NCBI RefSeq assembly: GCF_000023965.1 | Contig: NC_013202.1 | Location: forward strand, 990,001-1,022,000 | Length of the DNA: 32,000 nucleotides | From: Halomicrobium mukohataei DSM 12286 | Lineage (GTDB): Archaea; Halobacteriota; Halobacteria; Halobacteriales; Haloarculaceae | Reading direction: 5' to 3' | Program-made: the position numbers and the translations under genes | The notes under the pieces: model-generated | The model's input: only the letters and a program-made list of their open reading frames with translations | What the model was told of the DNA's origin: nothing | Databases searched by the model: none | Shown here: positions 1 to 32,000 of the stretch, piece after piece | Layout of the letters: the number at the start of each line of letters is the position of its first letter | Position numbering within the stretch: position 1 is the stretch's first letter

Positions 1-158
1 TTCATCGTCGCCCTTCCTCGCGAGCCTGCGGCTCGCTGCGGCGAGAGCTCCTCGAAAAACGTGGGCGAAAAAGACTCTCCGAGTCGCACCTCCGGTGCGC
101 TCGGAGTGAAACGCCTCGCTTCGCTCGGCGTATGCCTGACGCCACGAAGCCTTTCGGG

Positions 159-306
159 ATGGCCGACAAGAATCGAAATGAGGCCCTGCTGAGAGTAAGC
201 CCGCGAGGGCTTCGACTTCGAGGCGTGGAAGGCCGCCGAGCGGCTGGACACGTCTCGATCGACGATCAACCGTGCGCTGGACCGCGCTGACCTGTACGGT
301 CTGTAG
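159..306 (+). pseudogene. Frameshifted remnant of a small helix-turn-helix protein
   Basis: ATG at 159 opens one frame (MADKNRNEALLRVS...). The HTH-like tail AREGFDFEAWKAAERLDTSRSTINRALDRADLYGL* (199-306) is in another frame, directly behind TAA at 196-198, with no start codon of its own. One indel near 190-200 would join them. Confidence 0.3.
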
Positions 307-356
307 AGCGCGAGACCGTTGACTGGCTGTCGCGGCGAAAGAGATATCAAGCAGCT

Positions 357-371
357 GTATACAACGTATAC
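357..371. promoter_or_regulatory. Tandem GTATAC-N3-GTATAC (two self-palindromic hexamers) just upstream of the vapB ATG; candidate autoregulatory operator
   Basis: GTATAC at 357-362 and 366-371, ending 2 nt before the ATG at 374, downstream of an AT-rich GAGATATCAAG stretch (about 341-352). Confidence 0.4.
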
Positions 372-373
372 AT

Positions 374-589
374 ATGACCACGATTCGAGTCAACGACGAG
401 GTGAAGGAACGACTCCGAGACCTGAAACGGGACGACGAGAGTTTCAACGATCTGCTGGACCGTTTGAGCCGGAGCGAGAAGGACGTGGAAGCAATTGCCG
501 ACTCACTCCCGCCTGTCGACGACGAAGATATTGAGCGGATGGACAATGCGCGGGATCGGTTGAACGACTCGCTGGAGGAACGCCGGTAG
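374..589 (+). CDS. vapB: VapB-type antitoxin (small acidic DNA-binding protein)
   Basis: 71 aa, MTTIRVNDEVKERLRDLKRDDESFNDLLDRL... is typical of haloarchaeal antitoxins. Its TAG stop (587-589) abuts the ATG (590) of a PIN-domain gene. Confidence 0.75.
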   Translation: MTTIRVNDEVKERLRDLKRDDESFNDLLDRLSRSEKDVEAIADSLPPVDDEDIERMDNARDRLNDSLEERR

Positions 590-991
590 ATGATCGTCCT
601 CGACAGAGACGTTCTTGTGAAGCTGCGCAACTCCAACGAGACAGTCGTTCAGCACCTCCAGCAGTACAGCACACGCGAGTGGACGATCCCTTCACACGTC
701 GCCTGGGAATCGTTTCAATACCATAGCACTCGGGCGGAGATGCTACAAGAACAGCACCATCTCCGGTCGAACTTCGACAGGATTCTCTCCTTCACAGCCG
801 ATACAGCACTTGAAGCCGCCTACATCGATCAGAAGCTACAGTCACAGGACGTGACTCTCGACGCGGTCGACCTGCTGAATCTGGCGACCGCCCACGAAGC
901 CGGTGGGATGTTCGTCACACACAACAGGAATGACTTCGACAAGGAGCCGATTACGCAGTTAGCCGATGTCGACGTTGTACGCACCGAGTGA
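590..991 (+). CDS. vapC: PIN-domain ribonuclease toxin VapC
   Basis: 133 aa. N-terminal MIVLDRDVL (first acidic PIN residue), DAVDLLNLATA and THNRNDFD motifs. Coupled to the upstream antitoxin. Visibly lower GC than the core genes. Confidence 0.8.
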   Translation: MIVLDRDVLVKLRNSNETVVQHLQQYSTREWTIPSHVAWESFQYHSTRAEMLQEQHHLRSNFDRILSFTADTALEAAYIDQKLQSQDVTLDAVDLLNLATAHEAGGMFVTHNRNDFDKEPITQLADVDVVRTE

Positions 992-1050
992 ATATCTCGC
1001 GTCGGGAGAGCAGTACCCAGCGTAGGATTGCCCCGACACTGCCCGAATAG

Positions 1051-1257
1051 AACAGCAGTTCGGACGACGTGAGCGCCAACACGCTTCGCCACAGCGTTGC
1101 GTGGTGGATGCTCCAGGCAGCGGATGGAAACACGCTCTCCGACGTTCGAAACCGACACATACAGCCGACAGTATCAGTGCTGTCTGCCGATTCGACAGAG
1201 CAGAATCGACCGCACGACGGCGGCGATTGTCCGTCTGAGTGGACAAAGCGTTTGTAA
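1051..1257 (+). pseudogene. C-terminal fragment of a tyrosine recombinase/integrase
   Basis: NQQSDDVSANTLRHSVAWWMLQAADGNTLSDVRNRHIQPTVSV resembles the xTxHxLRHSxA ... LGHxxIxTT catalytic region of XerC/D-type integrases. Bounded upstream by TAG at 1048-1050, about 68 codons, no N-terminal domain, catalytic Tyr not recognisable. Confidence 0.5.
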
Positions 1258-1280
1258 CCGGGTACGGAAGTGTGGCAGAG

Positions 1281-2174
1281 ATGGTCAACACGACGAAGTT
1301 GCTCTTGGGTCTCACCTTCGTACTGGTGCTTTTGATAGTGGACGTGCTCGTCTCGTATTTCACTGGCACCCTGGGCGAAGGCGTTGCGACGTTTCTCATC
1401 CAGGCGCTCGGGACTGTTGCCACCCTCCTTTTCGTCGGAGCGACGTTTCTCACGGTCCGTCAAAACCGAAAGACGATCCAGGAGCTCAGAAAGGATCGAG
1501 AAAAGCAAGTCGTCATCGACGAACTCCAGTACGTCATCCAGCCCGCGATAGATCGCCTCGCCGGGAACATCGAGAAGCTGGAAGCGGGTTTCGTCGGCTG
1601 GAAACCCGGCGACCAAGCATTTCCAGCAGACGAGCAGTGGGAGCCCGAGGGTGGGCTTTCGATTCAGAAGCCCCTCTCGAAGACGCAGACGGACGAGGCA
1701 GCACTGTTGCGTTCGAAAGAGCGCCACCCGGAGTTACACTCGGAACTGGAGTCGTACGACACGACGGTCGATGACTTGACTGCGGCGGCACGTGACGTGG
1801 TGCGGACAGCTGGTCCCGAACTGACGGCAAAAGTCGAACGTGACGTGCCCCGGTTCGACTTCTCTCGGGGGAGCATGAGTGTCGACCCGCCGCGGCTTTT
1901 GTCGTATCTCTTAGACGGCGAGGGGCGGGAGTACCGAGACCTCCATACCGGCTGGTCGCAGCTACTCGAACAGCGCGGAGACGAATTCCGGGCGCTCCTC
2001 GACGAGGTTGCTCTCGAAGAGCGCCAGCAACTCCGCAACGAGAAGCGTCGAACGCTCGCCGAATCACGACGGCTGCGGTCCGATCTCATCGAGATACGGA
2101 ACACGCTCCAGGAGGAGTACGGGATCTCGGTCAACGAATTCACGCGGGAGAATCTCGTCGAGAGCGCCACATAA
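1281..2174 (+). CDS. Membrane-anchored (2 TM) protein with a charged coiled-coil cytoplasmic domain, unknown function
   Basis: ORF 1239-2174. ATG at 1281 (MVNTTKLLLGLTFVLVLLIV...) begins the hydrophobic segment; the alternative start is 1239. Two TM helices, then an acidic/Arg-rich helical region. I recognise no family. Confidence 0.6.
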   Translation: MVNTTKLLLGLTFVLVLLIVDVLVSYFTGTLGEGVATFLIQALGTVATLLFVGATFLTVRQNRKTIQELRKDREKQVVIDELQYVIQPAIDRLAGNIEKLEAGFVGWKPGDQAFPADEQWEPEGGLSIQKPLSKTQTDEAALLRSKERHPELHSELESYDTTVDDLTAAARDVVRTAGPELTAKVERDVPRFDFSRGSMSVDPPRLLSYLLDGEGREYRDLHTGWSQLLEQRGDEFRALLDEVALEERQQLRNEKRRTLAESRRLRSDLIEIRNTLQEEYGISVNEFTRENLVESAT

Positions 2175-2209
2175 CGACTACTGCAGCCGTCGAGATGGTC
2201 CGAACTGGC

Positions 2210-2235
2210 TGATACGGGCACCTGTCGTCCGGCAC
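2210..2235. repeat. Degenerate solo arm of the 81-bp palindromic repeat family
   Basis: TGATACGGGCACCTGTCGTCCGGCAC shares the ATACGG terminus and the TGTCGTCC core with the left arm of the copy at 22307. Confidence 0.3.
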
Positions 2236-2295
2236 TGACTACTTCCACCCCGGTTTGCGAACCTTCTTGAGCGAGGACGCACTATCTCGGTTCCA

Positions 2296-4917
2296 ATGGC
2301 TACCGGCGTCGACAACACCGAACTCACCGACGCGTTCGAGGAGTTCTACCGGGACTACTACCGCAACGAGATCGGTGAACTCGCCCAGAAGTACCCCAAC
2401 GACCAGAAGTCGCTGTGGGTCGACTGGGACGACCTCTATCGCTTCGACCCCGACCTCGCGGACGACGTGCGCAACCGTCCCGAGCAGATGCAAGACTACG
2501 CCGAGGAGGCGTTGCGCCTGTACGACCTGCCGGTCGACGTGAAGCTCGGCCAGGCCCACGTCCGCTTTCACGACCTCCCCGAGTCCGAGGACATCCGTGC
2601 GATTCGCCACGAGCACCACGGGATGCTCATCGCCGTCCAGGGGATCGTCCGCAAGGCCACCGACGTTCGGCCAAAGGTCACGAACGCCGCCTTCGAGTGC
2701 CAGCGCTGTGGCACCCTCACCCGGATTCCGCAGGTCGCCGGTGACTTTCAGGAGCCCCACGAGTGCCAGGGCTGTGAGCGCCAGGGCCCCTTCCGCCTGA
2801 ACATGGACCAGTCGGAGTTCGTCGACGCCCAGAAGATCCGTGTCCAGGAGTCCCCCGAAGGACTGCGTGGCGGCGAGACCCCCCAGGCCATCGACGTGAA
2901 CATCGAGGACGATATCACCGGCGAGGTGACCGCCGGCGACCACGTCCGCGTGACCGGCGTCCTCAAACTCGACCAGCAGGGCGACGACCGCAGCCAGTCG
3001 CCGATGTTCGACCTCTACATGGACGGGATCGACGTCTCCATCGAAGACGAGCAGTTCGAGGACATGGACATCACCGAGGAGGACAAGAAAGAGATCATCG
3101 AACTCTCCAACGAGGACGACCTCTACGACAAGATGGTCGGTGCGATCGCGCCCTCGATCTACGGCTACGAACGCGAGAAACTCGCGATGATGCTCCAGCT
3201 GTTCTCCGGGGTGACCAAACACCTCCCGGACGGCTCTCGAATCCGTGGCGACCTCCACATGTTGCTGATCGGTGATCCGGGTACGGGGAAGTGCCTCAGC
3301 GGTGACACTCATGTGACGCTCGGTGATGGCTCTGAGGTTCCGATTCGAACGCTTGTGGAAGACAACCTCGACGACCCAAAACCCGTCGATGATGGCGTTT
3401 GGGACACTGTCGACTTCGAGGTGCCATCGTTGCAGGAAGATGGGACTATTTCCCAGCAGCAGGCAACGAAGGTCTGGAAGCGTGAGGCACCGGAGCAGCT
3501 GTATCGGATTCGGACGGCGACGGGACGAGAACTCGATATTACTCCGTCACACCCGTTGTTTGTGCAGTCTAACGGTCGGTTCGAGGCTGTGAAAGCCGAA
3601 CAGCTGACAGCCGGGCAGATGATCGCGTGCAAGGGCAATAACGACGAGACCGAACACGGGCAGAGCACCGTCGCAGCGGACGGTGGGGTAGTCACTGCCC
3701 AAACTGATCGAATCGAATCCATCGAGCCAGTCGAACCGGAGGACGAGTGGGTTTACGACCTCGAAGTCGGGGGAACACACAACTACGTCTCCAACGGCGT
3801 CGTTTCCCACAACTCGCAGATGCTCTCCTACATCCAGAACATCGCACCACGGTCTGTCTACACCTCCGGGAAGGGATCCAGCAGCGCAGGCCTTACCGCA
3901 GCGGCTGTGAGAGACGACTTCGGCGACGGCCAGCAGTGGACGCTGGAGGCGGGCGCGCTCGTGCTCGCGGACCTCGGGATCGCCGCTGTCGACGAGCTCG
4001 ACAAGATGAATCCCGACGACCGCTCCGCGATGCACCAGGCCCTCGAACAGCAGGAGATCTCCATCAACAAGGCCGGGATCAACGCGACGCTGAAGTCCCG
4101 GTGTTCCCTGCTGGGGGCGGCCAACCCCAAGTACGGCCGGTTCGACCAGTTCGAGCCCATCGGCGAGCAGATCGATCTCGAACCCGCGCTGGTCTCACGG
4201 TTCGACCTCATTTTTACGGTGACCGACGAGCCCGACGAGGAGGAAGACCGGAACCTGGCGAGTCACATCATCCAGACGAACTACGCGGGGGAACTCCACA
4301 CCCATCGCGTGGAGAATCCCACCTCGGACTACAGCCAGGAGCAGGTCGACGCCGTCACCGAGGAGGTCGCGCCGACGATCGAGCCGGACCTGTTGCGAAA
4401 GTACGTCGCTCACGCGAAGACGAGTTGCTTCCCGACGATGACCGAGGAGGCAAAGACCGAGATCGAGGACTTCTACGTCGATCTGCGGGTCCAGGGGACC
4501 GACGAGGACGCCGCGGTGCCGGTGACGGCCCGAAAGCTGGAGGCGCTGGTCCGTCTCTCCGAGGCGTCGGCGCGGATCCGACTCTCGGACACGGTCGAGA
4601 AAGAGGACGCCGAGCGGGCGACGACGATCGCTCGCTACTGCATGGAGCAGATCGGCGTCGATCCCGAGACGGGCGAGTTCGACGCCGACGTTGTCGAGAC
4701 CGGCACCTCGAAGAGCCAGCGCGACCGGATACAGAACCTCAAGGGAATCATCTCCGACATCGAGGAGGAGTACGACGAGGGCGCGCCGGTCGACGTGGTC
4801 GTCGAGCGAGCGGAGGAGGTCGGAATCGAGGAGTCCAAGGCCGAACACGAGATCGAGAAGCTCAAGCAGAAAGGCGAGGTGTACGAACCACGGACCGATC
4901 ACCTGAGGACGACGTAG
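2296..4917 (+). CDS. mcm: MCM replicative helicase, intein-containing precursor
   Basis: 873 aa. Zn motif CQRCG...CQGC, Walker A GDPGTGK/S interrupted by the intein, Walker B VDELDKM, arginine finger SRFDLIF, C-terminal winged-helix-like tail. Confidence 0.95.
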   Translation: MATGVDNTELTDAFEEFYRDYYRNEIGELAQKYPNDQKSLWVDWDDLYRFDPDLADDVRNRPEQMQDYAEEALRLYDLPVDVKLGQAHVRFHDLPESEDIRAIRHEHHGMLIAVQGIVRKATDVRPKVTNAAFECQRCGTLTRIPQVAGDFQEPHECQGCERQGPFRLNMDQSEFVDAQKIRVQESPEGLRGGETPQAIDVNIEDDITGEVTAGDHVRVTGVLKLDQQGDDRSQSPMFDLYMDGIDVSIEDEQFEDMDITEEDKKEIIELSNEDDLYDKMVGAIAPSIYGYEREKLAMMLQLFSGVTKHLPDGSRIRGDLHMLLIGDPGTGKCLSGDTHVTLGDGSEVPIRTLVEDNLDDPKPVDDGVWDTVDFEVPSLQEDGTISQQQATKVWKREAPEQLYRIRTATGRELDITPSHPLFVQSNGRFEAVKAEQLTAGQMIACKGNNDETEHGQSTVAADGGVVTAQTDRIESIEPVEPEDEWVYDLEVGGTHNYVSNGVVSHNSQMLSYIQNIAPRSVYTSGKGSSSAGLTAAAVRDDFGDGQQWTLEAGALVLADLGIAAVDELDKMNPDDRSAMHQALEQQEISINKAGINATLKSRCSLLGAANPKYGRFDQFEPIGEQIDLEPALVSRFDLIFTVTDEPDEEEDRNLASHIIQTNYAGELHTHRVENPTSDYSQEQVDAVTEEVAPTIEPDLLRKYVAHAKTSCFPTMTEEAKTEIEDFYVDLRVQGTDEDAAVPVTARKLEALVRLSEASARIRLSDTVEKEDAERATTIARYCMEQIGVDPETGEFDADVVETGTSKSQRDRIQNLKGIISDIEEEYDEGAPVDVVVERAEEVGIEESKAEHEIEKLKQKGEVYEPRTDHLRTT
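3292..3813 (+). mobile_element. Mini-intein (174 aa, no homing-endonuclease domain) inserted in the MCM P-loop
   Basis: GDPGTGK|CLSGDTHV...TPSHPLF...VYDLEVGGTHNYVSNGVVSHN|SQML. Cys1, TxxH block B, terminal HN and +1 Ser. Excision restores GDPGTGKS. The codons are visibly richer in A/T third positions than the exteins. Confidence 0.9.
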
Positions 4918-5190
4918 ATGGACCGCATCTCAGCACTCCGGAACGTCGAGGACGCACTGGCTCGCTTCGAACAGGGGGAGTGTTCGCTGACCGATCTCGA
5001 AGCGGAGGTCCGGGGCGTCTTGCGAACCTACGCGACCGACTTCGACGGGGAGTTGCAGGCCTACCGCGCGGACGGCGGCGACGCCGACGGCGTCGTCGTC
5101 CTGGCGAGTTCGCGCCCGGACGCCCGCGACCGAGTCCAGGCGCTCGTCGAGTCGCCGGGCCGCTTCGAGGTGACGCCGGTCGATCCCTGA
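4918..5190 (+). CDS. Small acidic conserved hypothetical protein, coupled to mcm
   Basis: 90 aa, good GC3. The ATG abuts the mcm TAG stop (TAGATG at 4915-4920). Confidence 0.6.
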   Translation: MDRISALRNVEDALARFEQGECSLTDLEAEVRGVLRTYATDFDGELQAYRADGGDADGVVVLASSRPDARDRVQALVESPGRFEVTPVDP

Positions 5191-5238
5191 TCTGGCAGTG
5201 GAAAGGGATTTGCGGGTGTAGTCCCTGTGGTTCCGGTA

Positions 5239-5799
5239 ATGCAGTCCGTGATCGACCGGTTGGACGGTGTGACGACGCTCCTGCTCTGTGGGTCGTGTGC
5301 GCGGACCGACGAACTCTGTGGGCGACTGCTGGCCGAGGGCGGTGCTGCGGGCCGGACGGTGCTGTGGGTCTCTTTCGGGCAGTCGCCGTCGGAGTGTCTC
5401 GACGACACGGTCGCGGCGGACGCCGATCGTGCCGTCCTCGCGGTCGGCACGACCCCGGCGGGCGAGCGAGACGACGACGTCACCGTCGAGGTGATCTCGA
5501 CGCCCAGTGACCTCGCGGCGCTGGGGATCAAACTCAGCCAGTTCATCGCGGAGACCGACGGCGAGCTGACGGTGTGTTTCGACTCGTTGACCGAGCTGCT
5601 CGGCCACGTCGCGGTCGAAACGGCCTACGAGTTCCTGCACACGGTGACCCGACAGTGCTACCTCGCGGACGCTCGGGCCCACTTTCACCTCGATCCGGCG
5701 GCCCACGACGTACAGACGGTCGCCTCGATCACGTCGCTGTGCGACGCTCGTGTCGACCTCGACAGCACGCCGCCGGTCCGCGTTCGAAACGACCGCTAG
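5239..5799 (+). CDS. RecA/KaiC-fold protein lacking a P-loop (probably an inactivated ATPase)
   Basis: First ATG in ORF 5227-5799. LLLCGSCARTDELC sits where Walker A is expected. LTVCFDSLTELLGH mirrors the Walker-B strand RVVVDSTMLLQH of the in-window KaiC-like protein (21200-21898). Confidence 0.55.
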   Translation: MQSVIDRLDGVTTLLLCGSCARTDELCGRLLAEGGAAGRTVLWVSFGQSPSECLDDTVAADADRAVLAVGTTPAGERDDDVTVEVISTPSDLAALGIKLSQFIAETDGELTVCFDSLTELLGHVAVETAYEFLHTVTRQCYLADARAHFHLDPAAHDVQTVASITSLCDARVDLDSTPPVRVRNDR

Positions 5800-5804
5800 T
5801 CCGT

Positions 5805-5813
5805 AAATTTAAA
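5805..5813 (+). promoter_or_regulatory. TATA box (AAATTTAAA) for the 5839 operon
   Basis: AT-rich box 26-34 nt upstream of the ATG at 5839, which fits a leaderless transcript. Confidence 0.5.
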
Positions 5814-5838
5814 CACTGAAAGCGAGGATCGTGGGCGT

Positions 5839-6174
5839 ATGTTCCTCGTGATCACGTACTCGCGGTCGGCACGGTCGTCGCTGCGCAACGTCACGCGGGC
5901 CCACGAGGAGACGACTGTCCGGCAGTTCGGCCGCGCGGCACTGCTCGCAGGGACGGCCTTCGGGGCGTTTCAGGCGTGTCGGCTCCGCGAGAAGCACGGA
6001 CGGGACGTACAGGTCGAACGCGTCGAGCGGTTCGTTCCGGCGGACGTGCCCGCCGACGTTCGCGAGGCTGCCGAGGCCTACGAGGACCGCGACCAGCCGT
6101 CGGTTCCCTATCGCCAGTTTTCCGTCGGGACCGACCACCCCGGGCCGTCGGCGCTCCGGGAGCGAGACCTGTGA
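5839..6174 (+). CDS. Hypothetical protein, first gene of the MinD-associated operon
   Basis: 111 aa (MFLVITYSRSARSSLRNV...). Its stop overlaps the next start (GTGA at 6171-6174). Confidence 0.6.
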   Translation: MFLVITYSRSARSSLRNVTRAHEETTVRQFGRAALLAGTAFGAFQACRLREKHGRDVQVERVERFVPADVPADVREAAEAYEDRDQPSVPYRQFSVGTDHPGPSALRERDL

Positions 6175-6968
6175 TCGTCCGGACGGCAGACCGAACGTGG
6201 TGTGGCAGCGTCGCGGACCTCCGGGCGACCGGCGTCTCCAGCCACCAGGTCGCCGATGCCGTCCGCGGCGACGACGCCCCCTGTCGCGTCCACTGTCCCC
6301 CACCGGGACCGCTCTTCGACCGCGTGGGACACGTCCACCCGGAGATGGGACTCCGGGTCCGGCCGGCGCTCGCGGTCGCCGCCAGGACTCGCGGCCTCAC
6401 GCCACCACAGGCCGACGAGATCGAGCGACTGCGGGCCGAGCGAGACGAGATCGACGTGGACGAGCGGGTGCCACAGCACGCGACACCGCCCGAAGACGAT
6501 CCGGCGGCTCTCGAAGAGCGCGTCGCCGAACTCCGCGGTCGGATCTCGGCACTGCGAGCTCACGATCTGGACGCCAGCGACGAGCGGGCGGCACTGCGTG
6601 AGGCTGCCGCGCGGCTGTCGGAGGCACAGACGACCCGTCTCGCGGCCGCACAGACCCGGCAGGCGACACGCGAACAGCGAGATCGACGCCAGCGTCGCCT
6701 CCGCCTCGACGACCGGATCGCCAACCGCGAACGCGACGCGCGCTCGTGGCTGGTCGAGCGCGTCCGCGGGCCCTACGAACGGGCCGTGTTCGCGCTCGAT
6801 CCCGGTGCCGACCCGTTCGACTGTGACCCGACGACCGCCGCTCTGGCGATCCTCCGTGTCGGGACCCAGCGAGGGCCGGTCGTGCTCGCGACGGAGCAGT
6901 TTCCGACGCCGGCCGCCGCGGCCGCCTGGGTCGAGGGACCAGTCGTCGCCTGCGGTCCGGACGTTTAA
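6171..6968 (+). CDS. Hypothetical protein with a central Arg/Glu-rich coiled coil, second gene of the operon
   Basis: GTG start at 6171, in frame with ORF 5976-6968 and overlapping the upstream TGA. Strong GC3 bias from 6171 onward. 265 aa. Confidence 0.6.
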   Translation: MIVRTADRTWCGSVADLRATGVSSHQVADAVRGDDAPCRVHCPPPGPLFDRVGHVHPEMGLRVRPALAVAARTRGLTPPQADEIERLRAERDEIDVDERVPQHATPPEDDPAALEERVAELRGRISALRAHDLDASDERAALREAAARLSEAQTTRLAAAQTRQATREQRDRRQRRLRLDDRIANRERDARSWLVERVRGPYERAVFALDPGADPFDCDPTTAALAILRVGTQRGPVVLATEQFPTPAAAAAWVEGPVVACGPDV

Positions 6969-6970
6969 AT
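6964..6970 (+). promoter_or_regulatory. TTTAAAT TATA-like box overlapping the stop codon of the 6171-6968 gene
   Basis: Lies 24-30 nt upstream of the ATG at 6994. Possible internal promoter. Confidence 0.35.
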
Positions 6971-6993
6971 CGCGTGACGGGGCCACCGACCGT

Positions 6994-7767
6994 ATGGTTT
7001 CGGTGGATGCGAGTGCGACGGCAATCGACGGTGTGACGCTCGTGACGGTCTCGCTGGCCAGCGACGGGCTCGCCCGTCGGGTCCGCGTCGAACAGCGACT
7101 CGACGGTCCGGTCTGGCCGCCCCGCTGTGAGGGCGAACCCGAGCCCGGCTGGGACGAGTCGGGGTACGAGGGCGTCGTGCCGGCCGACGGACGGCTCGCG
7201 CTGGGATACGCGACGCCGGCACCACCGGCTCGACAGCCGGTCGCGGTCGAGGAACGCGAGGTCGTCCCGGACGCGGAGGACGCCGCTGGCGAGGACGCGA
7301 CGGCGGTCCTCCAGCGGCTCGGCGATCCGTCACCGCCCCGTGATGGGGTGCCCGCACCGGCGGCCGTCCGGGCCGACCCGCGTCCCGACTGTGACACGGC
7401 CCCGGCGGTCGAGGAGACGCCGGACGATCCCGGTCACGTCCCCGCTCCCGAGCAGCCCGCGGGCGACGAGTCGACGGAGCAGACAGTGCCGGACCGACGA
7501 GCGGGCTCGACAGATCCGGTGACCGACTGGCTCGACGGCGTCGAGGAGCGGGTGACGACTCTCGAACGACTGGACGCCGTCGAGACGGTCCCCGAGGCGA
7601 CGACGACCCTCCAGTCGACGGGTGGACTCGCGCCCGGCCGGCGAGCAGCCCGCGCGTGTGGCGCCGACCGACGCCGGCTCCTGGCGGTCGCAGACCGAGC
7701 ACGCAGGCTCGCAGATCGGATCGAGGCGACCGATCCGCCGCTGTCGTCGCTGGAGCGACTGGCATGA
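6994..7767 (+). CDS. Hypothetical protein: N-terminal beta-rich domain, acidic Pro-rich linker, C-terminal helical domain; third gene of the operon
   Basis: ATG at 6994, in frame with ORF 6202-7767. 257 aa. Its stop overlaps the minD-like start (ATGA at 7764-7767). Confidence 0.6.
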   Translation: MVSVDASATAIDGVTLVTVSLASDGLARRVRVEQRLDGPVWPPRCEGEPEPGWDESGYEGVVPADGRLALGYATPAPPARQPVAVEEREVVPDAEDAAGEDATAVLQRLGDPSPPRDGVPAPAAVRADPRPDCDTAPAVEETPDDPGHVPAPEQPAGDESTEQTVPDRRAGSTDPVTDWLDGVEERVTTLERLDAVETVPEATTTLQSTGGLAPGRRAARACGADRRRLLAVADRARRLADRIEATDPPLSSLERLA

Positions 7768-8438
7768 TCCTGGCCGTGACGGGCGGCAAGGGCGGCGTCG
7801 GGAAGTCGACGGTCGCGTACAACCTCGCCGCCAACCTCGACGCCGTCGTCGTCGACGGCGACCTCGGGATGGCAGACCTGCCCGCCGACCACGGGCCGGA
7901 TCTGCACGACGTACTCGCCGGACGTGCGGATTCCGTTGAGGCCGTCAGAGAGGGGCCGCCGGTCTCGATCCTGCCGTGTGGACGCAGTCTGGCCGGCGCT
8001 CGTGCCGGCGATCCCACGGCGCTCGTCTCCGCGATCGAAGCCGTCGAGCGCGCCTACGGCGACGTGGTCGTCGACTCTCCGGCGGGGTTGCGAGCCGATG
8101 TCGGTCTCCCGCTGTACGTCGCCGACGCGTGTGTGCTGGTGACCACCCCGTCCGAATCGGCCGTTACGGACGCGGTCCGGGTTCGTGAACTGGCACGGGA
8201 ACTCGACGCCGGCCTGGCACGCGTCGTCCTCAACCGCGCGGACGACGGCGCGAACCCCGACCCCGTCGCGGCGACGCTCGGCGCGCCGGTGACCACGGTG
8301 CCCGACGACGCAGTCGTCGCGGACGCACAGGCCGCTGGCCAGCCGGTCTGTCGGGCGTCGCCGGGAACGCCCGCCTGCCAGGCGTTTCGATCGCTCGCCG
8401 ACGCCGTCGAACGGGTCTGTCGCGGCCACCGCCCGTAG
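7764..8438 (+). CDS. MinD/ParA-family P-loop ATPase
   Basis: MILAVTGGKGGVGKSTVAYNLA carries the deviant Walker A KGGxGKS. Walker B VVVDSPAG. 224 aa. Confidence 0.85.
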   Translation: MILAVTGGKGGVGKSTVAYNLAANLDAVVVDGDLGMADLPADHGPDLHDVLAGRADSVEAVREGPPVSILPCGRSLAGARAGDPTALVSAIEAVERAYGDVVVDSPAGLRADVGLPLYVADACVLVTTPSESAVTDAVRVRELARELDAGLARVVLNRADDGANPDPVAATLGAPVTTVPDDAVVADAQAAGQPVCRASPGTPACQAFRSLADAVERVCRGHRP

Positions 8439-8457
8439 CTGCTGTTCTGTGCCGTTT

Positions 8458-8477
8458 GTCGCCGACCGTCCGTATCA
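8458..8477 (-). repeat. Solo terminal segment of the 81-bp palindromic repeat, overlapping the tfb stop codon
   Basis: The minus strand reads TGATACGGACGGTCGGCGAC. 15 of the first 18 nt after TG match the left arm ATACGGACGGTTGTCGTC. The TGA is the tfb stop (8475-8477). Confidence 0.4.
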
Positions 8478-9335
8478 GTCCTGGAGGGCCTGATACGTCG
8501 ACCGAAGCGTCACCGGACTCACGTCTGCGACGGCGGCCGCCCGAGCCTGCGTCAGCTCGTAGTCCGCCTCTCGGGCGGCGGTGTAGAGACACGCGGCGGC
8601 GACGCCACCGGGGTTCTTGCCTGCGATCAGATTGCGCTCTGCTGCCAGATCAGCCAGTGCCGTCGCTCGCCGTTCGATCTCGTGGGGAACGTCGAGCTCG
8701 CTCGCGAAACGCGGGAGATACTCGCGCGGATCGATCGGACCCGTCGGCAGTCCCAGCTCGCGGTTGATCGCGTCGTAGGCGACTCGTAGCTCGCCGGTGC
8801 TGGCCTGAGCGTCGGCGGCGACCTCCTCGACGGTCCGTGCGATCTCGCTCGTGCGACAGGTCGCGTACACCGCTGCGGCCGCGAACCCCTCGATCGACCG
8901 TCCCACCAGGAGATCGGCCTCCTGTGCGGACTCGAAGAGGACACAGGCCCGATCTCGAATCGTCGACGAGAGGTCGAGCCGACTCACGAGCCGCCGAATC
9001 TCGATGAAGCCGATGCGCTGGTTCCGATCGCGCTTCGAGCCCGTCTGGGCGCGGCTGTGCTCCCGACGGAGGCGCGCCATCTGGCGGCGCTTGCGGCCCT
9101 TGAGCCGGGTCGATCGTCCGATCTCAGTCGAGAGCCCGCGGTCGTGGCGCGAGCGGGTCAGCGGCGCGCCGGTGCGTGCCTTCTGCTCTCCGTCGTCCTC
9201 GAACGACCGCCACTCGGGGCCGCGGTCGAGCTGATCCTCGTCGACGACGAGGCCACACTGGGTACACACTGCTTCGCGTGCCGATGCGTCGATCGCGCCG
9301 TCACACTCCGGACATCGCTGTGCCGTTTGACTCAT
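8475..9335 (-). CDS. tfb: Transcription initiation factor TFB (TFIIB homologue)
   Basis: 286 aa. N-terminal Zn ribbon CPECDG...CTQCG, then EWRSF and the RxKGRxR linker, then two cyclin-fold repeats. Confidence 0.9.
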   Translation of the reverse strand: MSQTAQRCPECDGAIDASAREAVCTQCGLVVDEDQLDRGPEWRSFEDDGEQKARTGAPLTRSRHDRGLSTEIGRSTRLKGRKRRQMARLRREHSRAQTGSKRDRNQRIGFIEIRRLVSRLDLSSTIRDRACVLFESAQEADLLVGRSIEGFAAAAVYATCRTSEIARTVEEVAADAQASTGELRVAYDAINRELGLPTGPIDPREYLPRFASELDVPHEIERRATALADLAAERNLIAGKNPGGVAAACLYTAAREADYELTQARAAAVADVSPVTLRSTYQALQD

Positions 9336-9361
9336 TGTATTTCGAGATTGGTCCGGATGGA

Positions 9362-9371
9362 ATATTTAAAA
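9362..9371 (-). promoter_or_regulatory. TATA box for tfb (TTTTAAATAT on the minus strand)
   Basis: 27-36 nt upstream of the tfb ATG (9335). Confidence 0.5.
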
Positions 9372-9411
9372 CCGGGTCGTTCGGCCGGTGATCGGAGGTT
9401 TTTCGAGAATT

Positions 9412-9436
9412 TTACCGACCGGTAACCGGTAGGTAA
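9412..9436. promoter_or_regulatory. 25-bp imperfect palindrome TTACCGACCGGTAACCGGTAGGTAA in the tfb/9529 divergent promoter
   Basis: The reverse complement differs at 3 positions. Contains two ACCGGT cores. CCGGTGATCG at 9385-9394 recurs in the repeat at 10058-10067. Confidence 0.4.
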
Positions 9437-9497
9437 CACGTCAGTGTGGCCGGTCGAACCCGTCACCGACCAGCGCCGGCTTTCGACGTTCAATGGG

Positions 9498-9504
9498 TTT
9501 AAAT
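9498..9504 (+). promoter_or_regulatory. TATA box (TTTAAAT) for the 9529 gene
   Basis: 25-31 nt upstream of the ATG at 9529. This argues against the longer ORF start at 9493. Confidence 0.5.
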
Positions 9505-9528
9505 TACGTGAGAGATGAACTGATGGTA

Positions 9529-10035
9529 ATGACCCTCTCCGAGATCGCGGCCGGGATCGAGGTGACTGCCACCCAGCGCCAGCACGGCGTGGCGTCGGTC
9601 GATCGAACGGAGGGAACGCTGGCGGAACGCCTCGACGGCGTCGGGACCCGGCTCCCCTGTGATCCCGAGCGGGCGGCGACGCTGGTCGAGGCCTACGCGG
9701 CGGGCGAGAGCGTCGGTGACGCCGGTCGGGCGGCGGGACTCACACCGCTTACGGCAGCCAAGACGCTCCACCTGTGTGGCGAACACGTCTGTCCGCTCAG
9801 CCCGCGCCAGCGCGACGTGCTCGACGACTGGCTATCGGGCGACCTCGCTCGCAGCGAGGCGGTCGCACTCACCGGCGCGAGCGAACGCGAGTTCGCGCTG
9901 GCGACGTACGTCGCAACGCACGAACCGATCGCCGACGCACGCGAAGCGCTCGAAGGCGCGCTGACAGACGGTCGAGGGACCGACCGACAGGCGTCGCTGG
10001 GCGACGCCGTCGAGCAGCCGTCGGATCTGCTCTGA
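9529..10035 (+). CDS. Conserved hypothetical protein with two HTH-like segments
   Basis: MTLSEIAAGIEV... (168 aa). Candidate HTHs are SVGDAGRAAGLTPLTAAKTLH and ARSEAVALTGASEREFALATY. The stop TGA (10033-10035) overlaps the first base of a palindromic repeat. Confidence 0.6.
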   Translation: MTLSEIAAGIEVTATQRQHGVASVDRTEGTLAERLDGVGTRLPCDPERAATLVEAYAAGESVGDAGRAAGLTPLTAAKTLHLCGEHVCPLSPRQRDVLDDWLSGDLARSEAVALTGASEREFALATYVATHEPIADAREALEGALTDGRGTDRQASLGDAVEQPSDLL

Positions 10036-10115
10036 TACGGTTTATTGTAGTTGCTTACCGGTGATCGTCGCCACGGAGTAGACGATCACCGGTAAATCGC
10101 TACAATAATCCGTAT
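10035..10115. repeat. 81-bp imperfect palindromic repeat, copy A (inverted relative to copies B and C)
   Basis: Arms ATACGGTTTATTGTAGTTGCTTACCGGTGATCGTC and GACGATCACCGGTAAATCGCTACAATAATCCGTAT pair at 30 of 35 positions. The 11-nt loop GCCACGGAGTA is the reverse complement of TACTCCGTGGC, which is close to the copy B loop. Confidence 0.85.
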
Positions 10116-10161
10116 GAGACGGGGGAGACGCTCACCGGTACGTCGCTACAACTGTCCGTAT
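10116..10161. repeat. Half copy (loop plus one 35-nt arm) of the same repeat, abutting copy A
   Basis: GAGACGGGGGA + GACGCTCACCGGTACGTCGCTACAACTGTCCGTAT. The arm closely matches the right arm of copy B. Confidence 0.7.
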
Positions 10162-10228
10162 GCGGCCGTGGCCGTCACCGTCGTCTCATCCCCGGTTACG
10201 GTTCGACACGGCGGGCCAGCCAGCGGTG

Positions 10229-10942
10229 TCACCTCAGCAGACCCTCTTCTGGGAAGTCGAGATCGAGCGAGCAGCGACACAGGGCTTCGGTCATCGCCGC
10301 GACAGCGGGTGCGAACTCCGTGTCGGGATCGATCGCGGTCGGCTCCGTCGCGCCACGTTCGGCGGTCGGGAGCTCGTAGTCCGCCGACAGCGCTGCCTCG
10401 CCGTCGGCGAACGTCCCGACCACCGCGTCGGCGTCGAATCCCAGGTCGACGAGCCGCCCGCGCATCCGGGGCAGGTGGTCGTTGCCGCGCCGGGTCGCCG
10501 GTGCGACGAGCGCTCGTCGATCGGCCCCTCGGACCGCTGCGACGGCCTGGTTGTCCGCGATCGGGGGCACGTCCAGCAACACGTGGTCGTACCGTCCCGC
10601 GGCGTGGTCGATACACGTCTCCAGTCGCTGTGCCGCGTCGACCGTCTTTGCGCGTGCGAGTCGCTCGAACGGTGCGTGGGCGGGATACAGTGCCACCTCG
10701 CCGTCCAGCTCGGGCCACCCCGGAACGGCGGCCTCCGAGAAGCCGGTCTCGTCGACCAGGACCGCCGTGAGATCGGGGTCCAGTCGCCCCTCGACGTAGG
10801 TCGACAGTCCCTGTGTGTCGAGCGCGGCGTCGAGGACGGCGACCGAGTTGCCGTCCCGCGCCAGGGTCGCCGCGGTCTCGACGACGGTGCGTGTCGTGCC
10901 GACGCCGCCAGCGACGCCGACGAACGCGAGCGTGTCTGCCAT
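10229..10942 (-). CDS. ParA/MinD-fold protein with a degenerate Walker A (both lysines lost)
   Basis: 237 aa. The N-terminus LAFVGVAGGVGTTRT aligns to xKGGxGKT with K>A and K>T. The Walker-B-like HVLLDVPP is retained. Confidence 0.7.
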   Translation of the reverse strand: MADTLAFVGVAGGVGTTRTVVETAATLARDGNSVAVLDAALDTQGLSTYVEGRLDPDLTAVLVDETGFSEAAVPGWPELDGEVALYPAHAPFERLARAKTVDAAQRLETCIDHAAGRYDHVLLDVPPIADNQAVAAVRGADRRALVAPATRRGNDHLPRMRGRLVDLGFDADAVVGTFADGEAALSADYELPTAERGATEPTAIDPDTEFAPAVAAMTEALCRCSLDLDFPEEGLLR

Positions 10943-10967
10943 CGTAATCTTCGGTCACTCGCCACAG

Positions 10968-10977
10968 AATAAAAAGG
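10968..10977 (-). promoter_or_regulatory. CCTTTTTATT (minus strand): T-rich terminator for the HIT gene and TATA-like box for the ParA-like gene
   Basis: 13-22 nt after the HIT stop (10990) and 26-35 nt before the ATG at 10942. Confidence 0.45.
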
Positions 10978-10989
10978 ACCGGACTCCGG

Positions 10990-11409
10990 TTACGGCTCGA
11001 TCGCGGCTTCGATCTCGTCGAGTTCGTCGTCCGAGAGGTCGGGCCGGGACCCGAACATCGCGTGGATCGGACCGCCGCCGTCGCCCTCGAAGCGGGGGAC
11101 GACGTGGGCGTGGACGTGGGGGACCTCCTGACCGGCGTCCTCGCCGTTGTTGAAGGCGACCGTCGTGGCCGGTGCGTCGACGGCGGCCTCGACGGCCGGG
11201 ACCACCTCGTGAAGCGCACTGTACAGGCCCGTCGCTTCCTCGGCCGGCACGTCGTCGAGACGCTCGTGGTGACTCTTCGGGATCACGAGCGTGTGGCCGC
11301 GAGCCAGCGGGTTCGCGTCGAGGAACGCGACGGCGTCGTCGGTCTCGTGGACGATTCGGCCGGGGATGTCGCCGTCGACGATCGAACAGAAGATGCAGTC
11401 CTCGCTCAT
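10990..11409 (-). CDS. HIT (histidine triad) family nucleotide hydrolase
   Basis: 139 aa from MSEDCIFCSIVDG. Histidine triad HVHAHVV. The longer ORF up to 12039 is Arg-rich junk. Confidence 0.9.
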   Translation of the reverse strand: MSEDCIFCSIVDGDIPGRIVHETDDAVAFLDANPLARGHTLVIPKSHHERLDDVPAEEATGLYSALHEVVPAVEAAVDAPATTVAFNNGEDAGQEVPHVHAHVVPRFEGDGGGPIHAMFGSRPDLSDDELDEIEAAIEP

Positions 11410-11523
11410 ACTCTCCCGTGCGTCCGGCGACCAAATCAAAGTTCGCCACTCGTCCGTCGGTGCCCGCGACGCTCGACCGCGGATATCGACCGGTTCACGT
11501 TCTCCGCCGTCCACGTCTGAGCC

Positions 11524-11904
11524 ATGCCGACGTTCACAGTCGAGACGGACCGCCGCTGTCAGGCCGTCGACGTGACCGAACGGGTCGAGTCGGCGCTGCC
11601 CGCCGATGCAAACGGAACTGCGACGATCTTCGTCCAACACACGACGGCCGGCGTCGCCGTCAACGAGGTGGAGTCTCGCTTGCTCGGTGACTTCGAGTCG
11701 ATGCTGACCGATCTCGTGCCCGACGACGGGTGGGACCACGACCGACTCGACGGCAACGCCGACGCCCACCTTCGGACGCTGCTGCTCGGACCGGGCGAGA
11801 CCGTTCCGGTCGACGAGGGTGCCCTCTCGCTCGGGACCTGGCAGTCCGTGTTGCTCGTGGAGTGTGACGGTCCACGACGGCGGACGGTGACGGTTCGAGC
11901 GTGA
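11524..11904 (+). CDS. YjbQ/UPF0047 family protein (secondary thiamine-phosphate synthase-like)
   Basis: 126 aa. QHTTAGVAVNE and DGNADAHLR motifs. Confidence 0.85.
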   Translation: MPTFTVETDRRCQAVDVTERVESALPADANGTATIFVQHTTAGVAVNEVESRLLGDFESMLTDLVPDDGWDHDRLDGNADAHLRTLLLGPGETVPVDEGALSLGTWQSVLLVECDGPRRRTVTVRA

Positions 11905-12029
11905 CGACCGATCGTCCGATACGCTCCGGTCGCTTCTCAGACGGCGTATAAACCCTTCGCCGATGCTTGCCGGCGCGCGGTCGACGACCCGGTATAAAGG
12001 TGTCCGGCTGTCATCGATTACGTACCACG

Positions 12030-13271
12030 ATGGTTCCACTAGACGACCCCTCCCGACCGACGCGTCGCTCGGTTCTCCGCCGCGGCGCGACGGCCGTCGC
12101 GATCGGTCTGACGACCGGACTCAGCGGCTGTACTGGAAGCTTGCCACCGCTGAGCAGCAAACCGAGGTACGGCCGCGTCGACGTTCCGGACGCCGGTCCG
12201 CCGAAGTACCGCCGCTGGCTCCCCGCGGGGTGGGACAGCGAAACGGACGAAGACTGGGTCATCACCTACGCCGAGCCCGGTCCGTTCGAGGGCCCCGTCC
12301 CCGAGGAGTTCGTCGCCAGGCGGGGGTTCCACAAGCTGGAGCTCGACTACTTCGGCATCGGCTACGAGAACTACGACAGCCTCACGATCACGAACCTCGC
12401 CACGGTGATCGAGGCCGAGTTCACCGCCGACGATGTCGCCGCCACGCTCGCGGACACCGGCTACGAACCCGACGGATCGTATCGCAGCTACGACGTGTAC
12501 TCCCGTTCGGACGTACGCAGACGGGCTGCAGTACGAGACGGCGTCGTCGTCTGGGCAAGCGCAAACGAGCACAACGCCCCGGATATCGAGGGGACGATCG
12601 ACGCCGGACACGGCCACACGGAACGGTATCACGAGCAAAACGACGCGTTCGAGGCGGTCACCGACGCGGCCGGTGCGAGCAGAATGTTGTACATCGGCGG
12701 CTCGCATCCCGGACTCAACCCTGAAATTGCCGAACTCGGTGCCGACGCGTTTCGGATCGACGACGGTGTCGCCTACCACCTGCTGATCGAACGGTACGAA
12801 TCCGCCGCTGACAATTCCGCAGACAGGACAAAAAGCGCCCTCGAACAACAGCGACACGAACTCACCAAGGAGGCACGAACCGTCGATGTCGAGGCCGACG
12901 GCCGATTCGCGACGGTCTCCGCCCGGGTGCCGACCCGGCCGAACCGCGAGCGCGATCCGATCGACGATCCGCCACAGGTCACCTGGGGCGGAAACTTCGA
13001 TCCCGCGGCTCGAACCGTCACGCTTCGTCACGAGGCCGGCGAGTCGGCTGATTCAGATCTGATCTGCTACGACATCGACACGCCAGAGGACGGGGGAGAG
13101 GTCGAGAAGAAACCGCTCTGGCCCGACCAGAAGACGGTGAGTACAGGTGACGAGACGACCATCGACCTGAGCGACGAGCCTACCGCAGACGGGATCAGAG
13201 TGGTGTACGGACCGGCGGACGACGTTGGCTTCCGGATGCTATTCTCTCTGCCACTGGAGGACGAGCGATGA
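12030..13271 (+). CDS. Tat-exported lipoprotein, unknown function
   Basis: ATG at 12030, preceded by GTATAAAG at 11992-11999. Twin-arginine signal PTRRSVLRRGATAVAIGL and lipobox LSGC. 413 aa, acidic. Confidence 0.7.
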   Translation: MVPLDDPSRPTRRSVLRRGATAVAIGLTTGLSGCTGSLPPLSSKPRYGRVDVPDAGPPKYRRWLPAGWDSETDEDWVITYAEPGPFEGPVPEEFVARRGFHKLELDYFGIGYENYDSLTITNLATVIEAEFTADDVAATLADTGYEPDGSYRSYDVYSRSDVRRRAAVRDGVVVWASANEHNAPDIEGTIDAGHGHTERYHEQNDAFEAVTDAAGASRMLYIGGSHPGLNPEIAELGADAFRIDDGVAYHLLIERYESAADNSADRTKSALEQQRHELTKEARTVDVEADGRFATVSARVPTRPNRERDPIDDPPQVTWGGNFDPAARTVTLRHEAGESADSDLICYDIDTPEDGGEVEKKPLWPDQKTVSTGDETTIDLSDEPTADGIRVVYGPADDVGFRMLFSLPLEDER

Positions 13272-13351
13272 CAGTCGCGATCGCGTCTCGTCTCACACCT
13301 TCCCAGACGACACGACCTCGGACGGCCGAGAGGAAACTATTTGTTCCACGT

Positions 13352-13711
13352 ATGTCAGACAACGCTGTGAGCGAGGAGCCAGACGTTGCCGATGTCGTCG
13401 GCCTGCTCGACGACGAGCACGTTCGGTCGATCCTCGTCGCGACGAGTGCGGAACCGCTGTCGGCGAAGGAACTGGGAGAGCACTGCGACCTCTCGGTGTC
13501 GTCGATCTACCGCCGGGTCGACGAGCTCTGTGACTGTGCCCTCCTCGCCGAGCGAACGCGACCGCGCCGCGACGGCCACCACGAGACGGTGTACGTCTCG
13601 ACGCTCGACCGGTTCGAGCTGACGATCCGCGACGGCGAACTGGACTGGACGATCGATCGGACGGAGAGCGACCCGGCCGACGAGCTCTCGCGGATGTGGG
13701 GACAGCTCTGA
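13352..13711 (+). CDS. ArsR-like winged-helix transcription regulator
   Basis: MSDNAVSEEPDVADVVGLLDDEHVRSILVATSAEPLSAKELGEHCDLSVSSIYRRVDEL. The upstream extension to 13268 uses non-GC3 codons and is basic. Confidence 0.7.
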   Translation: MSDNAVSEEPDVADVVGLLDDEHVRSILVATSAEPLSAKELGEHCDLSVSSIYRRVDELCDCALLAERTRPRRDGHHETVYVSTLDRFELTIRDGELDWTIDRTESDPADELSRMWGQL

Positions 13712-13712
13712 A

Positions 13713-14060
13713 ATGAACGTCTTCAGCGCGCTCACCGACTTCACCGGCGTCGTCGGCCTCGCTGCCGGAGCGGCGGCGACCGGCTCCGCCCTCGTTGGCC
13801 TCTACATCGGCGGCCAGGCCTATCGCGGGCTCCGACGCAACGACGACCCCTCGATGCGGTATCTCTCGATCGGGATGATCCTGCTCTTCGGCGTGACGTA
13901 CGTCCTGGCGCTGGCTGGACAGGGGCTCCTCACGTTCCGCATCGTCTCGATTCGCTACCAGAACGTGTTCCGGCTGATCGTCCGTCTCCTCCAGTTCGGC
14001 GGGCTCCTCCTGATCGCCTACTCCCTGCGTATCGCGACCGACGCTCGAACTGAGAACTGA
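13713..14060 (+). CDS. Small multi-pass membrane protein paired with the wHTH regulator
   Basis: 115 aa, 3-4 hydrophobic helices. The ATG is 1 nt after the upstream TGA. Confidence 0.65.
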   Translation: MNVFSALTDFTGVVGLAAGAAATGSALVGLYIGGQAYRGLRRNDDPSMRYLSIGMILLFGVTYVLALAGQGLLTFRIVSIRYQNVFRLIVRLLQFGGLLLIAYSLRIATDARTEN

Positions 14061-14132
14061 TAGCTGCTCGCCCCGCTGGCGCTTCCGCCGGTCGTGATCC
14101 GTCTTCTCGGTGCAGTGTGACCGTTTCCCCGG

Positions 14133-14158
14133 TCGACCGCACGCAGTCGTGCGGTCGA
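14133..14158. terminator. Perfect 10-bp hairpin between convergent genes
   Basis: TCGACCGCAC-gcagtc-GTGCGGTCGA, between the stop at 14060 (+) and the ileS stop at 14186 (-). Confidence 0.35.
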
Positions 14159-14185
14159 TCCGGAACAGATCTACAATACTCCGTC

Positions 14186-17100
14186 TTAGTCGTCTGCTTC
14201 GGCGGTCTCGACGGTGGCGATGGCGATCTCCATCTCGACGCCTTCGACCGACCAGGTCTTGCGGTGGCCGTCCTCGACATCGCCGAACTCGTCGGCGCGG
14301 ACCTCCTCGGCGATGAGCTGCTCGTGTTCGCGCACGAGCTCGTCGATGCGCTCGTCGGCGACAGCGAGATCGAGGCGGATGCGCTCTTCCAGGTCCAGTT
14401 CCAGATCCTTGCGCATCTCCTGGACGCGGCGGATGACCTCGCGTGCGTATCCCTCGCTCTCGATGTCCTCCGTGAGCGTGGTGTCGACGTAGACGACGCC
14501 GTGGCCGCCCAGTGCCTCGAACTCGGTGCTCGCGACGCCTTCGGGCGTCTCGCGGCGGAACGACACCATCTCGTCGGTGAGCGCGACGGATTCGCCGAGC
14601 GCGTCCGAGACGGCGGCTTCCAGCGTGTCGAGGCTGGCTTCGTCGACGCGGGCCTCGTTGAGCGCGTTCATCACGCGGCCGGCGTCGTCACCGAAGGCCG
14701 GGCCGAGTTCGCTCATGTCGGCCTCCGCGGAGTAGGCCAGTTCGCCCCAGGCGTCGCCGCCGCCGACGATCTCGACGGTACGGGCGTTGAGCCGGTCGGC
14801 GACGAGGTCGGTGTGGGCCTCGATGGCCGCGGTGACGTCGTCGCTGTCGGTGTCGATCACGACGCGCGTGACCGGCCAGCGGAGCTTGCGCTCGGCCTGC
14901 TGGCGGGCGTTCGAGCCGGCCTCTTCGACGGCGCGGGCGACGGTGACCTCGTCTTCGAGCGTGGGATCTCGCAGTTCGTCGTCGACCGTCGGCCAGTCGC
15001 ACATGTGGACCGTCGGGTGCTCGCTCTCGCCGGTGAGCGTCCCGTAGATCTCCTCTGCGACGAACGGCGTGAACGGTGCCAGCAGCGCGACGACCTCGCG
15101 GAGCACGCGGTACAGTGTCGCGTAGGCGGCCCGTTTGGACTCGCTGTCGTCTTCCTCCCACATGCGCTCGCGGACCAGCTGGACGTAGTAGCGGGACACG
15201 TCCTCGACGACGAAATCGAGGATCCCCTCGATGGCGTCGTCCTGACGGAACTCCTCCATCGCTTCCGTCGCTTCGGCCTCGACCGTCTGGAGCCGCGAGA
15301 GCACCCACTCGTCGGCCAGGTCCAGCGTCACGTCGTCGATCCCGGTCCCTTCGGCGGCATCGCCGCCTTCGGATCGTTGCGACTCCGTCGCAACGCGCGG
15401 CGAGAACCCGTCCATCCGCATGTACGGCAGCGGGAAGCGAAAGACGTTCCAGAGGATGTTGAGCCGTCGCTGCATCTCCTCGGTCCCGTCGTACGAGAAG
15501 TTCATGTCCTCGCCGCGGGCGGCGAGCGACAGGAGGAACGCGCGCATCGGGTCCGCGCCGTAGTCGTCGATGACCTCGCCGGGGTCGACGCGGATGTCCC
15601 TGGACTTGGACATCGCGCGCCCGTCGGGCATCAGCGCGTGGCCGTGCATCACGACGCGCTCGTAGGGACTCGCGCCGACCGCCGCCGTCCCCATTCCGAG
15701 CTGGGACCAGAACCAGCCGCGGGTCTGGTCGTGGGCCTCGATGATGAGGTCGGCGGGCCACAGTTCGTCGAAGGCCTCGGTCTCGGAGGGGTAGTCGATC
15801 GTTCCCCACGTCGCGACGGCGGAGTCGAGCCACACGTCGAACACGTCCGGCACCCGCTCGTAGGTGACCCCGTCTTCGGTGATCGTCAGGTCGTCGACGG
15901 TGTCCTTGTGGAGGTCGACGGTCTCGGGGTCGATCTCCTGGTCGACGGCGTCGGCCAGCTCCTCGCGGTCGCCGACGACGATGGCGTCGTCCATGTCGCC
16001 GCTCCACTCGACGGGCTCGCCGTCGGCGTCCTCGCTGGGCAGCCAGATCGGGACCGGTGTCCCCCAGTACCGCTGTCGCGAGACGTTCCAGTCGGGGGCC
16101 TCCTCGACGAAGTTCCGGAAGCGGTTCTCGCGGGCCTCGTGGGGGTACCACTCCGAGTCGTCGATGTTGGCAAGCAGGTCGTCTTTGATGTCCGTGATCG
16201 TGATGAACCACTGGTCGGTGACGATCTGGACGATGCCCGTGTCACAGCGCCAGCAGTGGCCGTAGCTGTGTGTCGTCGTCTCGGCGGCCAGCATCCGACC
16301 GCGCGCTTCGAGGTCGTCGATGATCTCGTCGTCGGCGTCTTTGACGAACTGGCCTTCGTACGTGCCGGCGGCCTCGTCGTAGACGCCGTCCGGACCGACC
16401 GGACAGAAGATCTCCAGTCCGAGTTCGCGCCCGCGCTCGAAGTCTTCCTCGCCGTGGCCCGGTGCGGAGTGGACCAGCCCGGTCCCCTCGCCCTCGGTGT
16501 CGACGTACGGTGCTTCGTACACCTGTCCAGCACCATCGCCGTCGGGTGCGTCGGGCACTTTCTCGCGAAGCGGGTGGTCGTACTCCCAGCCAAGCAGGTC
16601 CTCGCCGCTCAGTTCCTCGACGATCTCGTAGTCGTCGTACCGACCCGCCCGGAGTACCTCGTCGACCTTCGGCTCGGCGACGTACAGCAGTTCCGTTTGG
16701 CCGTTTCGGGTCGCCTCGACGCCGACGTACGTCCCCTCGCCGTCGACCGCGACGAAGGTGTTTGCCGGGATCGTCCAGGGCGTCGTCGTCCAGACGACCA
16801 GATTCCCCTCGCGGTCGGCGAGGTCGAACTTCACGTAGATCGACGGGTCCTCCACGTCCTCGTACTCGACCTCGTTGTTGGCGATGGCGGTCTCACAGCG
16901 GGGACACTGGGTGATCGAGCGCTGGCCCTGCTCGACGAGATCGCGCTCGTGAGCGCTGGCAAAGCCCCACCAGGCGGCCTCCATGTACTCGGGCTCGACC
17001 GTCCGGTAGGGATTGTCCCAGTCCATCCAGACGCCGAACGACTTGAAGTCCTCTTGCAGGCCTTCGAGGCTCGTCTCGGCGAACTCCCGGCAGGCGTCGA

Positions 17101-17455
17101 CGAAGTTCTCGACGCCGAACGCCTCGATGTCTTTCTTGTTCCGGAACTCTTTCTCCTCCTCGACTTTGGTCTCGATCGGCAGGCCGTGCATGTCGTAGCC
17201 CGGCCGGTCGGTCACGTCGTAGCCGCACATTCGCTTGTAGCGGATGTACACGTCCTTGAGGCTCTTGTTCCAGGCGTGGCCCATGTGGGCCGAACCGGAC
17301 GTGTAGGGCGGTCCGTCGACGAAGAAGAAGTCCTCGCCGTCGGCCCGGTGCTCCACTGTCTTCTCGTAGGCGTCGATATCGTCCCAGTACTCGAAGACCC
17401 GCTCCTCGACCGCGGCGGGGTCGTACTGGTCGTCGACGGGGGCGAAGCGTTCCAT
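14186..17455 (-). CDS. ileS: Isoleucine--tRNA ligase
   Basis: 1089 aa. HIGH-type motif SGSAHMGH and KMSKS-type AMSKS. Class I editing-type synthetase of archaeal IleRS length. Confidence 0.95.
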   Translation of the reverse strand: MERFAPVDDQYDPAAVEERVFEYWDDIDAYEKTVEHRADGEDFFFVDGPPYTSGSAHMGHAWNKSLKDVYIRYKRMCGYDVTDRPGYDMHGLPIETKVEEEKEFRNKKDIEAFGVENFVDACREFAETSLEGLQEDFKSFGVWMDWDNPYRTVEPEYMEAAWWGFASAHERDLVEQGQRSITQCPRCETAIANNEVEYEDVEDPSIYVKFDLADREGNLVVWTTTPWTIPANTFVAVDGEGTYVGVEATRNGQTELLYVAEPKVDEVLRAGRYDDYEIVEELSGEDLLGWEYDHPLREKVPDAPDGDGAGQVYEAPYVDTEGEGTGLVHSAPGHGEEDFERGRELGLEIFCPVGPDGVYDEAAGTYEGQFVKDADDEIIDDLEARGRMLAAETTTHSYGHCWRCDTGIVQIVTDQWFITITDIKDDLLANIDDSEWYPHEARENRFRNFVEEAPDWNVSRQRYWGTPVPIWLPSEDADGEPVEWSGDMDDAIVVGDREELADAVDQEIDPETVDLHKDTVDDLTITEDGVTYERVPDVFDVWLDSAVATWGTIDYPSETEAFDELWPADLIIEAHDQTRGWFWSQLGMGTAAVGASPYERVVMHGHALMPDGRAMSKSRDIRVDPGEVIDDYGADPMRAFLLSLAARGEDMNFSYDGTEEMQRRLNILWNVFRFPLPYMRMDGFSPRVATESQRSEGGDAAEGTGIDDVTLDLADEWVLSRLQTVEAEATEAMEEFRQDDAIEGILDFVVEDVSRYYVQLVRERMWEEDDSESKRAAYATLYRVLREVVALLAPFTPFVAEEIYGTLTGESEHPTVHMCDWPTVDDELRDPTLEDEVTVARAVEEAGSNARQQAERKLRWPVTRVVIDTDSDDVTAAIEAHTDLVADRLNARTVEIVGGGDAWGELAYSAEADMSELGPAFGDDAGRVMNALNEARVDEASLDTLEAAVSDALGESVALTDEMVSFRRETPEGVASTEFEALGGHGVVYVDTTLTEDIESEGYAREVIRRVQEMRKDLELDLEERIRLDLAVADERIDELVREHEQLIAEEVRADEFGDVEDGHRKTWSVEGVEMEIAIATVETAEADD

Positions 17456-17544
17456 ACCCGACTACAGCGACGCCGGGACTAAAGGACAATCGGTTGTGTG
17501 TGACCCCGCCGCGGGGCACGCCGAGACGCCCGGCCGGGTCGTCC

Positions 17545-17730
17545 CTACACCTCGCGCTGGAGCAGGAGACTGACCGTCTCCCCGGTCTTGTCGGTGATCG
17601 GAGCGGCGACGTCCCACCCCTCCGCACCGAGCTCGTTCAGCTCGTCCATCGGGGGCGCGACATCGCCGCCGAGCCCCGCGATCATCACTTCGCTGTCGAC
17701 CTCGATCGTTCGGTACTCGTAGGAGGGCAT
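17545..17730 (-). CDS. DUF4177-like small protein
   Basis: 61 aa with the ELNELGAEGWD motif characteristic of that family. Confidence 0.7.
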   Translation of the reverse strand: MPSYEYRTIEVDSEVMIAGLGGDVAPPMDELNELGAEGWDVAAPITDKTGETVSLLLQREV

Positions 17731-17875
17731 GCGTTCACCGGCGCGGCCACGTCGCGGCCGTCCGCGAGGTGGTCGGCGACGGATCGCTCCGTTCCTCGCA
17801 TCGGTAAAAATACGCGCCCGATACTGTCGGTTTGGTATCGCCTACTTAAGTCAGTCGGACGATAGAACTATACAC

Positions 17876-18697
17876 ATGTCAGCAACCACCACTCTCTTGC
17901 AGGCCACACAGTCGGAGGCGGTCACGGCGATCGAGAACGACGTACTGTTGAGTTCGTCGCTGTGGGCGAACGTCGCCCTCGCCGGGCTGGCGATCCTGTT
18001 GTTCGTGTACATGGGCCGCAACGTCGAAGCGCCGCGGGCGAAGCTCATCTGGGGGGCGACGCTGATGATACCGCTGGTGTCGATCTCCAGTTACCTCGGC
18101 TTGCTCTCGGGGCTGACGGTCGGCTTCATCGAGATGCCGGCGGGGCACGCACTGGCCGGCGAGGAGGTCATGAGCCAGTGGGGCCGATACCTCACGTGGG
18201 CGCTGTCGACGCCGATGATCCTGCTGGCGCTGGGGCTCCTGGCGGATGTCGACATCGGTGACCTGTTCGTCGTGATCGCGGCCGACATCGGCATGTGCGT
18301 GACCGGGCTGGCCGCGGCGCTGATCACGTCATCGTACGGGCTCCGGTGGGCGTTTTACCTCGTCAGCTGTGCCTTCTTCCTCGTCGTGCTGTACGCCATC
18401 CTGGTCGAGTGGCCACAGAGCGCGACGGCGGCGGGCACCGACGAGATCTTCGGAACGCTGCGGGCGCTGACGGTGGTCCTGTGGCTGGGCTACCCGATCA
18501 TCTGGGCCGTCGGTATCGAAGGGCTGGCGCTGGTCCAGTCGGTCGGACTCACGTCCTGGGGGTACTCGGCGCTGGACATCGGCGCGAAGTACCTGTTCGC
18601 GTTCCTGCTGTTGCGCTGGGTCGCTGCGAACCAGGACGTCGTCGGGCAGCCGAGCCTCGACACTCACTCCGAGGGGACGGCCCCGGCCGACGACTGA
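17876..18697 (+). CDS. hop: Halorhodopsin (light-driven inward chloride pump)
   Basis: 273 aa from the ATG at 17876. Seven TM helices. RYLTWALSTPMILLALG gives T/S/A at the bacteriorhodopsin D85/T89/D96 positions. Retinal lysine in SALDIGAKYLFAFLLLRW. Confidence 0.9.
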   Translation: MSATTTLLQATQSEAVTAIENDVLLSSSLWANVALAGLAILLFVYMGRNVEAPRAKLIWGATLMIPLVSISSYLGLLSGLTVGFIEMPAGHALAGEEVMSQWGRYLTWALSTPMILLALGLLADVDIGDLFVVIAADIGMCVTGLAAALITSSYGLRWAFYLVSCAFFLVVLYAILVEWPQSATAAGTDEIFGTLRALTVVLWLGYPIIWAVGIEGLALVQSVGLTSWGYSALDIGAKYLFAFLLLRWVAANQDVVGQPSLDTHSEGTAPADD

Positions 18698-18784
18698 TCC
18701 TGTCGGCCGTACCGCTGCAAGCTATTCGCTACGGACAGGTAGCCGCTCTGAGACGGCCAGCCGCGACCGTCTCGGCCAGTCCGA

Positions 18785-18955
18785 CTACTCGGCGAAGTAG
18801 CTGGTGAAAAAGCCCGAGAGGAACGAGGAGATGGCGACCGCCAGTGCCATATCGCCGAGTCCCCACGGTCCGTCGTCGTCGGCCAACGCGACCGTGACGC
18901 CGACGCTGACGACAAGTGAGACGATTCCGTTGACGAGGTGCTTTCCGAAACCCAT
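18785..18955 (-). CDS. Small membrane protein (56 aa, below the ORF-track cutoff)
   Basis: MGFGKHLVNGIVSLVVSVGVTVALADDDGPWGLGDMALAVAISSFLSGFFTSYFAE*, translated by hand. Two hydrophobic helices and good GC3. Confidence 0.45.
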   Translation of the reverse strand: MGFGKHLVNGIVSLVVSVGVTVALADDDGPWGLGDMALAVAISSFLSGFFTSYFAE

Positions 18956-19007
18956 ACGCCCTCTTCGTCGGCCAGCGTCTCCACTCTTTCGCCGAGATGG
19001 ACCGGAG

Positions 19008-19014
19008 ATTTAAA
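19008..19014 (+). promoter_or_regulatory. TATA box (ATTTAAA) for the RecJ-like gene
   Basis: 27-33 nt upstream of the ATG at 19041. Confidence 0.5.
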
Positions 19015-19040
19015 CCCGATCAGGGACCAACCTCGCGCCG

Positions 19041-20519
19041 ATGGGACCAGTCCCCGACCTCGACGACGTTGCGACCGCGTGTGCCCAGCGGCTCTGTCGC
19101 GCGGATCGCGTACTGTTGGCGTCACACATCGACGCCGACGGCCTGACCAGTGCCGCCGTCGCCTCGCTGGCACTGGAGCGGGCCGGAATCCCCTTCGAGG
19201 TCGTGTTCAAGAAGCAACTCGACGAGACAGAGATCGCCTCGATCGCCGCCCGCGAATACGACACCGTCCTCTTTACCGACTTCGGCAGCGGGCAACTCGA
19301 CGTGATCAGCGAGCACGAGCGAGCGGGCGACTTCGAGCCCGTGATCGCCGACCACCACCAGCCGGCCGTCGTCGACGGGCAGCGCCCGTCTGCCAGTGGG
19401 ACGGACTCTCACCCTGCCGAGACGGAGTTTCACCTGAACCCGCTGCTCGTCGGCCTCGACGGGGCCTCGGAGCTGTCGGGTGCGGGCGCGAGCTACGTCC
19501 TCGCGCGGGCGCTGGCCGAGGTCGGCGAGACCGAGCCACCCGACGGGAACCGGGACCTGGCCGGTCTGGCCGTCGTCGGCGCTGTCGGTGACATGCAGGC
19601 CGTCGACGGCGAACTCGTCGGCGCGAACACCGGCATCGTCGAGGAGGGCGTCGCGGCCGGCGTCCTCGAAGAGGGGACCGACCTGACGCTGTACGGCAAG
19701 CAGACCCGGCCGCTGCCGAAGCTACTGGAGTACGCCACGGAGGTCCCGATCCCCGGCATCTCCAACGACGAGGCCGGCGCGATCCGGTTTCTCGAATCGC
19801 TCGGGCTCGACCTGAAGCGGTCCGGCGAGTGGCGCACGTGGGCGGACCTGACCGACGACGAACGCCAGACCGTCGCCAGCGCGCTGGTCCAGCGGGCCGT
19901 CGAGCGCGGCGTGCCCGCCGACGACATCCAGACGCTGATCGGCACGACGTACACGCTGACCGAGGAGCCGACGGGGACGGAGCTGCGCGACGCCAGCGAG
20001 TTCTCGACGCTGTTGAACGCGACCGCCCGCTACGAGCGTGCCGACGTGGGCCTTGCGGTGTGTCGCGGCGACCGCGAGGCCGCGCTCGACCGCGCCCAGA
20101 CGCTGCTCTCGAACCACCGTCGGAACCTCTCGGAGGGACTGACGCTGATCCAGGAGCGGGGCGTGACCCACGAGGACAACGTCCAGTGGTTCGACGCCGG
20201 CTCGGCGATCCGCGAGACGATCGTCGGCATCGTCGCCGGCATGGCGCTGGGGACGGCCGGCGTGGACGCCGACAAGCCGATCCTCGCGTTCGCCAGCAAG
20301 GACGACGACGAGACGAAAGTCTCCTCGCGCGGGACCGGCCCGCTCGTGGGACGGGGCCTGGACCTCTCGGCGGTGATGCGCGAGGCGGCCCGTTCGGTCG
20401 GCGGCGACGGCGGCGGCCACGACATCGCGGCCGGCGCGACCGTTCCGGCGGGCGAAGAGCAGGCCTTCGTCGACGCCGCCGACGAGATCGTGGCCGACCA
20501 GCTCGGCAACAAGAGCTAA
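19041..20519 (+). CDS. Archaeal RecJ-like DHH/DHHA1 phosphoesterase (RecJ/Cdc45 family)
   Basis: 492 aa. SHIDADGLTS, DHH motif IADHHQP and DHHA1 motif GGDGGGHDIAAGA. Confidence 0.85.
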   Translation: MGPVPDLDDVATACAQRLCRADRVLLASHIDADGLTSAAVASLALERAGIPFEVVFKKQLDETEIASIAAREYDTVLFTDFGSGQLDVISEHERAGDFEPVIADHHQPAVVDGQRPSASGTDSHPAETEFHLNPLLVGLDGASELSGAGASYVLARALAEVGETEPPDGNRDLAGLAVVGAVGDMQAVDGELVGANTGIVEEGVAAGVLEEGTDLTLYGKQTRPLPKLLEYATEVPIPGISNDEAGAIRFLESLGLDLKRSGEWRTWADLTDDERQTVASALVQRAVERGVPADDIQTLIGTTYTLTEEPTGTELRDASEFSTLLNATARYERADVGLAVCRGDREAALDRAQTLLSNHRRNLSEGLTLIQERGVTHEDNVQWFDAGSAIRETIVGIVAGMALGTAGVDADKPILAFASKDDDETKVSSRGTGPLVGRGLDLSAVMREAARSVGGDGGGHDIAAGATVPAGEEQAFVDAADEIVADQLGNKS

Positions 20520-20535
20520 CTACCTGCCTCACCGA

Positions 20536-20784
20536 ATGCGGGTGATGGACGAACGGGACGTCTTCGACCTGCTACTCGTCGTCGGGGTGTCGCTGGCCGC
20601 GTACGTCCACGTCTACGGGCTCGCCGATCCGCTCGCGACCGCCGACGAGATCGCGGCCCTGCTGCTCGCGTTGGACGTACGGGTCTACCTCGTGCTCGGC
20701 AGCGTCACGGGCGTGTTCTTCGTCGCCTACCTCGTGGTCTATCTCCCACAGAAAGACACCAACCGTTCGGTCCGACGCTCGTAG
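20536..20784 (+). CDS. Small 2-TM membrane protein
   Basis: 82 aa, strong GC3, two hydrophobic helices. The start could be 20545. Confidence 0.55.
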   Translation: MRVMDERDVFDLLLVVGVSLAAYVHVYGLADPLATADEIAALLLALDVRVYLVLGSVTGVFFVAYLVVYLPQKDTNRSVRRS

Positions 20785-20795
20785 AGGACTGGGCG

Positions 20796-21203
20796 TCAGC
20801 GATCGAGAAAGTCCGGTAGATCGAGCGCCTCGGTGCTGTCGACGTCCTGCCGATCGAGGAGTTCGGTCGGATCGAGCGCCGACGGGAGCCCGTCTCGACC
20901 GCCGGTCGGGCGGTCGTCGGGGTCGACGAGGATCGTCTCGCCCTCGACGAGGTCCGCCCAGACCGCGTCGCCGTCGGCGTCCGTCGACTCGGCGGCCGCA
21001 CGGGCCTCCTGGCGGCCCTCTCGGTAGGCGAGTTCGACCATGCTCCGGTTGTAGTTGGTCGCCATCTCGTCGTAGATGGCCTCCAGTTCCTCGCGGTTGT
21101 ACTCACCGAGTCGCTCCGCGACGCCGATGGCGTAGGCCCGCTCGGTGGCCTCGTCCTTGTCGAGGGCGTCCCACTCGTCGTACTCGGCGTGGTACAGGCT
21201 CAT
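20796..21203 (-). CDS. Acidic conserved hypothetical protein, translationally coupled to the KaiC-like ATPase
   Basis: 135 aa. Its ATG overlaps the upstream TGA (ATGA at 21200-21203). Confidence 0.65.
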   Translation of the reverse strand: MSLYHAEYDEWDALDKDEATERAYAIGVAERLGEYNREELEAIYDEMATNYNRSMVELAYREGRQEARAAAESTDADGDAVWADLVEGETILVDPDDRPTGGRDGLPSALDPTELLDRQDVDSTEALDLPDFLDR

Positions 21204-21898
21204 GATTCTACTTTCTCGCTCGGGTGGACCCGGAGTCCGGTGTCGGAGAAGCTGATCCGTCGGATGTCACAGTCGATGGCGGTGCCCCGCATCTTGATGA
21301 CCTGGAGCCCGCGGGTCATGCTCCCGCTATCGAGGAAGTTGTGGAAGAAGACGACGCCGTGGGCGAGGTAGTGCTCGTCGGAGTACGACGTGGGGTCGGT
21401 CATCTCGGAGATGAGCAAGACGGTCGCGTCGGTCTGTTTCAGCGCCGAGAGAAAGCCGGTGATCTCCTCGGAGACGTCCGTCAGAAAGTGCTGGAGCAAC
21501 ATCGTCGAGTCGACGACGACCCGTTCGACGTTGTTCTGCTCGATGAAGGCGACGAGGCGGCTCGTCAGTCCGCCCTCGGAACCGAACTGGGTGATGGTCC
21601 GCTTGCCGCTCTCGGTGACGAGGTTGAGAAACTGGATCGCATCGGACTGCATCGCGCGGTCGAACCCGAAGTCGTAGCCGGCCATGTCCTGCATCAGCTC
21701 TTCTTTGGTCTCGTGCATCGTCACGTAGAGACAGTCCTCGCCCCGCTTGGCTCCCTGCGTGATGAACTGTGCGCTGAACGTCGTCTTGCCGCTTCCGGGC
21801 GGACCGCTGATCACGTAGAGCCGGTTCTCCAGCAACCCACCCTCCACGAGCTCGTCGAATCCCGGCACACCACTCTCGAGTCGCATACCGCTAGTCAC
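21200..21898 (-). CDS. Single-domain KaiC-like RecA-superfamily ATPase
   Basis: 232 aa. GVPGFDELVEGGL, Walker A GPPGSGKT and Walker B RVVVDS. Confidence 0.85.
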   Translation of the reverse strand: MTSGMRLESGVPGFDELVEGGLLENRLYVISGPPGSGKTTFSAQFITQGAKRGEDCLYVTMHETKEELMQDMAGYDFGFDRAMQSDAIQFLNLVTESGKRTITQFGSEGGLTSRLVAFIEQNNVERVVVDSTMLLQHFLTDVSEEITGFLSALKQTDATVLLISEMTDPTSYSDEHYLAHGVVFFHNFLDSGSMTRGLQVIKMRGTAIDCDIRRISFSDTGLRVHPSEKVES

Positions 21899-21993
21899 AG
21901 CGAATCACGTAATAGGTGTTTTCGCTCCGTTTTCACGCCTGATAACTCACAGACGTGAACCGAACGAGGGCGGACCCGTCGGGCGGAGCGACG

Positions 21994-22014
21994 GTGACCG
22001 ACCTCGTCGGTCAC
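21994..22014. terminator. 9-bp hairpin overlapping the 3' end of the Zn-ribbon gene
   Basis: GTGACCGAC-ctc-GTCGGTCAC. The stop codon complement is at 22011-22013. Confidence 0.3.
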
Positions 22015-22259
22015 TGGAGACGGGCCCCACACTGCCGGCAGTAGACGAACGCGGGGTCGTTCTCGTTGTGCGTGCCACACTCGCGGCAGCGGCCGCCGCC
22101 AGTGGGATCGCCCGCGTCGACAGACGCCGGGGCGGCGGTGTCCACTCGGCTCGGCGTCGCGTCGGGTGCGGGGTCGTCACGCTGGAAGTACCGGTAGAGC
22201 AGCAACTGCACGAGCCCGAACCCGAGGACGTACGCGACGAGCCAGAACACCACGTCCAT
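22011..22259 (-). CDS. Membrane-anchored zinc-ribbon protein
   Basis: 82 aa. N-terminal TM helix, then CRECG...CRQCG. Confidence 0.65.
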   Translation of the reverse strand: MDVVFWLVAYVLGFGLVQLLLYRYFQRDDPAPDATPSRVDTAAPASVDAGDPTGGGRCRECGTHNENDPAFVYCRQCGARLQ

Positions 22260-22306
22260 ACCGTGTGATTCGGTACCGAGGAACTTGGCTGTTTCGGCAG
22301 GTTCTC

Positions 22307-22387
22307 ATACGGACGGTTGTCGTCCTGTACCGGTGAGCGTCTACCCCGTGGCGACGCTCACCGGTGCGCAACGACAACGTTCCGTAT
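22307..22387. repeat. 81-bp imperfect palindromic repeat, copy B
   Basis: ATACGGACGGTTGTCGTCCTGTACCGGTGAGCGTC / loop TACCCCGTGGC / GACGCTCACCGGTGCGCAACGACAACGTTCCGTAT. The arms pair at 29 of 35 positions. Confidence 0.85.
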
Positions 22388-22423
22388 CAGAGACGATAGT
22401 TCGGCGGGTCCCGTCGAACGGCG

Positions 22424-22737
22424 GTGTTCAGATAAGAGATCGAGAGTGGCGGAAGTAAAGCACCGAAAGCCCTCGGCCCGCTCGGCGGTTCTGTGGCGGA
22501 TATCCTCACTCCGCTCGGATAGTGCCGCCGCAGAACCGCCGAGCGGGCCTCGCCCTTTCATCCGCCAGGTATCGGCTATTTGATCGTCTGAACCCTGGCG
22601 GATGAAAGGGCGAGTGCAGTTGCGGGAACCCGGACCCCGCAAGCACCTACTGGAGCGCAGCGTGGGTCCCGGGACCGCAACTGCACGAGGGCTTTCGGTG
22701 TCTACAAGTCCACTGACGCAGTCGCTTATCTGAACAC
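22424..22737 (+). ncRNA. Candidate large structured RNA (four-way junction), family unknown
   Basis: P1 22424-22436/22725-22737 (13 bp) and P2 22461-22475/22686-22700 (15 bp). Hairpins H1 22476-22548, H2 22549-22614 and H3 22615-22685 abut with no linkers. The G-U pairs are compatible only with the plus strand. No credible ORF. Confidence 0.5.
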
Positions 22738-22756
22738 TACCCATCGAACAGATCCC

Positions 22757-23659
22757 TCACCGATCGGGCGGGGACAGATCGCGACCGAACTCGTCGAACT
22801 GGGTGACGTCGTCGGGGACCGTACTGTCGAGTTTGCGCTGGTCGCGCCGGTCGACGTTGGCACCGTCGAGCGAGTCGGCGACGGACTCCCAGCCGTCCTT
22901 GATGGCGACGCTCTCCGCGGGGGTGCCGGCCGCGATGTGGTGGGCGGGTACGTCGCGACTGACCGACGACTTGGCCGCGAGAATCGAGTTCTCGCCCAGT
23001 CGGACGCCGGCCCGGACCATCGAGTCGTAGGTGACCCGAGCGTCGTCTTCGATGATCGTGTGGTAGTTGTCGACGTGGGTCTGGTCGACCGAATCGTGGT
23101 CGTGGGTGTAGACGTGTGCGTCGTCGGAGATAGAGACGCGGTCACCGATCGTCAACCGTCCGCGGTCGTCAAGGTGTACGTCGTCGTGGATCACGACGTT
23201 GTCACCGACGGTGATGTTGTGGCCGTAGGTGAACGTGATCCCCTTGAAGAACCGGCATCCGTCGCCGACTTCCTCGAAGAGGTGCTCCGCGATCATCCGT
23301 CGAAAGCGCAGCGCGAACTCGACGTTGTCCGCCATCGGCGTCGCGTCGAACTGTCGCCAGAGCCACTGGAGGTACTTCGACTCCGAAAAGGCGTCTTCGT
23401 CTTTCTCCGCGTAGTACTCGCTCTCCAGGGTCGCGTTACAGGGATCGTACCCCTGCAGACGGACCCGCTCGGCCGGCGACACGTCCTCGCCCGACTGCCA
23501 TCGCTCGTAGGCCTCCCGGTCGCCGTGGAGGTCGACCAGCACGTCCTCGACGACGTCGCAGGTGTCCTCGTCGCTCGCGAGGCGCTCGTCGACCTCGGAG
23601 ATGAACGCGCGCAGGCCCTCCTCGGCCAGCGGCGGCAGCGAGACGTGGCGCTTCGTCAT
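22757..23659 (-). CDS. Hexapeptide-repeat (left-handed beta-helix) acyltransferase with an N-terminal extension
   Basis: 300 aa. Repeats ITVGDNVVIHDDVHLDDRGRLTIGDRVSISDDAHV... then GENSILAAKSSVSRDVPAHHIAAGTPA. Confidence 0.8.
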   Translation of the reverse strand: MTKRHVSLPPLAEEGLRAFISEVDERLASDEDTCDVVEDVLVDLHGDREAYERWQSGEDVSPAERVRLQGYDPCNATLESEYYAEKDEDAFSESKYLQWLWRQFDATPMADNVEFALRFRRMIAEHLFEEVGDGCRFFKGITFTYGHNITVGDNVVIHDDVHLDDRGRLTIGDRVSISDDAHVYTHDHDSVDQTHVDNYHTIIEDDARVTYDSMVRAGVRLGENSILAAKSSVSRDVPAHHIAAGTPAESVAIKDGWESVADSLDGANVDRRDQRKLDSTVPDDVTQFDEFGRDLSPPDR

Positions 23660-23818
23660 ACTGCGAGGATGGCGGTGCCCGCTGATATGGGTTTCCGTTG
23701 CGTCGCCGTTACCGCCGAGTAACCCGGCGACGTGGCCGTAACGTGGCGATCGGACCCGGAGAATGAGGGGCTCCGAGAAGGGGAGCTACTTTGCCCCCGC
23801 CGCCCGCACCGTCGGGCA

Positions 23819-24829
23819 ATGGCGCGATCGGATCTCATCACGGAGGTACGCCGCGTGCTCGTGAACCCGCGGGAACGACGCCTGCGAGCGGGCTGGCGAC
23901 TGCTCGTCGGACTGCCGGTGCTCCTGTTCGTGCTGGCGGTCGCGGGCGTCGGTCAGCGGGCGGTACAGGCCATCCCGCTCACGGTGCCAGTGCTCGCGGG
24001 TGGGGCGATCCTGGCGGGAGCGCTGTTGTCCTACGGTGCCGGGACGGGCACGCTGGTCGGGCTCTCGTGGTGGCTCGGCGGGCGGACCCTCGCGGGACTG
24101 GGACTGGGCGGCGACGGCTGGTGGCGCAACCTCGGGTTCGGACTCGCCGTCGGGGTCGCGATGACGACGGCGATCTTCCTCGTCGAGTTGGGGCTGGGGC
24201 TGATCGCTGTCGACGGCGTACTCGTCGCGAGACCGACGAACCAGCTCGGCGTCGCCCTGCCGGTAGTGGTCGCCGTTCCGGTCACGCTCCTCTTTTTCGT
24301 CGGCGTCGGCGTCTTCGAGGAGGTGCTGACGCGTGGCTACCTGCTGAACAACATTGCCGAGGGGCTGAGCGGTGTCGGACCGGTCGGCAAGCGGGGCGCG
24401 GTCGCGGTTGCGGCGGCCGTGACCAGCGCCGTCTTCGGCCTGTTGCACCTGACGAACCCCAGCACGACGCTGTTTTCCACGCTCAACATCACCGTCGTCG
24501 GCCTGTTTTTCGCCGCGACCTACGTCGTCACCGACGATCTGGGAATCCCGATCGGGATCCACATCACGTGGAACTTCTCGCTGTCTTCGCTGTACGGCTT
24601 CCCCGTCAGCGGACTCGCGATGCCGGGGACCGTCCTCTCGGTCCGCCAGACCGGTGCCGACGTGGTGACCGGCGGCACGTTCGGCCCGGAGGGCGGACTG
24701 ATCCTCTATCTCGGGCTCGCAGTCGGGATCGCGCTCACCTGGTGGTGGGTCCGCCGAGTGGACGGCGCAGTGCGTTTTCGGACCGACATCGCCGACCCCG
24801 ATCTGCGCGATCCGCCCCGCCCCGAGTGA
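23819..24829 (+). CDS. CPBP-family intramembrane glutamic endopeptidase (CAAX protease-like)
   Basis: ATG at 23819 (MARSDLITE). Multi-pass membrane protein with FEEVLTRGYL, FGLLHL and HITWNF motifs. The stop TGA at 24827-24829 overlaps repeat copy C. Confidence 0.8.
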   Translation: MARSDLITEVRRVLVNPRERRLRAGWRLLVGLPVLLFVLAVAGVGQRAVQAIPLTVPVLAGGAILAGALLSYGAGTGTLVGLSWWLGGRTLAGLGLGGDGWWRNLGFGLAVGVAMTTAIFLVELGLGLIAVDGVLVARPTNQLGVALPVVVAVPVTLLFFVGVGVFEEVLTRGYLLNNIAEGLSGVGPVGKRGAVAVAAAVTSAVFGLLHLTNPSTTLFSTLNITVVGLFFAATYVVTDDLGIPIGIHITWNFSLSSLYGFPVSGLAMPGTVLSVRQTGADVVTGGTFGPEGGLILYLGLAVGIALTWWWVRRVDGAVRFRTDIADPDLRDPPRPE

Positions 24830-24909
24830 TACGGACGGTTGTAGCAATGTACCGGCGAGCGTCTCCCCGGTGGCGACGCTTACCGATACGCAACGACAAC
24901 GTTCCCTAC
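24829..24909. repeat. 81-bp imperfect palindromic repeat, copy C (more decayed)
   Basis: ATACGGACGGTTGTAGCAATGTACCGGCGAGCGTC / TCCCCGGTGGC / GACGCTTACCGATACGCAACGACAACGTTCCCTAC. 69 of 81 positions are identical to copy B by hand alignment. Confidence 0.8.
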
Positions 24910-24989
24910 GAGACCGGGCAGGCAGCGCCGGTGTCCTCGCGTGTGCCGGGACCAAGAGGGCTAAGTGCGCGCATCCGTAACGTCGGGAC

Positions 24990-26084
24990 ATGAACGAGCG
25001 GGAACTCGGAACGTCAGGCGTCGAAGTTTCGGAGATCGGTTTCGGGGCCTGGGTCGTCGGCACCGACTGGTGGGGCGACCGCAGTCGCGACCAGGCCATC
25101 GAGATGGTTCACCACGCCATCGACCAGGGCGTCACCTACTTCGACACCGGCGACGTGTACGGCCACGGGGCGAGCGAGGAACTAATCGGCGAGGCCCTCG
25201 CGGAGTATCGCGAGGACGTGACGGTCTCGACGAAGGTCGGCTACGACTTCTACAACAACCCTCAGGCCGGCCACGGGGAACTCCCCAAGCGGATCGACGG
25301 CGAGTGGATCCGAGAGGCGCTTGACGACTCGCTGGAGCGGCTCGACATGGAGTACGTCGATATGCTCATGTTGCACAACGCCAACGCCGACGAGGTCGAC
25401 GCGGACGTGCTGGCGACGCTCGACGAGCTCCGAGAGGAGGGCAAAGTCGAGGCGATCGGCTGGGCGCTCGGCCCCTCGATCGGCTGGCTGGCCGACGGCG
25501 ACGCCGCCGTGCAAAACGAGTTCGACGCCCTCCAGACGGTCTTCAACATGTTCGAGCAGGTGCCGGGCCAGCACTTTCTCGACACCATCCGAGAGCTGGA
25601 CGCCGACACCTCCGTCGTCGCCCGCGTGCCCCACTCCTCGGGGCTGCTCAACGAGCAGGTCACGCCCGACACCGAACTCGGCGAGGGCGACCACCGCTCT
25701 CACCGCCCAACCGAGTGGTACGAGACCGGCTGGGAGAAAGTCGACAGCGTTCGGTTCCTGGAGCGCGCGGACGGCGCGAGCGGTGACGAACCGCGAGGGG
25801 ACCACGCCGACGGCCGGCGAACGATGGCCCAGGCTGCCCTCCAGTGGCTGCTGTACCACGACGAAGTCGCGAGCGTCACGCCGACGTTCCGGACCGCCGC
25901 CGACATCGACGAGTGGGCCGGCGCGCCGGCCACGCCGGCCCTGTCCGACGCGGAGTACGAGCGCGTCCAGGAGCTGTACGCGGACAACTTTGGCGTCGAC
26001 CGCGACGACGGGATGGACCAGCTCCGGTCCTCGGTCGGCGGCGAGGACTTGGACGAGACTGGGACGGCTCCGGCAGACGACTGA
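24990..26084 (+). CDS. Aldo/keto reductase family oxidoreductase
   Basis: 364 aa. GTSGVEVSEIGFGAW, YFDTGDVYGHGASEELIGEAL and STKVG motifs. Confidence 0.9.
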   Translation: MNERELGTSGVEVSEIGFGAWVVGTDWWGDRSRDQAIEMVHHAIDQGVTYFDTGDVYGHGASEELIGEALAEYREDVTVSTKVGYDFYNNPQAGHGELPKRIDGEWIREALDDSLERLDMEYVDMLMLHNANADEVDADVLATLDELREEGKVEAIGWALGPSIGWLADGDAAVQNEFDALQTVFNMFEQVPGQHFLDTIRELDADTSVVARVPHSSGLLNEQVTPDTELGEGDHRSHRPTEWYETGWEKVDSVRFLERADGASGDEPRGDHADGRRTMAQAALQWLLYHDEVASVTPTFRTAADIDEWAGAPATPALSDAEYERVQELYADNFGVDRDDGMDQLRSSVGGEDLDETGTAPADD

Positions 26085-26142
26085 CCGGCGGCGCTTCTCT
26101 CCTGCGATCCGGACGCACGGAGCGCTTCGAAATTCGACACGG

Positions 26143-26150
26143 GTTTATCC
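26143..26150 (+). promoter_or_regulatory. TATA-like box (GTTTATCC) for rnz
   Basis: 22-29 nt upstream of the ATG at 26172. Confidence 0.4.
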
Positions 26151-26171
26151 ACGCTCGCCCAGAACCAGAGC

Positions 26172-27092
26172 ATGCGCGTGACGTTTCTCGGGACGAGCGG
26201 AGCGGTACCGACGACCGAGCGCAATCCCAGTGCGCTGTTCGTCAACAGAGACGGCGACAAGCTCCTGTTCGACTGCGGCGAGGGCACCCAGCGCCAGATG
26301 ATGCGCTTTGGAACCGGGTTCGCCGTCGACCACGTCTTCGTCACGCACACCCACGGCGACCACGTGCTGGGGATCCCCGGTCTCCTCCAGACGTTCGACT
26401 TCAACGACCGCGAGGAGCCCTTGGCGATCCACGCGCCCGCCGGGACGCGAGGGACCATCGAGGACCTCGTCTCGGTCACCGGCGACACGCCCTCGTTCCC
26501 GGTCCGGATCACGCAGGTCTCGGCCGGCGACACCGTGCTCGACGGCGACGGCTACGAGGTGCGGGCGATCCGCACCCAGCACCGCTGTCAGTCGGTGGGG
26601 TACGCCGTCGTCGAGGACGACCGCAAGGGCCGGTTCGACCGCGAGAAAGCCGAGGAGGAACTCGGGATCGAGCCCGGCCCGAAGTACTCGAAGCTCCACC
26701 GCGGCGAGCCGGTCGAACACGAGGGGCGGACGATCCAGCCCGAGGCGGTCGTCGGCCCCGATCGGCCCGGCCGGACGCTGGTCTACACCGGCGACACCCG
26801 CCCCACCGACTCCGTCGTCGAAGCCAGCGAGGACGCCGATCTGCTGGTCCACGACGCCACCTTCGCCGACGACTGGGCGGAGCGAGCGCGCAAGACCGCC
26901 CACGCCACCGGTCGCGAGGCCGCCGAGGTCGCACAGGAGGCGGGGGCCAAACGCCTCGCGCTCACCCACATCTCGACGCGCTACGGCGGCAATCCGACAC
27001 CGATCCTCTCCGACGCCCGCGAGGCCTTCGACGGCGAGGTCTTCGTCCCCGACGACGGCCGCCGGATCGACGTGCCCTTCCCCGACGAGTGA
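26172..27092 (+). CDS. rnz: Ribonuclease Z (tRNA 3' endonuclease)
   Basis: 306 aa. Metallo-beta-lactamase motif THTHGDH, N-terminal FLGTSGAVPT, C-terminal LTHIS. Confidence 0.9.
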   Translation: MRVTFLGTSGAVPTTERNPSALFVNRDGDKLLFDCGEGTQRQMMRFGTGFAVDHVFVTHTHGDHVLGIPGLLQTFDFNDREEPLAIHAPAGTRGTIEDLVSVTGDTPSFPVRITQVSAGDTVLDGDGYEVRAIRTQHRCQSVGYAVVEDDRKGRFDREKAEEELGIEPGPKYSKLHRGEPVEHEGRTIQPEAVVGPDRPGRTLVYTGDTRPTDSVVEASEDADLLVHDATFADDWAERARKTAHATGREAAEVAQEAGAKRLALTHISTRYGGNPTPILSDAREAFDGEVFVPDDGRRIDVPFPDE

Positions 27093-27135
27093 GGTCGGGC
27101 CCAACAGTTACGGTAGCCTGGCACACAGTAGAACC

Positions 27136-28071
27136 ATGAACGTGCTGGTCACCGGTGCGACCGGCTTCGTCGGCGGGAACCTCGTGCCCGCGTTGCTGGA
27201 GCGGGGCCACGATGTCCGGGCGCTGGTCCGGGATCCGACGGGGTACGACGGACCCGACGACGTCGAGGTCGCCGTCGGCGACCTACTGGAACCGGACAGC
27301 TTCGACGACGCGCTCGACGGGATCGACGCCGCGTACTACCTCGTCCACTCGATGCGTGCCGGTGCGGACTTCGAGGAGCGCGACCGGACCGCGGCGCGGA
27401 ACTTCGCCGAGGCCGCCAGCGAGGCGGGCGTCGACCGCGTCGTCTACCTCGGCGGGCTGGGCGAGGAGACCACGGAGCTGTCCTCGCACCTCGAATCGCG
27501 ACGGGAGGTCGAACGGCTGTTGCGAGACGGCGACTACGACCTGACGACGCTGCGGGCGGCGATCATCATCGGCGACGGCTCGGCGAGCTTCGAGATGGTG
27601 CGCCAGATGGACCGCCGGCTACCGGTGATGACGACGCCACAGTGGGTCGAGACGCCCAGTCACCCCATCGCCATCGACGACGTGATCGCCTACCTCGTCG
27701 GGGTACTGGACGTGCCCGAGACCGCGGGCGAGACCTACGACATCGGCGGGCCCGAGGTGCTGTCATACGCGGAGATCCTCAAACGGACCGGCAAGGTGAT
27801 GGGCACCGGCGAGCCCTACATCATCCCGATCCCCGTCCTCTCGCCGCGGCTGTCTTCGTACTGGATCGGCTTCGTCACCGACGTACCCACCAGCGTCGCA
27901 CGGCCGCTGATCGAGGGGCTGAAAAATCCCGTCGTCGCCAACGACGAGCCGATCCGCGAACTGCTGCCCGTCGAGCTGACGCCGTTCGAGACCGCGGTCG
28001 AGCGGGCGCTTGGCAAGCGCGAGGCCCGCCTGGCCGTCGAGCGGCTCCCGGCGGAGGTCCGGTCCCGGTGA
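27136..28071 (+). CDS. NmrA/SDR-like NAD(P)-binding oxidoreductase
   Basis: ATG at 27136. Rossmann motif VLVTGATGFVGGNLV. 311 aa. Confidence 0.8.
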   Translation: MNVLVTGATGFVGGNLVPALLERGHDVRALVRDPTGYDGPDDVEVAVGDLLEPDSFDDALDGIDAAYYLVHSMRAGADFEERDRTAARNFAEAASEAGVDRVVYLGGLGEETTELSSHLESRREVERLLRDGDYDLTTLRAAIIIGDGSASFEMVRQMDRRLPVMTTPQWVETPSHPIAIDDVIAYLVGVLDVPETAGETYDIGGPEVLSYAEILKRTGKVMGTGEPYIIPIPVLSPRLSSYWIGFVTDVPTSVARPLIEGLKNPVVANDEPIRELLPVELTPFETAVERALGKREARLAVERLPAEVRSR

Positions 28072-28784
28072 GTCAGGACCGGCGACCGCTCCGGTACGGA
28101 GAGACGTGGGTCTACGAGAGCATCGTCGGGGCGCTACCGGGGATCAGCCTGCCGGCGTGGGCGGCCGTCGCCATCCAGTTGCTCGTCTTCGAACTCGGCG
28201 TGCTCGTCCTGGCGGCGTACTACGACCTCTGGGCGGCCGCGGTCGCCGGCACGGCCGCGGTCGTCGTCGCCGCGATCGGCAGCGTCGAGATGCTGCGGAT
28301 CGGGACGCTGGTCCGCCGGATCGACGTGCCCGGCGACTATCGCGACCTCCTCTTTAGCTCGAACGTCGAGGTCGTCCTCTCGGTGCTCGCCTACATCGCG
28401 CTGGTGACCCACCTGTTCGTCTTCGATCCCCAGCAGGGCGGGGAGACGCTGGTCGGGCGGCTGTTCGGCCCCGACCAGCCGATACTGGTCGTCTACCTGA
28501 TGTTGCTGGTGCTGTGGGACGTGTGTTATCGGATCGGCACCGGCTGGTGGGCCGCGATCACGTCGCTGTGGCGGTCGGCCCGCTACCGGTTCGACCCGGA
28601 GACCGCCGCCGTGTTGCGCCGGGCGGATCTGGAGATCCTCGGGTTCGGACTGCTCCAGCTCGTGTTGGTCCCGTTCGTCCTGGAGTTTCGGGTGCTGCTC
28701 GCGGCCGTCCTGGCACACGTCGTCGCGGTGACGGTCGTGATGTCGCTGTCGGTGTTCCTGCTCGGTCGACAGACGACGGCGTAG
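28068..28784 (+). CDS. Multi-pass membrane protein, coupled to the NmrA-like gene
   Basis: GTG at 28068 overlaps the upstream TGA (GTGA). 238 aa, about 6 hydrophobic helices. Confidence 0.6.
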   Translation: MSQDRRPLRYGETWVYESIVGALPGISLPAWAAVAIQLLVFELGVLVLAAYYDLWAAAVAGTAAVVVAAIGSVEMLRIGTLVRRIDVPGDYRDLLFSSNVEVVLSVLAYIALVTHLFVFDPQQGGETLVGRLFGPDQPILVVYLMLLVLWDVCYRIGTGWWAAITSLWRSARYRFDPETAAVLRRADLEILGFGLLQLVLVPFVLEFRVLLAAVLAHVVAVTVVMSLSVFLLGRQTTA

Positions 28785-28958
28785 CTACGAGGATTTGATC
28801 TGCTCGAACTGGTCGAGCAGTTCTTCGGTCGAATCGCTGGAGTCGTACTCGACTTCGCCGTGGTACGCTGTCCGGTCGTCGTCTTCGCTCAGATCGACGT
28901 CGCTGTTCTTGCGCTCGCGGCGTTCGTGTTCGTCTTCGTCATATGCGCCCATCGACAT
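28785..28958 (-). CDS. Small highly acidic conserved haloarchaeal protein (57 aa, below the ORF-track cutoff)
   Basis: Hand translation gives MSMGAYDEDEHERRERKNSDVDLSEDDDRTAYHGEVEYDSSDSTEELLDQFEQIKSS*. Its stop abuts the stop of the convergent gene. Confidence 0.6.
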   Translation of the reverse strand: MSMGAYDEDEHERRERKNSDVDLSEDDDRTAYHGEVEYDSSDSTEELLDQFEQIKSS

Positions 28959-29002
28959 TGATTACCACACTCAATGTAATGTGGTAGTAGTTATCAATGT
29001 AA
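28955..29002. promoter_or_regulatory. AT-rich nested inverted/direct repeat (CAATGT motif x3) in a divergent promoter
   Basis: ACATTGAT 28955-28962 pairs with ATCAATGT 28993-29000. TACCACA 28963-28969 pairs with TGTGGTA 28980-28986. TCAATGTAA is repeated at 28971-28979 and 28994-29002. Confidence 0.4.
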
Positions 29003-29075
29003 CGGTCAAATGAACTGCTGCTGACAGTTATGTCCATGCAGAACCCTCAAACGGGCTGGGCGCGTACGGTGATTC

Positions 29076-30071
29076 GTGGCAGGCCCGATTCGATTCCGAC
29101 GCTCGTCCGAACGCTGGAACGCGGGACGAGTACACGACGCCCTCTATCAGCCGCTCGACGCGAAGTTCGGCGCGACCACGGCCGATCCGTGGTACCGCCC
29201 GCCCGACGGCTACGAAGCGCGCCGCATTGCGATGGACAACGGCGACCTCGCGCTGTTTTGCTGGTCAGACGACGACGCCTACTGGCTGGGCAACACCGAG
29301 ACGCCGAAGACGCTGTGGCGCACGAACAAGTGTAGCTTCGAGGAAGCGCCACACGGCGTCGCCCGCTGGGGGAAACGCGAACTACTCGCCCAGCTCGAAC
29401 AGGAGGACCCGTGGTTGGCCGAATACGACCACCTGGCCTGGTTCTTCCTGCCGGTCTTCTTCTCGAAGGACGGCCGGGAATCGACGCGAGCGTTCTTCCG
29501 GGACCACGCCGGTGGGTTCCCCGACGCCGACCGCGAGGCGGCGCTGTCCTTCTACGAGGAACTGCTCTCGACGGGGCTGCTCGACGATCACCGCTACACG
29601 ATGGCGAGCAAGCTCGGGACCAGCGACGGCGTCGACCTGACCAGAATGCAGGCGACGATGGGCGAGTTCAACGCCGCCAAGCTGCTCGCCGACGCGGGTC
29701 ACGACTTCGAACCTGAGGTCGAACTGGGGTCGGGCCACGCGCTGGACTTCCAGGTCGACGACATCCTCGTCGAAGTGACCCGTCCCCAGCCGACGAACCG
29801 CCGCAAGATCGACTCGCCGATCCACGCGGTCAAGGCCAGCGGCGACGCCAAGACCCGCGACCAGATCGCGATCCACGGCAACGCCGCGCTGTTCGTCGAC
29901 TGCTCGTCGTTCCCCGACGACGACTGGCGACGCATCCTCGGCGAGCGCCCAGACGTGGGCCACGAGCCCGCCGTCGTCTTCCGGATGCGCCCGGACGGCA
30001 CGACCGAAGGCTACGTGAAGGGCACCTTACACCTGGACGTGGCCGGCGAACTCGAACTGCCGGCCCGGTAG
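29076..30071 (+). CDS. Conserved haloarchaeal hypothetical protein; the C-terminal region may be nuclease-like
   Basis: GTG start at 29076, with an in-frame TGA at 29070-29072 just upstream. 331 aa with good GC3. GHALDFQVDDILVEVTR resembles a D...ExK-type core, but this is only suggestive. Confidence 0.6.
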   Translation: MAGPIRFRRSSERWNAGRVHDALYQPLDAKFGATTADPWYRPPDGYEARRIAMDNGDLALFCWSDDDAYWLGNTETPKTLWRTNKCSFEEAPHGVARWGKRELLAQLEQEDPWLAEYDHLAWFFLPVFFSKDGRESTRAFFRDHAGGFPDADREAALSFYEELLSTGLLDDHRYTMASKLGTSDGVDLTRMQATMGEFNAAKLLADAGHDFEPEVELGSGHALDFQVDDILVEVTRPQPTNRRKIDSPIHAVKASGDAKTRDQIAIHGNAALFVDCSSFPDDDWRRILGERPDVGHEPAVVFRMRPDGTTEGYVKGTLHLDVAGELELPAR

Positions 30072-30220
30072 AGAAGTGGCTCGTTACGGCCTGGAACCCG
30101 AAAAGCGTGAGCCGGAGAAGACAGATCGGCATATACACAGCTTGCAGTCTTTGGTGCTGGGAATATACCGTGACGATCGATGTTTCGATCTACGAGCCCG
30201 TGCAAAAATATTATATCGAT

Positions 30221-30439
30221 ATGATACGAACGCCCAGATTGATGTCATCTATCCTGTATAATATGTACGATCCCGACGTTCGAGCATTGTGGACTACCCT
30301 ACTGGGTTCAACGTTTATATTGGCGCTATTCCTGGTAAACTTTGACCTCTCCAATCCATATTTTGTGGTTGGTATACTCGTCACTGGTCTCGTTGTCGCG
30401 TTTTCGGCTACTATCCTGATCCGGGAAGTAGGCAACTAG
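30221..30439 (+). CDS. Small 2-TM membrane protein inside a low-GC islet (start uncertain)
   Basis: ORF 30107-30439. In-frame ATGs at 30221, 30242 and 30263. AAAAATATTATAT at 30204-30216 is a TATA candidate. Hydrophobic core LLGSTFILALFLV...VVGILVTGLVVAFSATIL. Confidence 0.35.
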   Translation: MIRTPRLMSSILYNMYDPDVRALWTTLLGSTFILALFLVNFDLSNPYFVVGILVTGLVVAFSATILIREVGN

Positions 30440-30477
30440 CTGGATCAGTGCAGAATACCCATCTTACAGAAGTTACT

Positions 30478-30512
30478 CTCTCCCCGGTACAACGCTGTAG
30501 AACGCCGTTCCT
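30478..30512. repeat. Degenerate partial copy of the palindromic repeat downstream of the uvrC stop
   Basis: The minus strand reads GGAACGGCGTTCTACAGCGTTGTACCGGGGAGAG, compared with the left arm ACGGACGGTTGTAGCAATGTACCGGCGAG of copy C. Confidence 0.3.
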
Positions 30513-30536
30513 CGTCGTCATTCCTCTCGAAAGCGC

Positions 30537-32000
30537 TCAGGACAGCCGCGAGCGAATGGTCTCGGCAGTCCCCGCGCCGACGCCCTCGACGGCCAGCAGC
30601 TCCTCCGTCGAGGCCGCCCGAACGTTGTCGACGCTCCCGAAACGCCTGAGCAGTCGCTTGCGGGTCTCGGGACCGACGCCGGGGACCTCGTCCAGCGCCG
30701 TCGTGACCTCGTCGCGGACCGTCTGGTGGTACTGGACGGCAAAGCGGTGGGCCTCGTCGCGAACTCGCTGACAGAGGTGGAGCTTCGGGTCGTCGTCGTC
30801 CCAGTCGTGCGTGCCAGTGGGAGTCACGACCAGTTCCTCGTCCTTGGCGAGTGCCACGGCCGGCACGTCCCAGCCGGTATCGGCCAGCGCGTCCCGGGCC
30901 GCGCCGAGCTGGCCGTCGCCGCCGTCGATCAGGAGGAGGTCGGGGTCGGGGCGGTCGTCCCGGTCCTCGATCGCTCGTTTCGCCCGCCAGCGAACCAGCT
31001 CCCGCATGTTGGCGTAGTCGTCGTTGCGCTCCGTGAGCTTCTTGCGGCGGTAGTCGCGCTTGGCGGCGTCGCCGTCGACGAAAGCGACGTTCGACCCGAC
31101 GACGGCCCGACCCTGCGCGTGGCTCACGTCGAACCCCTCGATCCGATCGGCCGAGTCGAGAGCGAGCGCGTCGGCCAGCGCGGCGGTGTCGTCGCGTGCC
31201 GGCCCGCCACGGCGGGCGTTCTTCAGCGCGAGATCGACGAGTGTCGCCTCTCGGCCCGCACCGGGGACGCGCACGTCGACGCCCTCGCCCGCGAGCCACT
31301 CGACCACGTCCTCGCCGGGGCGTTCCGAGCACAGCACCGCCTCCGGAAACTCGCGCTCGGCATAGTACTGGGTGATAAACGCCGAGAGTACCTCGCCGAC
31401 GCCGTCGCCGTCGGGCGCGTCGAGCCCGTGGCGCTCGCGATCGATCAGCTGGCCGTCGGCGGCGTGCAGGCGGGCGACGGTCGCGCGTTCGCCCTCACGG
31501 ACGGCCCCCAGCACGTCGACGGCCCGTTCGTCGCGGGTCGTCTGGACCGCGTCGTCGGCGTCGCCGTGGAACGCCTCGACGGCTTCGAGCTTGTCCCGGC
31601 AGTTGGCCGCGCGCTCGAACTCCTGGGCCTCCGACGCGGCGGCCATCTCCCGGCGGAGCGGATCGGCCAGCACGCCGGTCTCGCCGCCGAAGAACCGCTC
31701 GACGCTCTCCACGTCTTCGGCGTAGTCGACAGCAGAAATCTCGCCGGTACAGGGCGCGGTACAGAGCCCCATCTCGTAGTCCAGACACGGTCGGTCGCGC
31801 CCCTCGTACTTGTGGTCGGAACACCCCCGCAGCCCGTAGGTCTCGCGCAGGGCCTTGACGACGGTCTCGACCCGGCCTTTGTCGGTGAACGGGCCGTAGA
31901 CGGTCGCGCCCTCCTCTGGATCGCGGGTGACCTCGATCCGGGGCACCGGGTGGTCGGTGAGCTGGACGAGCGGATACGACTTGTCGTCTTTGAGCCGGAC
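30537..32000 (-). CDS. uvrC: Excinuclease ABC subunit C (UvrC), N-terminus beyond the window
   Basis: The reading frame is open to position 32000 (...[24 protein letters not shown]...). UvrBC-interaction region [12 protein letters not shown], endonuclease domain, and C-terminal (HhH)2 [18 protein letters not shown]...[12 protein letters not shown]. Confidence 0.9.

Follow-up and report, generated by a model that had tools for sequence, protein, structure and literature searches.

Bacterial hairpin MITEs of the IS630 type (Correia/NEMIS, ERIC/MITEEc1, RUP) are about 100-150 bp long, form one long hairpin and reach hundreds of copies; they lie near gene ends, are co-transcribed with the genes and duplicate the dinucleotide TA (2 bp) upon insertion. 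For the haloarchaea, a 2024 automatic census in which MITEEc1 is also mentioned counted 251 MITEs in one Haloarculaceae genome and hundreds in some, the families themselves not being described (PMC11602168). The SMR-A repeats and MITEs (HqIRS families) of Haloquadratum walsbyi are transposase-free repeats of ~110 bp with prominent inverted ends; some of them have no identifiable working transposase, and 'switch repeats' are found at identical positions (PMC3119063). PATEs, which are common in haloarchaea, carry by definition sub-terminal palindromes at each end, and both the REP/RAYT and the PATE/IS200-IS605 elements have neither terminal inverted repeats nor a target duplication (PMC3119063).

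Against this background we analysed a family of hairpins in a 32,000-nt stretch of Halomicrobium mukohataei DSM 12286 DNA (hereafter the window). An earlier note on the same DNA had described three full copies (A, B and C) of an 81-bp unit, each built as arm, 11-nt loop and arm, with ACCGGT in each arm. All three copies are present where they had been placed and were recovered as one family by a repeat finder, which also detected within A and within B an inverted repeat whose 39-nt arms are separated by 11 nt. The 81-bp intervals are correct, but each comprises a 79-bp element plus one base of a target duplication per side. The element proper is 79-80 bp long and reads TACGG...CCGTA, with terminal inverted repeats (TACGG..TGTAG and CTACA..CCGTA); the loop is indeed 11 nt, the arms measure ~34 nt, and ACCGGT was found in every arm. 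The element has no coding capacity and consists of one hairpin. Besides the three full copies the window contains one half copy and one relic, both of which had been missed (Table 1). Copy A is identical to the commonest sequence type of Halomicrobium katesii, and the half-copy arrangement next to it recurs in the same species (locus L053, 976-1018). The stop codon next to the relic reads TTA on the plus strand (14186-14188). At 2209-2245 of the window, TGA-TACGGGCACCTGTCGTC resembles the first ~17 nt of an element end and then diverges, which may be a truncated relic or chance. No tRNA was found in the whole window, and Rfam gave no match at the gathering score over the same length; a permissive Rfam search of 22200-22800 yielded only miRNA-type hairpin noise, far below threshold.

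Table 1. Positions of the repeats and associated features in the window.
Feature	Position	Strand	Remarks
Left duplication of copy A (TGA)	10033..10035	+	doubles as stop codon of the DUF7858 gene (9493-10035)
Copy A, subfamily 1a, 79 bp, TACGG...CCGTA	10036..10114		right duplication TGA 10115-10117
Half copy, left-truncated, older subfamily-1b	10119..10162		right arm and part of the loop; directly after copy A
Empty target site GTC TGA GCC	11518..11520	+	3 nt upstream of the UPF0047 start codon
Decayed subfamily-2-like relic	~14112..14185		TAA stop of the minus-strand ORF 14186..17455 lies directly at its right end
Copy B with duplications	22305..22389		TCA 22305-22307, element 22308-22386, TCA 22387-22389
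128-aa ORF in the second MITE	22358..22744	-	no Pfam match; probably spurious
Second MITE, ~315 bp	22424..22737		unrelated to the 81-bp family
Copy C with flanks	24827..24911		TGA 24827-24829, element 24830-24908, decayed CGA 24909-24911

We consider it very probable that these hairpins are a MITE without a transposase gene that inserts at, and duplicates, TGA/TCA, very often at stop codons. The main evidence comes from the flanks. With the element set as TACGG...CCGTA and three bases compared per side, identical direct 3-nt flanks were found in 101 of ~110 full copies. The flanking pairs were TGA/TGA (57 copies), TCA/TCA (44 copies), TTA/TTA (one copy) and TCA/TGA (one copy); the remainder were decayed copies or spurious pattern matches. 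Were the central base part of the inverted repeat, most copies would show TCA/TGA flanks; since these are the exception, the triplet is a direct duplication. Two empty sites were found. The first lies in the window (Table 1), where CACGTC-TGA-GCCATG corresponds to CACGTC-TGA-(80-bp element)-TGA-GCCATG in H. katesii; the H. katesii locus (L053) is 96-98% identical to the window, and the copy that fills the site, at 2377-2457, belongs to subfamily 2. The second is the site of copy B, which is shared by this strain and H. katesii (L096): in Halomicrobium sp. LC1Hm (L097) it is empty and reads CACCCC-TGA-GAACCTGCC, with a single TGA. A further H. mukohataei strain (L098) likewise lacks copy B; its sequence at this point is CGA, so that it offers no TGA target. 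Because the empty sites carry a single triplet and the filled sites two, we conclude that the element is mobile, that its boundaries are TACGG and CCGTA, and that insertion duplicates three bases. A 'TA' duplication of the IS630 type was rejected, as there is no TA in the empty sites. The L053 insertion falls 3 nt before the UPF0047 start in a divergent promoter region (window 11410-11523) and would displace the promoter by 83 bp; a speculative alternative is that the A/T-rich arm (GGTAAAC, ~25 nt from the element end) acts as an outward promoter.

With respect to the central G/C of the duplication the arms face either way at random (35:37), which favours a staggered cut over crossover at an asymmetric core. 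The hairpins had previously been likened to REP/BIME or PATE elements. Those classes make no target duplication, whereas the hairpins do, as seen in 101 copies and at two empty sites, and they have full inverted ends as well; that class assignment is therefore wrong. Repeats of the REP/BIME type, kept by a RAYT (Y1/HUH) transposase, would share with the hairpins their shortness, high copy number, palindromy and intergenic position near gene ends, and such an origin agrees with the fact that a classical parent IS was not found. We nevertheless regard it as most improbable: REPs are palindromes of 20-40 nt that lack a target duplication, while a 3-bp direct duplication is proven here, the units are 79-80 bp with full-length inverted ends, and they are mostly solitary with no BIME-like alternating arrays. 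Their orientation is also random with respect to the target strand, unlike the strand-specific insertion of Y1 enzymes. Four of the five features by which MITEs are recognised were found, namely a short non-coding unit, inverted ends, a duplication of fixed length, and dispersed polymorphic copies. Searches of the accessible literature by organism, by element type and by literal sequence strings returned no description of the family, in line with the earlier note, whose author was aware of none with such a sequence in haloarchaea. The hairpin-repeat family is real and apparently new and undescribed; its kind, a MITE, is already known.

The distribution of the family was examined by scanning 185,579 species genomes with the core pattern TACCGGNGANCGTC-N9-13-GACGNTNACCG. 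The scan matched 86 loci, ~75 of them in H. katesii DSM 19301 and six in the MAG Halobacteriales archaeon QS_4_62_28, and the rest were a few chance matches in Actinobacteria and others. A profile scan for further copies, which had been proposed as a check, gave 128 non-redundant copies in the 86 loci and the window, ~110 of them full length, when carried out with an iterated nhmmer profile; this is far beyond chance, and it is a lower bound because the genome scan targeted a single core. At least 110 full copies lie within 0.69 Mb of H. katesii loci, and presence/absence polymorphism is seen between close strains. A segment of 6,095 bp of the window is identical to the Halomicrobium chromosome CP045142.1 (1655598-1661692). 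At least three subfamilies share the architecture TSA-TAC.G....TGTA...TACA....C.GTA-TSA and have different inner palindromes: subfamily 1 has inner TACCGGTGA(T/G)CGTC with CYCCGTGG as loop or centre, subfamily 2 has inner CAGTCGACCGCACG with ACGG, and subfamily 3 has ends TACTGCCGGCTGTAA and inner TTCGCGAC with CCCGTGG. The family was found in at least 10 genera of Halobacteria. On plasmids or secondary replicons, copies flanked by these triplets were seen in Haloarcula, Halococcus, a Natrialbaceae archaeon, Halostella, Salinibaculum, Salinirubellus, Haloplanus, Natribaculum and three Halomicrobium species; Haloarcula hispanica is a carrier of subfamily 3. Viral contigs scanned for the subfamily-1 core gave no match.

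Many of the insertions coincide with the ends of genes. In the window, copies A and C begin on the stop codons of the DUF7858 gene and of an Rce1-like/CPBP gene, respectively, the end of the latter gene being confirmed by NCBI gene calls, and the relic lies directly against a TAA stop. For the H. mukohataei JP60 plasmid NZ_CP039376.1, which is annotated in RefSeq, an annotated stop codon forms the flanking triplet in 11 of 17 copies, and divergent copies on Natrialbaceae and Halococcus plasmids are also placed on stop codons. The loci themselves, which were chosen for containing copies, were analysed with our own gene calls, made with a conservative GC3-based caller that misses roughly one third of genes. 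Of 98 insertions, 40 fell on called TGA stops, as compared with 4.8% of permissible TSA sites (p = 6e-27). Among sites up to 100 nt downstream of genes, 39 of 283 stop sites were occupied versus 14 of 479 other TSA sites (odds ratio 5.3, p = 3e-8). The consensus at occupied sites is GAC-TGA-GWC, both at stop codons and elsewhere, and the preferred 9-bp target is GAC-TSA-GWC; unoccupied TGA stops also tend to follow GAC. When sites were scored by their match to this consensus, occupancy at non-stop non-coding sites went from 0/1118 with no matches to 2/4 with six, and at stop codons from 0/17 to 5/7, although this analysis is circular in that the consensus was built from the same sites. At equal consensus match, stop codons were occupied 2-6 times more often, and among well-matching sites within called genes only 1 of 210 was occupied.

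The Rce1-like stop (GAG-TGA-GAC) was used by more than one subfamily. Both this strain and H. katesii have a subfamily-1 copy there, whereas in LC1Hm (L097) and another H. mukohataei strain (L098) the same TGA carries a subfamily-3 copy (~1171-1331, reverse strand), and in H. salinisoli the stop is without an element. Two subfamilies at one TGA reflect either independent insertions at a hot spot or the replacement of one element by the other. The use of an identical site by two subfamilies, like the pattern of one versus two triplets, is formally compatible with a site-specific (serine or tyrosine) recombinase whose TSA crossover core leaves a triplet on both sides. We think this highly improbable, as an asymmetric G/C core would fix the orientation of the element, contrary to the 35:37 of the arms, and hundreds of different sites of a degenerate target are occupied to graded extents. 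Returning to transposition with a staggered cut, genes in this acidic, GC-rich proteome typically end in GAC-TGA, such that stop codons mimic the preferred target. An insertion at a stop rebuilds it through the duplication and leaves the gene intact, and stop-codon insertions are thus both favoured and tolerated. In our reading two factors act jointly: gene ends happen to fit the sequence preference, and selection spares the insertions that rebuild a stop.

The 11-nt loop occurs in both orientations, as the exact reverse complements TACTCCGTGGC and GCCACGGAGTA, between arms that are otherwise identical. In the subfamily-1 copies of the H. katesii loci, one loop type was present in 50 copies and the other in 22, each in more than one sub-lineage. 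Relative to TGA the orientation of the loop shows a weak bias (47:25), with the same ratio at stop and non-stop sites, while the orientation of the arms is random. The loop motif CCCCGTGG is common to subfamilies whose arms differ; this conservation counts against a pure two-ends model, which does not predict it. Loops that turn between constant arms are known from the hairpin-loop 'minute inversions' of chloroplast non-coding DNA and from the flip/flop of parvovirus terminal hairpins. The likeness lies in the reverse-complement loop between the same arms; the context of those systems is unlike that of the haloarchaeal element.

To characterize the hairpins further, we compared their single-strand folds with those of dinucleotide shuffles. 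Copy A gave -51.5 / -48.0 kcal/mol (z -9.6 / -10.2) and copy B -57.8 / -58.1 kcal/mol (z -8.5 / -7.6), while copy C is decayed, with -31.2 / -38.5 kcal/mol and a z of only -2.1 / -3.5. The earlier note was right that an internal arm block is unpaired in all copies (arm positions 16-19 in our numbering never pair), and the three compensated arm positions that it listed are real and correspond to our pairs 30/50, 14/66 and 9/71. Pairs were then counted over 43 distinct subfamily-1 copies. Standard pairs made up 92.2% of pair cells versus 88.1% in shuffles, none of 500 shuffles reaching the observed share. The cells changed on both sides numbered 45 and came mostly from two pairs, 9/71 (A-U in 23 copies, G-C in 16) and 30/50 (U-A, that is T-A, in 25 and G-C in 14). 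In the covariation test, however, only seven pairs had any double change, which is not above shuffles (reached by 101 of 500). Private deviations from the sub-lineage consensus at paired positions comprised 38 mismatches, 12 G.T pairs and seven double changes. The proposal that the hairpin and not the sequence is conserved therefore holds between sub-lineages and subfamilies but breaks down within sub-lineages. The compensatory changes are a few events that were inherited by sub-lineages, and resident copies, of which copy C is an example, decay much like neutral sequence. Since resident copies lose pairs and double changes do not exceed shuffles, palindromy is kept in the amplifying copies and not at each resident locus. 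It could be maintained because both ends must fit the same enzyme, or by template switching that copies one arm onto the other. Palindromy would persist if only copies whose two ends match were mobilised again; compensated arm differences would then mark sub-lineages while resident copies decay.

These data also bear on the possibility that the hairpins are structured RNA or DNA elements selected at each locus, as a 3' UTR stabiliser, terminator or protein-binding site, with mobility being secondary. The hairpins are very stable, and many copies lie immediately 3' of stop codons and are thus probably co-transcribed; the loop motif is kept across subfamilies and the loop has its weak orientation bias relative to TGA. 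Selection for the structure at each locus is nevertheless unlikely. Breaks of pairs in resident copies outnumber compensated changes (38 mismatches vs seven), copy C has largely lost its fold, the loop bias is equal at stop and non-stop sites, no Rfam family matches, and the sites are polymorphic between close strains.

As for how a MITE of this kind might move, a transposase supplied in trans would bind both ends of the element and cut the target with a 3-bp stagger at TSA inside the 9-bp quasi-palindrome, and gap repair would then duplicate the triplet. The element consists essentially of two ~34-bp terminal inverted repeats and an 11-nt spacer, which is why it reads as a single long hairpin. 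By analogy we infer a DDE transposase making 3-bp staggered cuts, IS5/IS1031-like or IS30-like. The narrower assignment to the IS5 superfamily is offered tentatively, as a plausible candidate with the balance somewhat against it. IS30-type enzymes make 2-3-bp duplications and use palindromic hot spots. IS5-family ends usually begin with GA or GG, unlike those of the element, which begin with TAC. The ends also differ from the inverted repeat of ISLrh, GAACCTG... (PMC12016507). The IS1031 group of the IS5 family prefers TNA targets and makes an exclusive 3-bp repeat (PMC12016507), the nearest behaviour on record, and the TSA duplication of the element is a TNA triplet repeated directly and exclusively over 3 bp.

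We looked for an autonomous partner in several ways. No autonomous element with the same ends and duplication was found in the 0.94 Mb of DNA examined, and a search for unpaired ends, and for paired ends that share the duplication at a spacing of 120-5000 bp, returned only pairs of separate MITEs. When the three subfamily consensus sequences were compared with 72,556 plasmids by BLAST (up to E = 10), the matches were further MITE copies or noise only. The annotation of 200 kb of the 222-kb H. mukohataei plasmid contains just one IS1595 transposase and one TnpB. An all-against-all BLAST of the loci for IS-like repeats gave no partner and detected IS701-like, IS1595 and IS4/IS5-type elements (8-bp duplications).

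In L026 (1477-5745) an IS4/IS5-type element with the 8-bp duplication TTTATTRT interrupts a subfamily-1 copy, a case of one mobile element targeting another; two occurrences of the junction sequence at a distance of 2155 bp suggest a tandem duplication. Opposite window positions 13343-13350, H. katesii locus L053 (4291-5877) carries a 1.59-kb IS, with ends GTACGTGTTTA... and the 8-bp duplication GTTCCACG, that the window's strain lacks. On the H. mukohataei plasmid (L092) a truncated subfamily-3 copy (18708-18786) lies ~250 bp upstream of a tnpB gene (19032-20249), possibly an IS605-type element inserted into the MITE. This neighbourhood, the presence of TnpB genes in Halomicrobium and the abundance of the class in haloarchaea (PMC3119063) speak for a PATE, the terminal-only remnant of an IS200/IS605 (TnpA/TnpB) element. 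Such an origin has very little probability, given that the hairpin forms a single palindrome, has inverted ends and is flanked by a duplication.

For the preferred MITE reading we also considered a bolder form, in which the hairpins would be a 'safe-harbour' transposon superfamily of Halobacteria. Its target GAC-TGA-GWC would be shaped to the gene end typical of haloarchaea (Asp codon plus TGA), its transposase would lie outside the recognisable ISs, for example as a single-copy or domesticated gene, and the loop CCCCGTGG would serve, whichever way it faces, as a further signal for recognition. Because target and gene end coincide, the elements would home to stop codons and rebuild them. We hold this extended version to be rather unlikely.

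A second repeat lies close to copy B. What the earlier note had called a 'four-way junction' is a second MITE (Table 1). Its terminal inverted repeats read GTGTTCAGATAAG.../...CTTATCTGAACAC, and its duplication is ~10 bp long (GTTCGAYGGG). LC1Hm and another H. mukohataei strain lack it at the orthologous site, and it is repeated in H. katesii (L031 6096-6423, L032, L036 and L085).

The haloarchaeal mobilome thereby gains an abundant, apparently undescribed MITE superfamily, with more than 100 copies per Halomicrobium genome. The finding reveals no new kind of system; it is the target specificity that is notable. A target that mimics gene ends, combined with a duplication that restores the stop, offers a concrete and testable account of high transposon copy number in a compact genome. 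Because of the copies, many stop codons are immediately followed by a strong hairpin, which may affect 3' ends and mRNA stability. The copies could serve as strain-typing markers and provide natural data on the inversion of hairpin loops in vivo. They also seed spurious ORF calls: on NZ_CP039376.1 two RefSeq 'hypothetical protein' CDSs (L091 44428-44628 and L092 44684-45154) enter or start inside MITE copies and are probably annotation artefacts arising from the repeat.

Finally, we compared the element with the known systems. It is palindromic, abundant and intergenic, as are REP/BIME elements with RAYT and PATEs with IS200/IS605. The IS630-type hairpin MITEs are bacterial and duplicate TA (2 bp), whereas the element is archaeal, duplicates TSA (3 bp) and measures 79-80 bp. 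Haloquadratum SMR-A is similar in size, but it has no target duplication and targets IS605-type elements. Described haloarchaeal MITEs are mostly 200-520 bp long with longer duplications, and the element is thus shorter. From the MITEs of the IS5 superfamily (the IS1031 group and, among eukaryotes, PIF/Harbinger with the Tourist MITEs) it differs in its central base S (G/C), its 9-bp quasi-palindromic target, its TAC ends and the lack of a matching autonomous IS in the DNA and plasmids searched. Like them, it is short and non-coding, has two inverted ends, is present in high copy number and makes an exclusive 3-bp T-N-A duplication (PMC12016507).

Follow-up and report, generated by a model that had tools for sequence, protein, structure and literature searches.

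Why does a short palindromic repeat in Halomicrobium end exactly on the stop codons of neighboring genes? The first-pass annotation of this window, the whole stretch of 32,000 nucleotides that was analyzed, described repeat ends reading T(G/C)ATACGG and pointed to three genes whose TGA coincides with such an end: a CPBP protease, an "HTH protein", and, on the minus strand, tfb. The window is GC-rich haloarchaeal DNA with ~98% identity to Halomicrobium katesii DSM 19301. Termini of the reported form are indeed present in it, seven times against a chance expectation of 1.14, and five of the seven lie within repeat copies. All three TGAs are the stops of real genes with clear matches to Pfam families (CPBP/Rce1-like, DUF7858, and TFB). 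The gene called an HTH protein does stop at 10033-10035, but the Pfam family found there is DUF7858. Full palindromic copies number three in the window (designated A, B, and C), and a truncated one abuts copy A; an HMM of the repeat arms confirms that A and C belong to the family. The relevant features are as follows.

23855-24829, plus strand: gene for a CPBP/Rce1-like intramembrane protease (Pfam PF02517, E = 2e-17; homologues), with an uncertain start, the reading frame being open from 23732
24827-24829, plus strand: TGA that terminates the CPBP/Rce1-like gene and also forms the left member of the 3-bp target-site duplication flanking MITE copy C
24830-24908, unstranded: MITE copy C (TACGG...CCCTA), decayed (arm HMM E = 2.9e-7 and 0.017)
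24909-24911, plus strand: right duplication of copy C, mutated to CGA
9493-10035, plus strand: DUF7858 gene, the "HTH protein" (Pfam PF25257, E = 7e-63)
10033-10035, plus strand: TGA, both the DUF7858 stop codon and the left duplication of copy A
10036-10114, unstranded: MITE copy A, intact, with 34-nt arms, a conserved 4-nt internal mismatch, and an 11-nt loop
10115-10117, plus strand: right duplication (TGA) of copy A
10118-10163, unstranded: truncated second copy (loop and right arm, ending CCGTA-TGC) that abuts copy A
22305-22389, unstranded: MITE copy B (22308-22386) with TCA/TCA flanks, fold -60 kcal/mol
8470-8477, minus strand: TFB stop TGA (8477-8475) with a 5-7-nt resemblance to the element terminus
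2210-2236, plus strand: degenerate solo arm, TGA followed by TACGGGCACCTGTCGTCCGG, in an intergenic spacer; resemblance judged by eye

The copies differ in their state of preservation. Copy A folds at -52.2 kcal/mol (z = -8.3), whereas the hairpin of copy C is largely lost (z = -1.75). Copy B is intergenic; it lies 48 nt upstream of a DUF7577 gene and not at a stop codon. The arrangement of copy A and the truncated copy is identical in locus L054 of H. katesii. The DUF7858 protein probably starts at Met13 (window 9493-9531), where all of its homologues except the H. katesii orthologue begin. The lone arm at 2210-2236 (TGA followed by TACGGGCACCTGTCGTCC), to which the arm HMM is blind, occupies a spacer flanked by a gene end at 2174 and a gene start at 2296. 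A tRNA scan of the window returned none, and Rfam searches of the window gave no match at the gathering threshold and only chance-level matches to miRNA hairpins at the E-value threshold.

The repeat is a 79-nt near-perfect palindromic MITE, TACGG...CCGTA, a non-autonomous transposable element. A scan of one-genome-per-species data with a pattern derived from the arm found 95 stretches, nearly all in H. katesii; the others were a few in one Halobacteriales MAG and a single match each in one Natrialba and one Haloarcula genome. With the arm HMM, at least 129 full copies were recovered from ~760 kb of H. katesii loci, which had been chosen for containing well-conserved copies. All but four of these (125/129) are 79-80 nt long, too short to encode a transposase. 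Their inverted repeats are terminal: among 76 distinct copies, 88-100% show pairing between positions 1-5, 10-15, and 20-34 and the corresponding positions of the opposite arm. Size, terminal inverted repeats, a duplication of fixed length, and dispersed, polymorphic copies, which comprise all of the testable MITE-defining features, were each found.

The palindrome has several internal peculiarities. Stem positions 16-19 and 61-64 form a 4-nt mismatch that remains non-complementary throughout the copies (0.03-0.05 Watson-Crick), and the arms consistently differ there (GTTGC versus GCGAT or GGAAT); the remaining stem pairs in >90% of copies. The 11-nt loop occurs in either orientation, GCCACGGAGTA or TACTCCGTGGC, relative to these asymmetric arms (for example, window 10070-10080 compared with L005 1214), the counts being 26/18 with the arms in one orientation and 8/27 with the arms reversed. 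Such a distribution suggests that the loop may undergo flip-flop inversion inside the palindrome. A sister MITE family shares the outer ends and the T-S-A duplication and has a different core (containing ACCGGATCGACCGCACG); its members lie at L054 6720, L050 1310, L068 236/371, L025 5979, L103 2028-2118, and L054 2378-2457. Where members of both families stand in tandem, they share one triplet. MITE copies have themselves been hit by other mobile elements (L078 4324-4720, L036 4916-5312, L042 ~894), among them one of 397 bp with ends ATGAGGGTGTCATAGAAG and an IS of ~895 bp ending AACTCAGCTTTGAACGTT; several apparent solo arms exist because of such interruptions.

The key to the position of the MITE is the triplet on either side of it, which distributes among the 129 full copies (left/right) as follows, together with an unoccupied site in the window.

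TGA/TGA: 57 copies
TCA/TCA: 51 copies
TTA/TTA: 1 copy
TCA/TGA (complementary): 1 copy
other, imperfect pairs: 19 copies
11518-11520, plus strand: empty target site GTC-TGA-GCC, filled in H. katesii by a related MITE flanked TGA...TGA

Identical triplets thus flank 109/129 copies. An extension of the stem requires complementary flanks, and a target-site duplication requires identical ones. The flanks are identical rather than complementary, and the triplet is therefore a 3-bp target-site duplication. The triplet also shows no association with the internal orientation of the element (Fisher p = 0.82), and the TGA/CGA class to which copy C belongs has three copies among the 129. The polymorphic site proves the duplication directly: the window reads GTC-TGA-GCC, and the H. 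katesii counterpart reads GTC-TGA-[TACGG...CCGTA]-TGA-GCC, where the inserted element is a member of a related subfamily. The duplicated triplet is T-S-A. A duplication of TA, as made by IS630/mariner-like elements, was rejected; it would leave a conserved T-S-A outside the duplication, on both sides and in direct orientation. On sequence, duplication of the S base alone (with an element ATACGG...CCGTAT) would be indistinguishable from the 3-bp parse, and it would have the same empty site and lead to the same conclusion. The target extends beyond the triplet. Its logo approximates G-W-C-TSA-G-W-C, with C at -1 in ~70% and G at +1 in ~60% of copies, and the preference persists on the gene-distal side of the insertions and among intergenic copies.

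The coincidence with stop codons noticed in the window holds far beyond it and well above chance. For 68/129 full copies, a called gene has its stop codon precisely at the flanking triplet, at the left end in 37 and, for genes on the other strand, at the right end in 31; the other 61 copies are intergenic, and none (0/129) lies inside a gene. Genes were called with our own codon-usage caller trained on the loci, which assigns 81% of the sequence as coding. The same coincidence appears in independent annotation: on the PGAP-annotated plasmid NZ_CP039376 of H. mukohataei JP60, the triplet is an annotated stop in 6/9 copies.

These results support a model, which we consider likely to be correct, in which T-S-A duplication by a MITE, target preference, and purifying selection together generate the distribution at stop codons. 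A transposase would insert the MITE at T-S-A, preferably within approximately G-W-C-TSA-G-W-C, and duplicate the triplet. When the target is a TGA stop, the gene-proximal duplicate would remain the stop, the protein would be unchanged, and the MITE would become the first 79 nt after the stop. Such targets would be plentiful, TGA being the commonest stop here (61% of called genes), and the frequent haloarchaeal gene ends GAC-TGA and GAG-TGA, with their acidic codons, already match one half of the preferred sequence. Intragenic insertions would be eliminated and those in promoter-side spacers depleted, making the stop codon the most readily available place to insert without harm. Roughly half of the copies would stand at gene ends because duplication on a TGA regenerates the stop and leaves the protein unharmed.

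How much of the stop bias does availability explain? Among T-S-A sites at stops or in intergenic sequence, stops make up 11% unweighted and 28% when sites are weighted by a target profile built from gene-distal and intergenic half-sites, although our caller under-calls genes and so inflates the intergenic territory in both figures. The observed share of 52% exceeds the weighted expectation (binomial p = 5e-9), and occupancy at stops is 2-7 times higher in each target-score bin. The placement of the intergenic copies is informative in this regard. Convergent 3'/3' spacers hold 26% of them versus 15% expected, and divergent 5'/5' spacers hold 17% versus 35% expected, a depletion that removal of promoter-side insertions would predict. 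If only 3'-side territory is counted as neutral, the expected stop share rises, by our own arithmetic, to roughly one half. That step closes the gap between 28% and 52% only approximately, since it depends on a crude correction for promoter-side insertions lost to selection. The data show that the MITE is mobile, duplicates its target, prefers a certain target sequence, leaves C-termini intact, and is distributed as described; we infer that insertion preference and purifying selection, rather than any advantage conferred by the hairpin, account for the excess at stops.

A benefit of the hairpin was nevertheless one of two explanations put forward in the first-pass annotation, in which selection places the structure at the end of translation. 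A stem-loop behind the stop might be advantageous by terminating transcription in part, by shielding the 3' end of the mRNA, or by influencing ribosome release, and copies there would be kept by selection. The residual excess over availability and the elevated occupancy in every score bin are in keeping with this idea, as are the very stable folds of intact copies (-52 to -60 kcal/mol, z < -7), the four stem positions that co-vary between subfamilies, and a mild bias (32:14) in the sense-strand orientation of the loop at stops. Transcription termination in archaea is usually thought to depend on a T-stretch. A hairpin alone, however, terminated 59% of transcripts in a reporter assay in Haloferax volcanii (PMC7237163). 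By analogy, an effect of the MITE hairpin on transcripts is plausible as a side effect.

Several observations argue against retention of the hairpin by selection. Copies at stops fold no more stably than intergenic ones (median -44.2 versus -45.2 kcal/mol), copy C has decayed, the elements insert in either orientation, and orthologous genes manage without them. The oligo-T tract at the termination point, the hallmark of archaeal terminators, is essentially absent from stop-located copies: a run of four or more T residues lies inside 1/68 and within 50 nt downstream in 5/68. Co-variation of stem positions would be expected anyway for two ends that bind transposase. Finally, the fraction of copies at stops is no higher in older copies, being flat from the best-conserved to the most diverged score class (0.59, 0.48, 0.51), with HMM score serving as a weak proxy for age since it also reflects subfamily; the stop bias is therefore established during or shortly after insertion. 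We see no sign of selection for the hairpin, which the distribution neither needs nor supports, and we regard this alternative as unlikely. We view with similar doubt a broader scenario in which a transposon that uses TGA stops as a landing pad put stem-loops behind many Halomicrobium stops (approximately half of the sampled copies) and some of these were co-opted as 3'-end elements for partial termination, mRNA stabilization, or modulation of translation termination.

A second alternative attributes the excess purely to insertion. The transposase may sense gene 3' ends by something beyond the 9-bp sequence, such as DNA structure, an intermediate of transcription or replication, or a host factor. 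The excess already seen in the best-conserved, and hence youngest, copies (0.59) would fit such targeting, as would the over-representation of convergent spacers and the repeated use of a single stop codon. The latter is illustrated by the CPBP gene of Halomicrobium sp. IBSBa, which encodes a protein 94% identical to that of the window and carries at the same TGA a different, related 78-nt MITE flanked TGA...TGA. With ~57% identity between this MITE and copy C but 88-95% between the flanks, the simplest reading is that the two inserted independently. Against active targeting, copies also occur in promoter spacers, including copy B and a copy in L054 that lies 4 nt before a start codon, and sequence preference together with purifying selection already fits the numbers roughly. 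Targeting of this kind seems improbable, slightly more so than a benefit of the hairpin.

The remaining explanation offered in the first-pass annotation, that the element brings its own stop and remodels C-termini, is very unlikely. The left arm does hold a stop in all three frames, and at most 7/129 copies have a called reading frame that enters the element and ends inside it; most of these frames are short, low-scoring, and doubtful, and three have 119-171 codons. One hypothetical CDS annotated by PGAP on the plasmid also ends inside a copy. For copies A and C, however, remodeling is refuted by orthologues that lack the element and end at the same residue. CPBP orthologues in L097 and L096 (80-81% identity) are without this element and end ...DPPRPE-TGA, as in the window. 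The C-terminus of DUF7858, ...PSDL[LRV], is conserved in an alignment of orthologues. L101 has the TGA without the element, and the stop of a convergent gene follows 9 nt later; L102 ends in TAA, again without the element. L103 has TAG, which is not a target, and two tandem MITEs stand instead at the TGA of a convergent ParA-like gene. Moreover, the TGA is not supplied by the element because it is the duplicated target, as the identical flanks of 109/129 copies and the empty and filled sites demonstrate.

The tfb stop has a different history. The gene encodes 286 residues ending GAC-TGA in all four loci, the TGA and preceding GAC being conserved in three orthologous loci, and this shared ending marks the stop as ancestral; the TFIIB repeat of the window protein reaches residue 285 of 286. 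The spacer to the convergent gene measures 36 nt in the window and 25-45 nt in the orthologous loci. The "solo arm" reported there could not be upheld as a repeat copy: it gives no arm-HMM match at E<=1 and resembles the repeat over only ~7-10 nt. As a demonstrable copy it was likewise rejected, since only GTCCGTA-TCA resembles the terminus and the HMM is blind to it. The resemblance may be chance or a tiny remnant; a rough estimate puts the chance of a coincidence of the tfb type in the window at p ~0.03.

The least credible alternative is a REP/RAYT-type or IS200/IS605-derived PATE that moves by single-strand transposition beside a fixed tri- or tetranucleotide without duplication, for although the repeat is palindromic, extragenic, and located at gene 3' ends like REP/BIME elements, and TnpB genes exist in the genus, the middle base of the triplet can be G, C, or T, the two flanks agree regardless of internal orientation, the empty site contains a single triplet, and the inverted repeats are truly terminal. 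MITE insertion at T-S-A thus remains the explanation we favor. The element itself is of an ordinary kind, and its consequence is neat: the stop is the duplicated target, neither brought in by the element nor shifted by it.

Comparison with known systems places the element among prokaryotic MITEs. Correia elements duplicate TA. REPs are not known to duplicate a target site and are associated with RAYT (Y1) transposases. Like enterobacterial REP/BIME elements, the Halomicrobium repeats are extragenic palindromes concentrated just after stops that can form hairpins at mRNA 3' ends; unlike them, they have a clear target-site duplication. They share with prokaryotic MITEs (Correia elements of Neisseria; elements of Haloquadratum walsbyi, PMC3119063; reviewed in PMC10969869) a short, non-coding sequence, terminal inverted repeats, target-site duplication, high copy number, a mostly intergenic location, nested or clustered copies, and presence or absence between close relatives. 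They differ from those MITEs in that almost the whole element is one 79-nt hairpin, the duplication is a 3-bp T-S-A, and half of the copies fall precisely on stop codons. Their position directly downstream of genes resembles that of archaeal intrinsic terminators and of hairpin-associated sites in Haloferax volcanii (PMC7237163), and the hairpin could partly terminate transcription; in contrast to terminators, the element is mobile, occurs in promoter spacers too, and has no T-stretch. Among the papers searched, none described this Halomicrobium MITE family or reported a concentration of archaeal MITEs at stop codons.

The kind of transposase that moves the MITE may be approached by analogy. 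The targets of the IS1031 group and of PIF/Harbinger-Tourist elements take the form TNA/TWA, and the ends of IS5-family elements read GA/GG. Within the IS5 family, the IS1031 group recognizes a three-nucleotide target (PMC2516522). The Halomicrobium MITE resembles both this group and the eukaryotic PIF/Harbinger-Tourist MITEs in duplicating a 3-nt T-N-A target, and differs from IS5-family elements in its TACGG termini; descent from the IS1031 group would be a guess. Neither the ~760 kb of H. katesii loci nor the 222-kb plasmid yielded an autonomous element with matching termini. Across all loci, outer termini paired 150-4000 bp apart proved to be only combinations of separate short copies, and an all-against-all BLAST of the loci revealed four other IS/MITE families, none with TACGG ends. 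In the complete plasmid of H. mukohataei JP60, the only such genes listed are those for an IS1595-family transposase and a TnpB.

With duplication of T-S-A, the puzzle of a hairpin abutting a stop codon dissolves, the 3-bp duplication regenerating the TGA. For annotation, the stops are genuine and the following 79 nt belong to a mobile element rather than to a terminator or RNA gene. Halomicrobium genes with or without a stem-loop of -45 to -60 kcal/mol right after the stop constitute a natural experiment in which effects of such structures on archaeal transcripts and on translation termination can be tested. Insertions differ between close relatives and are usable as markers of Halomicrobium strains. 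The family also offers a clean example of how target preference and purifying selection lead to "safe-site" distributions of mobile elements.

Other repeats and insertions were observed in the same regions. A second repeat of ~310 nt adjoins copy B (window ~22425-22735) and recurs in L035 (6096-6423) and in L096 (~2500-2900), where it lies a few nucleotides past the CPBP stop. Its terminal inverted repeats, GTGTTCAGATAAG...CTTATCTGAACAC, are 13 nt long and perfect, and its nested internal hairpins stay paired from copy to copy because changes occur on both sides of the stem. The spacer between the DUF7577 gene and a hexapeptide transferase gene spans 497 nt in the window versus 85-138 nt in relatives that have neither element. 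H. katesii L054 contains a 1587-bp IS (4291-5877), absent from the window at 13343-13350, with ends GTACGTGTTTAGCC and an 8-bp duplication GTTCCACG; part of this IS recurs in L063.
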